This document shows, one piece after another, positions 1 to 64,000 of a stretch of DNA of 64,000 bases. The stretch is from positions 2,121,199 through 2,185,198 of the forward strand of contig NC_057752.1 in assembly GCF_004010195.1 (NCBI RefSeq). The letters are read 5' to 3'. Position 1 is the stretch's first letter. The number at the start of each line of letters is the position of its first letter. This stretch comes from Chiloscyllium plagiosum (Eukaryota). A program made the position numbers and the translations under genes. Below the pieces are notes generated by a model. The model saw only the letters and a list, made by a program, of their open reading frames with translations, was not told the DNA's origin and did no database searches.

Positions 1-987
1 AATCTATTCTTTGAACTCCTGGTGCTTGATGTATCTGAGTGACAGCCTTAATATTTGGAACCAGTGAACTGTCTGTTACTTGATCCCCATCAAGACTGTG
101 CAGGTATTAGTCAAATGGTTTTGTTCTTCTGTTATTCAGATAACACATTAATTTGTGTTTTCTGAGAGAGCAGTGGCAACTGTTTATCTTGAAATTTGGC
201 AAGTAGTTGACTCATTTGAGTACCACATAATTGTATAGCCTAAGTTGGGCCCTTTTCCTAATTGGCCACTTTTACAACTGTGTGTGGTAAAATAGATTGA
301 ACAACCTGCCATGCTCACCATCCCCTGTGATAGGCTATGAAATTCTTTCTAATTGTCTTCAGCATTAGTGGTGCTGAGGTAAATAGATGATAATAAAAGT
401 TAACTTTTCATTCTAACAGTAAGAGGATTGGGTTTCTGCACAAACCAATTAAGGCCAAGTCAATTGTTTACTGTCAAGGAGGTCATGGGATTGTATTTTT
501 CACCCAGTGAGCTACACTAAGCTTTGCTCGACTGTTTCCCCAGTGTATGTTTTGTTTCTAAAGACCAGGCTAAGATCTAATATTCTTGTGTTCACTCACC
601 TTAGCAAAAATGCAGATGTGAGCAAATGGGATGTTGAAAGAGAAGCAAATAAGGGGCATTTTACTGGTCTTTTTCCAGGATAATCTGATCATAATGCATA
701 TTTGAAATCAGGATGGATTGGAGCCACATCTGTGCAGGAATGCTCCTGAATTTTCATCCTTTAATATTAGTAGACTGAAATGAGGAGGGCCTCTTTGCAC
801 AGAAAGGTTCTGACCTGCCCCACTTTCTGATACTTACATCCTGGTGATCCAGGAAAATCTCCTCTGTTTATTATTGGTCCTCTGAGCATTCCTGTTTCTC
901 AAAGGACTTCGAGATAAAAAGGCCAGTTTAACCCTTCTAATCAGAGCCTTGTTAGAGTACAGAAGTAGGCTATTGATCTATTGATCC

Positions 988-1087
988 TCTATTCTTGATG
1001 AAGAACTTTTGGCCGAAACGTCGATTTTTCCTGCTCCTCGGATGCTGCCTGACCTGCTGTGCTTTTCCAGCACCACTCTAATCTGGA
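988..1087 (+). mobile_element. Penelope-like terminal fragment with a degenerate hammerhead
   Basis: Similar to 45940-46030; flanked by direct repeat CTATTGATCC (978-987 and 1088-1097). Confidence 0.7.
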
Positions 1088-2748
1088 CTATTGATCCATT
1101 GGATCCATGCTGGCCCTCCTAAGTAGTGATTTACATACTGACCTCTCTCTCCACATCCCTGCACATTCCACCTCTTCACTTATTTTTATTTGGATGTGCA
1201 TGCCATCATTTAATGACAAACTTCAGTTGTACTGGCCAGTCAGACCTGAGCAGATGTGGTGAGTTGCATGTAGCGGCTGATTCGAAAATACCACATTAAC
1301 AGTGAGGCAAGTGAATAGGTTAGAAGGGCTTTGTGCTGAAGTGTAATGACAATTTACTGTAATGAAAGAGGAGCTGATAGTGGTTCTTTAGCAGAGGAAG
1401 TAAAGAACAATTATCCCCAAGCAGTAGTATACCGCAGCAAAGTCTGTTGCTTGGGCCTTGTGAAGGAATCAAATGTGAGTTGGCTCGAAGTCCCCAGCTG
1501 CGTTTGTACTTGAGTGAGGCCGCAGAGGCCTGCAGGGATAGTCCTCCAAGAGGACTATGATGCCTTCAATGTTTGTGTCAAGGGACCTTTGTGATTCTAG
1601 CAGTGAATATCTCCAGGAGAGTTTTCTTTTCCCTATGTACTGCTTCGCACTATGCACTCAGCTACCTAAACTTCTTCAAGATGCAACTGGAGAGTAATAG
1701 AAACACAAAATGTCCCAAAGACCAACTCTTCTAATCTGAAATTAACCATGATTCCTTCCTATTAATTGTTTGTCCCAACTGCATTCAGTCCATTTGAAAA
1801 GTTTTCTGAAGTTTCTAAAAGATGTGCTAAGATGCTTCAGAATTGCTTGTTTTATTTCCTTCTTTCTGCACAATCACAATCACAAAACCACTACGTGCCT
1901 ATCCCTCTTGTGTGCTTTGTGTGTTTTGTTTGGATTTTCCATGACTGTTCTACTTTCTTCTAAATTAAGTAATGACTGATTTGTAAGATATATTGTAAAA
2001 GTGAAATCATTTAAAATGTTCACTGTCGCAGGATGTGTGCTTTAAATATGTTTTGCTTCCACTTGTGCATTGTAAACGCCTTTGTGTTACTCTAGCTGCA
2101 TCCAACAGTTAAATCCTCCCTTGTTGAAAGAAATACCACTGGTGAATGGCTACATGCCAATTCGTGAGCTGCAAAGGATGCAAGATTGCAACCAAACTTG
2201 AATGACTAGCCATGAAAGACCAACAAGTCCTTGATGTAGTTGCTATGGGTTATGCTTTCAGAGGTGACACCTATTGCACTTTGTGCAGACCTGTACCGTG
2301 GCACACTGGCGTAATGCCAGCTTGGCTCACTGACCAAGTTATGGTCATTTAAGTTCCAGAGTCAACTTGTTGTTTAACACTTTTCTTCAGGTGAATTGAG
2401 AGTTTTGGCATACAGTAACCAGAACAGCAATACCAATCTGCGTAAAGATGCCCCGATTTGTTCGTATTGCTGGCTCAACTGATGTATCCACTGCAGATAT
2501 CTCAAATATTGCTATGTCTTTTGTAGCAAGTGCTGTGCTCCATGAGAATCCCTGGTCATTCCATTCTACTTAAACAACCTTTCATGTGCAATGAGGCAAG
2601 TGGCTCATGCGCATAAGGCTGGTGCCATACCAATATCCCCTTTGAGTTGAGCCCTAGGAGACTTGTTTCCTCCTGACTCAGGGTGGGGATAGGGAGGGGG
2701 AATTGCAGTGTAACACATTGGGTCTGTGCCCCATGCTAGATGCCTTCT

Positions 2749-3515
2749 CATAGAAACATAGAAAATAGGAGCAGGGGTGGGCCATTTTGTCCTCGAGCCT
2801 GCTGTACCATTAAATATGATCATGGCTGACATCAAACTCAGTAACCTGTTCCAGCTTTCTCCCCCATACCCTTTGATCCATTTAGCCCAAAGAACTATAT
2901 CAAACTCCTCGAAAACATTCAATGTTCTGACTTCAGTCTCTTTCCTTGGCAGATAATTCCATACGTCCCCCGCTCTCTGGGTGAAGACATTCCTCCTCAT
3001 CTCAGTCCTAAATGGCCTATCCCATATCCATAAACTGTGATCTCTGGTTCTGGACTCCCCAGTCATTGGGAACGCCCTCCTGCATTGATTCTGTCTAGTC
3101 CTGTTAGAATTTTATAGATTCCTATGAGGTCCCACTCATTCTTCTAAACTCCAGTGAAACTGAGTCTAATCGATCCAGTCTCTCTAAATCCGTCAGTCCT
3201 GCCATCCCAGGAATCAGTCTGGGAAACCTTTGCTGCACTCCCGCCATTGCCAGAATATCTTTTCTCTGATAAAAAGACCAAAATTACACATAATATTTCA
3301 GGTGTAGTCTCACCAAAGCCCTGTACAATTCCAGCAAGACCTTCCTACTCCTATACTCGAATCTTCTCACTATGAAGGCCAACATACCATTTGCTTTCTT
3401 CACCATCTGCCGTACCTGCAATGTTTACTTTCAGTGACTGGTGTATAAGGACACCCAGGTCTCATTGTACTTCCTGATCTATCACCACTCAGACAATAAT
3501 CTGCTTTCCTGTTTT
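2749..3515 (-). mobile_element. CR1-type LINE 3' fragment
   Basis: Minus ORF with SRTRDHSL..FRTEMRRNVFTQR, typical of the CR1 ORF2 C-terminus; tail (CTATGTTT)n-like. Confidence 0.85.
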
Positions 3516-4295
3516 GCTGTTCTCTCATTGACCATTATTGTTCACCCTTCCCCAGACTATGGTTTCTCATGGTTTTTGATATCTACCTCTCCCATAGTAT
3601 GTACATATGTTCTGGTACCCATCCTGAATGGGCTGTCCAAGGTGAATAGGCAAGTACATGGTGGAGCCAATTGTCCAGTAAATACCTTTGTTCTTTCAAG
3701 TGACTAAATGGTACCTGATGAATAGATGTGCACACCTATGCATTTATCTGCTACATTGTTATTTTCTGACTGACCAAAGCAATCAAGATGCTTTGGTGTT
3801 TCAAGGAACATACAGTTCAAGTAAAAAGCCGCGGGCTTGATTTACCTGTCGGAGTTGGAAACCTGACCTCCAAATACCTCTTGGGTATCACATTGTACTG
3901 CAGCTGCATGGCCCTTTTTAGAATACAGATGTCACATTTGAGTCAAATATGTGCTTTGGTGTCTTATTCATGGCTCTGAGTATCTAGGAGTTGGGAACTG
4001 CCTACACGGCATGGGTGACAATTGGCAGCCTTGCCTTGCTGAAGAAAGCAGAGCAGCACTTAAGAGTGCCAGCAAGCTCCCTGGACACAAATGAAAAGTA
4101 AAGCACATGTTCAGGTGCAATGCCCACCAGCTCCTGACATGTTTTCAAAACAGTGTAGAAGCTTTAATTTCTGCCTGATTTGAAGTTGACATTTGTGCAG
4201 TATTGTTTGAGTTTGGTGATTTGCATTATGTAAATTCCCTTCTTATTCTCCTGTCCCATTAGCAAACTCCTCAAAGAGCTTAATGGGCTGTTAGT

Positions 4296-4612
4296 GGGCG
4301 GCACGGTGGCACAGTGGTTAGCACTGCTGCTTCACAGCGTCAGAGACCCGGGTTCAATACCCGCCTCAGGCGACTGACTGACTGTGTGGAGTTTGCACGT
4401 TCTCCCCGTGTCTGCGTGGGTTTCCTCCGGGTGCTCCGGTTTCCTCCCACCGTCCAAAGGTGTGCAGGTCAGGTGGATTGGCCATGCTAAATTGCCCATA
4501 GTGTTAGGTAAGGGGTAAATGTAGGGGTATGGGTGGTTTGCGCTTCGGCGGGGCGGTGTGGACTTGTTGGGCCGAAGGGCCTGTTTCCACACTGTAAGTA
4601 ATCTAATCTAAT
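4296..4612 (+). mobile_element. HE1-like tRNA-derived V-SINE
   Basis: Head GGGCGGCACGGTGGCACAGTGGTTAGCAC with A/B boxes, V domain (GTGGAGTTTGCACGTTCTCCCCGTG), (TAATC)n tail. Confidence 0.88.
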
Positions 4613-5714
4613 TGACTGTAAATGAGTTTCCCATCTCCCACAATGTTGAGAATTGCATTGCATTCTGGAGGCATTGGAATCCAGCGCCAGATTTTCCATT
4701 TGTGCCTGTACCCCTTCTCAACCCCTTTGGCAAATGGAAGTTCAGTCCCATAGAAATGATTGGGATTCATCAGTCATTATTTGTGGTCATGTCACCTTCA
4801 GTGGGCACATAATGTGTAAATCTATAATGTGACAGGAGTTCCTTAATAGCTTGGTCACCACCATTTGCTGTGACGTGCTAGTTTGTTATGTGCAGTATCC
4901 CTTAAATGTCCAAATTAAGGGGATAACACCTATCGAAGGCATCATTAATGTATGCACGCACCTCCAAACTGCTAGCCCCATTTTAACTGATTAAAGAAAA
5001 CTTTTGTTTGCAGATTTCCATCTTGTGGAGCCCGAAGGAGCAAGAATGCTCCTCCACCTCCACAAGAGTCTCGATAACACTCCTTCCATTGCTCCCTCAC
5101 AGACTTGAACAATTAAGGCACACAGTCCGACATTGAAGCCTTTATTTGTGGTCAAGAGCTTTTGGATGCACAAATAGCCCCAGCAGTCTGCTCCAAAGTT
5201 CAGGTCTAGTGCCCTGCATGTAATACCTTTATTAATATTTCTGTGATTGAATCCAATTTTTATCTATGTGTATCTTCTTTTTGTCCTGTCCATCTATGCT
5301 CCTATTATGCAATCATATTTGTTGCTCACATTTCGACTCACAAATCACACGCAGTTTCCTAAATTGCTGTCTGATTCTGTGATTGGTGGAGGAAGCAGTG
5401 ATCTTATCTGATTAATTCCCATTTTTGCCTCGTGAGATTGTGCTCCCAGCTGAAACTGCTCTTCTTTGCCACTGCACCACAGGTTAGAGTTAATGTCCCC
5501 ATCCCTGAACAAGAAGACCCAGGTTGAAGTCCCACCTGTTCCAGAGATGTGTCATTGATTGATTGACAGGTTGATTAGAAAATAAGTTTAAAAAAAACTG
5601 TGTTCCTGAGCCCAAGTTAGGGCTCATTGCTAAGAGTTCAGTTGTTCAGTGCAGTGAGTGCACACTGCTCCATTGAAGTGCAAAACTATTTGGTTAAGCA
5701 AACACAAGGACCAC

Positions 5715-5875
5715 AGGAGAAATGCAGCAGGTCAGGTAGCATCTGTGGAGAGAGAAACAGAGTTAATGTTTTGAGTCCAGTCATTTTGCAGAAAAGTCAT
5801 GACTCTCTCTCCCCACAGATACTGCTAGATCTGCTAAATTTCTCCAGCTTCCAGATTTCCAGCATCTACAGATTT
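5715..5875. mobile_element. Old Penelope-like terminus in inverted arrangement
   Basis: About 5716-5756 is imperfectly complementary to about 5804-5846; resembles the other termini. Confidence 0.5.
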
Positions 5876-8800
5876 TACCTTTATTGTTTGGTAGAGCACT
5901 TTGAAGGAACATGGCATCCTTACGTTTTTCAATATTTTTTATTGCCAAGAAAGTCTTACAAATGCATGTTTGAATGTTGGATCTTTGAGGTTTTGTTAGC
6001 ATTTTGTCAATAACTGATGTTTTAAAACAAAATCCACTTTCCTTTCATTTTTACATGCATTGAACCCGAGTATCATGACTGCTCAATATGTTGAACTAAT
6101 CTGGTCCAGCATAATGCCCAATTAGCAGCAGTTATCATGTTTGTTTGGTATAGAGCTATTTTTGCAACTGCTTTATTGAGCTGGCATTTTATTAATCCTC
6201 TCCACACTACTCAGTAGTTGCAGTCTCCCAGTCTCCTATAATTTCTCTTCCAGTAGCCCTGATACTGCAGCATGCTTTTAACTGTTTGTCACAGATTGCA
6301 CCATTATCTTCATAGAGGGGCAATTGAGAACAGGGTGCCCCAGATCAAAGCTATTTGTCAATCTAGTCACCATGACCATTCTGCAAATTTGCGCAAACAC
6401 CGCAGCCTGCTTTACCCATTTTTATTTTACACCTATTTTCTTTTATTCTGATGACTGAGCTGATTTTGCATCTTCAATGCTGTGTGCCCAAAATGGTGAA
6501 CAGAGGATCAACTGAGATAAGAGAGGGTTGGCTCAATTTGAGACATTGGATTATTGTCAGCTGCCACCGGGTCTTTTTCATTTTACTCATGATCTGGTAT
6601 GCCTTCTGAGTTGGCACATGTCCCCCTGCCAGTTCGAGACAAAATGAATTCCTGTTTGCTATTAGACCGTTGATACTGTATTTTACCGTATTGAGCAGCC
6701 TATCTAATAGCTAGCAAGGCTTCCCAACAGAGAGAGAAAGAGAACGTGCCATAGTTACGAATACAGATCTCCTGAATGAGGCACTGTTGGAGCTAGAACT
6801 CACACAAACTGCCCTGAATTGAAGCAGGCAACTCAGACATACTAGAGCTCCCAAAATGTCTGCAACAATTTCAGATCAAATTCGGTATTCAATTGAATTC
6901 ATGGCAGGTCAGTCTAAGGTCTGTGGCATGTTTCAAAACGGAATAACAGGGATTTATAGATTTTGTTTCTGCAAAAATGCATGTTCAGATTGAAGGAGAT
7001 GAACTCCATGCTCAATGCGAAAAGCAATGCAGGACCTGATTCCAAGAGGCTGCAGCAGGAAAGGGGAACTGAGAGCAAAGCAATCAACCAAGTTGCGTGC
7101 AACCAACCTACTAAGGCTAGCTCGCATCAAGTCGCCAAGGTGGCTCGCAAACCACTGCTTGCATCCAATCAGCCAAGCTCACAGTCCGCAGCTCACAACC
7201 AGTCAGCAAGTAAGCAAGCAAATGGATTACCTGCTGCTAGAGGACTAGCTATTGGCAGCCGCTTAAAGCTATTCCACTTCCAATAGCCATTAACAAAATG
7301 GAAGACTTGGGCACAGCAACAGAGAAGGGGCTAATTACTATCATGCAAATAATGGAGTTACCTTTTACATTATCTCACAGATTGCATCATACTCCGTTGT
7401 TACAAATGTATCTTGTAACACTGGCACTAGGTACTGGATGGATTTAATTATCTCGATGCTTCTAAAATAATCAAAATTAAATAGAAAAATATGATTTCCG
7501 TTTCCAGTTTTGTGAACTGACAGCTATGCTTCCTTCTATCACTGCAGCTGAGTTCTGTGTGCGACAACTCTGCATCGACAGAAAGACTGAGCACGTGCTA
7601 CTGCCTGAAATGTTAGAAGCAAAAAGACAAGCCACAAATGCTGGAAATACACATTGGGTCCATCGGCATCTGAAAGAAAGGTTAACCTTTTGGGTGTAAC
7701 TCTTCGCCAGAGCAGGTTTTTTTTGTTTAGTGAATTTTGCACTCTTTAAAAGGTGTGGGAGTGATGTTGGGAGTGGGGAGGGTGGTTTTTGGGGAGCTGT
7801 TATTGCTGGCCAGTAGGACATTTTCTATTTTGGGAGCCTCATGTCAGTGTCAAGCTCTCCCTAGCCAGGTATAGTACAGGGTCAACCTAAAGCCAAGCTT
7901 TCTATGCTCTGCTTCAGCAGCATATCTCAGCTCTGAATTCAGAAAAGCACCTCCGATTTGCAGTGGAGTGACATTTTCTATCTCTCGTTGCTAACCATCA
8001 AGTCACCTCTTGGGTAAGACAGATGATTAATAGTGTTGTGCTGTGGACTTGCTCACATAAGGAACTAGACTGTGACTACCCAAACACATTTCAAAGTTTA
8101 GAGCAGAATTTAGGTTGAATCACTTGTTCTGAAGAAATGAATCCAAATCCCCATTGTAAGGAAACTTGAGCATTTCTTCAAACATTTGCATCAAGAAGTT
8201 GCTTATCATAGAATCACAGCTGTCTGCAGCACAGAGAAAAGGCCCTGCAGCCCATCAAGCCTGCGCCAGTTGAAAACAAGCACGTGTAGCACAGCTCGTT
8301 GCAAAGTAAAGCTTATTCTACTCTGCACTGACAATATACATCAGCTTCATGCTGAACCCCTGGTGAGCGCAAGGTGTGACACATTTCCGTTGAATATGCC
8401 AAGCCATTCTTTCATGAGGCTGCCAATTTAGTGCAGGATTAGGAACAATTTAGCCCTTTCCACAAGATAGTGGCTGGAGTTGGTCCCAAACTCATTTCAT
8501 GTAGGATCCTTGCAGCCAGCGACATGGGAGACTTTCACGTCATCAGGATGGGTTCTGGAGAAAGCACTTGCTTGCTTATGAGTGGTTAACCTACTAGCTT
8601 AGATTGTAGACTCTTGATACAAAACCATCCAGTGTATATATGCTGAGCAATGATCTGCATCTACATATCAACCACTGAAAGCTGGGTAACAGGAACTGAG
8701 GCAGTAATGGCACTTATAAAACAAAATTGTCATTTAGGATATAGCTGGACGTCTTGGTTTCAATAACACATGTAACTAAAGAGGTGACACAGTGTGGATT

Positions 8801-10029
8801 TGCACCTAGTGCTGATGAAGGGTTACATTAGATTGGATTTTCTTTTTCATTCAGAAGCTGATCGGCCTGCTATGAACTTCCAGCATTTTATGTTTTAATC
8901 TGTGCCTGGGTGTTCCTTTCATCATATGGTCAAACAGGCAGGAGTTGATTTGAATGGATAACAGGATTCGAGTTTCATCGAGAGCTATTATAAACCAGAT
9001 AGTCACCTCTGTATTAGTCATCCGAATTCACATTCTTTGCCACTTGCAGTCCAGTCACATGTTCTGTTCTCTTCTATTAAGTTGCCATTACTCCTTTCAC
9101 CAGCCCACACTGTTGCTGTGAAAGTTGTGATTACAGCACTCTGCTAACGATTGTCATTGCACTTTGCATTTTTATGTTGCCTCATCCATTTTGCAAAGTG
9201 ATCTTATTTATTTCTGTCTGCTGTCCATTTCTAGCATGTCATACACATGGTGCATTCCTTGAGATTCACAGATAATGAAGGCAGAAATGGTGTGAGCAGT
9301 GGAGATCCTATAAGAAGGCTTGGAGGCCTTGAGTTTTCACCTGATGGCAAAAGGCAGGCGAGAGCAGTGTTTGGGATGGAGGGTCAGGTTTTCATTCTGG
9401 CAAATTCTTTGCAATTGAAAGGTGGCCTAAATAATTCCCTCACATCATTGGTCTGTTCTTAAATGTATAGGTTTCGCTTTTTGGGTACCATTTTTGGAGT
9501 TTTTCAAATTGCTCACTTAGAAACAGAACTCTAGTCCAGAAATTAGCCAATTACCCCATTGAAGTCAACATCAAACAATAATCTCCATCTTCTTTGGCAG
9601 TAGCTATGAAGCCACGATAATGCAAGCTTATCCCAGTTTGGCCAACCCATCAATCGCATTGAGTCCCGCTGACCCGAAGCTGCAAGTATTTTTATTCTGC
9701 TCATTAAATTATCTGCAGGTGTCCCGACACTAAGGACATAAGTTAAAAATTCTAATTTTCAATTCAGTTTCTGACGAGGTAATCCCAGCCTTAATCAGAA
9801 ATATCAGGGGATGGCCTTCTGGACATCTTAAAGGATCTCTGTCATGTAAGTGAAGGCTACATTTCATACCATCTAGGTGGCAGTGTGGAGAGTATTAGGT
9901 AGCCCTATTCACGGCAATACAGAACTTAGGTAGAAACTGGAGAAAGTATGATACCATGGAAATGAAAACTCAGTGTGCTATGAAAAAATATTGTGCTAAA
10001 AACTGTGAAGCACTAAGAATAATTATGAT

Positions 10030-10139
<110 letters not shown>

Positions 10140-11347
10140 TAAGTATTTCTTTTTATTCCTCTTTAGAGTGTTTACTTTTGATTAATTTAACTTATCAAAT
10201 GTGTTGTGCATGACCAATATGTTGACATTGTGTTGAGATGATCCCGGGGAAAGCAACGGAACCTTCCGGTTTATTCCACGGGTGAGGAAATGTTGAAAGA
10301 AACAAAATTTGGCCAAGTGTGAAATAAGCTATGCCTCACTTGTGGAATAAAATGGACGCTCCACCACTTCTGCCTGGTGTTTCCAATTTATACAACAGAT
10401 GTGAGAATAATATGTCCTTTTTTCAGAAAAATGTTTCTAATGGGGCCAGTTAGAAATACAATGCCTCAGTTTAATCAATGCTACCTGTATCATGGCAAAC
10501 TGGGCTCACCTTGTTCTGGACATGATTTCTCTCCATCTTGAAAGTCTTAATTGGGGATTGAATCACTTCAAAATCAAATGCTGTTGCTTCCGTGACTGAT
10601 TCAGAAAATGGGAGTGTATGGTGGACTTCAGGCAGAAATGATCACAATTCTCATTGCCCCCAAACTACTTTTGTCCCATCAGCTTAATTCATGGATCCAT
10701 TTAAGCAACAGATCGACTGCAAATTAAATTGTGCAGGAGGGACAAGTATTTTAACTGGCATATGATAAATACTGCATCACACTGGAGTTCAAGTGGACTC
10801 TTGTTCACATTCCTTGTTGTAGAAAAATAATGCCTGCTTCCCTCAGTTTGAGTTCTGCAGTCTGACCATGCTGTTAACTACCATATGCATATAGTTTCTA
10901 CTTAACAGTGACCTGGCATGGAGAACCAATATGACTAAAGTTTTACAAACCATTAAAAATACCTGGTAAAGAGTGAATTGAATAACTTAAAATAAGCCCT
11001 AAAATCCCATTCATCCTGAAAATGTGGACATTTGCTCTCATGTATTAGAGCAAATTATCACTGAGAATAGAATTCAAAGAACTAGACTGAAGCATGATTT
11101 ATGAACTGGGTTTTCTAAGTTACTGTGTGTAACCGTTTCTTGACAGTGACATACTGGCAACGTGGAGTTGCAGTAACTTGTACAATGCAAAATTTCATGA
11201 ATTAATTAGATAGAAATTTGAGATTTCTCAAGACCCGGACAGCTTTGTTGGCCATTATAGTAACAAGGGATTAATCTTTGAGGGCATGGACTATTGATTT
11301 TGAGGGAACCATTCTCATAGACAACAAATGAAACACATTATCATTGT

Positions 11348-11673
11348 GGGCGGCACGGTGGCACAGTGGTTAGCACTGCTGCCTCGCAGCGCCAGAGACC
11401 CGGGTTCAATTCCCGACTCAGGCGACTGACTGTGTGGAGTTTGCACGTTCTCCCAGTGTCTGCGTGGGTTTCCTCCGGGGGCTCCGGTTTCCTCCCACAG
11501 TCCAAAAGATGTGCAAGTCAGGTGAATTGGCCATGCTAAATTGCCCGTAGTGTTAGGTAAAGGGGTAAATGTAGGGGTATGGGTGGGTTACGCTTCGGCG
11601 GGTCGGTGTGGACTTGTTGGGCCGAAGGGCCTGTTTCCACACTGTAAGTAATCTAATCTAATCTAATCTAATC
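11348..11673 (+). mobile_element. HE1-like V-SINE
   Basis: Near-identical to 4296-4612, with a longer (TAATC)n tail. Confidence 0.88.
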
Positions 11674-11859
11674 AATATTGTGTGACAAACCATGCTAATT
11701 ACCATGCTTCTTTTCCTCCTAATGCTCAGGTTGTTTAAAACTCTTTGAGAAATATTTGGTATTTATCTTCAAAATACAGTGACCACTTCTCTGATGACTT
11801 GTTAGCAGAAAGTACCACCTGATGTGAACTGAACCATGCAGATAAGTTCAGTATCAGAT

Positions 11860-12975
11860 TAGAAAATAGGAGCAGGAGTAGGCCATTCAGCCCGTCGACA
11901 CTCTTCCACCATTCTATATGATGGCTGATCATCCAACTCAGCATCCTATTCCCACTTTCTTCGCATATTTTTGATCCCTTTAGCTCTAAGAATGATATCT
12001 AACACCTTGAAAACATTCAATATTTAGCTTCCACTGCTTTCTGTGACAGAGAATTCCGCAGGCTCCCCACTCTTTGGGTAAAGAAATTTCCTTTCATCTC
12101 AGTCCTAAATAGCATACCCCGTATCCTTAGAATGTGATCCCTGGTTCTGGACTCCCCAGTCACTGGGAACATCATTCCTGCATTAGCCTTGTCTAATCCC
12201 GTTAGAATTTTACAGGTTCCTATGAGATGCCCCCTCATTCTTCTAAACTCCAGTGAATATAGAGCTGATCGATCCAGTCTCCCTTCATACATTAGTCCTG
12301 CCATCCCAGGATTCAGTCTCGTAAATCTTCACTGCACTCCCTCCATCACCAGAGCATCCTTCCTCAAGTAAGGAGGCCAAAACTGTACAAGATACTCCAG
12401 GTGTGGTCTCACCCTATATAATTGAGGCAAGACATCCCTCCTCCTGTACTCCAATCCTCTCACTATGAAGGCCAACATACTATTTGCCTTCTTCATTGCC
12501 TGCTGCACCTTCATGCTTACTTTTAGTGCACCGCTCTTTCTCCCAATCAGATAATAATCTGCCTTTCAGTTTTTGCAAGCAAAATGGATACCTCACATTC
12601 ATCGACATAATACTACATCTGGCATGCATTTGCCCACTTACTTAATTTGTTCAAATCACACTGAAGCATCTCTGCATCCTCCTTCGTTCTCTCTCCCACA
12701 CAGCTTTGTGTCATCTCCAAATCTGGAGATATTACGTTTAGTTCCTACATCTAAATCATTAATGTAATTGTGAATAGTCGGGGTCCTAGCACTGATCCCT
12801 AAAGTATCCCACTAATCACTGACTGCCACTCAAAAAATGACCTGTTTGCTGTCAAAAAAATTCCAACAACATGATTTCCCTTTTGTAAATTAATGCTGAC
12901 TCTGTCCGTTTCTGTCACTGTTTTCCAGGTGCACTGCTAATAAATCTCTTATGAAGGACTCTAGCATTTTCCCTT
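11860..12975 (-). mobile_element. CR1-type LINE 3' fragment
   Basis: Minus ORFs with VRPHLEY.VQFW.PYLRKD and LYSLEFRRMRG motifs. Confidence 0.88.
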
Positions 12976-13276
12976 CTACCCTCAAGATCAATCCCTGCCT
13001 TGCACTGAGTTAGTTGAGCTTATCCAGACTGATATCCAGCACAATGGATGCCTTGACTTGTTAGGGCTTAAAAGATTGACCAACCTTCCCAGTCCAGAAC
13101 ACTGTTTGGTGATCTCTGCTGAAATATTTGTGCCTTTGTATGAATATGGTCACTTGTAATGCCACCTTATGGAAAAATAGTTTGAAGATGCATCTCATTG
13201 TGTTGTCCATGAAGGATAGCCATTTGCATTGGAGAGTGGTGAGAAAATACCCAGAACTGGTAGAGAGCAAGTAGAG

Positions 13277-13418
13277 TCAAAAAGTATGATGCTGGATGAA
13301 GAGATTATGCTCGAAACATCAATTCTCCTGCTCCTCGGATGCTGCCTGACCGGCTGTGCTTTTCCAGCACCACACGTTTTGACTCTGATCTCCAGCATCT
13401 GCAGTTCTCACTTTCTCT
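13277..13418 (+). mobile_element. Penelope-like terminal fragment with short 5' inversion
   Basis: Direct repeat TAGAGAGCAAGTAGAG at 13261-13276 and 13419-13434; the first ~20 nt are the reverse complement of about 13363-13385. Confidence 0.75.
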
Positions 13419-14262
13419 TAGAGAGCAAGTAGAGATGGATATCGAAATACTGTGTCTTAAACATTATAGGTTGCTGCAGTTCCTGCTAGAGCAGGATGGG
13501 GAGTGATTACTGTCAGCAGAGATCATGATGTCCAGCGACAGCATCAAGACTTTGACTTTGTTATAATTATCTATTCATTTGGAAATGGAATTAACTTTGA
13601 CATTGTAGTCAGCGGACCTCTTCCTGCCCTTGGTCTGAGCTGTGGCTTGATTAAAATCTGCTGAAGGGCTCCAGATGTGAAGGACAGTGCTTTAGAAGAT
13701 GCCCATTGCATATATTCATGCTTCATTTTATGTATTTTTCATTTTATTTTCAAATTGACTTCAAAATATTTCTTTAATAGAACCCAACCTAAAACAGTAA
13801 AAATCTGATTGATGACTTTTGTTGATGATATTTTCAGTATTTCTATTCGTAAAGAAATGTATGTTATGAAAGGCCATGTGGTCAGCCTCAAAGCTTAAAT
13901 AAAAATACACATTTGGCAAGCCAGGCAGTTAACTATCTCCCTTCATGTAACTTATGCATTCTCCATGGCAATGTCTCTACCAATCAGACACCACTTGCCA
14001 ACCAATCACACTCTTCTCTCGTTCAGTATCAATGTTGTTTTCCTTCTCCATTGGTATTTCTTGCAAATTGCCCTGATGAGTGCAAGAGTGCTTTAACAAA
14101 GCAAGTCTTTTTACAGCAATATTGAAAAACATTGTTCATTAATTGTTCTTTTGGTTAAAAAGAAAAGTGCTATCCACTTTTCTTTTCAATTTGCTGTTAC
14201 TATCTGCAGCTGCTACCGCACTGGCCAGTCTGATCCATGATTTCACCTCCCTTTGTAATTAA

Positions 14263-14418
<156 letters not shown>

Positions 14419-17400
14419 TAAGTAATTTTTCATCTCCTAGATTATACAATTTGTGATTCGGAGCATATTTATAATTTAATAACTATTACACATAACTAAA
14501 ATTTGATGTTTGAACCTGCTGTCATTTTCATTTAACATTTGATGAAGATAATTTATTCAAATTTGTAATATATTGATTGCTTTCATAACATTACCAAACC
14601 TCCAACTGTTTAAGTCAACGTAAGTTGCAATGAAAAAATTTATTGTACCTCCAATTTAAGGATTGCAGCTGATGATGAGTTCACCGATACAAAGTTTGCC
14701 GAAATAGCAGTTCAAATGCCTACAAGGTTTCAGAGCAGATTTGTACTAGCACTGACGCTAGCTCTGTGTTATTTGGATCTAATTTTACCCAGCAGGATTT
14801 ATATTACATTGAATGGGACTTGGAAGCCTAGAGGAGGTCATGAAGATCTAAAGGTTACAATATTTAATACACATAATGAAAGATGTTTAGCAACCTGCAC
14901 CTGTGGTGATATTGAAATTAATACGGGTACTTGTCAATCCATGATCATTATGATCTTGCAGATCTCAACAAGAAACATGTAATATTATTTATTGGTATTT
15001 ATCTGTTGATGTTCTGGTTCCATTTTTGTTGCATTCATCTGGCTCATCAAATTGATGCACCTGTATCACTGATTATTCAGATTGCTAAATACCTTTTAAA
15101 ACAGAAAATGAATTGTTGACACGCCTTGTTCAAGCATCTGACATTGCATAGATAATTGTCTAAGCAGTGCTTAAAGGAAAAGAATGAACACAATTATTAA
15201 CCCTTTGAGTGCTGATCTGGAATATTGCACCATGCAGCATCTTTAACATGTCCTTTCTCCACAAGGACACTGTCTCACAAAGAAAAGCTTGTTTAGAACA
15301 TAGCCAGTATTTATCAGGGAGCAGGGAGCAGAATAATTGAGATTGTAACATCGTGTTTGAGGGAATGTCAGGTTGCTGCACCATCTTGCATTGCACAGGC
15401 CTTGCTTAGTTCAAGAACTATCCAGTTTCTGACTCCTGACTGATCTGTCAGTCTCTCGATAGCTGCTGTCAGAAAGGGCACTGTGCTGACAAACAGACAA
15501 ATGTGTCACTGGAGAATCTTATCAGTGTGTGTGAACCCACAGTTAGCATATCACCATCTGACAGATATAGCAACTTGCAAATACAGATGAGGTGCAAAAG
15601 CAGCAGACTGAATGGAAAAAAGTTTGGCTGGATGTAGGTGGGTTGGTTTGATGTGCAAACATCAGCACTGCTTTTGGGAGTCACTCAATATTATTGGTCC
15701 AGAATATTTTGGAGCTTCTTTCAACTCCTTTCTGTGCTGAAAGAGAATATTAAAATAACATTGAAAAGGAACATATTCAACATAAAATGTGTCTTGATGT
15801 AGCATCTAACAGCAGACTGACGTATTATGTGACAGCAGAAAATTAGTGTGGAAGGAATAATTTGACATTGTAGCCCAGTTAATTGGTTAGGAGAGGTGGT
15901 TGGAGGACAGTTGAATGTAATGGGGCAGAGCCAAGTTTTTCTTCTGGAGCTTAGAGGGATACACCTGCTCCAATTGGCCCACAAAGAGACCAAAAAATAA
16001 ATATAGTCTGGCTCCTGATCACAACTGTGGAAGCTGTTGTATATGGAATATTACATTGGCTCTACCCACTCTACTGATATCACAATGTCTGTAGGTTGAG
16101 ACAAAGAATTCTATTTCAGCTTTTGGGAGGAACAGATGTATTTCTGCTAGCTCCCTAGATTCCAGGTAATTATACCTGACAAAATGTTGTTGTACCTATT
16201 GCTATCCTGCATAAGACCCTTTTGTTATCTGAGAACTCTGCCTCTTCTGTAGATATTCTATGTTGTTGGATCCTCTACCACTAATCAACTAGCTCAAGAC
16301 AAAGCAAACAGAAAGGATTGCTGGCAGTGAATTACTTCAAAACCTTTTACCCAGAAGCACACACTAATAGAGGTGGCAAATACGACATAATGCATGAGTT
16401 GTCCTGTGGAAAAATACCACATCTGACCCCCATCATGATGCGAAGAAATTCTGAAAACCCAGAGAAAAGATTAAAAGTTCAAGCATGTGAAATTGTCACA
16501 TTAAGAGCATTGTCACTCTAAGAGTCAGACAGCAACTAAAACACAGTTACCTGCATAGAAAGGCACTAACAACCAGGGAAGCAACAAAAAAGCCAAAACC
16601 CCACTCGAAAGGCAAAATTCCATTCAGAAGTTGGTAAGAAGTGCCTGAGCAAGAGTGTAGACTAGAAAAAGAAAGGAAATCCAACCTCATTACAAAATAC
16701 AGAGGCCTTAGCAAAGGCTGCTCTGTAAGAAGCAAGGAAGGCTCTGAGAGGTAAAGTTAGAGATCCTTAAGGGAAAAGGGAACAACTTTATGAAAAATGG
16801 TGTACAGGCTGGAAAGGGAAGGCAAAGGAACGTAAAAGAGAGTTCTCACCACTCGCATCAAGCATTGATGCCATTGCCATTCAGCTTCCTGAGGCGCAGT
16901 TTCAAACCACAGTGAAAGGGCCAGAAATCAAATTTAGACCAGAGTTACAGTCAGGAATACTTCAGAATTGATTTAAGCTGAAATCAAGCAAATTGAAAGA
17001 AATCTGGTGAAAGAATCTAGCAGAAGAAGAAAGTCAGGAAAAATTAAAGATTTAACATGACTGGGACTAAGCAACAATTAAGCCGTGATTTTGGCAAGAA
17101 GATTTAAAAAGGCTGCAGCTGGAGAACTTTATTTAAAAATTTGCATAGAAAAAGATGCTCGGATTTAGATTATGAACAGCAGGAACATATCAATTTTCCC
17201 CAGGGATGAAGTGGGACGTTTAGCTGCAGAATGCAGGAAACTCCTAGAAGAAATGGGTAGGCACCATTTTGATTGATAAAAAGATGGCAAAACTCAGTCA
17301 GCACTAAAGATACAGTATCACCAATGAACAGATTTTAAAAAGCGTTAAAGCAAGTAAATTCTGACCAAATAACCAGTAATACAAGTTACAGCTTTATAAA

Positions 17401-17499
17401 AGAATTTAATATAGTATTACAGAAATACAGTGTTATAAAGACTGACAAATAAAGGAACTTTTGCAACATTTTTGTGGTATAGAGTCTAACAAGCTCTAC

Positions 17500-19260
17500 A
17501 GTTCAATTTAAAACAGCATTGATGAATACAAACTTAGAGAGAACAGCAGATTTCAAGCAATTGAAATTATATAGATTTAAAATGCCTTTACAGTATTAAG
17601 GCTAATCAGCACATTGAGAAGAAATGGAACAATTATTGAATACTTTGGAGCAGATTCAAGGTCAGAGAAGGACCAAACCAAATATAAGATTGTACTTCAT
17701 GGAGGTGACCATTCTTCAGACACAGCATTGCCTCAAAATCAAACACTCCATGCAGAAGAAACACACAGCTGCAAAGTTTCAGGAAGGGAGGAGGATACAC
17801 ATGCAAAGACCTTTAATGTAATAAAGCAATTGCTTGAGAAAATATACCTGAGGCATTTATAGGGGAAATTGGTAATCTCAATGATCCAGGTTGCATAAAA
17901 CTTGTTAATATCAATGGATATTCAACTCAATTTAAATTTAATTCCAGTCCCGAGGTCATTATCCTGTCAGAGCAGTTATCATGGCTAAAAAAGAAAAAGC
18001 ATCAACCTACAGCAACTTGGTGTGCCGCAACTTCAACTTCCTTAGCAGAGAAGAAATTTGATGAACTCCTGGAGAGGAGACGATCCAGAAACGAACTCTT
18101 GTTGACTAACTAGTCAAGCAGCAGCCAGTAGAAGATTTCTTTGGGCTTCCTCGACTCATGACAACATCCAAAAAGTAGAGAGAATCTCTTGAGATTACTT
18201 ACGACAGCATGGAAGAAATGTTTCATATGGCCGAAAAGAAATGATGGCTAGCAAGCTAAGAGAGGAACAAATTTGACAAGAATTGAAGAGTGTTCAACAC
18301 TCTCTGCTATCATGTGCCAGTGTTGTTTTGAAGGATGACCAGAACAGAAATCTGGCACATTGGCGGAAAGCACATACTTTAAGCAGTGAGAGCATTTCAA
18401 GATTTTGGACAATCTATGAGTGTATGACATAGGACTTGCTAGCCTAGTTTCCCTTTCGGAGGGTGCATCAGAAAGAATACACAAGGCATGTGGTGTTGGG
18501 GAGGGGTGGTGGGAGGACACTTGTGCATTGCCAGGTATGCAACCATTAAGTCGTGTGGTGGCCAGATATCTTAAAAGAGATTGACGACCTTGTCTCTTGT
18601 TGTGCAATCTGCAATTATAAAGGATTGGTAGTCTGGAAAACACTCCCATCATCATCAAGGGCAGAGCAGAAGCAAACACTCAGCAAAACATGTGCAAAGA
18701 AGCAAATACTGGCAATAAAAATGTGAAGCACTATCTGCTTGAGCCCATTCAGGAATTTTCACTGATCATCTTGAGAAACAGAACAGTCAATGCCAGTGAC
18801 CAAGGAAGTGCTGGGTAAGCAGGAATCTTTCAGTAACATGACTGAGCATCTGAAAAGTTCTACTCTTGCCCCCCCAACCCCAGCCCCTTGTCAAGCAATC
18901 AGAATGGGCAACTGAAGGTCTCCCCCCTGATCTACAAATTGAGGCAGATAAGCTGCAGCCTACCCCATTGAAATCAGACTGGCATCCACAGATTTAAGAC
19001 ACCAGTGAAGAAGAGGAAACTGTCTCGTCTAAACATCCAGGATACTGCAAAAAAAGACCTGGCCTCTTTCAATTGTTAAGCTTTTGCCTGGTCTCGAAAT
19101 CCAGGATACTACAAAGATTAAAGTATTTGGTTTCAATAGAGTAGCCAACTTCCATGACGGACATTCATGAGATTCAAGGAGCCCAAATGATGATACAGTG
19201 CAACTACATGAGTTAACAGGGAAGAGTTCCTCTGCTAAGAGAATTCTGGAGATTAAGGAT
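17500..19260 (+). mobile_element. Highly degraded Gypsy-like internal region
   Basis: About 17910-17970 reads INGYSTQFKFNSSPEVIILS, resembling a retro-protease V.G....FKLDTGA.V..LS motif; A-rich gag-like sequence upstream. Confidence 0.4.
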
Positions 19261-20949
19261 ACATCCTCTTGATAAGGTGATCAAAAATGACATCTGTGGA
19301 GAACAACATCCTCCCAAGGGTATCAAAGAGATTAACGATCCACAGATCAGGACCAGGGTCAACAGACTTACCATTCAAGCAGCAGACTTACCATTCTCTC
19401 AAGGCTGAAGAGATGGCATTTGGACAAAAATGTGCCACATTCCGATCGAATGCATTTTTGAAGCCAGAGGCTTTTGGGGAAGGTGAGACAGTGGTAAATG
19501 CAGTGGAGTTGTATACATGATTAGTATTATGGGTTAACAATGAGGAACAACAGCTTGAGGAGAGATGTTGTATACAGGTAATAGTTCTGAGGGGTTAATG
19601 TTCATATATACTGGTTTCGCTCGTTCTACTGTTAATACACACAGTCTGTGCATGGAGATGAAGTGTTCTACTTTAGTTTTTGAAGGGATTGGATATATTT
19701 GTACCAGCTCCATGAGGTCTAAGTACTTATGTCTGAACAAATATAGTTGTACTTACTGCTATTATGCAATAAACCTCCTTGTTACCTAAGAAAATACCTG
19801 TTCGGTAGATACTGCATGGTGATGTACCCTCCACTACTAATAACTAGATAGGCCCAAGACAAAGGAGGATTAGGCCAATTAATTATTTCAAACAGCCATT
19901 GAATGGCTATCTGGGAAAACATCACAGAAGCCATGAAGACTTCATTGTGGAAGCCTCAGCTTAAAATTGCAGACAGACTCTGGTGTAGCACTGATTCTAC
20001 CCAGTTGCAAATCTATCACACATCGTGATATTTGGTGGATTAGGAATGCTTGTTGAAACTTGGAAGATAGCATCTACAATACAACAAGCAGCAACTTTAC
20101 TCCATTGACTTTCCAATGACATGCTGCCACATTCCTGAGGAGTTGTCCACTGAGCAAATGAGGAATGATTTAAAGATACCTTTGAAAAGCTGTTTGACGT
20201 AAGAATAAGGCAGTCATGTTTTCACAACTTCAACTTGTACACTGCCTGAGAGGTTGGCCAAGATTAGGGTTCAAGAACTCCTGAATGCTCAGGAAATGTA
20301 GGTGTGTTGGCCTCAGACTGAGAGAAAAAAATGGCCAAGATAGAGCTACCTGGGGAGTGATCTCTGGTAGTGGTGTTGTTTTCCTATGAACAACAAAGAT
20401 GCGGGGAAGCAAAGAACAAAAGGCAAGCTAAAAAGACTGGGTAGTTCCAGAAAAATCAGACAATGCATCCTTGCTTTCACTATGGAAAGCTATGTTGGAT
20501 TGCAATTGGACTCCACAGCCATGTTGGAACATAACAGATAACTCTACGCTCGGAAGAAACAACAATCTTTGATAAGGAAGAGAAACAGATCCTGTGTAAG
20601 AATGCACTTGTGTTCTTATGAATGTTTTTATGATTTAATTGCAAGAATAGAGGAAATCTCCTCCTTTGTAATAGAAAGAGGTGGATATACATTTCTGTTC
20701 AGTTAATCATATGGGAATTTGGAGAATGAATTGTTGCATGCAGTGACCGTCCCAGACTAAATACATGGGAGTGCTGCCCACACAGCTGATTTGTAACAGT
20801 AGCTTTCAAGAGACAGTTTTATTTCTTGCAGGACATGATGAGCTACATCATAACTATTTTCTACACCCCACCTCTGAGACTAAGAGCAGGGCAAAGTGTG
20901 AAATAAGCTTGACTTGTGTTTCTTATTGACACCGGAAGAGGTGTTCTGT

Positions 20950-21292
20950 TGTAATGCACTGCAGAAATTCACCAAAGCTCCTCAGACAGCACCTCTCAAA
21001 CCCACAACACTTCTATCTAGATGGGCAAAGACAGCAGATACATGAGAACACCACCATCTGCAAGTTCCCCTCCAAGCCGCTCACTATCCTGACTTGGAAA
21101 TATATCACCGTTCCTTCAGTGTCGCTAGGTTATAATCCTGGAATTCCCTCCCTGAGGGCATTGTGTGTCTACCTAGAGCACATGGACTGCAGCGATTCAA
21201 GAAGGTAGGTCACCATTCCATTTTCAAGGGCAAATCGAAACCCAATTAATGCTGGCCCAGCCTGTGATGCTCACATCCCATGCGTGAATAAA
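20950..21292 (+). mobile_element. L2/CR1-clade LINE 3' fragment (second family)
   Basis: Homologous to 32660-32985 and, inverted, to 46970-47300 and 53590-53800. Confidence 0.7.
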
Positions 21293-21997
21293 GAAAAGCT
21301 CAGCTAGTGAATTGCATTGTCACATGATTTGAATGATGAAATATGAGCTGCGATTTCTTAGGATTGCGAAAGGGAAACTGCTTAAATGAAAGGAGAGACA
21401 ACATAGGCCTTTAAAATAATGAAACCCATTCAAAGTGTCTAATGAGCATTGAACCAGAGAGGAATAATGCTTTGGAGTCCTGAAGCCACGGACATAAATT
21501 AAGGGTCAAGATAATAGTTGCATTTTCTTGCTCAGTGGCAGCAGTGGAATATACCTCCTTCATCGAGCTTGCTTATATGTGACAAACACTTTCACCAGCC
21601 TCTCCCACAACTGTGACATATGGTGCAGTTTTGCCAGCATCCTGGTTGAGCGATCTGTATGAAAATGCTTTCTTGTTCTCAGCAGCTGCTGATCCAACTT
21701 GGGAATCAGAACCTTTGCTGTTCCAGATCGATAGTCAGTGTAGCGGTAATGTGCGATCCGTTTGCTCAAGCTGCAACAGGAACAGCAGGTACAGAAAGTT
21801 GACAATGTTTTAGAACAATACAAAGTCTAAGTCTTTAATCCCGTTCAAAGAATTGAAGATTGATAACAGACAATGTTTTGAAGCTGAGAGCCTTGACAGG
21901 AGCTGCTTGACATTGATTCAACACTTTTGGCCAAATAGTACATGAGGTTTGGCTGTAAAAAGAAAACATTTGCGAGCATCAACGAAGAATGTCAAGA

Positions 21998-22556
21998 TAT
22001 CGGAGTATTGTGTACTGTTTTGGTCACTTAAGGAAGGATGTAAATGTATTTGAGGCTGTTTAGAGAAGGTTCACTCAATTGGTTCCAGAGATAAGAAGTT
22101 TGTCTTATGAAGAGAGATTGAACAGTTTAGACCTATACGCACTAGAATTTAGAAGGAAGAGAGGAAATCTAATGGAGGTATGTAAGATGTTAAAGGGGAT
22201 TGACAAAGTCGATGTACAGAGGATGTTTCTTCATGTGGGGCAATATTGAACGAGAGGTAATAGTTTTAGAATAAGAGGTAGCAGATTTAAAACAGAGATG
22301 AGGAGAAATTACTTTTCTCAAAGGGTCTTGAATTTTTGGAATTCACTGCCCTAGAGTGTGGTGGATGCTGGGACAGGGAGGTAAATTTTAAGGAGGAGAT
22401 AGACAGATTTTTAATTAGTAATGGGTTAAAGAGTTATGGCAAACAGGCAGGAAAGTGGAGTTGAGGCCGAGATACGATCAGCCATGATTGTATTAAACGG
22501 AAGAGCAGGCTGAAGGGGCTGAATGGCCTCCTGCTTCTCCTACTTGAGTTTTTATG
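21998..22556 (+). mobile_element. CR1-type LINE 3' fragment
   Basis: EYCVLFWS..RKD, LEFRRKRGNL and FKTEMRRNYFSQRV motifs plus CR1 3' UTR. Confidence 0.85.
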
Positions 22557-24760
22557 TCAAAGACATTGTCAAGAAGTTCTCCCTGGAACATCTCAATGAT
22601 GAACAAAGAAATTATAATGTGTGGACAGGGATCCTTGATGATAGTAATTTTGCTAAATCGTTGAGGAAGCCCAGAACCGTTGAGACGTTGAATGATCATT
22701 CCAGAATCTGACGCTAACTTTTGAAGAAATAAAGGGTCAGTGTGACCTTTTATTGCTCAAGTTGCTATTTCTCAACAATGTTTGGGAGTTTCTTGAAGAG
22801 CTATAGAGTACTGCTCTCCCAGTCTTGGTAAAGAATCTGACAACAGCAAAAAACTTTTACCCATGATAATTTTGGCAACTGATTCTTGCAAGCAAAGCTT
22901 GCTTCCAGGCAGAAAGAGAACCACAATGTCATACTTCCTTTAACATCTACAAAATAATGCATTTTTATTGATGTATCACTTTTCTTTAATTTGTAATGAC
23001 TGCATTTTCAGTGATTGGCATAATTGCACAAACTTTGGAAAACTGTCATCCAGGGCAGATCCCAATAAAAATGTAACTTGCCTAAACTTGAGATGTAGCA
23101 ATGCAGGAAGCTAAAATAGACTTGATTACTATATGTGCAAGACCTGATTTAACTTGAAAGGAATAGGGTTTGACTGAGTTGAAATCTGGCTTGAATGTTG
23201 AAATCAAATTTTTGCTTTTAGGCCTTTGCTAGTTGACTCCTAAGTGCGAAATAGTGTGACCAAGGTTATAAACTGTATAAACTGTCATCCTCTTAGCTGG
23301 ACTTAAAGCAGTTAATCGATGTGGTAAAGAGAAGCAGGCTGATATTGAGTTTTTTGTATAGAACAGTTGAGTTTATAAAGACAGGCTGAATGAATTTACT
23401 GCACTTCTGTGAGGAACTACGGTATGCAAATAAAGACAATGCGCTCAATTTCATATGCCTTATTGCGGGAAGCTTTAAATGTCGAATATAATAGGCATTT
23501 GATGGCTAAAGTGAAAAATTATTATAGCAATGGCTTGTGGAAGTTGATAATGGTTCCCAAGATAATTAGTAGTGGTTGCAGTGGCCACTGGAGTTTTCCA
23601 GGAGCTGATGTTGGAATCTGGGCTTTGATTAATCTAATGAGTGAATTGTAAGCAGAACAAATGTGTTTGTGGATCAGACTAAAATGTGGGAAGGCAAAGT
23701 GCCCTGTGCGAGAAAGACATTTACAGTGATACTGAGGGTAGAAATAAATATCATCGAATACAGTGAAATTCACTGATAATGCCTCTTTGTGTTTAAAAAG
23801 TCTAGTTCTGTAATGAGGAGAATACTATTAAAAATTAAAAATCAGAAGAAAGCAAGGCACATGATATTTGAAACAACCATTGACATCATTGTCATGTTGT
23901 GTGTCAGCAATTTGGACTGTCTGGATAAGTACATAGCCACTGTATAAGGCTTGAGACCACATTCAGTGTCTTGGTCTCTTTTACTGTATTGCCAGATATG
24001 ATGTTCCTCTGTCTGCTATGTAAAGCATATGTCTGTTATTGCTGCAGGTAATTTCTTGCCTCGTGCAGTCAAAAATACACACGAAAATTGGAAATGATAC
24101 AAAGATGAAGAACAAAGATGATACAAGGACTTACATTAAGTGTTCCTGAGCCTGGATTCATTCACAGTCTGAGGGAAAGAAGGAAGATATTAGTTAACTC
24201 CATAGAATCATGGATACTAGTAATCTTTACCTAAGTTCAGACAAGTGTTTGAGCTGAGAAACTCAGAAGCACCATTGATATGCGAGCTTGAGAATTAAGA
24301 AAAGCAAGAAAATTACTGCTGCTATTTGGGTCCAAAACATTAGTCATATGACAGACTGCAGGGATATTACTCAACAGGGATCTAGGAGTTCTGCTTAGTT
24401 GTGACACTCAAGGACAAACCTGAAGTCAGGATTCCCCTGCAGGGAAAGTAAAGGTTCCAAACTGTTTTCTTTGTGGAAAAAGGATTGAAATTCTCCTAAA
24501 ATACATGACGGGATGAGAAAGCAGCTCACGTCCAAAGTGACTCAATTACAAGTTGTCATTTTTTAAAAAAATAGCTTATAAATAGGTCATCACTGGCCTG
24601 TGAACTCATGGAAATAATGAACAAAGCATGCACACAATGAAAGACGCAATTTTTAATTTTTGAAAAAATGGTTTGCTGAACATTGCTTTGGTGCAAAATG
24701 TAGCCATGGTCCTCAAAGGGTTAAAATATAACCATGAATAACTGTGATTTAATTCTGCAG

Positions 24761-24852
24761 GTATGTAACAGAATTTGTAAACCTAGGCAATGTTTCAGCT
24801 CTTCGCACTTTCAGAGTATTGAGAGCTTTGAAAACTATTTCTGTAATTCCAG
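24761..24852 (+). CDS. scn8a: Mutually exclusive exon 5N (DI S3-S4), 92 nt
   Basis: CAG acceptor, CAG|GTAAGA donor; [30 protein letters not shown](G); Asn codon at 24780-24782. Confidence 0.93.
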
Positions 24853-24877
24853 GTAAGAAGTCTGTGATTGGTGTTAG

Positions 24878-25072
<195 letters not shown>

Positions 25073-25118
25073 TGACTTTTCCCGTTTGCAGTGCAAAAAT
25101 CTTTCAGCATATTGATAA

Positions 25119-25355
25119 TGCATGAGAAACTCATCAGCTCACTTGCTTTTAATTCAGTCAGTTGGGAGATATTGTTTGATTTCACTGGAGATATGCATGA
25201 ATGGCTCATTAGAAAAGATCTGAGCTTTTCCCAAAAACATAGGTGCTACATTTCACCTAATCACATTTCACTTAATCACATGAGGCTAAGATTGGGGAAA
25301 AAAACAACTAGGCCTCAAGCATCCTGATCACTATCCAATGGACTTGTACTGCATG
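25119..25355 (+). promoter_or_regulatory. Three TGCATG (Rbfox-type) motifs downstream of exon 5A
   Basis: TGCATG at 25119-25124, 25194-25199 and 25350-25355. Confidence 0.6.
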
Positions 25356-27060
25356 GACAAGATTAGAATTTGGCTCCCTCCCTCTCTCCAACAACTTAGC
25401 TTCTTTTCATGCTGTTTGAGGTTTGCAGTATGGGTTTACATATGAAAAAAAAGTCAGTTGGGCATAGTGCCATTGGATACTTGGCACTCATGGGAAATGT
25501 GCCCAAGATTGATTCAGTGCCTTCAGGGAGAAAAGGGGAGGACATCAGAAAAAAAAACACAGCTGCTTGAAATAAAGATTCACTGCAATAAAGAACCAGC
25601 TATCTGAATGCAAGTGATTCCCATTTCCTTTCTTTGTGTGTTTGCCTGGGTCATGGACTCTGGTGAAGGGCTTGACGGTTGACTATTGTGCATCTCCCTT
25701 ACAGCTACTTTCACTGGTGTGCTGGACCATTTGCTGAAAGTATGCTTGAAGGTAGAAACCTGCTGAGGCCGTTGTCATCTTTCAGTCAAACCGCCCTCCT
25801 GTTTCTTCACCCAGTGCTGCACCTTTGAATAGAGGGAAGAAAATTGCAGGACAGTGAAATTGCACTGTCATCAGAGGATGGGATTCTAACCCATATCTCA
25901 GTCTCTAGCACAAATAATTTGAGCTTAGGAGACTATAATAATTATGTTGTTCCCCACTTTTGACATAAATTAAAATACCTGGCATCTGTACATGATCAGA
26001 GGTGGCACCTGCACAGTTGATTTAAGAGTTGCAGTGCAATAAGCAGACTTATATCAGCACTGAAGATTAAAATGTTGCTGGTGAGGCCTAACCTTTCCTT
26101 GGAATTGTTCCACTGCGAGTGCCCTCTTGACAGCTCCTTCTCAAAGTTAACCTGATGATCACTAACTGAAAAATTCCTGTATTGCCAATAATAATGGATT
26201 CCCAAATTATTCTTGAAAACGTTTGCACATGACACAGTTGACATTCATATTTTCTTACAAAACTACATTCACCTGCATATGGCAGATAACGATTTACAAT
26301 ATTAATGCTTCTCTTTTTAAAAATGGTAAGATAGCTTGAATTTACTTTGACGTTTGCCTGCATTTTTGATTATAATTGACCCAAAAAAAGTTTTGATGAG
26401 AATTAGTATTTCACACTTTCATGTAACTATATTATTGATTCAGCCTTGGCGTTTAAGAAATGTGCATGGGATGTTAATCTAACCTGCTTGTGTTGTTTCT
26501 TATAAATTTGTATTTTTGCACCCTTATTTCAAGGATTCTTTGCACTTTGATCAACTCTACTCTACCTCTGCCACACTTGGGTTATATCTTTCTGCAATTT
26601 GCCAAAGGGAATAATGATCTAACCTTACAGAAAGTTATCTCAATTTGGTATTATTTTAAAACTGTGCTTTTATGAAAGAAGTATTCTCCTATATCTTTTG
26701 GTGGTTGCATTATTGACAAACCCTCTCTCAATCCTGGCTGTTAAGACTTTTGTGGAAGCAAAGTTTTTTTATAAACAAAAAATGGACAATTGAACCAGCA
26801 AACACAAACTCAATTCATGGAAGAATGGTTGGAATTCTCTTCAGGAGATGGTGAGCTTGGATGGAGGGAGGCAGCAGGATGGGCACTTAGTGAAGTGGGT
26901 GGTGACCATCCCCAAATAATGCCACCTTCCTATCTTCGCGAGAATTAGGGTTTTGGGCAGGAATGCTAACGGTCAGCCTTTATTAAAGGCATTTAGTGCC
27001 TGATCAAGGGACTGAATGCCGGGGAGGAGAGTCCAGAGAGGATGGCTGAGAGCCACCCTC

Positions 27061-28570
27061 TGTAGTGATTGTAACAAGGTCAGCCAGGTGCACAACGTAG
27101 AATGAGTTCCCTGATTGGGGCTGTTAATATGGTCCAATCAGGGAGCCCTGGCTGACAGATATAAACAGGAGGGTCAGAGGTTCTATTCACTCTGAGAGCT
27201 GGCTTTGAGCGGGTTGGATCAGCGTCAAGGACTCTCCACATGTACGTAAAGATTGGCTCGGTGAGAGGATACCGGCCTCTATGGAGTTAATTCAGTGGTG
27301 GCAAGATTGGGATTAATTATGTAACTGTGCAAAAACGCCTACTGGCTGAAGCCCAACTCGACTTCAACAGGCATTACGATGGCTTTATCATTGGAAAATA
27401 TGGCAAGTGGAGCATATGAGTTGCAGGGTATTCCGACTGAGCTTGGGGAACACCATTTGAGTGAAGGCAATTGCAGAACCTTGCTCAGGACATTTCCTGA
27501 ACAGAGGGACACTAAGTCAGCCCACAACAAAACCCCAAAACAAAACCAGGTCTCGGTCAAACGGTTAAAATGTTTTTCAGGATCCAGGCCAACAAACCAT
27601 TGTATTCCAGTATGCGGACAAAAGAATCCCACGAGCCCCAAATTGGGTAAGAGAATCCATAAGCCAGTGTCCAGGAGAGTACATACCCTGGAAAGTCCAC
27701 CAACATCTGATTTGGAACAGTTAAGTTGCTGAGCAACATGCAAATTAGATTGAATGAAAATAAATGTCTTGTTAAATGGTCACGGATAATGGGTCATCAT
27801 TTACCAGCAGGAAACTTGAGTATTTCCTAAAGTCAAATGGTATTCTTCATATGAAGACAGCTCCAAACCATCCATCATCCAATGGTCTGGCAGAAAGAGC
27901 AATCCAAACTTTGAAGGCAGGCTTAAAGAAACAGCCTACAACTTCACTTGATAATAAACTGTCCTGTTTGATTATCAGAGCATCCCTCATGCATTGACAG
28001 AGATAACTCCAGCAGATTTGCTGGAGAAGACTCCACACCAGGTTAAAACTGATCTTCCCAGATATGGGGTGGGGGTCCTGGATTGGGGGGAGGGAGAGGG
28101 CGAGGAGGTGTGAAAAAGCATCAGGACTGGACACAAGACTCCGCTAAGCGAGAGAGACAGTTTACTTTAGGGGACAAAGTTTGGTGTAGGAACCATGGGA
28201 ATAGCCCTGCATGGGTAAGAGGCATGATCACCACAAGGTCAGGTCCAGTGACTTATAAAGTTTTGGTAAGTGCGATGGTCCAGAACAAGCAGGTGGACCA
28301 TATGAGTGCTGTAAACCCGCAAACAGTACGAGAGCAAAACATGCCCGGCTCCTCGACAGCCTTTCTGACTGTTCCAGAACCCATGGATTCTTACTCTTCC
28401 TCGGAATCTGAGATGGACACAGCAGATCTCACTGCCTCGACGCCTTTGCTGCTTGAAGAAGAGAATCAATTTCTTCTGGGATGCTTTGGACGCAAGAGGC
28501 AAGCTACTGTGCATTACACACCACCTGTACTCGAGACAGAGGTGGAGGAACCTAACCCGATACTAAAACG
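27061..28570 (+). mobile_element. Internally deleted Gypsy LTR retrotransposon (5' LTR 27061-27294, integrase remnant)
   Basis: TG...CA LTR followed by GTGGTGGC (PBS-like); integrase core VTDNGSSFTS..HPSSNGLAERAIQTLK (27776-27997); C-terminal FTLGDKVWCRN..GPVTYKV. Confidence 0.85.
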
Positions 28571-28839
28571 CAGCATCAGCACAGGAGCTTCTCTCTGTTC
28601 TCTGCAGTCAAAACCCACATTAAACCTGAAGAAAACCAGTTCATCTTTCCTTCAGCAATTATTGTAAGCTGTGATTCTACCTTGATAAGTGAACTAGTGA
28701 CCTGATGTCTCTTGCAGACTAGTGGAAGGAGGAAGATGACTGAAAAGCAACATTTTGACCATAATTGTAAGAGTCATAATCTAAGCAACTCTTGATGGAG
28801 TTTGTGTTTCAATCTGCAGAGTGATTTTTTTTGTTTTAT

Positions 28840-31838
28840 CTGACAAAATGATTTATGTAAAAGCAACTATGACGAAAGAGAGATTGTTTGTTTATAGATG
28901 GAGCGTCTGGAGAGGCCTACTCCTGGACAGCTCTGGAGGGAGTTAGTTTTTGTGTTTTATCCGAAGATTGAAAGCTGAATGTTAGATTATTTGAGGAGGA
29001 GTAGTTTTTTTATTGTTTAGCTGAGCATTTTATTTCCTTTTAACATTTATATGTTTACTTTTTTCTTTTTTTTTGAATGCTTAATATTAAATCTGTGGGT
29101 AAGGAGAGGTAGTTTACTTTTATATATAAGGTGCTGTTCAGTTTTTTTTATGCTTAATGTCACAGAGGGTATTCAAGGGACACTGAGTGTAATGACTAGT
29201 AGATTTAGAGAAGTGATTACACAGCAGGATCAGTCAGATCGATGATTGACTGTTGGGAAAGGGAAGAAGGTAGTTCAGACGTCTCCTGCAGCTATTCCTC
29301 TCTCAAACAGATATTCCATTTTAGGTACTGTTGAAGGGATAGTCTCTCAGAGGAAAATAGAAGTGGTAGTAGGATCTTGGGCAAGTTGTTGTCCACACTG
29401 GTAGGAATGACATTGTTTGGGGAAGTGTTCAGGCTTTGCAGAGTGAATATAAGAGGTTTAGTAGAAGGTTAAAAAAACAGATCATCAAAAGTGATAATCT
29501 TTGGTTTACTTATGGTGCCAAGTTCGATTTAAATTTAGATGTTATTGTCACATGTACTCAAGCTCAGAAGTACAGGAGTACAGTGAGAAGTACATAATAT
29601 CGCCACACAGGGTGCCATCTTAGCTACCGAGGTGCAAAAAACGTAGGTACAAAGTAATAAGACAAACAGTTAAAAAGTTAAGCATTATTTCATAGAATGA
29701 GTAGAAAAATAAAGAAATAAGGTAATAGTTAAGATTAAAGTCTTTCTTAATTTAAACTAGGAAAATAAAGGAATAAGTTAAAAGTTCAACAGTCTTTGAT
29801 GATGGAAGCTCTAATGAGGGAAGGAAAAAAAGGATGGGGAGATAAATCACTGGCTGAAGAGGTGGTGCAATTTGCAGAGATTCAATTCCTTGGGTCATTG
29901 AGATCTCTTCTGGGACACAAAAGATTTGTTCAAAAATGATGGGTTTCACCTGAATTGGAAAGGGACAAATATCCTAGTGAGGATGTTTGCTAGTTCTATT
30001 TTGGGAGCCTATAAACTTTTTTGGGAGGGCTTCCTAAGTAACAGTGAAAATAGAAAGACAGATGAGGATGGTTCTGAATCTGAAAAAAAACAAGTTAATT
30101 AGAAAAGACAGACAAGCGCAGGTCAGAGAATGAAGTAACTCTGAAGAATTAAACTGCAATTATTTCAGTGTAAGAACTCTTACAGGTGAGGCTGCTGAAC
30201 TCAGCATGGATGGGAACATGGGACTGGGATGTCATAGCTATTGCAGAAATGTAGCTGAGGGAAGGACAGGACTGGCAACTCAATGTACTGGGTTTTAGAT
30301 ACTGTATGAAGGATAGAAAGAGAGGAGGGTAAGTGGTGTTTTTGATGAAGGAAAACAACTGTAATAGAGAAGATATTTCTGAGGAATCATTTAGCGAAAA
30401 TACATGAGTTGCAATTAGAAATAAAAAAGGGATGATCACCTTGATGGGATTGTACTATAGTACCCCTCCCCCAACAGTCAGAGGGAAATTGAGAAGCAAA
30501 TATATAGCGAGATCTCAAATATGTGTAAGAATAATAGGGTTGTAATAGTAGGGGATTTTAATTTTCCAAATATTGACTGGGACTGCCATAGTGTTAGAAG
30601 TTTGAATGGTGAAGAATTTGTTAAATATGTTCAAGATAGTTTTCTTTATCAATATATAAATGTTCCTACGAGAGAAGGAGCAAAACCTGACCTTCTCTTG
30701 GGGAAAAAAGGCAGGGCAAGTGACTGAAGTGTTTGTAGGGGAACACTTTGGGACTAGTGATCATAATTGTATTAGTTTTAAAGCAGTTTATGCCAAAGGA
30801 TAGGCCTTGTATAAAAGTTAAAGTTCCTCATTGGAGTAAGACAAGTTTTAATGGTATGAGACAGGAACTTTCAAAAGTTGATTGGAGTAGATTGTTCACA
30901 GGTAAAGAGGTGACTGACAAGTGGGAGGCTTTCAAAAGTGAGATAACGTGAGTTCAGAGGCATTATGTTCCTGTTAGAGTGAAAGGTAAGGCTGGTAAGA
31001 TCAAGGAAAAATGAATTAATAGAGATATTGAGGTTCTAGTCAAGAATAAAAATGAATCATAAATTAGATGTAGACACTTGGAACAAATAAATCTCTTGAA
31101 GAGTATAAAGACTGAAAGGGCATTCTTAAGAAGGTAATCAGGAGGGCAAAGAGGAGTTATGAGAGAGCCTTGATTAAAGATAATTCAGAAGATTCTACGA
31201 ATATATTAAGAGCAAGAGAGCAACTAGAGAGAGAGTAGGACCCCTTAAAGATCAATGAGGTCATCTTTGTGTTGAACCTCAGGAGTTGGGAGAGATAGCA
31301 TATGAATATTTTGTGTCAGTTGTTACTGTTGAGAAAGAGTTGGAGACTAGAGAACTTGGAAATAAATATTGATGTTTTGAAAACAGTTCACATAACAGAA
31401 GTGGAAATGCTGGAGGTCTTAGAAAACATAAAGGTAGATAAATCTCCACGACCTGATCAAGTGTTTCCCAGGATGTTGAGGGAAATTAGGTAGGAAATTA
31501 CAAGGCCCCTAGCAGAAATATTTATATCATTTTTAAACACGGATGAAGCACTGGAGGACTAGAGTGTAGCTAATGTTGTGCCATTGTTTAAGAAAGGCTA
31601 TAGGGAGAAGCCTGGAAACTAGAGGCCTGTGAGCCTGACATCGGTGGTGGGGAAGTTGTTAGAGTTGATTCTGAAAGAAGGGATTTACATTGAGGAAGGA
31701 GAGGCAAAGATTGATTAGGGATAGTCAGTATGGCTTTGTGTGAGGAAAATCATGTCTCACAAACTTGATTGAGTTTTTTAATGAAGTAACCAAAAAGATT
31801 GATGAGGGCAAAGTGGTGGACATTGTTTACATGGATAA
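28840..31838 (+). mobile_element. Long degraded CR1 LINE (ORF1 remnant, APE endonuclease, RT start)
   Basis: VGDFNFPNIDW, KVDKSPRPDQVFPRML and YGFV.GKSCLTNLIEFF motifs with stops and frameshifts. Confidence 0.85.
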
Positions 31839-32139
31839 CCTGAAATAAAGTGACAGCGTGAAATATGATGAAGTCTTTTGAAGTTAAAACAAAGAACTTA
31901 TAGAAAAGTCATAAGACGAGAAAGGCATTCAACCAGAACAGGGGAAGTGATAAAAAATGTTAGGAATATAATGCCAGTAAAAAGTTGGGGGTGGGGATGT
32001 GTGAATGATCTGTTCCACCTTCGGGTTACTTTACTATCAGTCTGATCGAGGTATCTCATAAAGGTATAGTTGCTGCTATATTGGTCTAGTTACAGAGTGG
32101 ACTTCCCTCCAACATAATTACACAATGTTCAGCATCATT

Positions 32140-32985
32140 CACGACTTCTCAGATATTCAGATATTGAAGCAGTCAACATGCAAATTCATCAAGACCTGGA
32201 CAATATCCAGGCTTGGGAATGAAAAGTGGCAAGTAACACTCATCTCACACAAATGTCAGGCAATGGCCATCATCAACTAAGAGAATATAACCATTGCTCC
32301 TTGATATTCAATGACATCGCCATCACTGACACCTTCACTATCAACATCCTGGGGTTATCATTGACCAGAGGCTCAACAGGACTAGCCTTATAAATGTACT
32401 AGTTACAACAGCAGGTCACAGGCTAAGAATTCAGCAGTGAGTAACACCCTCCTAACTCCCCAAAGCCTGTCCATCAACAACAAGGCACATGTCAGGAGTC
32501 TGATGGAATACTTCACACTTGTCTGGTTGGGTGCAGCTCCAATATTATTTGACACCATCCAGGACAAAACAGCCACTTAATTGTCACCACATTCACCACC
32601 GTCAATATTTACTTCCTCCACCACTGACACTCAGTAGCAGCAGCAGTGTGTACCAGCTACAAGATACACTATAGCAACATACCAAGGCTCCTTAGACTGC
32701 ACCTTCCAAACCCATGGCCACTTCCATTTAGAAGGACAAGGGCAGCAGATATATGGGCACACCACCACCACCACCACCTGCAAATACCCTTCTAAGCCAC
32801 TCACCATCCTGACTTGAATGTTGCTGGGTCCAAAACCTGGAAACCCATCTTCATGACACTGTAGGTGTCCCTAGACCTCACAGAGTGCAGTATTTCAAGA
32901 AGGTGGCTCACCACCACCTTCTCAAGGAAAATTTGAGATGAGCAATAAATGCTGGCCTTTTCAGCTATGCTCGCATCCAAAAACA
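32140..32985 (+). mobile_element. L2/CR1-clade LINE 3' fragment (second family)
   Basis: QDLDNIQAW..KWQV and PQSLSINNKAHVRSLMEY RT C-terminal motifs. Confidence 0.75.
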
Positions 32986-33025
32986 AATGTTTAAATGTGA
33001 TTGATTTCAAAAAGAACCATCACTC

Positions 33026-33570
33026 ATCATTGCCACTGAAGATCGAAACAGGTAATGTTTACACACTTGTTAGTCTGTTTATTTATAAGCAATCTATCTC
33101 AAAATCTACTGAATGGATTTCAGTGAAATCTGGTGCACAAATTGGGTATGGGCCAAGGAAAAACAGATTTGTTCTTGATGAAAATGCAAATCCAGATCAC
33201 AATCCTAATCCTGGAATTTTTTTTTAAAGGATCTGTTGACAATGGGCAATAAGATGAATTAACTTTGTTTTTAGAATATTGTTAGTTGTCTCAGCTGCAG
33301 TGGTGCAATTTGTCACACTTGTCAAAACATGAGCAGAGGTTTCAGAGCAGGTTGTTGGATGCGGATTAACTTGAAGCTTCTGCAGTGAGATTGAAGCTCT
33401 TACTGAAAGAAAATAGTTTCTCTGCTTTGATGTTATAAGGCATCAATCAGGTATGTAAAAGCCTCAAAGAAGAGTGGCATCGTTGTAATAATGTCAAGTT
33501 AATGTCGCATGGTGTGGATTGCTAACAGAGTGTGGCAGAGGTATATGCTCCTCTGAGTACTCTCTTCATT
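33026..33570 (+). mobile_element. Putative non-autonomous Helentron/HINE-like element
   Basis: CTCAAAATCTACTGAATGGATTTCAGTGAAATCTGGT..ATGGGCCAAGGAA..ATCCAGATCAC and terminal TGGCAGAGGTATATGCTCCTCTGAGT resemble fish HINE-type repeats (from recall). Confidence 0.4.
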
Positions 33571-34121
33571 TTATTTGTTTTTTTTCCAAAAGCTTGTGTG
33601 ATGATACACTTATAACTTGTACAAAAGAAGCTTTGAGGAACACCAGTAAGATAGGGAAAGTTGTGGCATGGAGTTTGAAGATTAGCGGTGAGGCAGTAGT
33701 CAGTTTTCAGCTGTTATGTCGTTTTGTTTCTATCCTGTTCAGAAATTTGCCTGATTCTGCCAGGCTGTGCTACCTCCAGTTTATCTGCCAAGTCAATCAA
33801 TTGGGTTTTGAAAGTTCCCTTTCAAGTGTGCTAGGGACACTTGAAGTGTCCCTAGGAGTGCTAGCACCTGCAAGATGTCCTTTGCAGTTTCCAGTGCCAT
33901 GCCTTAAATGCAGTACAGAACCTGATGTTTTCCTTTACCTGTCTTACTTTCTAATACCAGACCCAAATATTCATTGCTTCATCTGCTGAAGGCAGATGAA
34001 CTGGTTTTCTTCAAGCTTAAAGTGAGTTTTGACTGCAGAGAACAGAGAGACAGCTCCTGAGCTAGTGTCGAGATCAAATCGCTTGTCTGAATCTTGTTTC
34101 CAGTCCCAAATTGTTCATAAG

Positions 34122-34455
34122 GGGAGGCACTGGCTGAGTGGTATTATTGTTTGACAGTTAATCCAGAGACCATGATAATGTTTTGGGGACCCAGGTTCAA
34201 ATCCTGCCACGGTAGATGGTGGAATTTGAATTCAATTTTTAAAATTTGGAACTAAGAGTCTAATATCGATTGTCAGAAAAAACCTGTCTAGTTCACTGAT
34301 GTACTTTATCGAAGGAAACTTCCTTATCTTGTCTGGCCTTCATGTGACTCCTGACCACACAGCAATGTGGTTGACTCTTAAACTGCCCTCTGAGTAATTA
34401 TGGATGGGCAAAGAATGCTTGCCTAGCCAGCGATGCCCACATCCCTTGAATGAAT
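34122..34455 (+). mobile_element. tRNA-derived SINE, second family (SacSINE1-like, tentative)
   Basis: B box GGTTCAAATCC and body GTGGTTGACTCTTAA.CTGCCCTCTG; other copies at 35311-35600 and 37908-38095 plus 40066-40160. Confidence 0.65.
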
Positions 34456-35089
34456 AACTTTCTTTAAAATGACCTGAGAACCAATCACACGGTTGTTGGT
34501 GGGCTGGGCATGAGGGCTTTGTTATTGATAACTGGTCACTGCTCCATAGACCAATCAATGTCTTGTTGCCAACCACAGTTGCATCTAACCTGGCCCCTCA
34601 GGTCCAGTTTGTCTGCAACCTAAACTATGTTGACTTTTTTTGTGTTCAAGCAGCTATTTAAATGATGCCTGCCATGAGTGTCAGTTTACTACTTTTCAAA
34701 ACATGCAGCAATCTTTTAAAAACCAGTTTTAAAACAATTCCTTCTCATTTCAATCCACAATTTCAAGAAGCACAAAAATGAAAGACACCACCTTTACAAA
34801 TGCAAGAGTTGTTAGAGGACCCTCCTCGATTGCGAGAGCAATGGTCAAGCCTTGGATGAGCTTGGTACAGATTTCAGTTATGAGAAACATCTTTGAGCCT
34901 GATCAGAAGTTAGCATAGTGAGACCACAAGTGTCAAAAATTCAGTGCCAGTTAGTAGCACTTCAGGCTTGGCAAGGGTTCTTGTGGTGCAATGGTCTCCC
35001 TACTACTGAGCCAAGTGACCTGTGTTCCAGTCCCACCTTTTGCAACAGTGTGTTGTAACATCTCTGAACAGACTGATTAGGAAAATTTA

Positions 35090-35310
35090 AAAACAATGAC
35101 TGCAGGTGCTGGAAACCAGAGTCTAGATTAGAGTGGCACTGGTAAAGCACAGCAGGTCAGACAGCAGCTGAGGAGCAGGAAAATCAACGTTTAGGGCATA
35201 AGCCCTTCATCAGGAAGGGCCAATGAATGGCTTATGCCTGAAACATTGATTCTTCTGCTCCTCGGATGCTGCCTGACCTGTGCTTTTCCAGCACCACACT
35301 TTTCGACTCG
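35090..35310. mobile_element. Penelope-like termini in inverted pair, hammerhead cores mutated
   Basis: Minus copy about 35090-35215 followed by plus copy about 35226-35310. Confidence 0.7.
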
Positions 35311-35691
35311 TAATCCAAAGCCCCAGGCTAAAGTGCTGGGGACGTGGATTCGAATCCCACCATGTCAGATTTGAATTGAATAACATTCTGGAATTTTAAA
35401 AAAAGGGTGAGTTGAATGGCGCCCATTTAACCACTGTTGATTATCGTTTAAAACCCATCTTGTTAATCAATATCCTTTCGGGAAGGAAATCTGCCCACCT
35501 TACTCTTCTGGCCTACATGTGACTCCACACCCACAGCAATGTGGTCTTAAGTGCCCTCTGGGCAATTAGGGATGGGCGACAAATGGTGCCCACATCCTAT
35601 GTGCAATTTTTCAAATATATGCAGCCAGTTGAGATGGCTCTGTGGCATATGGCAAGGTAAATGCTGTTCAATAATAATGTATTCTTGATGT

Positions 35692-36009
35692 TTAGATTAG
35701 ATTAGATTACAGTGTGGAAACAGGCCCTTCGGCCCAACAAGTCCACACCAACCCGCCGAAGCGCAACCCACCCATACCCCTACATTTACCCCTTACCTAA
35801 CAATATGGGCAATTTAGCATGGCCAATTCACCTGACCTGCACATCTTTGGACTGTGGGAGGAAACCGGAGCAAACCCACGCAGACACGGGGAGAACGTGC
35901 AAACTCCACACAGTCAGTCACCTGAGGCGGGAATTGAACCCGGGTCTCAGGCGCTGTGAGGCAGCAGTGCTAACCACTGTGCCGCCCGTGCGTGCCACCG
36001 TGCCGCCCG
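35692..36009 (-). mobile_element. HE1-like V-SINE
   Basis: Reverse complement of the 4296 and 11348 copies; (GATTA)n at left; short duplication in the 5' head. Confidence 0.88.
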
Positions 36010-38095
36010 TCAATATGTTATTTTTAAATATTGGGCAGAGGTTTGCTCAAGCTATCTGCAGAATGTAATTTGGGACCTTCTAGGTGTCTTTAACTTGTTT
36101 TCCACCCTCAAAGAGTAGCATCTCCAATGACAATTTACAAATTACCAAATCCAGATTTGCACTCTGACACGACTTCCTGATCTTTTGCCCAATCTAGACT
36201 CTAATATAAATTTGTCTGCAAATTGCAACCAGTATGTAAATTAAATGCAATGATTTAAAAAAGAACTTGGTTCAACATGAGGTAGTAGTTTTAAACCAGT
36301 ACTTGCATAGACTGATGCAAAGCAAATAAGCCAGATTGGAAGTGCTCACTGTAGAAGTGAATATCGTCAGAACTCTCCTCTCCAGTGTCCAAATGTTTGT
36401 TACATTTTGATGCTTTATCGAGTTATCCATAACAACAATGCACTGTTTGGTAAAATACAAAAGATTTATGAGGCAGTCTTAAAGAGATTATTTCTGGTGC
36501 AACCTCAAAGTATTAGGAGGTGCCCTGCTTGAGAAACTTTGCACAATTTGTTAAAGTGTGAAGCATCGCACTGTTAGTAAATTATGCCATTACTTTGCAC
36601 TAGTGTAAGCCAAATACAACCTCACGTCACTGTAGGAGATGCAGAGGTTGGAGTGGTGGGAAAAATTCTATGTTTGGAGCTAAGTTCCAGGAAGGTGGGA
36701 TATCTACTCTTCCTACACATCTCTCTCTATCCTAGTCCTGACCTTCATTCCTGAGTCAAGCCTCATTGCACTTATGTGACTGGCTCATGTCAGGATTCCC
36801 ACCATCAGACTGGAGCTTACCAGAGTGAGCAATTGAACATGAGTGGTGTTGCACTGGGTGCAACAGTGTAACACCAGAAGAGACAGTGAGGAACCTTTTA
36901 AGGTGCAGTATTGTCCTCCAAAGAAGGAAGTCTCCCAATGTAGGCTTTGTCAAAGACAGGAATCAGTTTGATGCCTGGAGTTAATAGTTCCTTCACAGCA
37001 ATTCAGAAAAGACAATATAACTCCTGATTTGGGTCCTCACCAGATTGTGGAGGTGAAACCCCTTGAAGATAGCAATCCTGTCTTGTTTAGATTTGACATG
37101 GAACATAAGTGGTTTGTCAAATCTGATTTGAAAAAAAAATGCAGTAGGGACCTTGTCCCCTTGGGCACCTGATGAATTAATGGCTGGGAGCAGAGGTCTT
37201 TACTTGGTAGATTGTGCTTGTTGACATGAAGATTCAACAAAGAGCTGTGTGACAGTATTCAGGAGGGACTACTCTGTTAGAAGCTTTAACTCTTAGGTAC
37301 CAAAGTCAGCTTATGGTGTAAATGCAGTTTGTGCCCTACATCTGTGGATCTTGGGCACAGATTGGTGTGAGCATCTGTTGCTGGTTCAATTGTTTCCATA
37401 GCAATGTAACATCAATGAGATGGTTAATTAAGGTTAAATGAATAAGTAATGTCAGAATACTTCATTAGTACTTCGCACAAATTGGCAAATCAACCTCCCC
37501 AAACCAGATTGCAAAGTAACGGCTCATTCATAACTGCTTCAATTGTTTTAATTCTCAATTTCTCTCTTGAGGAAGCTCAAGGGGGCAGAAGTTTCTACTT
37601 TCTTCGAGTGTTTTATGGTGTTTGCATCTCTTTGATTGCGACACAAGTGTTATTTCATTTAACCTATCCAAATTTTAAATATACAGGAGGCTTTGTGGCA
37701 GAGGAAGATGGATATTATGCTGCGCCACTGAACTGTTCCTTACAATTTGTTAACGTTTTGCTGTTGCTTCTGTTGCCAGTTTGTTAAGTTGTGATGGAGT
37801 TGATTGATATAAAGAAATGAAGTATTTTGAGAATTTCTGTTGAGTATTATCAAATTCTCAAAGACATGCCTTCAGTTAGGTATAGGCCACACACCCTCAC
37901 CAAGAGAAGGCAATGGCTCAGTGCTGTTTTCACTAGACTATTAATCACTGGACACCCGGTAATGACCTGGGCTTGACAGATGGTGGAATTTGAATTCAAT
38001 TGAAAATCTGAAATTAAGAGTCTCAAGATGACCGTGAAACCAGTATTGATTGTCATCTGGTTCGCTAATGTCTTTCAAAGGAGGAAATCAGATGT

Positions 38096-40065
38096 CATAG
38101 AGTCATACAGCATGGAAACAGACCCTTTGGTCCAACTCATCCATGCCAACCAAGTTTCCCAAACTAAAAAAGGCCCATTTGACAGTATTTGGCCCATATC
38201 CTGCTAAACCTTTCCTATTCATGTACCTGTCAAAATGTCTTTTAAATGTTGTAACTGTACTTGCCTCTACCACTTCCTCTGGCAGTTTCATCCACATATG
38301 AACCAGCCACTGTGTGAAAAAAGTTGCCCCTCAAGTTCCTTGTAAATCTTTCTCCTCTCACCTTAAATCTATGCCCTCTAGTTTTGAACTTCCCTACCCT
38401 GGGGAAAAGACCTTTGCTAGTCACCTTATCTATGCCCCTCATGATTTTATAAACCCCTATAAGGTCACACCTCAAACTTCTACATTGCAATGAAAAGAAA
38501 TCCCAGCCTATTCAGCCCTTCCTTATAACTCAAACCTTCCAGTCCTGGTAACATACTTGTTAATTTTTTCTGCACCCTCTCCAATTTAATAATGTCCTTC
38601 CTATAACAGGGCGACCAGAACTCCAAAGGTGCCTCACCAACATCCGATACAACTGCAACATGAAGTTTCAACTTCTATACTTAATGGTCTGAGCAATAAA
38701 AAAAAAATCAAGCATGCCAAATTGCCTTCTTTATCACCATGATTACCTGTGATGCAATTTTTAATGAACTATATACCTGAAATCCTAGGTCTGTCTCTTT
38801 GACAGCACTTCCCAGGGCCCTACCATTAACTGTATAAGTTATTTGTCTTACCAAAATATAATACTTTCCGTTTATCAAAATTAAACTCCATTTGCAAGAC
38901 CTCAGCCCATTGGCCCAATTGATCAAGATCCCTTTGTAATTGTAGATAACCTTCTTTACTGTCCATTATGCCACCAATTTTGGTGTCATTCACAAACTTA
39001 TGAACCATGCCTCCTGTACTCTCACCCAAATCATATATACAAATGGCTAACAACAGTGGACACAACACCTGTTCCTGCAAAACACCGCTGGCCATCGGCC
39101 TCCAGTCTGAAAAACAACTCTCCACCACCACCCTCTGTCTCCTGCCATGAAGCTTTTTTAGTATTCAATTGGGAAGCTCTCCCTGAATCTCATGTGACCT
39201 AACTTTACTAATTAATCTACCATGTGGAACTTTGTCAAAGACTTTACTAAAGTCCATGTAAACAATGCCTACTGCTCTGCCTTCATCAATCTTTTTGGTC
39301 ATGACCTCAAAAAACTCAATCAAGTTGGTGAGACCTCATTCCCCATGCACAAAATCATGTTGACTATCCCTATTCAATCCTTACCTTTCCAAATACATGT
39401 AAATCCTCAGAATCCCCTCCAACAACTTACCCAACACTGATGCAGTTCTGTAGTTCCCAGGCTTCTCCTTGCAGCCTTCTTTAAATAAAGGCACAACATT
39501 AGCCACCTTCCAGTCCTCCAGCACCTCACCCGTGGCTGTAGATCATGCAAATATCTCTGCCAGAGAACCCACCATTTCTTCCCTTGCTTCCCACACTGTC
39601 CTGGGATACACCTGATCAGGTCCCAGAGATTTATTTGCCTTTATGTTTTTTAAGACCTCCTCTTCTGTGATGTGGACTGTTTTCAAGACATCAATATTTA
39701 TTTCCCCGAGTTCCCTCGACTCCATGCCTTTCTCCCCAGTAAATACTCACACAAAATATTTGTTTAGTGTCTCTTCCTTCTCATGTGGTTCCATACATAG
39801 ATGAATTTGTTGATCTTTCAGGGGCCCTATTCTCTCCCTAGTTGCTTTTTTGCTTTTAATGTTCTTGTAGATTCTCTTTGGATTATTCTTAACCTTATCT
39901 GCCAAGGCTCTTTCATATCCCCTTTTTGACCTTCTGATTTCCTTCTTAAGAATGTCCCTCCTCCCCTTATACTCTTCAAGAGCTTCACTTGATCCCAGAG
40001 TTGTCTATATCTAACATATACCTCCTCCTTATTCCTTACCAGAGCCTCAATATCTCTATTGTTCC
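38096..40065 (-). mobile_element. CR1 LINE (RT and 3' end) inserted into a SINE
   Basis: SDWRPMASGV.Q..VL.PLL, KFVNDTKIGG and LQRDLDQLGQWA motifs; both flanks are halves of one SINE. Confidence 0.88.
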
Positions 40066-42675
40066 CTACTCCCACCAGGTCTGACCTACACATGAGTCCA
40101 GACCAACAGCAATGCACTTGACTCTTAACTGCCCTCTGGACAATTGGGGATGGGCAAGAAATTATGCCTATATCTTGTAAATGTTTTTAAAAAATGCGTA
40201 ATTGTACCTGTTTAAAGTGACCTGGTCCTCCATTTGAGTGCAAAATCAATGATTGCACCACAGATAATCTTCACTTAAAGTGATTGAGCTCTGCCTTTCT
40301 GCTCTTAGAAAGGTAGTTATAGCTGTGATTCTGCAAAAGCTGTGTATCCTTGTCCCAAATAAACCTCTCAACAATTCTAGTGGAGCTATCAAATCTGTTT
40401 ACTTGGCCTGAGCTAATAAGCATTCTGACAATATGAAATAACCAAGTATAATTTAATTTGATGCCTCCTAAACAGTGGAGATAAGTTCAGTCCTAGCAAA
40501 AACAGAGTCAATTTGCCTTAGTGTTCATTGCTGTTACGCTTTCCATACTTATTTTTTGGGGACCTCTTATCGAATTTAGCTCATTCCCCAGCAGGAGGCT
40601 CATACTGTAATTTGAACAAATAGTGCCACTGATGACATTAACAGGACATTTAATGAGCACTAGGCTTTAAGACTGCTTTTTCTTTTAATACTCAGAATGG
40701 AATGGACTGAGCAGTTTCTACCATGGGAGATTGCCACTGAGAGCATAAAGATGGAAGTAGTTGTAAAAGTCAAGGCAGGCATTAGCAGTGTCTGGTTAAC
40801 TCATCCCAAAGCTATTGAGGCTTGTTGTGTCACACTCACGTTTGGCATTCTCTGGATTTAATGCATGCAGTTGAATGGAAATTTTAGAAAAATTACAAAA
40901 CTATTAGCAATTCAAAATTAACTTAGTAGGTCAGGCTTGTGAGATTCTGAGCTGTCTGAGTTTGAAGCAACTATCTGGTGACCGTATTAATAGTCATGTA
41001 ATAAATAAGGTTTTGTGGGCCAGTAAATAACTTCTCTAACCTTAACTCAGTTGCTAATTTCCGCTGCGTTATCTGATTTTAATTGGTATCAGTGCCCTTC
41101 AATTAAGGAAGAGAAAATTCACCATGCAGGGTTCTTACTGCCCAGTAGCTGCAAAGGGAAAATTATCTGTGGGGTGCCATCAGATGACGATAGAACTCAA
41201 CTTTTCTGCGGTGTGTCTGTGGTCCAAGGATCTGCTGCCACTCACTGACAAAGGCTTATGTGAAGAATGTTTGCTTTGGTGAACTACTGGAGAACTGCCT
41301 TCATTACAGTGAAGGGACTTTTTGTTTTTGAATAGCGGTAAAGTTCAGGTTTTATGTTGTTACTGTGAGTGAATTTGGACCTGGGACAATAAGAAGAAAG
41401 CTTGTAGGAATAATGACTGCATTGGTATTGAGAAAGACAATAAAGTCAAAAACTTTGCAATGGATAAAGAGGATTTTGAGATGAGAGATGAGCACATATC
41501 AAACTGTTAACAACTGGCTACTCAAATCACAAAGTCAATAGTAGGAAGGAAGGCTATGTGGCCTATCAGGTTAATGCTGGACTAGTGTGCCAATACTGTA
41601 GTCAAAGTGATGATGACAAAAGCCCATGTTATGTTGCTCCAAGTATCTTGACCACATTGTGCTGGAACAATATAGATTCTGAAAGGTCAGTAAGTAGTTG
41701 AATTACAAACCCTGCTCACCATTTAGTGAGAAACATGAAGCTCACTCAACAATGTGGGTAAATTAAAGTTAGTCTGAGATTGCATAATTAATCATTTCAG
41801 TTCAGCTTTGTATTTTGAATTATTGCATCAACCATCTTGAAAATGCATTAACCTTTGGAGCATTATAACTTATTAGAATTGTTCATTTGAGTTTTCAGTT
41901 ATCTGGTGTAGCAAATAGGTACTTTGGGACAACTGAACTGTAGTATGGGAAGGGTATTGTAGCTGTACAATAGAAGATCGAAGTGGACACAGTAGAATTT
42001 ATTCTGTGTATGATAATGGGTGAGTGCTACCTAATAAGATATGCAAGTTCACATTTTCTCGATTAATTTTTATTTTGTTTCTCAGTGAGAACTTTTAGTG
42101 CAGAGGAATGGAATGTGTTATTATTTCAGTTACCTTATTTTAGTATCAAGCATTTCAGGCCAAGTGCATCATGATTTGATATAAAACAAAACTGTTTCTT
42201 CAACAGTCTACTTCACCCCACACTTCGAAACTAATACTCCACTAGTGTGGCATTTTACCCATGTCCCAACCAAACCATCCTATCTTTTCTTAGCAAATTA
42301 CAGTGAAATCCAGGATAGACAGTATCCAAATCCCCTGCTCATAGGAGTGCCAATCCCAAGCTTGCTTAAAGAATCAGTCATATGTGCCCTGCTGCTAGCT
42401 ATTAATGATGCTGCAATTGTGTCTGATAAGTCAAAACTAAAAATAACCAGTTGTTAGTGACCGTTAAAAATTGTCTCCACCACAAGCTTTTTCAACAGCC
42501 CTTTTAGTTTTGAGCTCAAGCATTGTTATTAAATCCATTGACATGGTTTGCATTCAACACTGCTTGCTTTCCTGCATGAACTTTTTCTGGAATGTGATTT
42601 CTGTTCTTTTTGTGAACATGTGAGATGAGTGTTCACCCAGAGTATAGGTATAACAGTGTATGTTTATTTCTACAG

Positions 42676-42903
42676 GCCTGAAGACCATTGTGGGTGCTCT
42701 AATCCAGTCTGTGAAGAAGCTGTCTGATGTAATGATTTTGACTGTATTCTGCCTGAGTGTCTTTGCCCTTATTGGACTCCAGTTGTTTATGGGCAATTTG
42801 AGGCAGAAGTGTGTCATTTGGCCACCCAATCCAGCATATCTAAATGCCACAGATGAAAATGGAACAAGGATTTTTGACTTTAATGACTACATTATGAATG
42901 ACA
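42676..42903 (+). CDS. scn8a: Nav alpha subunit exon 6 (DI S4-S5 linker, S5, extracellular loop), 228 nt
   Basis: TACAG acceptor; (G)[75 protein letters not shown](T); donor ACA|GTAAGC. The short loop is Nav1.6-like. Confidence 0.93.
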
Positions 42904-43647
42904 GTAAGCATTGAATAATCCATATTTCTGGGTTATGTGTATTGCTTCTCCTGTTAGAAGGGAATTATTGGCAGTGTTTTGGCATGATCAGTTGGTATGT
43001 CAATGTGCAATACCTTTCATTGATTTGACCTTTGTGTCTTGATTTCTTCCATTGAGAATACTTGATATTATATGGCTCTATATGCTACCTTTTTAGAAAC
43101 TGAGAAAGCCACTAGGCCCAACAAGACTGTCATAAGCTTCACTTGCCCATCTTTTCACCAAATTCTTCAACCCTGGAAACAAATCTGAATGTCTTTTGAG
43201 TGTTGTTGTTATTTTTGACCCTCTGCGAGGATGGCCCTTCTTACTAGCATATTGTACAGCTCTTGCTGTTTTGCTTGGCAAACTTTGTCCAAATTTCCTC
43301 CTTCCTTACTTGTATCACCAGGTGCTTGAATCCTACACAACAGTGAACAATTTAGTTGGATGGATGTGTCAATAAGAATACATTAAAGTGTTTATGTGAA
43401 ATTCTTTTATCCGGGAAAAGCCACAAACATGGAGGACTTATCCAGATACGAGAGAGAGAACTAAGAATAAGTTGTTGAATTAGCAGGCAGGCAAGACACT
43501 TGTGACCATACCAAAGACTTTTGTCTTGAAATTAAAGAATCCTCTTATATAAGCAACAAACCTATCATTTTTGGTTCTAAATGAGGTTTCAGAATATTCA
43601 TAAGTGGTTTATGGATAATTTGTGAGGAGTTCAGGATGAGTTTACAT

Positions 43648-45475
43648 TTCGCCGATGACTGGGGAGTCCAGAACCAGGAGATCACAGTCTAAGGATACGT
43701 GGTAGACCATTCAGGACTGAGATAAAGAGAAATGTCTTCACCCAGAGAGTGGGGAGCCTGTGGAATTCTCTATTACAGGAAAGGGTAGAGGCCAAAACCT
43801 TGAATATTTTCAAGAAGGAGTTCAATATAGTACTTAGGGCTGAAGGGATCAAAGGGTATGGGGAGAAAGTGGGAACAGGGGACTAAGTTAGATGGTCAGC
43901 CAGGATCATATTGAACGGTGGAGCAGGCCTGAAGGGTCGATTGGTTGCCTCCTACTCATATTTTGTATGTCCAGAATGTAGAAGCATGGCTAACCCCTGG
44001 TCTGCAGGCTTTGTGTAGCTGCAAAGCTCCTTGTGTCTGAAATGAACCACTGACCATGGATCCAGGGTAAGCTAGTTGTCTCAAGGAATGAGACAGTTTT
44101 GTTAGGAACATGGATTGCCTTGTGTGCCCTGATTTGATCTACAAAATGACAATGCCTCAGTCCATTCATAATTGGAGCAATGAATGAAATAGTTTGATTG
44201 TGCCATGATTTAGTTTAATATCAGCAATACTACATGAAGCATAGTTTTACATTTTCATTATTGAGAGGCGAACATTTGCATGCTGGAAATACGGCAGAAT
44301 GTGATCTGGCTAAGAAGAAACCAATTGATGTTGAAAGTCCCCAGCAAGATACCACTTATGAACGAGAAACACAGGTGATATTGTAAGTGAAAATAGGGAA
44401 ACGGCAATCTTGCTAAGTTTATAACTTTGCATAAGGATTCTTAAGGGGCTTGACAGGGTAAATGCTGAGAATATATTTCCTCTCATGGGGAAGTTTAGGA
44501 ACAGAGGACATAGCCTCAAAATAAAAGGGCACCAATTTAAGATTAAGATGAGGAGGAATTTCTTCTCTCAGAGGGTTCAGAGTCTTTGGAACTCCGTGCC
44601 ACAGACAGCTGTAGTTCTGCTGGTGGGACAGAGTCCTTGTGAATACTAAAGGCTAAGATAGACTCTTGCTCAGTAGGGGAATTGAGGGTTATGGGGAAAG
44701 GGCAGAAAAATGGACACGTCAGATCAGCCATGATCCTATTGAATGCGGAGCAGGCTCGAGGGGCTGAACGGCCTACTCTTATCCTATTCCTTATGGTATT
44801 TGCAGAAGAGGAAGAGGATTAAAATACCAGAAATTACAGGAAAACGAAAAGTAAATTGACAGCAGGCACTTAATAGATTTAATATCAGTCAGCAAAATGG
44901 AAATAGCGAAAGTAATGACACCGAAGATTGGCAAATTTCCAGAATCTGATAGGTTTTGACCAAAGGTTAATAAAGCAAATAAGTAAGGAAATTGTAGTTG
45001 CCTTAGTCATAATCTTCCAAAAGACACTTGATTAAGGAATTGTTCCTTGACATGGGAAATCCTGATTGTTTCAGTAAGGGTAGGAAAGAGTACGCTGAAA
45101 GTTATAAACCTACTAGTTTGATGTGTAGTATCTGGAAGGTACTAGAAACTGCAGTTTGAAATGGTGATTGTGTATTTGGCCAAATATTAACGGATGGGAG
45201 AAAACAATTGTTCATGGGTGAATTTTTTGAGGAGGTCACAAATGTGATGGATTATCTATTCATATTACTTACATGAACTTTCAGAAAACTTCATACAAGG
45301 TTACACTCAAGACATTGTTTTTAAAGATCAATGTACATGGAATTGGAGGTAACCAATTGTCATCAGTTTGGAGTTCGGTTGGTGTTAGGAGACAGAAAGT
45401 AGAGATAATGGATACACGCTACAATTGCCAGCATGTGACCAGTGGTGTCCCTCAGGAAAATGTCCCTGGGCCTTA
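43648..45475 (+). mobile_element. Cluster of CR1 LINE fragments (about 43648-43970, 44432-44797, 44800-45475)
   Basis: CR1 3' ends and an RT piece (VTSGVPQ..V.GP). Confidence 0.75.
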
Positions 45476-45509
45476 GGATTTTCTTTTGTTGTAGGCAATA
45501 ACTATAAGC

Positions 45510-46031
45510 CTTTTCAGAGAACACCTCTGGGACACCCGGACCAACCAACCCAACCACCCTGTAGCCCAACACTTTAACTCCCCCTCCCACTCCACTAAGG
45601 ACATGCAGGTCCTTGGACTCCTCCATCGCCAGACCATGGCAACATGACGGTTGGAGGAAGAGCCCCTCATCTTCTGCCTGGGAACCCTCCAACCACAAGG
45701 GATAAACTCAGATTTCTCCAGTTTCCTCATTTTCCCTCCCCCCACCTTGTCTCAGTCAAATCCCTCGAACTCAGCACCGCCTTCCTAACCTGCAATCTTC
45801 TTCCTGACCTCTCCAACCCCACCCCACTCCGGCCTATCACCCTCACCTTGACCTCCCTCCACCTATCGCAATTCCAACGCCCCTCCCCCAAGTCCCTCCT
45901 CCCTACCTTTTATCTTAGCCTGCTGGACACACTTTCCTCATTCCTGAAGAAGGGCTTATGCCCGAAACGTCGATTCTCCTGTTCCTTGGATGCTGCCTGA
46001 CCTGCTGCGTTTTTTCAGCAACACATTTTCA
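45510..46031 (+). mobile_element. Penelope-like element 3' part (GIY-YIG C-terminus, UTR, terminus with hammerhead)
   Basis: EHLWDTRTNQPNHPVAQHFNSPSH..LEEEPLIFCLGTLQPQGINSDF; imperfect direct repeat GCAATAAC(T)ATAAGC at 45495-45509 and 46032-46045. Confidence 0.85.
45944..45971 (+). ncRNA. Minimal type I hammerhead ribozyme motif, intact core, in a Penelope terminus
   Basis: CUGAAGA-A-GGGC-UUAU-GCCC-GAA-ACGU-C: core boxes, 4-bp stem II, palindromic ACGU as stem III, GUC triplet. Confidence 0.7.
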
Positions 46032-46802
46032 GCAATAACATAAGCAACACTGTAGGTGTACCTGCACCAAATGGACTGCAGCGATTCAAGAAGATAGCTC
46101 ACTATTACCTTATCATGGGCAGTAAGTACCAGTCTTACCAGTTGCACTCAAATCTTTGAATGGATATTAAAAATAATGAAGAAATCGAGAGCTGCATATT
46201 CAAGTTTGCTGATAACGGAATTTGGATGGTACAGAAGTAAACGGTGTAGTGAACACAGGAAGTTTCAGAAGGACATTGATAGATTGAGTGGTTGAAACTG
46301 TGGCAGATGACATTTGTGAGGACGTTTGCAGTCTGTACAGTCATATATTCAAGTCTCAATTTCCCCATTACCACTCTGGATCGGAGGACAATCTAGCAGG
46401 TTTCTTGACCCTCTGTGGTCCATGTGCTGTACATAGATCCACAATGCCCTGAGGGAGGGAATTCCAGGAATTGGACCCAGCGATACTGAAGGAATGGCAA
46501 TATATTTCCAAGTCAGGATGGTGAGTGGCTTGGAGGGAAACTTGCAGGTGATGGTGCTCCCATGCTTTTAAATGGTTCATAGAATTATAGCCTTTATCTT
46601 GGCCTTGACACACAAGGGGGCAGAAGTTCTTCTACGGTTGTAAAGAGTTCTTGTTAGGTCCCATCTGGAGTACTGTGTTCAGTTCTGTACCACACCGCAG
46701 GAAGAATATATTGGGTTTGAGAGGGGTGCAGCTGAGATACACAAGAATGACAACTGGGACTGAAAAAGTATTTCTACATCCTCAGAAGGATACATCAGTC
46801 AG

Positions 46803-46970
46803 TACCTCTACCAATGTCATCTACTGCATCCGTTGCACCCAATATGGTCTCCTTTACATCAGGAAGACAGGACGCCTTCTTGCAGATCATTTCAGAGAAT
46901 ATCTCTGGGACACCCACACCCACCAACCCCACCGCCCCGTGGCTGAACACTTCAACTTCCCCTCCCACTT
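46803..46970 (+). mobile_element. Penelope GIY-YIG endonuclease fragment
   Basis: TSTNVIYCIRCTQYGLLYIRKTGRLLADHFREYL (VIY...YIG-type motif). Confidence 0.8.
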
Positions 46971-47780
46971 GGGCCAGCATTTATTGCCCCATCCCTAATT
47001 GTCCCTGATAAGGTGGTGCTGAGCTGCATTCTTGAACTGCTGGAGTTCATGTACTACAGGCAGACACATGATTCCACTAGGGAGGGAATTCCAGGATTTT
47101 GACTCAGTGACACTGAATGAAAGGTCATATATATCCAAGTAAGTGGCTTGGAGTGGAACTTGCAGGTGGTGGTGTTCCGATGTATCTGTTGCCCTTGTCT
47201 TTCTAGATGGAAGTAGTTGTGAGTTTGGCAGGTGCTGTCTCAGGATCTTTGGTGAATTTCTGCAGAGCATCATGTAGATGGTACACATTGCTACTACTGA
47301 GCATCAGTGATGGAGGCAGTGAATGTATGTGGCTGTGCTGCCAATCAAGTGAGTTGCTTTGAACTGGATGGTGTCAAGTGTCTTGAAAGTGTTGAGTGTT
47401 GTTGGAGTTGTATTCCACCACATTCCTGATTCCTGATGAAGGGCTTATGCCTGAACCATCGATTCTCCTACTTCTCTGATGCTGCCTGATCTGTGCTTTT
47501 CCAGCACCACACTCTTGACAGTATTCCACCACACTCCTGACTTGTGCATTGTAGATGATGAACAGACTTTGAGGAGTCAGGAGGTGAGTTACTCACCATA
47601 GGATTCCTAGCATCTGACCTGCTCTTGTATTTATATGGCTAGTCTAGGTCAGTTTCTGGTCAATGGTAGCCCTCAGGATGTTGATAAAGGAGGATTCAAT
47701 GATACGTTAAATGTCAAGAAGCAATGGTTAAGTTCTCTCTTGTTAGAGACAGTCATTGCCTGACATTCATATGTCACATG
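46970..47780 (-). mobile_element. L2/CR1-clade LINE fragment (second family) interrupted by a Penelope terminus at 47430-47520
   Basis: Reverse complement of 32200-32985; insert flanked by GTATTCCACCACAYTCCTGA at 47410-47429 and 47521-47540. Confidence 0.75.
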
Positions 47781-48076
47781 CCATCACGGCAATGAGTTGT
47801 CATCTTATACCCATGTAGTCCTTGTGATACAGTTATTCCTGAGACTGAATTTTTTAAAAAAAACTTCATTCCAGATTTAACTGAATCTAAATTCCATCGG
47901 CTGTCGTGGTGGGGTTTGAATCCGTGTCCCTACAGCATTAGCCTGGGCTTCAGAACCTATAGTTTAGTGAAGTGGGTGATGGAATCCAATGGCAGTAAAT
48001 GTAAGCGGTGTATTTTCATTTTGAAGAAAGTGATACCTTGGGAAAAACTGGGTGCTGTGGAAGACTAGAAAGATTT

Positions 48077-48370
48077 GGGGACCCAGGTTTGATTCCAGCC
48101 TTGGGTGACTGTCTGTGTGGAGTTTGCACATCCTCCCAGTGTCTGCGTGGGTTTCCTCCAGGTGCTCTGGTTTCCTCCCATAGTCCAAAGATGTGCAGGT
48201 CAGGTAAATTGGCCAAGCTAAATTGCCTGATAATATGCAGGTTAGGTGGGTCAACTATGGTAAATGTGGGGTAATGGAGATGGACTGGTCTGAGTGGGAT
48301 GCTGTTTGGAGGGTCAGTGCAGGCTCAATGGGCTGAATGGCCTCTATCTGCACTGTTGCTATTCTGTAAT
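48077..48370 (+). mobile_element. Older, 5'-truncated HE1-like V-SINE
   Basis: B box remnant, V domain and CR1-like tail. Confidence 0.75.
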
Positions 48371-49108
48371 TCCATGCAATTCTATATCTAAGTTACTAGT
48401 TTTTAGCTACAAGATTATTCATTGTGAATGAATTTAACATTGCTAAAACGACAAAACAATCAAAGCATTTTTTCTTGTCCTCATCAAGACTGGAATGCAA
48501 GAAACCAAACTTAGAAAGGGAATACCAGTTTATGTGAGACAAGAACAGACCATGGTTGGTATGGCGATGCAGCCAGAACTGTTAACTGTCAATCCTTGCT
48601 GATTGAACGTGGACCAGGTGGGATGCGTTTGGTTGGTTGGGCATTACTGGAAGAATTGGCAGTCTCCATTTTTAAAAATATGGTACAGTATATGGACAAT
48701 TTCCTTTTGTCCTATGTGTGAATAAATGGCTTTATCAGCTTTAAAATAATGAACACTATATGGATGTCAGTATTTGCACCATATAATTTATAGATATACA
48801 CAATTTGGAAAACTTGGGTTTGGTCAACTTGAAGTCTAGCAGCTCTAGAGTCGACACCTCCACTAAGAGAGAGTTTACAAAGTGGGAGTGATAATTCCTC
48901 CTGCTCACATATGCCTAATTGACTGGTTATAGAGGGTGCTAGAAGCTTGTGACAGTGTTGCCCTCTTGCTTGACGGTGAATGTGTGGGTCACATATTGTT
49001 CTGTCAGGTAGAAGATAATATTTTGAAAAAAGAAGGAATAGAGGGAAAAAGGAGATTGTCAACCATGTGCTTGTTTTCAGCAAGCTCTCAATTTGTGTAT
49101 TTTAAAAG

Positions 49109-49325
49109 TTAAAAGTCACACAACACCAGATAATAGTCCAACAGGTTTAATTGGAAGCACGAGCTTTTGGAGCGCTGCTGCTTCATCAGGTGGTTCCACA
49201 ACCACCTGATGAAGGAGCAGCGCTCCAAAAGTTAGTGCTTCCAATTAAACCTGTTGGACTATTATCTGGTGTTGTGTGACTTTTGATTTTGTTCACCCGA
49301 GTCCAACACCAGCATCTCCAAATCA
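49109..49325. mobile_element. Penelope-like insertion forming an 85-bp hairpin with hammerhead-like cores
   Basis: Arms 49111-49195 and 49200-49284 (3 mismatches), loop CCAC; direct repeat TGTATTTTAAAAG at 49096-49108 and 49326-49338. Confidence 0.8.
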
Positions 49326-49794
49326 TGTATTTTAAAAGAAAGACTGATTGGACATTCTTGTCCTAGGCAATTTGATATTATGACATTCTTGCAGTTTTGA
49401 ACCATGTTTAGTCTTTGGCACAGTTTGACTTTGTCTTGCAGCAGAATGTAATCTTCAAAACAAAGCAGCAACAGGTTGCAGAAAGTACTAACAAAGCTAA
49501 GGATACTGATTTTAGTTTGAATTCTGTACAACAAGTACCTCCTAAGCATTACACAGCAGAGCCCATTTCAACTGGCAACAGATAAACAAGAGTGATCTGT
49601 AAGGGTCATCTTCCTTAAACATGGCCAGTAAGAATACATTGCTAACAGTGATCACTTGTGTAATTTTATATATTCTGAGTGCACCTCAGACGTATGTGGA
49701 AAGCAGCCTACCTAAAATGCTTTTTACATACTGACACTCAGCAATTTCTGGATACTTTTGTGCTACACATCTATCGAATGTCATCTGAATAGTG

Positions 49795-49824
49795 GAGAGA
49801 GAGAGAGAGAGAAAGAGAGAGAGA
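49795..49824 (+). repeat. (GA)n microsatellite
   Basis: About 14 GA units with one interruption. Confidence 0.9.
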
Positions 49825-50977
49825 TAAATCATTGTTTGATGAAAGCCCTTTCAATATTTAATTGTTTTGCATTGAATTTGGCTGCCCCACTGTCAATTGT
49901 ATATTAATCTCCCCATCTCCTCCACTTTGGTAAAAGATGTAGACAGAAACAACAAGATAAAAATACCCAACTATATTTTAACATAGTACTGGAAACCATT
50001 TATGCCCTAATGGATAATACTGGACAGTTTTAACTCGAATTCAGTCCCTTCAGCTGTGTGTTATACTGCTGGCACATTGAGTTATTTTAACCCCCCCAAA
50101 ATGTGTTGAGTCACCAGGAAGTTAAAATTTCAAACCCAAACCTGACCCACCTACTTCTCAGTTTCAACTGAGCTCGGCAGGTAACCACAGTCTGCTAGGA
50201 ATTAGGCCCCTATTTCAATGAGGCTGTGTGTTAGATGTTAGCTACATCTTTAATACTAGCCATTTGAATTGACTGGAACAGTGGATTCCCACAATGAGAA
50301 AAGGCCATGTGTCCCATGAAGTCAGTTAATTTGTTCCACAGTTGTTTACCTTATTATACATTCTACTCAACAAATCTGGTCTCGAGAAGAATGTCTTGCA
50401 AACCTTATCTCATCCTATCCCACCTTCCAAAGTTACTCAAGACAACTCCATACAACCTATCCGGTTGTATGTCTTGCACTGGATGTTCAAGACTGATTCC
50501 CCTCCTCCTCTGTGGCATATTTATGATCACTGGAAATTTATTCTGTACAAGATTCTGATACCTTCCTCTGCACTCGTCTTTATAATCCTGCTGGTTATAA
50601 ACATTTGCCAATCCCCATTGGACAAATCCATTTGCAATCTCAACCAGAACTGTTTTGGAGCAACAAGAGACCAACACTTCATGTGATAATGGCATGCCAA
50701 ATGGGATGGCTTAAAGAAGAGAGTGATTACCATACCAACTTGAGGGGGCTAAAAAAGGCTGTGAAAGAATGCAGCCTAACCTTGGAGCTGATGGTTCGTT
50801 TCTTTTTTGTGGAATGTCTCAAATTTTCTCACCAATAGCAACTGTGATTGTGGTATTAGGTAACATTTGTAATGTTTTTCAGAGCTTTAATTACACATTG
50901 TGTGGGGGAAAAGCAAAAGATTAATTATTGTAGTGAAGAAATGAACCTAATTAAAACATTATTCTGTTTCCTTGCAG

Positions 50978-51041
50978 CAAATTTCTACTGGGTGGCAGGA
51001 ATGGGTGATCCATTGCTTTGTGGAAATAGCACAGATGCTGG
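50978..51041 (+). CDS. scn8a: Nav alpha subunit exon 7 (DI extracellular loop), 64 nt
   Basis: TTGCAG acceptor; (T)NFYWVAGMGDPLLCGNSTDA(G); donor GG|GTAAGT; phases match exons 6 and 8. Confidence 0.92.
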
Positions 51042-51409
51042 GTAAGTTTTATCTTCTAATTGTTGAATTCCACCCTGTTTGTTAATTATGGTATTTGTAA
51101 AAGATTCTTCCAATTGAATTTGTCTGTCTGATGTGGGACTTAGTCATAAAGACCAGAAGCTTCCACAATTGTCTGTGCTGATCTCAGTTGGGCAACTGTT
51201 GAGGATCTGCAATTGTTAAACTACAGAGAGAATAAATCAACCAAGACCCCTTTCTCCATTTGTTACTCAGTGGTTTCCATTGCAGAGAATGCGGAACCCT
51301 GTTATCATGCTCTCCCAGTCTCCTATTTAAAGAGTAGCCTCTTGGATCAAGTAATGTTGATTGCTTAAGTCTGTGATGCTGTGACTGCAGGGAGGGAGGA
51401 AAGGAAACA

Positions 51410-51600
51410 GTGTCAATGCAGTCCCAGCTGTCTGAAGGAAAGCCGAGCAGTGTGGAAAGAAGGTCAATGAACTTCCCCACTCTACCAGCACAAACAACTC
51501 CCGACAGGACAGAAAGTCTGAAGATGAGAAGTGGGCTGCCTGACATTCCGCTCCTTATCCTTTATGAGGAGAGGGTCCTGACTCTGACTGTTCCGAGTAG
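51410..51600 (+). mobile_element. Putative PIF/Harbinger Myb/SANT-like gene remnant
   Basis: VNAVPAV*RKAEQCGKKVNEL then, after a frameshift, LKMRSGLPDIPLLILYEERVLTL; resembles R..EQC.KK..DL...KTGGG.P....LT..EERV. Confidence 0.45.
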
Positions 51601-51780
51601 CTTACTGACCCTGTCCAAGCTCCTGGACTGGGTATGGAGGCTGTCCCTGACGGAAGGCTAGCTCCCTTGAGTGATTGAGGTTCGGAGGCTGTCCCTAAGT
51701 GAAAGCTATCTCCCTTTATGTGACTGAGGTCGGCTGAAAACCAGGGCAAGCTTCCTGCGACTGTGTCTGAACGAAATGGC

Positions 51781-52912
51781 AAGGCAACACAGTGAGTCTG
51801 GTATCTCTGACTGAGGGACAAGGCAGCAGCACAGTGAGCCTGGTATCTCTGGCTGAGGGACAGGGCAGCAGCACAGTGAGCCTGGTATCTCTGACTGAGG
51901 GACAGGGCAGCAGCACAGTGAGCCTGGCACCTCTGGCTGAGGGACAGGGCAGCAGCACAGTGAGCCTGGTATCTCTGACTGAGGGACAGGGCAGTAGCAC
52001 AGTGAGCCTGGTATCTCTGACTAAGGGACAGGGCAGTACTACAGTGAGCCTGGTATCTCTGACTGAGGGACAGGGCAGCAGCACAGTGAGCCTGGTATCT
52101 CTGACTGAGGGACAGGGCAGCAGCACAGTGAGCCTGGTATCTCTGACTGAGGGACAGACCAGCAGCACAGTGAGCCTGGTATCTCTGGCTGAGGGACAGG
52201 ACAGCAGCACAGTGAGCCTGGTATCTCTGGCTGAGGGACAGTGCAGCAGCACAGTGAGCCTGGTATCTCTGACTGAGGGACTGGGCAGCAGCACAGTGAG
52301 CCTGGTATCTCTGGCTGAGGGACAGGGCAGCAGCACAGTGAGCCTGGTATCTCTGACTGAGGGTCAAGGCAACAGCACAGTGAGCCTGGTATCTCTGACT
52401 GAGGGACAGGGCAGCAGGACAGTGAGCCTGGTATCTCTGACTGAGGGACAAGGCAGCAGCACAGTGAGCCTGGTATCTCTGACTGAGGGACAGGGCAGCA
52501 CTACAGTGAACCTGGTATCTCTGACTAAGGGACAAGGCAGCAGCACAGTGAGGCTGGTATCTCTGGCTGAGGGACAGGGCAGCAGCACAGTGAGCCTGGT
52601 ATCTCTGACTGAGGGACAGGGCAGCAGCACAGTGAGCCCTGGTATCTCTGGCTGAGGGACAGGGCAGCTGCACAGTGAGCCCTGTATCTCTGACTGAGGG
52701 ACAAGGCAGCAGCACAGTGAGCCTGGTATCTCTGACTGAGGGACATGGCAGCAGCACAGTGAGTCTGGTATCTCTGGCTCAGGGACAATGCAGCAGCACA
52801 GTGAGCCTGGTATCTCTGACTGATGGACAAGGCAGCAGCACAGTGAGCCTGGTATCTCTGACTGAGGGACAAGGTAGCAGCGCAGGGAGCCTGGTATCTC
52901 TGACTGAGGAAC
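51781..52912. repeat. 42-bp minisatellite, about 27 copies
   Basis: Unit CACAGTGAGCCTGGTATCTCTGACTGAGGGACAGGGCAGCAG; few substitutions; a 1-nt insertion near 52638. Confidence 0.95.
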
Positions 52913-53589
52913 AAGTCATGGCAGGGATGTTGTGTTTATCACGGTTGTCTCGGAGTAAGGAATCACTGGGAGAGTGCATGAACAGCCTGCAGATCCAGCC
53001 CGGTCCAGGCCACGAGCTGTGGGTCAGTGTCCTCACTGCAGCACTACAATGAGAGTTCCCAGGGCATCCCAAGGGGGGCATTGAAGGGCTGAAGAGTCCT
53101 GTAAGTGGATCGATGATGGGGGACCAGAAGTGTTCTTGGAGGCTGGCACATGTTGGATGTCACTGACTGTGGGCGTGAGGTGTATGTGTGCACGCACATG
53201 CGTTCCCCATAGTGCATGCCCTGAGATGTTGATGCCTCGTGTTTAACATGGAGATTGTTCAGAGCGGGCGGTGAGCTGAAGCCTCCAGGTGCTCCCTCTG
53301 GTTTCCTTGTTGTCTTTTCCCGATATCGAGTTTGTTTGGAGTCGAGATTGGTCTCGCTGGACGTGTCGCACAATTTTGCCACAATCTCACCCATAGCCCA
53401 CTGTTGCTCTTAAGATTTTGCCCTTAGAGACTGTTGTGACCCGTTGTTACATTTTTGTGCTGATGTTGTTGCTCTGCATTTATTTCACTCAGCCCTCCTG
53501 AGCCACTGATGGGCTCCCTTAATAGCATCACATGTACTTTCACATGTACATGTACTCATGCTTTCTGTGCATTCTACTGGTAGACTTTG

Positions 53590-54195
53590 CTGTTAGGGAG
53601 GGACTTCCAGGATTTTGACCCAGTGACGATGATATATTTCCAACTCAGGATGGTGAGTGGCTTGGAGAGGAATATGCAGGGGGTTTGTGTTCCCAAGTAC
53701 TTGCTGCCCTTGTCCTTCTTGGAAGAGGTCGTGGATCTGGAAGGTGCTGTCTGAAAAACCTTGGTGAATTTATGCAGTGCATCTTATCGGTAGTACACAC
53801 TGCTACTACTGAGCGTTGGTGGGGGAGGGAGTGGATGCTTGTGAATGTGATGGCAATCAAGTAGCTGCTTGTCCTGGATGGTGTTGAGCTTCTTGAGTGT
53901 TATTGGAGCTGCCCCCATCCAGGCAAGTGGGGAGTATTCCATCACACTCCTCACTTGGGCCTAGTAGGTGGTGGATAGGCTCTGGCGAGTTAGGAGGAGA
54001 TGAGTTACAAGCTGCAGTATTTCTAGCCTCTGACCTACTCTTGTAGCCACTGTGTGTATATGGCTAGTCCAGTTGAGTTTCTGGTCAATAGTAACCCCTA
54101 GCATGTTGACAATGAGGGATTCATTGGTAATGCTGCTAAATGTCAGGGGGCAGTTGCTAAATTGTGACTCTTACTGAAGTTGACTATTGCCTGGA
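53590..54195 (-). mobile_element. L2/CR1-clade LINE fragment (second family)
   Basis: Reverse complement of about 32260-32850. Confidence 0.75.
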
Positions 54196-56000
54196 ATGTC
54201 TTAAGTGAATATTGTTTACATGTTATTCGTGCATCTTATTGAACCAAGCCTTTCCCAACCATATAGTATAACAAGGGTTGGCAACTGGGCAACAAGGCTT
54301 CAGTTACTGACCTATATATGGCAAATTAATTCACTGATGAATTTTCCTTTACTCAGTACACTGACACTTTGAAGTGTACTTTCACGCTAGTCTTATCTTG
54401 TGCTGTGATTTCGGCAGCCAGTAATTTTAAGGAAAGCTATTTCTGTATGAGGGTGTCAGATTGTGAAACATCCCACTTTTTATTTGCTCTGTCAAGAAAT
54501 TTGCAAAAGGTCTTGCAGTATCTAAGACCATCTTATACTTGCTGAATGCAGTATACCTGCAGTGGTTTGAATGGTTTCTTTGGCATTCTTATTTTCATAT
54601 AATTATTGTTACCCCTCAGAGCTTTGGTGACATTCAGGTCCCAGGTGTGATTGTTTTAATGTTACTAGTGTGCCCAGGTTTAAATTGGCTTTCAGTTCTC
54701 TGAATCAAGCCCATGACTTGTAGTCCCCAGGTTCTTTTGGTGCATATGCCCAAGGTACATTAACATTAGAAAATTCACAGTGATGGCATGCTGAATGACA
54801 ACCTTGTTCCAACAGTCTGCATTCATTGGATGGCAATGTTGCATTAAAGAGCAGCTTGAGTTAGCTCTTTAGACATTGGGGAAAGAAATAGGTCTCCAGG
54901 ATCACGATATCCAAAGCCATTTATGTAGGTCCGTGATTATAAATACGTTTGGCATGCAGTAGAGGAATTGTCAACCATCTCTCAAGATCTTAGCCACTGT
55001 CTTCCACCTGCACCCACTGCAATCTTTCAGTCTCTGTATTCACTTCACTGGTTAAAGGCTTTGAAAATGCAAGGAGCTCATTTTTTTGATGGCAGCCAAC
55101 CTGTCAAGTTGCACGTTCATCAGGAAATGTAGATGTAACCTGAAGATGGGTCAGAAATAAAGCCTTCTAAATGTCCTGCATTACCTGCTTACAGGGTGAG
55201 ATTCTGTGAGGCATGTTGGGCAGTAACTGTGGTGGAACTGATATATCTATTTTTCATCCAAACTGACTTTTCAAAGCAATACTGGTGGTATTCCCTATTT
55301 TACACTCGATAATTTCCTGTCTGAAATAGATGAAAGAAACAGACTAATGGGTAGCAGCAAGAAATTCACAGCAAATGCTTTTACTGTATAAAGTATTTGG
55401 GGGTGGTTTTACAGCAGGTTACATTGAAGATGGACAGTTCAGAATTTATTCAAGAAAAACAGTTGCTGATGGTTTGCATTTGCACTGTTCAATTTTCTGG
55501 CGAACTTTCTGGTAATATAGAAGCAAGAACATGCTGCTGACCCTTTGCCCGTTTATTTATATTGCATTTTTATTCATTTCCTATATTTAGTTCTTCTAAT
55601 TCACAATCTCACAAACAAAGGAGGGGTTAGTTTTCCCGCATCTAAAATGCCAGCCTGTAGTTTTTCACCAGGATGCATCAAGGAAGGCACAAATCTCCCA
55701 TCTGCCCTTTTTCTCACTCCTTCTGGAGAGACAGTACCCTCAACTGAACCTGGTCTAAGTTGAGAATTACCTTTGTCCCTCATGACAGATGAAAACCTCC
55801 CTTGTGCTTGTTGTTGTTTAACAAAGTCAAATCCCCATTTATAAAGGATGTGTTCACAATTTTGTTACACAAAAAAGTCTTCATTGTTCAATTCATGCAA
55901 TGGATCCCTATGGAAGGAGGAGTGAACCGCTGAACAGGTTTCCCACCTGGTTTTGAACTTCTGTATCGATTCAGGTGCTTGATTTGACGACTGCATTGAA

Positions 56001-56915
56001 CATAGAACATAGAACAGTACAGCTTAGGAATAGGCCCTTTGGCCCACTGTGGTGTGCTGAACATGACACCAAATTAAACTAATCCCTTCTACTATGGTCC
56101 ATATCCCTCCAGTCCTTGCTTATTCATGTGCTTATTCAAAGGTCTTTTCAACACCCCTATTGTATCTGCCCCCATCACTAACCCTGGGAGTGCACTCCAG
56201 GCTCCTACCACTCTCTGTGTAAATAAGTTGTCCCTTATGTCTCCTTTGAATTTTCCCTATCTCACCTTAACTGCATGCCCCTTAACATTAGATATTTCAA
56301 CACTGAGAAAATAAGATTCTGACCGTCAACCCTATCTATGCCTCTCATAATTTTACAGACTTCTATCAAGTTTCCCCTCAGCCTCCACCACTCGAGAGCA
56401 AGCAACCGTAGTTTGTCCAGCCTCTCCTTGTAGCTCATACCCTCTAATCCAGACAGCACCTTGATAAACCTTTTCTGCACACTCTCCAAAGCCTCCAGAT
56501 CTTTTCTGCAATGTGGTGACCAGAATTGAACACAATACTCTTCCATGCAGTCTAGCCAAAGTCTTATAAAGCTGCAACATGACAACCTGACTCTTGTACT
56601 CAATTCCTTGACAAATAAAGGCAAGCATGCCATACACCTTCTCTACCACCCTATCTACTTGTGTGGTCACTTTCAGGGAGCTATGGACTCGGATCCCAAA
56701 ATCCCTCTCTACATCAACACTGATAAGTGTCCTGCCATAAACTGTATATTTTCCCTTCACATTTGATCTTCCAAAGTGCATAACCTCATACTTGCCTGGA
56801 TTAAACTCCATCTGCCATTTCTCCGCAAATACTGTAACTGATCTATATTCTGCTGTATGCTTTGCCAACCTTCTACACTATCTACAACTCCCTTGATCTT
56901 TGTGTCATCTGCAAT
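56001..56915 (-). mobile_element. CR1 LINE 3' fragment
   Basis: AEKWQMEFNPGKYEVMHFG and EYCVQFWSPHCRKD; CATAGAACATAGAAC tail. Confidence 0.88.
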
Positions 56916-57187
56916 TGGCTGAGAACCCAGAAAAAGTTACTTCCCCTCCCCTGCCCAATTTCAATGAAAAATGGTGTGTGATACAAGAAAATACAAAGTG
57001 GTGAAACAAAATCCACCCCATGTTACCTGAAGTCAGAATCCCAACTGATATTCTGAAAAAAATTGTAGTATAAGTGTTCACTTAGCAAAAATATATAAAT
57101 AAAATGGTATGAAGGCAAAATGCAGACTTTCATTATGTGCCCTTGTGGAAACTAAATTCCATACATGACCTGTTACATTTCTTTCAG

Positions 57188-57329
57188 CCAATGTCCTGAA
57201 GGGTATATGTGTATGAAGGCAGGAAGAAATCCTAACTATGGGTACACCAGTTTCGACACGTTTGGTTGGGCTTTTCTAGCCTTGTTTCGACTCATGACGC
57301 AGGATTTCTGGGAAAATTTGTACCAGCTA
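57188..57329 (+). CDS. scn8a: Nav alpha subunit exon 8 (DI pore loop, D of DEKA), 142 nt
   Basis: TTTCAG acceptor; [47 protein letters not shown]; donor CTA|GTAAGT. Confidence 0.94.
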
Positions 57330-57480
57330 GTAAGTGACAAGGCATTTTATCCTTGTGTGTTTGTATGTTATTTAATTTGCTCATTTTCATACACAATCAG
57401 TATACAAGCTTGTTGTGTGAACAGTTACAATCACTGGCAATAGATTCTAACCCAGTCGATCAAACAATCTAAACCTTTTT

Positions 57481-57806
57481 CATAGAATCCTTCAGTGTCG
57501 AAAGAGGCCATTCAGACCATCAAGTCCACCCCGACCTTCCAAACAGCATCCCACCCAGACCCTCCCCTATCCCTGAAACCCCACATTTCCCATGGCTAAT
57601 CCACCTAACCTACACATCCCTGGACACTATGGGCAATTAATCATGGCCAATCCACCTAATCTGCACATCTTTGGACTGTAGGAGGAAACCAGAGCACCTG
57701 GATATGGGAGAATGTGCAAACTCCACACAGACTGACAGTCACCTGAGGCTAGAATCGTACCCGGGTCCCTGGCGCTGTGAGGCAACAGTGCTAACCACTG
57801 AGCCAC
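57481..57806 (-). mobile_element. Older HE1-like V-SINE
   Basis: Reverse-complement head and V domain, about 150 nt downstream of exon 8. Confidence 0.78.
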
Positions 57807-59379
57807 AATTTTGTGCAGGGAGTTTATTGCCCGTGCCAGTCCAACAGTCACACTTGTTCCTCCCTCCTTTATCAATAATTCCTAACTAACCTGTTCAGAG
57901 ATTTTATTGTACATCTTTGTAGCAGTTGGGAGTCGAACCCAGGCTTCAGCCTCTTATTCTGAGACTGTGTCCCCCTCTCCACTGTGTTCCTGATTCCTCA
58001 GACAGGGGAAACAATCTCTCAGTATTGACCCTGTCAGGACCCTTTAGAATCATGTCTGTTTCAATAAGTTTCCCTCTCAATCTTCTAAACTAAAGAGGAT
58101 ATCACCCCAGTTTACTCAGCATTTCATCCCAGGGATCAGTCTCATGAACCTTCACTATACCACCTCCATTGCAAGTGCATCCTTCTTTAAATACAGGCGA
58201 AAATTGCTCACATTACTCCAAATGTGGTGTCATTATTATTGAGGCAAGGCTTCCCATCTCCAGTTACCTTGCAATAAAGGCTGACATGCCATTTCATGTA
58301 GTTTCAGTAGTTGCTAAGTTCATTTTAAAAGCACACATTTGAGATGTTGGTATATTTTATAAACCTTATAGACATGTGGGAAATTGTTTACTGCATCCAA
58401 CAGCAATTTGAACTTTTACAGTATCTTTCATATAGAACACTGTCCAAAGCTCTTCATAAAGATATTGTCAAAAAGTAGAAGGAATGAGAATTTAGGAGCA
58501 ATGGTGGTCAGAGATTTCATTTTAAGGAGAATCACTTGAAAGGACTGGGAGGTGTTTGGTGATGGAAGAACTTAGGGGAGAAATTTCAAGAGCATAATGT
58601 CGAGGTAGCTAAAGTATGCGCAGCAGTGTTAGACAGAAACAATAGGAAATCCCACAGAGATTTTTTTTAAAAATCCGGAAGAGCTTTCACCAGAGGTAAA
58701 TATTCAGAAGAAAATGGCATCAAAGTACAATAATAGAATGAAGAGCAAAGAAGCAGATATCTGGGCTCTGGTGGATTTTTGGGTCCTGGTGGTTTTCTGG
58801 GGCCTTTTCTTTAAACCGTAGTATTCGCAAGATACTATCTACAATGTCCCAAATATCTTTGGAAACAGGAATTCTGCCAAAGGATTGGAAGGCAGCAGAT
58901 GGTTCACTCCTGTTCAAAAGAGGTGAAAGGGTTCAAGCATGAGATTCACAGATAGTCTTGTCCCAATTGTGAATCAACGTTTAGATCCCCAGTGAGGTGT
59001 GGGGGGTGGTGGTGGTGGTGTAGGTACAGGTTGTGTTTGGCTAATTTTATTGTATGTTGGACAGGGCATTTGTTAAATAAATGCAGTTGTTGTGTATATA
59101 TTAAATTCCAGGAAATAATTGACCAAATGCCAAGGAAGACACTCAGTATAAAGATGAGGCGTATGGTTATAAGGAGAAGATATAGCCTCATGGATAGAGT
59201 GATATCTGGGGGTAGATAGCACGGAGTACATCTTTTTTTCTAATTGGTAGAAAGATCTGAATTGGAATCTCTCATATCTTCTCATTAGGTATATGATTTA
59301 GACATAGCCAGACAAAGAATTACAGCAAAATTTAAATTTTCAAATCAAGCCCGCACTCTTGACTTATTTTGAACCAGAC

Positions 59380-59614
59380 AGTAGTGATTGTAACAGGTCA
59401 GCCAGGTGGACCTCATAGAATGTGAGTTCCCTGATTGGGGCCGTTAACCTGATTTAATTAGGGAGCCCTGGCTGACAGATATAAACAGGAATGTCAGAGG
59501 TTCTGTTCACTCTGAGAGCTGCCTCTGAGGGAGCTGGATCAGAGTCAAGGACTCTCCACGTATAAATAAGGGGAGACTTAATGACAGGATACTGGCCTCT
59601 GTGGAGTTATTTCA
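59380..59614 (+). mobile_element. Solo LTR of the Gypsy family seen at 27061
   Basis: Colinear with 27061-27294 (GTAGTGATTGTAAC...GGAGTTA.TTCA) with no internal sequence; sits between CR1 fragments. Confidence 0.85.
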
Positions 59615-59619
59615 CACAT

Positions 59620-60215
59620 TGTAGCCATTTAGAGTACAAGAGCAGGGAGGTGATGTTGAACTTGTACAAGACCCTTGTTAGACCTCAGCTGGAGGGTTGT
59701 GTCCAGTTGTGGGCCCCTCACTGTAGGAAAGATGTGAACACATTGGAGAGAGAGGGCAGAAGGGATTTACCAGAATGGTTCCAGGGATGACAAACTTCAG
59801 TGAGGAGGAGAGATTGAAGACATTGGGACTGTTCTCCTTGGAGAGAAGAAGGCTGAGAGGGAGATCTGAGAGAGGGTTCCAACATCATGGGGGAGGGGCT
59901 GGACAGAATAGATCGGGACAAGCTGTTCCCACATGGAAAAGGAACAGGAATGAGAGGGACAGAGATTGAAAGGAATGAGGTGAAGGGGAGGTGAGGCGAG
60001 TAGTTAGGGTCTGGAATGTACTACCTGGGAATGTGGGGGAGGCAGTTCCATTGAGGCATTCAAGAGGGACATTGGATGGTTATTTGGCTAAAAATGATTT
60101 GCAAGGGCACAGGGGAAAGGCAGGGGATTGGCACGAGGGAACGATGCTCACTTGATGAGCTGGTGCAGCACAATGGGATAAATGGCATCATTCTGCACTG
60201 TAATAATTCTGTGAT
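59620..60215 (+). mobile_element. CR1 LINE 3' fragment
   Basis: LYKTLVRPQLEGCVQLWAPH and LGLFSLERRRLRG. Confidence 0.85.
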
Positions 60216-61563
60216 CTAATTGACTCACTTAAATTGCCCCTCATGGAACTAATACCCTAACAAAAAGCCAAGATATTCAGGAGATTATACAGAAGGTAGA
60301 AAATTGAGAAGAAAGATGCTTTTTTCAGGGTTGGTTGGTGGAGGGAATAAAACTTGCATACTAACTTGATTTGCCCTTCTAAAATGCAACAGAATTGTTC
60401 ATTTTTTGGCACTTAGCAACTTATGAGTAACATCCATAGGCTAACTGTGTCTAAAATAGCAGTTCCGTTCCTGGCAGTTGTCCTGACTCCAATCTGCTCC
60501 TGCTGCACAATATCAACCTGCTGTTCCTCTCCTTACCTGGCTCAAGGCCAGCAGCAGAGTCTGTGTGCAAACAGACCTGGATAACTGGAAACAGTCAGAA
60601 AAGAACTACAGAGAAGTGAAAACACAGGAAAGACAGTTTCGCGATCCATTGGAGAAAATGGTGATTTAAACACACATAGCTGACAACGATTTACCTGCAA
60701 TTTGCAAGATTCTATAATTGGTCTATTCATTGGTCAGATTGACCAACAATGGCACAGGACAACTGAAGGGCAATATTAATTCAATAATCAGAGCAGAATC
60801 TTAGAGTGCAGGGAAACTGTGTGTGCTTTGTGTGTAATATATGATGAATAGGTTTCCGTATTGTAAGAACATAAGAAATAGGAGCAGGAGTAGACCTTTT
60901 GACCCCTCAAGCCTCTTATACTATAATGTATAGGAACAGAATTAGGCCATTTGGCCTACCAAGTCTGTTTTGCCATTTGGTCATGGCTGATATAATTGCT
61001 CTTCTGCAATTCAGTGCAATTATGGATGATCTGATTGTAAATTTAACTTCACTTTCCTGCCCTCCAGAATTATTGATTCCATTGTGAATCAAAAATCTGT
61101 CTATCTCCACCTTGATGTTTTGCGACATATGAAACATGACACAGACAAGCTTTTCCCAAAATGGTTGAAGAAAAAGCTATTTAGCCCAAAGGGTCTGTTC
61201 CTATCCCATCTCGGGTAAATGTACCATAACGCGGGTCTATTTAATTTTCAGAGGAAAAATTTCAGTTTAACTATTTCCTGATTCCAAAGGCATTTGAGAA
61301 AAACTGCAGGATATTCATCTACCAACACGCTTCCACTATTCATAGTTGACACCCTTACACAGAATTCCAGTTGCATGGAGCATTTGAGAGCCTCGGTCTT
61401 TACATACCCCTTATAACCTCCAGTTCTATTGCCACCCAAATATCTGTCCCACCACTTCTCGGAGGAAGTGAGACCATAAGACATAAGAACAGAAGTAGAC
61501 CATTCAGCCCATTGAGTCTGCTCCGCCATTCAATGAGATCGTGGCTGATCTGATAATCCTCAA

Positions 61564-62136
61564 AGCTGAAAATGTGTTGCTGGAAAAGCGCAGCAGGTCA
61601 GGCAGCATCCAAGGAGCAGGAGAATCGACGTTTCGGGCATGAGCCCTTCTTCAGGAATGAGGAAAGTGTCTTCCATCTGGGTTGTACGGTATTGGAACTG
61701 GTCCTCTTGGAAGCAGATGCGGCGGAAACGAAGGAATTGGGAATATGGGATGGCATTTTTACAGGAGGCAGGGTGGGAGGAGATGTAGTCTACGTAGCGG
61801 TCGGTTTATAGTAAATGTCCGTGTTGATTCGGTCGCCCGAGATAGAAATGGAGAGGTCTAGGAAGGGGAGGGAGGAGTCTGAGATGGTCCAGGTAAATTT
61901 GAGGTCGGGGTGGAAGGTGTTGGTAAAGTGGATGAACTGTTCAACCTCCTCGTGGGAGCACGAGGCAGCGCCGATACAGTCATCGATGTAGTGGAAGAAA
62001 AGATGGGGGGTGGTGCCAGTGTAGCTGTGGAAGATGGACTGTTCCACATATCCTATGAAGAAGCAGGCATAGCTGGGGCCCATGCGGGTGCCCATGGCTA
62101 CTCTGATCTCCAGCATCTGTAGTCCTCACTTCCTCC
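61564..62136 (-). mobile_element. Rearranged Penelope-like element (RT fragment and terminus) inserted in a CR1 3' end spanning 61474-62560
   Basis: MGTRMGPSYAC..YIDD..LPFLDL..YYKPT; direct repeat CTGATAATCCTCAA at 61550-61563 and 62137-62150. Confidence 0.88.
61627..61654 (-). ncRNA. Minimal type I hammerhead ribozyme motif, intact core, in a Penelope terminus
   Basis: Minus strand reads CUGAAGA-A-GGGC-UCAU-GCCC-GAA-ACGU-C. Confidence 0.7.
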
Positions 62137-63239
62137 CTGATAATCCTCAACCCCACTTTCCTGCCTTTACTCCATAACCCTTGATTCCCTTCCTGATTAA
62201 AACTCTGTCTGTCTCAGCCTTGAATATACTGAATGACCCAGCATCTACAACCTTCTGTGGTAAAGAATTTCACAGATTCACTCCCCTCTGTAAGAAGAAA
62301 TTCATCTTCATTTCTGTCTTAAATGCAAAACTCCTTATTCTGAGATGTTGCCCTATGGTCCTAGACTCTCCCACTCTCCTGTTTCTCCGCTGCCAAGTCC
62401 TCTAAGAATCTTGTGTGTTTCAATAAGGTTGCCTCTCATTCTTCTAACCTCCAGTGAGTACAGGTCCAACCTACTCAACCTTTTCAACCTTTTCTCATAA
62501 GAGAGTCCCTCCATACCCAATGTCAGCTGAGCAGATAAGGGGCCCAAAACTGTTTGCAATATTCTAGATATGTGTATAAATGCATGTACCAATTTTAAAG
62601 AAGGATTAACCCAATTAATTTGAATAATTGAACACACATTTTAACTAAAGTGTAACAAAGTGTTCAAGAGATTGCTATATAGTTGGTGTCAGCAGTATAT
62701 TGTGTTATTAACTATGGAGTGTTGATAAACTTGCAAAACCATGTCACGGGTTCACAGTCTCGGGTGCTTGGCCTGTTGTTTCATGTGATGGGAACTCATT
62801 GCAAAACCGTCTATCTCCGATCTATTTACTCTCCAGCAAATGAATTTTCAAAATTGCTTCTCTGGTTCCAACTTATCTGGGGACATGCTTTGTGCATTCA
62901 TATTGTACCAATTTCAGAGCTTCGACTCAGCTGACATTGCAGTGCAGTACTGAGGGAGAGCAGAATTTTCTAAGATGCTGCCCTACAGATGAAATGTTAA
63001 GCCAAGGTCATGTCTGTTCACATGGGTATGAGGGATCCCTTGGCAATATTTGAAGAAAGTTTTCCCAATATCTTAGCAAAGTTCTTTCCTCAACCAACAC
63101 TGTCAAAATATTTGTAAGAACAGTAGCGACATTTGCCCATATGAATATCCACTGACTATGAAGTGCTTTGAACTGTTTTTGAGATATAGTAAGGTCTCTA
63201 TAAAAATGCCACAAACAGTGAGAGGTTTTATAACTGATA

Positions 63240-63530
63240 TATGAGGTAGGAGAAGAGAAAGGCAGAGATTTGATAGACAATTACAAGGGGACTAGGCAGA
63301 GTAGATGGAGAGAAACCATTCCCATTGACTGAAGGGAAACCAGGGGGCACCGATTTAAAATGATTGGCAAAAGAGGAGTTGCCAACATGGAGAAAAACCC
63401 ATTCACTTGGGGAAATGGTTGGGATCTGGAATGCCTTGCCTGAGGGTGTGGTGGAAGCAGATTGGATCACTGTTGTCAAAAGAGAATTGGATAAACAACT
63501 GAAAAGAATAGAATGTGGAATATGGAAGCA
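63240..63530 (+). mobile_element. Degraded CR1 3' fragment
   Basis: VGIWNALPEGVVEAD.IT..KRELDK motif. Confidence 0.7.
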
Positions 63531-63639
63531 TGAGCACAATGGAATGAGTGACCAGCCTCATGTGATACAACCATCCTATGAATCTATAATAAGCTGATAG
63601 ATGGGTGTCACTGTACCCATGTTTGATTATTGAAAGTGA

Positions 63640-63960
<321 letters not shown>

Positions 63961-64000
63961 TAAAATAAGAAATAATCATTCTGTTGGTATCCATAGCAAC

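What the first reader, a model, noticed from the sequence alone, without database searches (positions are those of the whole stretch)
45942..45973. Intact dimer-type hammerhead ribozyme on the sense strand of the channel pre-mRNA
Seen: UC-CUGAAGA-A-GGGC(UUAU)GCCC-GAA-ACGU-C-GA in intron 6, directly after a GIY-YIG remnant. Stem III is the loopless palindrome ACGU, so it can only form between two copies; stem I is only about 2 bp. Known: Penelope-like termini carry minimal hammerheads that cleave as dimers. A mutated sense copy lies at 47433 (GAAC). Inference: the nascent transcript could be cut after 45971, though probably weakly.
Basis: partly seen in the sequence, partly recalled or inferred. 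Interest (0 to 1): 0.7.

Follow-up and report, generated by a model that had tools for sequence, protein, structure and literature searches.

The report
Shark retrotransposon's leftover hammerhead ribozyme
The small hammerhead RNA motif is real, but it is the standard tail-end signature of a very common shark jumping gene that sits in a sodium-channel intron, is missing from the same spot in a related species, has no intact partner copy in that intron, and so likely does not cut the channel's RNA.

Summary
Observation confirmed; inference of host-RNA cutting not supported. 45942-45973 matches the published minimal hammerhead (min-HHR) of Penelope-like elements base for base. It lies in the 3' pseudo-LTR of a 522-bp, 5'-truncated Penelope-like insertion (45510-46031, ~15-bp target-site duplication, broken GIY-YIG end, Neptune-type relatives) in the intron after coding exon 6 of a bamboo-shark Scn8a-like gene. 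The family is very abundant (81,072 and 99,667 contigs laid in two runs), and one contig from a related organism shows the empty site, so the insertion is lineage-restricted. The only other intact motif in 64 kb is on the antisense strand; the 47433 copy cannot supply the missing half. The active dimer is predicted to be 5-8 kcal/mol less stable than two free monomers. Published relatives cleave weakly as dimers or need the element's own protein (PMC4209133, PMC11167929). One RNA run shows no end pile-up at the cut site (weak test). The scan noted the same kind on other shark DNA before. New member of a known kind; low interest.

The parts
45942..45973 (+). Minimal type I hammerhead motif (2-bp stem I, core, extra A, 4-bp stem II, ACGU palindrome in place of helix III; predicted scissile bond 45971/45972)
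   Evidence: matches the consensus in PMC4209133 Fig. S3
45510..46031 (+). 5'-truncated Penelope-like retroelement insertion (522 bp) that carries the motif in its 3' pseudo-LTR
   Evidence: depth rises about 1e5-fold over flanks across this stretch; X19 record 9 skips 536 nt = element plus one TSD copy
45495..45509 (+). Left target-site duplication (15 nt; one extra base against the right copy)
   Evidence: read by eye; the gapless script found the first 8 nt
46032..46045 (+). Right target-site duplication (14 nt)
45513..45719 (+). C-terminal remnant of the element's GIY-YIG endonuclease, with an in-frame stop
   Evidence: 89% to P0121; 41-47% to the C-terminal end of 3 RT+GIY-YIG relatives of 806-889 aa; translation
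47430..47520 (+). Short decayed sense copy of the same family in the same intron, with its own 20-bp TSD; A15.1 and the palindrome are lost
61565..61669 (-). Second intact copy (96% over 105 nt), antisense to the host gene, at the 3' end of an RT-bearing, internally deleted element (about 61564-62136, 14-bp TSD)
35144..35302 (.). Head-to-head inverted pair of decayed copies in the previous intron
42675..42903 (+). Host coding exon upstream of the motif (Scn8a-like, residues 236-312)
50978..51042 (+). Host coding exon downstream of the motif, about 5.0 kb past the predicted cut

Best explanation
This is the minimal hammerhead motif in the 3' pseudo-LTR of a truncated Penelope-like retroelement copy in an Scn8a-like intron, and it is likely an inert passenger that does not cut the channel pre-mRNA. 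How the motif works in its element (established for the family, inferred here): two copies pair through their ACGU palindromes. Each catalytic core is then a hybrid of one copy's CUGANGA-stem II-GAAA half and the other copy's GUC-GA half, and cutting is slow and likely needs tandem copies and the element's own protein. At this locus the insertion is solitary (shown), its ORF is dead (shown), and no intact partner lies in the same intron (shown). It is intact most likely because it is young: about 4% from the family majority, where keeping every needed base by chance has a probability of roughly 0.3-0.4 (inferred). Older copies decay at the motif.
For: Matches the min-HHR consensus; near-identical architecture, including a 2-bp helix I with ACGU, is in the published alignment (Culex row). 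Sits 3' of a GIY-YIG remnant with a TSD. 81,072 (X15) and 99,667 (X19) contigs laid; summed depth 1.3-1.5e7 over the motif against about 17-45 in the unique flank bins (not a copy number). X19 record 9 joins 45502 to 46039 without a break = empty site, while X15 record 1 runs on to 45513 = filled. 2 intact motifs in 64 kb, one per strand; 1 of 5 sense and 1 of 2 antisense family copies intact. Active dimer -13.3 kcal/mol against -18.7 for two monomer ensembles and -24.1 for an off-register inactive dimer at 37 C; same order at 15 and 25 C. Stem II is paired with probability only 0.03-0.2 in local context. Literature: a single min-HHR showed no cleavage and dimers low cleavage (PMC4209133); the Anolis PAc hammerhead cut only with the element's protein, and no RNA-seq reads began or ended at its site (PMC11167929); slow intronic ribozymes had no effect on splicing (Fong 2009 as cited in PMC10919898).
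Against: All conserved positions are intact, and none of the 40 best-supported difference rows falls in 45940-45975 (194 rows not shown), so the family itself was likely under selection for the fold. Nearest-neighbour energies omit the core's non-canonical pairs, Mg2+ and protein help, so they understate the active fold. In X20 one read direction gains 29% in depth across the cut site (875 to 1128) while the other gains 3%; this is part of a gradient along the whole element but is not excluded as a minor cut fraction. The gene extends beyond the window on both sides and may hold other intact sense copies. The empty site rests on one contig of one run. No read of this locus's own intron was seen, so it was not tested in a cell that expresses it.
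Confidence: 0.88

Rival explanations
1. Conditional, function-less cutting. When the autonomous element's protein is expressed, or when two nascent transcripts or sibling repeat RNAs meet, the motif would be chaperoned into the dimer and a small share of pre-mRNAs cut at 45971.
For: Motif intact. The PAc hammerhead is protein-assisted. Family RNA is present in both orientations in X20 (2,726 reads laid, 94% running on into other sequence), so partners exist in trans. The copy keeps about 60 nt of the 3' tail region, where PAc protein is proposed to bind its RNA (correspondence inferred).
Against: Only 4+2+2 bp hold the active dimer, and an inactive register is preferred by 11-18 kcal/mol. No end pile-up in X20 (table 6; threshold a fifth of depth, poly(A) library). 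Depth does not fall across the site. Polymerase needs only a few minutes for the 5.0 kb to the next exon (3.5-4.1 kb/min quoted for mammals; likely slower in a shark). Antisense copies in the same pre-mRNA would compete (-110 and -214 kcal/mol duplexes).
Confidence: 0.09
2. A domesticated intronic ribozyme that tunes Scn8a splicing or level, like the amniote RECK hammerhead or the CPEB3 ribozyme.
For: Sense orientation, intact core, 5 kb upstream of an exon in a neuronal gene; precedents exist.
Against: Site empty in a relative whose flanks are about 95-99% alike. No helix III, so no monomer activity. One intact copy on each strand. Intactness is expected by chance at this age.
Confidence: 0.02
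3. Chance resemblance to a hammerhead.
For: No Rfam hammerhead hit; single-strand folding is not unusual (z -0.2 to -1.3).
Against: 0 matches in 100 shuffles; every extra feature of the published consensus is met and the position in the pseudo-LTR is the expected one; a second, unrelated repeat family in the window shows the same layout.
Confidence: 0.01

Closest known systems
Minimal hammerheads (min-HHR) in the pseudo-LTRs of metazoan Penelope-like elements (Cervera and De la Pena 2014, PMC4209133; read: parts 1-2 of 4 of the text, supplement parts 1-2 of 3)
   Same: Core, extra base between 9 and 10.1, G10.1-C11.1, palindromic 15.2-16.2, no helix III, position 3' of the GIY-YIG ORF, thousands of solitary copies per genome.
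   Different: Helix I at the short end (2 bp; most listed members have 3-5) and helix II only 4 bp. No shark row in their Fig. S3 alignment or Table S1 (supplementary file 1 could not be searched).
Dimer-cleaving Penelope hammerheads of Lunse, Weinberg and Breaker 2016 (PMC5785218; not held; seen only as cited in PMC6765202 and PMC6466107 passages)
   Same: Short palindromic stem III that needs a second copy.
   Different: Those reviews say a tandem arrangement is needed; this copy is solitary. Whether that paper lists shark motifs could not be checked.
PAc (Anolis Poseidon) hammerhead (Frangieh et al. 2024, PMC11167929; read parts 1-2 of 4)
   Same: Vertebrate Penelope-like pseudo-LTR hammerhead; optional 30-40-nt tail at the 3' end of copies (seen here as ends at 46024-46033 and longer copies such as 13292); template uncut at the site.
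   Different: PAc is Penelope/Poseidon clade; the relatives here carry the Neptune/Nematis-type zinc-finger linker. Protein assistance was shown for PAc, not for this family.
Conserved amniote intronic hammerheads (RECK and others) and the CPEB3 ribozyme (passages of PMC6155905 and PMC10919898)
   Same: Self-cleaving motif on the sense strand of an intron.
   Different: Those are monomer-competent and conserved at the orthologous site; this one is neither.
Non-LTR retrozymes (bioRxiv 10.64898/2026.07.22.740005; read part 1 of 5 and passages)
   Same: Type I hammerheads related to Penelope pseudo-LTRs; one chondrichthyan genome was in their sample.
   Different: Retrozymes are tandem arrays of non-coding units; this is a dispersed truncated copy with coding remnant and TSD.

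Membership tests
min-HHR of metazoan Penelope-like elements | Core CUGANGA ... GAAA N ... NUH | tested here: met
   45944-45950 and 45964-45971
min-HHR of metazoan Penelope-like elements | One extra base between positions 9 and 10.1; G10.1-C11.1 closing pair | tested here: met
   A45951; G45952-C45963 (features)
min-HHR of metazoan Penelope-like elements | No helix III; palindromic 15.1-16.1 | tested here: met
   ACGU 45967-45970
min-HHR of metazoan Penelope-like elements | Short helix I within the published range | tested here: met
   2 bp, the short end of the range; 2-bp members (Culex, Drosophila virilis, Oikopleura) are in Fig. S3
min-HHR of metazoan Penelope-like elements | Lies in the pseudo-LTR 3' of the RT-EN ORF | tested here: met
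   about 220 nt past the GIY-YIG remnant; the sister copy at 61565-61669 follows an RT fragment
min-HHR of metazoan Penelope-like elements | Self-cleavage as a dimer | not testable with these tools
   needs a bench assay; RNA reads show no end pile-up, a weak test
Penelope-like element (EN+) | RT followed by C-terminal GIY-YIG endonuclease | tested here: met
   through relatives: remnant 89% to P0121, whose 78 longer relatives mostly carry RVT_1 (PF00078) and 67 of 79 proteins show the GIY-YIG core; Pfam GIY-YIG on P0121 E 0.0046, below its cut-off
Penelope-like element (EN+) | 5' truncation, TSD, optional 3' tail, inverted partial copies | tested here: met
   (table 7); features
Neptune clade | CX2-5CxxC zinc-finger linker before GIY-YIG | tested here: inconclusive
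   present in 64 of the 67 proteins with a recognisable core; P0121 keeps only the CxxC half; this copy lacks the region; Nematis shares the motif
Neptune clade | RT phylogeny | not tested
   no tree built; no named reference elements at hand
Canonical type I hammerheads (Rfam models) | Score against the curated covariance models | tested here: not met
   no hammerhead family among hits at E<=1 (window) or E<=10 (251 nt)
Domesticated intronic ribozyme | Conserved at the orthologous site | tested here: not met
   empty site in X19 record 9 (one contig)
Non-LTR retrozyme | Tandem units each with a hammerhead | tested here: not met
   solitary; nearest intact copy is 15.6 kb away on the other strand

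The most novel reading that the evidence does not exclude
The many intact sense-strand copies of this family in shark introns form a latent, protein-switched set of cut sites: when the autonomous element's protein is expressed it folds solitary motifs such as this one into active dimers with sibling RNAs and clips nascent host transcripts, Scn8a among them.
Probability: 0.05. Interest if true: 0.6.

Novelty: new member of a known kind. Interest (0 to 1): 0.12.

Why it matters
As it stands it matters little: one more copy of a described retroelement motif, in a lineage (sharks) that the founding paper's alignment did not list. If the novel case held, retroelement expression would directly cut host pre-mRNAs across a genome, a new route from transposon activity to gene dosage. 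The practical use of this locus is small but real: a filled and an empty allele exist in close relatives, which gives a natural control for any effect on Scn8a splicing.

Tried and rejected
Rfam scans: no hammerhead model hits; the mir-875 hit at 49165-49230 is an inverted pair of a second repeat family. Single-strand folding: no unusual stability. Whole-genome count and sense/antisense bias in introns: not possible, no genome held. Pfam on the remnants: 0 families for 3 of 3 pieces and for the read-through remnant; identity came from homologue searches instead. Heterodimer with the 47433 copy: rejected, since it has C at 15.1 and no palindrome, and the best cofold is not the hammerhead. Extending stem I to a third pair costs 2.8 kcal/mol. 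Sequencing runs: no RNA holder listed in the index; X21 had 0 reads laid (no test); X20 had no reads on the unique flanks, so expression of this intron was not seen (about 2 in 100 of the run read, tissue unknown). Lunse et al. 2016 not held. Searches for a printed description in sharks: 'shark, Penelope, hammerhead ribozyme' (1 paper, where 'shark' refers to the motif's shape), 'bamboo shark, Penelope, transposable elements' (2 listings, not read), 'shark, self-cleaving ribozyme, retrotransposon' (6 listings, not read). None is shown to describe this family, but subscription papers, Repbase/Dfam and bioRxiv supplements were out of reach. Earlier-findings look-ups by sequence and by place were blank.

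Full report
1. The observation. The motif is at the stated place. Numbered as a hammerhead: stem I 5' side U45942 C45943; C3-A9 at 45944-45950; one extra A; stem II of four G-C pairs with a 4-nt loop (45952-45963); G12 A13 A14; ACGU at 45967-45970; C17 at 45971; G1.1 A1.2. Stem I has two pairs; adding the next possible A-U across a U.U mismatch costs 2.8 kcal/mol. A generic core-plus-stem pattern matches twice in the window and never in 100 shuffles. Rfam has no hammerhead hit, which is expected because those models include helix III and a long helix I.

2. The host. The exon at 42675-42903 is 99% identical to a protein named sodium channel type 8 alpha-like of Chiloscyllium plagiosum (P0001). 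tblastn places coding exons at 10047, 14290, 24762/24956, 42675, 50978, 57189 and 63691 on the + strand; residues 1-131 are not in the window. The whole window therefore lies inside the gene, and the motif is in an 8.07-kb intron, 5.0 kb before the next exon.

3. The element. Upstream of the motif, 45513-45701 translates, with one stop, to a stretch 89% identical to the C-terminus of P0121, an uncharacterised Chiloscyllium punctatum protein. P0121 has 78 relatives of 630-2000 residues at E<=1e-20, most with an RVT_1 domain. 67 of the 79 proteins show the GIY-YIG core, and 64 of those 67 have the CX2-5CxxC linker that PMC8557442 gives for the Neptune and Nematis clades; no tree was built. A duplication of 14-15 nt flanks 45510-46031. 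This is a 5'-truncated Penelope-like insertion with a dead ORF, and the hammerhead sits where the family has it, in the 3' pseudo-LTR.

4. Abundance and age. Laying four runs on 45300-46300 at 85% likeness placed 81,072 contigs from X15 and 99,667 from X19. Summed depth was 1.3-1.5e7 over the motif against about 17-45 in the unique flank bins (the tool warns that this is no copy number; both runs overflowed its counts). X19 record 9 (organism D) covers 46039-46300 with record letters 151-418 and 45300-45502 with 419-621. It skips 536 nt, exactly the element plus one TSD copy: the empty site. X15 record 1 (organism C) runs on to 45513, four letters into the element: the filled site. Of the 40 difference rows shown (194 not shown), 22 lie in the element and in each the majority of X20 reads differ from the window, about 4% of 522 nt; none lies in the motif. 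With 24 needed positions (my assumption), a copy at 3.5-5% divergence stays intact with probability 0.29-0.43. Intactness is what youth predicts.

5. Partners. The window has seven copies of this family's 3' end: sense at 994, 13292, 35219, 45943 and 47432; antisense at 35184 and 61625. Only 45943 (+) and 61625 (-) are intact, and a family-independent descriptor finds no other intact motif on either strand. In a double hammerhead each core joins the enzyme half of one copy to the substrate half of the other (geometry from PMC4209133 Fig. 1 legend), so a cut at 45971 needs a second intact sense copy. The 47433 copy, the only other sense copy of this family in the intron, has C at 15.1 and no palindrome. 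Nine of 29 differences in the six other copies fall on the 6 CpG positions of 30, a mild excess in line with ordinary decay. Copies outside the window could not be counted.

6. Energetics. For two 46-nt strands the active dimer evaluates to -13.3 kcal/mol at 37 C, two monomer ensembles to -18.7, and the best dimer, an off-register pairing that buries G12-A14, to -24.1. The ranking is the same at 25 and 15 C. In 200-400 nt of context stem II is paired with probability 0.03-0.2 and stem I not at all. The model leaves out core non-canonical pairs, Mg2+ and proteins, so this shows a handicap, not impossibility.

7. RNA. X20 (poly(A) single-cell library, about 2 in 100 of the run read) laid 2,726 reads, 94% running on into other sequence, in both directions (700 and 875 over the motif), none on the unique flanks, and no place where many molecules begin or end (threshold one fifth of depth). 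One direction rises from 875 to 1128 across the site and the other from 700 to 720; the ratio of the two directions drifts along the whole element, so I do not read this as cleavage. X21 laid nothing. This is a weak test and does not cover this locus's own transcript.

8. Literature. PMC4209133 (text parts 1-2 of 4; supplement parts 1-2 of 3; file 1 not searchable) defines the min-HHR, reports thousands of mostly solitary copies per genome, no cleavage for a single motif and low cleavage for dimers and trimers. Its Fig. S3 consensus and several rows, including a Culex motif with 2-bp helix I and ACGU, match this one; no shark row. PMC11167929 (parts 1-2 of 4) found that the Anolis PAc hammerhead cut only with the element's protein, was not needed for insertion in vitro, and left no read ends at its site. 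PMC10919898 (passages) cites Fong et al. 2009 that slow intronic ribozymes do not affect splicing. Lunse et al. 2016 was not held and is known here only through passages of PMC6765202 and PMC6466107. A 2026 preprint reports retrozymes in one chondrichthyan and a mild depletion from Xenopus introns (supplements closed).

9. Mechanism and verdict. Shown: sequence, position, element structure, lack of an intact partner in the intron, empty site in one relative's contig. Established for the family: dimer geometry, low activity, protein help in one case. Inferred: that this copy does not cut Scn8a pre-mRNA to any extent that matters (0.88); that it cuts occasionally with protein or trans partners (0.09); domestication (0.02). 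Four earlier scan notes reached the same reading on other shark DNA; they are unchecked AI notes and not counted as support. New member of a known kind, interest 0.12. The one loose thread is that short copies begin just 5' of the core rather than at the cut site, which fits an uncut template and may mark the element's RNA 5' end.

Noticed in passing
window 45936-45949 (table 7); also 47430, about 988, 13292, 35214/35219, 49192/49203: 5' boundaries of short copies cluster at or within about 10 nt of core C3, not at the cleavage site, in two unrelated families. The reverse-transcribed template was therefore likely uncut at C17. The boundary may mark the RNA 5' end, an RT stall at the folded motif, or subfamilies with other upstream sequence.
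   Followed up: partly
window 49162-49233: Head-to-head inverted pair of a second min-HHR family (5-bp stem II, AGCU-type palindrome) in the same intron, with a 13-bp TSD; both arms have lost G12. It gives the spurious mir-875 Rfam hit.
   Followed up: partly
window 45929-46033 with 61565-61669 and 35144-35216: Opposite-strand copies in the same pre-mRNA could form long duplexes (-214 and -110 kcal/mol): possible ADAR substrates or back-splicing arms around exons 6-8.
   Followed up: partly
window 45730-45920: The pseudo-LTR has a long pyrimidine tract ending in TTAG at 45916-45919 on the sense strand, a possible cryptic splice acceptor 24 nt before the core. Not scored; no read evidence.
   Followed up: no
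window 45958-45960: An ATG lies in loop II and opens a short frame (seen in the 61560-61805 ORF); in PAc the ORF starts at stem II, so this could be the element's start codon.
   Followed up: no
window 45964-45976: The bases around the ACGU form a longer imperfect palindrome that is predicted to dimerise in an inactive register more stably than the active fold.
   Followed up: partly
window 24762-24854 and 24956-25048: Duplicated mutually exclusive exons (5N/5A type, N versus D; label recalled) of the Scn8a-like gene are both present.
   Followed up: no
window 46804-46968: A separate GIY-YIG fragment of a related Penelope-like element, without its 3' end, in the same intron.
   Followed up: no
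window 51555-52935: Tandem array with a period of about 42 bp that gives long repetitive open frames.
   Followed up: no

What the first reader, a model, noticed from the sequence alone, without database searches (positions are those of the whole stretch)
49096..49338. 85-bp near-perfect hairpin with back-to-back hammerhead cores sharing the same inactivating change
Seen: 82 of 85 pairs match around a 4-nt loop, followed by a ~40-nt unpaired tail, all inside a 13-bp direct repeat. Each arm, read outward from the loop, approximates CAC-CUGAUGA-A-GGAGC(AGC)GCUCC-AAA-AGCU-H-GUG, a second hammerhead family with a CAC/GUG stem I and palindromic AGCU (each arm deviates at one position). Both arms have AAAA where GAAA is needed. 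Inference: the change was copied at insertion or homogenised between arms. The transcribed hairpin, 1.7 kb upstream of exon 7, is a likely ADAR or Dicer substrate.
Basis: partly seen in the sequence, partly recalled or inferred. Interest (0 to 1): 0.7.

Follow-up and report, generated by a model that had tools for sequence, protein, structure and literature searches.

The report
Penelope retrotransposon stump, mirror-image arms
This hairpin is a stump of a very abundant Penelope-like jumping gene in that family's usual back-to-back layout; the ribozyme-breaking letter in both arms is a common change in the family, likely from ordinary DNA decay, although three rarer shared letters suggest the two arms were likely copied from one another or from one worn template.

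Summary
The hairpin is real: 82/85 pairs (86/91 extended), 37-nt tail, 13-bp duplication. It is the 3' end of a Neptune/Nematis-type Penelope-like element (RT plus GIY-YIG upstream in longer copies). Its layout of inverted arm, one-sided tail and duplication is published for this class, and is the commonest form here (21 of 35 insertions in 737 kb; duplication mode 12-13 bp). The scan noted it before on other DNA (67 findings).

The family reads GAAA (28,898 vs 7,031 AAAA matches). The change sits at a CpG. Among 2,880 tight hairpins, 696 carry it in one arm and 94 in both (68 expected by independence), so sharing AAAA is weak evidence of copying.

This locus is still an outlier: three further rare changes are shared, and that 29-mer occurs only in these two arms. 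Arm-to-arm conversion and a decayed template are about equally likely.

Only one core reads in sense on the sodium-channel pre-mRNA, and the duplex is predicted to bury it. Editing and small RNAs are untested. Both ends of the insertion are present in two related organisms. Ordinary; low interest.

The parts
49096..49108 (.). Left copy of the 13-bp target-site duplication; its last 4 nt also fit the end of the left arm
   Evidence: family duplications are 12-13 bp in 39 of 84 pairs
49105..49195 (-). Tail-less inverted arm: element positions 1-91 of the terminal repeat, 3' end pointing outward
49158..49192 (-). Minimal hammerhead motif of the left arm, readable only on the minus strand; GAAA>AAAA at 49168, stem II mismatch at 49180
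   Evidence: motif layout from PMC4209133
49196..49199 (+). 4-nt loop = element positions -3..0 of the tailed arm; 1-nt overlap with the left arm at 49195
49200..49290 (+). Tailed arm, element positions 1-91; carries the rare changes at 49263, 49265 and 49280 that the left arm mirrors at 49132, 49130 and 49115
49203..49237 (+). Minimal hammerhead motif of the right arm (sense on the host pre-mRNA); GAAA>AAAA at 49227 and C>T in the AGCU palindrome at 49232
   Evidence: stem pair probabilities 0.000 in context
49291..49327 (+). 37-nt one-sided tail (element positions 92-128), AC-rich
   Evidence: 3' ends cluster at 88-93 and 126-128
49326..49338 (.). Right copy of the 13-bp duplication; its first 2 nt also fit the tail end
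50978..51042 (+).

Best explanation
This is a doubly 5'-truncated insertion of the terminal repeat of an abundant Penelope-like retroelement in its family's usual head-to-head layout, likely made when both cut ends of the target DNA primed copying of the element's RNA at two start points 37 nt apart, and likely without function today. Shown: family identity, layout, duplication size, and presence of both insertion ends in two related organisms. Inferred from PMC11167929 (both strands cleaved and extended; two RT start sites bounding the tail): a staggered cut about 13 bp wide, two short cDNAs, joined at a 1-nt overlap just upstream of the hammerhead. GAAA>AAAA is inferred CpG decay, which needs no special event. 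The three rarer shared changes need one extra event at this locus: later conversion of a roughly 50-bp tract between the arms, or copying of both arms from one already decayed template. These are about even and unresolved. In the host pre-mRNA the arms are predicted to pair into a long duplex that prevents the hammerhead from folding; that duplex would be a bystander ADAR substrate like other inverted repeats (untested).
For: Family size: 44,880 exact matches to a 22-nt majority motif; 35 insertions in 736,969 position-picked bases, 21 of them inverted pairs, each with one longer and one shorter arm. PLE link: an ORF with RT motifs, a CX4-5CxxC linker and GIY-YIG/CCHH ends about 500 nt before this terminus in L188, with DKG upstream; RVT_1 above cut-off in L163; Atlas first hit 0.97 with HTH_animal, RVT_1 and GIY-YIG shares (a lead). 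Duplication 9-16 bp in 72 of 84 pairs. GAAA vs AAAA 28,898 to 7,031. Tight hairpins: 2,090 GG, 696 mixed, 94 AA. In the fetched pairs 4 both, 30 one arm, 48 neither, Fisher p=1. Published layout: PMC3846280, PMC8557442.
Against: Double-AAAA hairpins exceed independence (94 vs 68; OR 1.6, p 3e-4). Age differences between loci could produce this, but I did not show it: AAAA frequency was similar in the two subfamilies compared (15/86 vs 14/73). Pfam gave no GIY-YIG hit, so the endonuclease call rests on motif reading and the Atlas lead. The two-end priming step is borrowed from a Poseidon element in vitro; PMC3846280 argues for self-priming instead. Covariation support for the hammerhead fold was slight (1 of 9 pairs with a two-sided change among 12 copies).
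Confidence: 0.85

Rival explanations
1. Sub-rival A for the shared letters: after insertion, a tract of about 50 bp (positions 36-85) was converted from one arm to the other, and the AAAA arose twice by CpG decay.
For: The three rare shared changes lie in one uninterrupted 50-bp identical tract, with the 5 private changes outside it. The 29-mer carrying them occurs only in these two arms. Of 31 matches to the two-change 22-mer, no other locus has it in both arms, and 0 of 15 partner arms carry both changes (3 carry one). The tail is as diverged (3/37) as the whole right arm (7/84).
Against: A run of 50 or more identical bases with 5 mismatches in 91 has P=0.10 by chance, and the tract was chosen after the fact. 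The shared AAAA lies outside the tract. In unselected pairs the small excess of shared rare changes is seen in both tight (4 vs 1.1 expected) and long-spaced pairs (2 vs 0.5), so no loop-length effect is shown.
Confidence: 0.45
2. Sub-rival B: both arms were copied from one decayed source copy that already had all four changes, including the dead GAAA.
For: One event explains all four shared changes. Private divergence (2/84 and 3/84) fits the subfamily's median of 4.2% (n=12) better than total divergence (7-8%). Arms at a locus usually share subfamily type (position 46: 57 of 59 unselected pairs). Hammerhead catalytic mutants did not affect insertion in vitro (PMC11167929). One other locus, L027, picked by likeness to this one, shares two of the rare letters in both arms.
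Against: No source or sibling copy was found: the 29-mer is unique and the best of 40 scored relatives is 93% identical. Arms of one insertion are not always from one template type: 12 of 49 pairs differ at a 2-nt subfamily insertion.
Confidence: 0.4
3. The extra arm identity is an assembly or polishing artefact: one arm's letters were copied onto the other in this assembly.
For: Tight palindromes inside a family of more than 40,000 near-identical copies are hard to assemble (PMC8557442 says so for such structures). No read or contig spanning an arm of this locus was seen in the four contig sets laid.
Against: The assembly keeps five private differences between the arms, on both sides of the identical tract. 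The median arm-to-arm mismatch in other pairs of this assembly is 9%, so it does not generally flatten arms.
Confidence: 0.1
4. The hairpin is a retained regulatory RNA structure in the sodium-channel intron (editing-dependent splicing or a small-RNA source), with the ribozyme disabled to protect the pre-mRNA.
For: A near-perfect 86-pair duplex on the sense strand. Both ends are present in two related organisms. Penelope repeats are heavily edited in lizard, and elephant shark brain shows hyper-editing (PMC5625713 passages).
Against: About 100,000 such pairs are extrapolated genome-wide and this one is not unusually perfect. The duplex is predicted to block the ribozyme without any mutation. 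The only Rfam hit (mir-875, 32 bits vs gathering 84) is below threshold.
Confidence: 0.05

Closest known systems
Inverted-pLTR-plus-tail insertion unit of EN+ Penelope-like elements (Arkhipova et al. 2013, PMC3846280; Craig et al. 2021, PMC8557442)
   Same: Adjacent inverted 5'-truncated copy, 30-40 bp tail on one end only, short target-site duplication (8-10 bp in the rotifer examples read), hammerhead in the terminal repeat.
   Different: Both arms here are cut down to about 90-130 nt, so no ORF remains. The duplication mode is 12-13 bp. The family is far more abundant than the rotifer families described.
Minimal type I hammerheads of metazoan PLEs (Cervera and De la Pena 2014, PMC4209133)
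   Same: CUGANGA core, extra base before stem II, G-C first pair of stem II, palindromic 15.2-16.2 (AGCU), short stem I. The paper also notes motifs 100-700 bp apart on opposite strands.
   Different: Stem II is 5 bp and stem I 3 bp in this subfamily. Both copies here have lost G12, and the sense copy is predicted to be buried in a duplex.
Poseidon element of Anolis carolinensis studied in vitro (Frangieh et al. 2024, PMC11167929)
   Same: Two end points about 37 nt apart bounding an AC-rich tail downstream of the hammerhead; AT-rich target.
   Different: The linked ORF here has the CX2-5CxxC linker of Neptune/Nematis, which Penelope/Poseidon lack. No biochemistry exists for this family in what I read.
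Non-LTR retrozymes (Li et al. 2026 preprint 10.64898/2026.07.22.740005)
   Same: Short, non-coding, hammerhead-bearing, related to PLE terminal repeats.
   Different: Retrozymes are head-to-tail tandem units with at least two complete hammerheads; this is head-to-head with broken cores and no tandem array.

Membership tests
EN+ Penelope-like element | Terminus physically linked to a single ORF with RT | tested here: met
   L188: 595-aa open frame ends about 500 nt before the terminus; RVT_1 E 2.4e-7, above cut-off, in L163. 10 of 12 loci fetched with the ORF query carry the terminus within 1.5 kb.
EN+ Penelope-like element | C-terminal GIY-YIG endonuclease with CCHH, two cysteines between GIY and YIG | tested here: met
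   Motif read directly in L185, L187, L188 translations against the description in PMC8557442; Atlas lead. Pfam gave no GIY-YIG hit and the single-sequence fold failed.
EN+ Penelope-like element | DKG motif upstream of the RT core | tested here: met
   PADKGG in L188 upstream of the long frame.
EN+ Penelope-like element | Inverted 5'-truncated copy, 30-40 bp one-sided tail, short duplication | tested here: met
EN+ Penelope-like element | RT groups with PLE/telomerase RTs in a phylogeny | not tested
   No reference PLE sequences were fetched and no tree was built.
Neptune or Nematis clade | CX2-5CxxC linker between RT and EN | tested here: met
   CHGGRCKTC / CHSRCCRTC in L185 and L187. Neptune versus Nematis not separated.
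Minimal type I hammerhead (family majority) | CUGANGA, GAAA, UH core with stems I and II | tested here: met
   All three core parts intact in 70 of 126 unselected arms; consensus fold recovers stems I and II, with slight covariation.
Minimal type I hammerhead (this locus) | Intact GAAA and a foldable core | tested here: not met
   AAAA in both arms; stem I and II pair probabilities 0.000 in context.
Minimal type I hammerhead (this locus) | Self-cleavage | not testable with these tools
   Needs an in vitro assay.
Non-LTR retrozyme | Head-to-tail tandem units with two or more complete hammerheads | tested here: not met
   definition from the preprint, part 1.
microRNA precursor / ADAR or Dicer substrate | Rfam family match, editing or small-RNA reads | tested here: inconclusive
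   mir-875 at 32 bits vs gathering 84; the RNA lay gave 1 partly fitting read and 0 reads, which is no test.

The most novel reading that the evidence does not exclude
The shared rare letters record arm-to-arm gene conversion inside a Penelope hairpin, and the arms of some insertions come from two different element RNAs (12 of 49 pairs differ at a subfamily indel; in four a linked loop II marker switches too). The roughly 100,000 hairpins in this genome would then be a natural experiment that separates two-ended, two-template priming from self-priming fold-back, and measures conversion in short palindromes.
Probability: 0.35. Interest if true: 0.45.

Novelty: new member of a known kind. Interest (0 to 1): 0.15.

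Why it matters
The locus itself matters little: it is one of an estimated 100,000 inverted stumps of a known class. Two by-products have some value. First, genome-wide counts show that 'same inactivating change in both arms' is mostly independent decay, a useful caution for reading such hairpins. Second, how PLE inverted repeats form is named as an open task in PMC8557442, and comparing the two arms across many loci tests one-template against two-template models without biochemistry.

Tried and rejected
Rfam: no hammerhead hit; mir-875 below gathering score, taken as chance. Pfam on the frameshifted L010 frame and on endonuclease pieces: blank. PDB sequence search with P0001: 0 hits at E<=1. 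Single-sequence fold of the endonuclease region: pLDDT 30, not used, no fold search. Placing the rare letters in relatives: orthologous contigs end at 49128/49129 and differences near contig ends are not listed. I tried to infer the letter at 49115 from where contigs break, but both versions of the 30-mer exist elsewhere (6 and 1 other loci), so this was inconclusive. No empty site was seen (15 joint rows shown, 263 not shown). A minor subfamily carrying the rare letters was rejected: 31 matches against 44,880, close to independent mutation, and partner arms lack them. RNA editing of the template as source of the shared changes was rejected because they are of four different kinds. A cis-dimer of the two cores was rejected because they lie on opposite strands. 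Literature searches for twin priming in Penelope, for conversion between retrotransposon arms and for 'inverted pLTR' listed no paper on arm homogenisation in PLEs by title or abstract start; I saw only those listings, and supplements were not read.

Full report
Observation. The fold energy is -160.1 kcal/mol, and none of 200 shuffles comes near. The 13-bp direct repeat is exact. Both arms read AAAA at the hammerhead GAAA position. Rfam gave only mir-875 at 32 bits against a gathering score of 84. The downstream exon at 50978-51042 matches sodium-channel alpha subunits, so the + strand is the transcribed one; the exon number was not tested.

The family. The right arm plus tail has 2,851 first-look candidates in the genome, 40 scored, the best others 89-93% identical. 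A 22-nt majority motif has 44,880 exact matches. In 76 stretches picked by position (736,969 called bases) I found 56 arms forming 21 inverted pairs and 14 singles. All 21 pairs have one longer arm (ending at 109-128) and one shorter (61-98), and 17 are tight hairpins. A rough extrapolation is 170,000 insertions and 100,000 pairs. Arm 3' ends cluster at 88-93 and 126-128, which defines a 37-nt tail. In 84 pairs with both ends alignable (this locus included), the best flanking duplication was 12-13 bp in 39 and 9-16 bp in 72. The finding's layout is thus the family norm.

Link to a Penelope-like ORF. Longer copies extend upstream into coding remnants. A search with one remnant scored 150 of 7,869 candidates, and 10 of the 12 fetched loci carry the terminus nearby. 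In L188 a 595-aa frame ends about 500 nt before the terminus. It shows RT motifs, a cysteine linker and a GIY-YIG-type motif with two inner cysteines and two histidines, with DKG in a frame upstream. RVT_1 passes its cut-off in L163 and falls below it in L188. Pfam GIY-YIG was not hit; the Atlas gave clusters with HTH_animal, RVT_1 and GIY-YIG at 0.97 (a lead). PMC8557442 (passages) assigns the CX2-5CxxC linker to Neptune and Nematis, and describes the adjacent inverted truncated copy and the 30-40 bp one-sided tail as typical. PMC3846280 (passages) shows the same unit with 8-10 bp duplications. PMC4209133 (first half of the text) describes the minimal hammerhead and notes pairs on opposite strands. 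No phylogeny was made.

Is the shared AAAA informative? The 16-mer with GAAA has 28,898 matches and with AAAA 7,031. Among arms not selected on the finding, position 28 is G in 131, A in 29 and T in 1 of 161. The G is part of a CpG, and its C partner is T in 30 of 161, as methyl-CpG decay predicts (established knowledge; inference for this genome). In 82 other fetched pairs with both positions readable, 4 have A in both arms, 30 in one and 48 in neither (Fisher p=1; some pairs were selected by likeness to the finding). Genome-wide, tight hairpins matching a two-part pattern number 2,090 GG, 696 mixed and 94 AA. Independence predicts 68, so there is a modest excess (OR 1.6, p 3e-4), which age differences or occasional co-derivation could give; I did not separate these. 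In 15 of the 94 AA loci, the arms share 1 other rare change against 56 private ones. So most double-AAAA hairpins look like coincidences.

Why this locus is still an outlier. Its arms also share A64T, C66T and T81C. The 29-mer holding all three occurs only in these two arms. The two-change 22-mer has 31 matches; 30 were fetched, and of 15 partner arms elsewhere none has both changes and 3 have one. L027, found by likeness, shares both. The ratio of arm-to-arm mismatch to summed distance from the majority is 0.38, lowest of 40 pairs (median 0.96), although absolute arm identity ranks only joint 17th of 67. In 56 unselected young-type pairs, rare shared changes number 6 against 208 private, with 1.7 expected from permuted partners (P 0.005); older-type pairs were left out of this count. 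One extra event is therefore likely. Conversion fits the 50-bp identical tract (post hoc P 0.10) and the lack of a sibling copy. A decayed template fits all four shared changes at once and the low private divergence. An assembly artefact is not excluded. Contigs of two related organisms run from each flank into the insertion (25 differences over about 730 bases and 33 over about 728), so it predates their split, but they stop before the informative letters.

Mechanism. PMC11167929 (first half of the text) reports that a Poseidon protein cleaves and extends both strands, starts reverse transcription at two internal sites bounding the tail, is predicted to be a dimer, and does not need hammerhead cleavage for insertion in vitro. 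Applied here by inference, both target ends primed short cDNAs, one from each start site, with 4-nt and 2-nt overlaps with the target, and the two were joined at a 1-nt overlap. PMC3846280 prefers self-priming. In my pairs, arms mostly share subfamily type, but 12 of 49 differ at a 2-nt insertion, four with a linked loop II switch, which hints at two templates in some insertions.

Function. Only the right core is in sense on the pre-mRNA. Its stem pairs have probability 0.000 in context and at most 0.15 in the arm alone, so the duplex is predicted to silence it with or without G12. Editing is plausible by precedent: PMC5625713 (passages) reports heavy editing of Penelope in lizard and of palindromic repeats in frog. 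It was not tested here.

Earlier scan notes. 67 findings in at least 14 genomes match the same architecture; none matched my words on shared mutations or conversion between arms. They call the host a shark; that fits my recall but I did not test it. Supplements of the cited papers were not read and may hold more on arm comparisons.

Verdict. Real observation, ordinary PLE insertion, headline inference only partly right. New member of a known kind; interest 0.15.

Noticed in passing
L004, L016, L183, L184 (inverted pairs): The two arms of one insertion differ at both the 2-nt stem I insertion and the loop II type, which are linked in single arms; overall 12 of 49 pairs differ at the insertion, 9 of them with it on the tail-less arm. 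This suggests two RNA templates in some insertions.
   Followed up: partly
L188:3620-9640: A roughly 6-kb head-to-head insertion of the same family with 2,458-bp arms at 91.9% identity, carrying RT and endonuclease remnants: the same layout at 25 times the size.
   Followed up: partly
window 45942-45973 (+) and near 61654 (-): Hammerhead-like motifs of a different repeat family (CUGAAGA core), the second next to an RT-like frame at 61790-62125.
   Followed up: no
L137 (G000:C19:5063080-5066101): Another tight hairpin whose arms share two rare changes plus AAAA; second most homogenised of 40 pairs.
   Followed up: no
window 51784-52913: A 42-bp tandem array of 27 copies, 92% matches, open in several frames on both strands, 0.7 kb after the sodium-channel exon; Pfam hits looked spurious.
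   Followed up: partly
L062, L069 and other older-type arms: An older subfamily has a CUU cleavage triplet and a longer possible stem I (ending GUGAUU), against CUA and a 3-bp stem I in younger copies.
   Followed up: no
listings: Junctions of tight hairpins cluster just upstream of or within the hammerhead core, with several recurring identical junctions.
   Followed up: no
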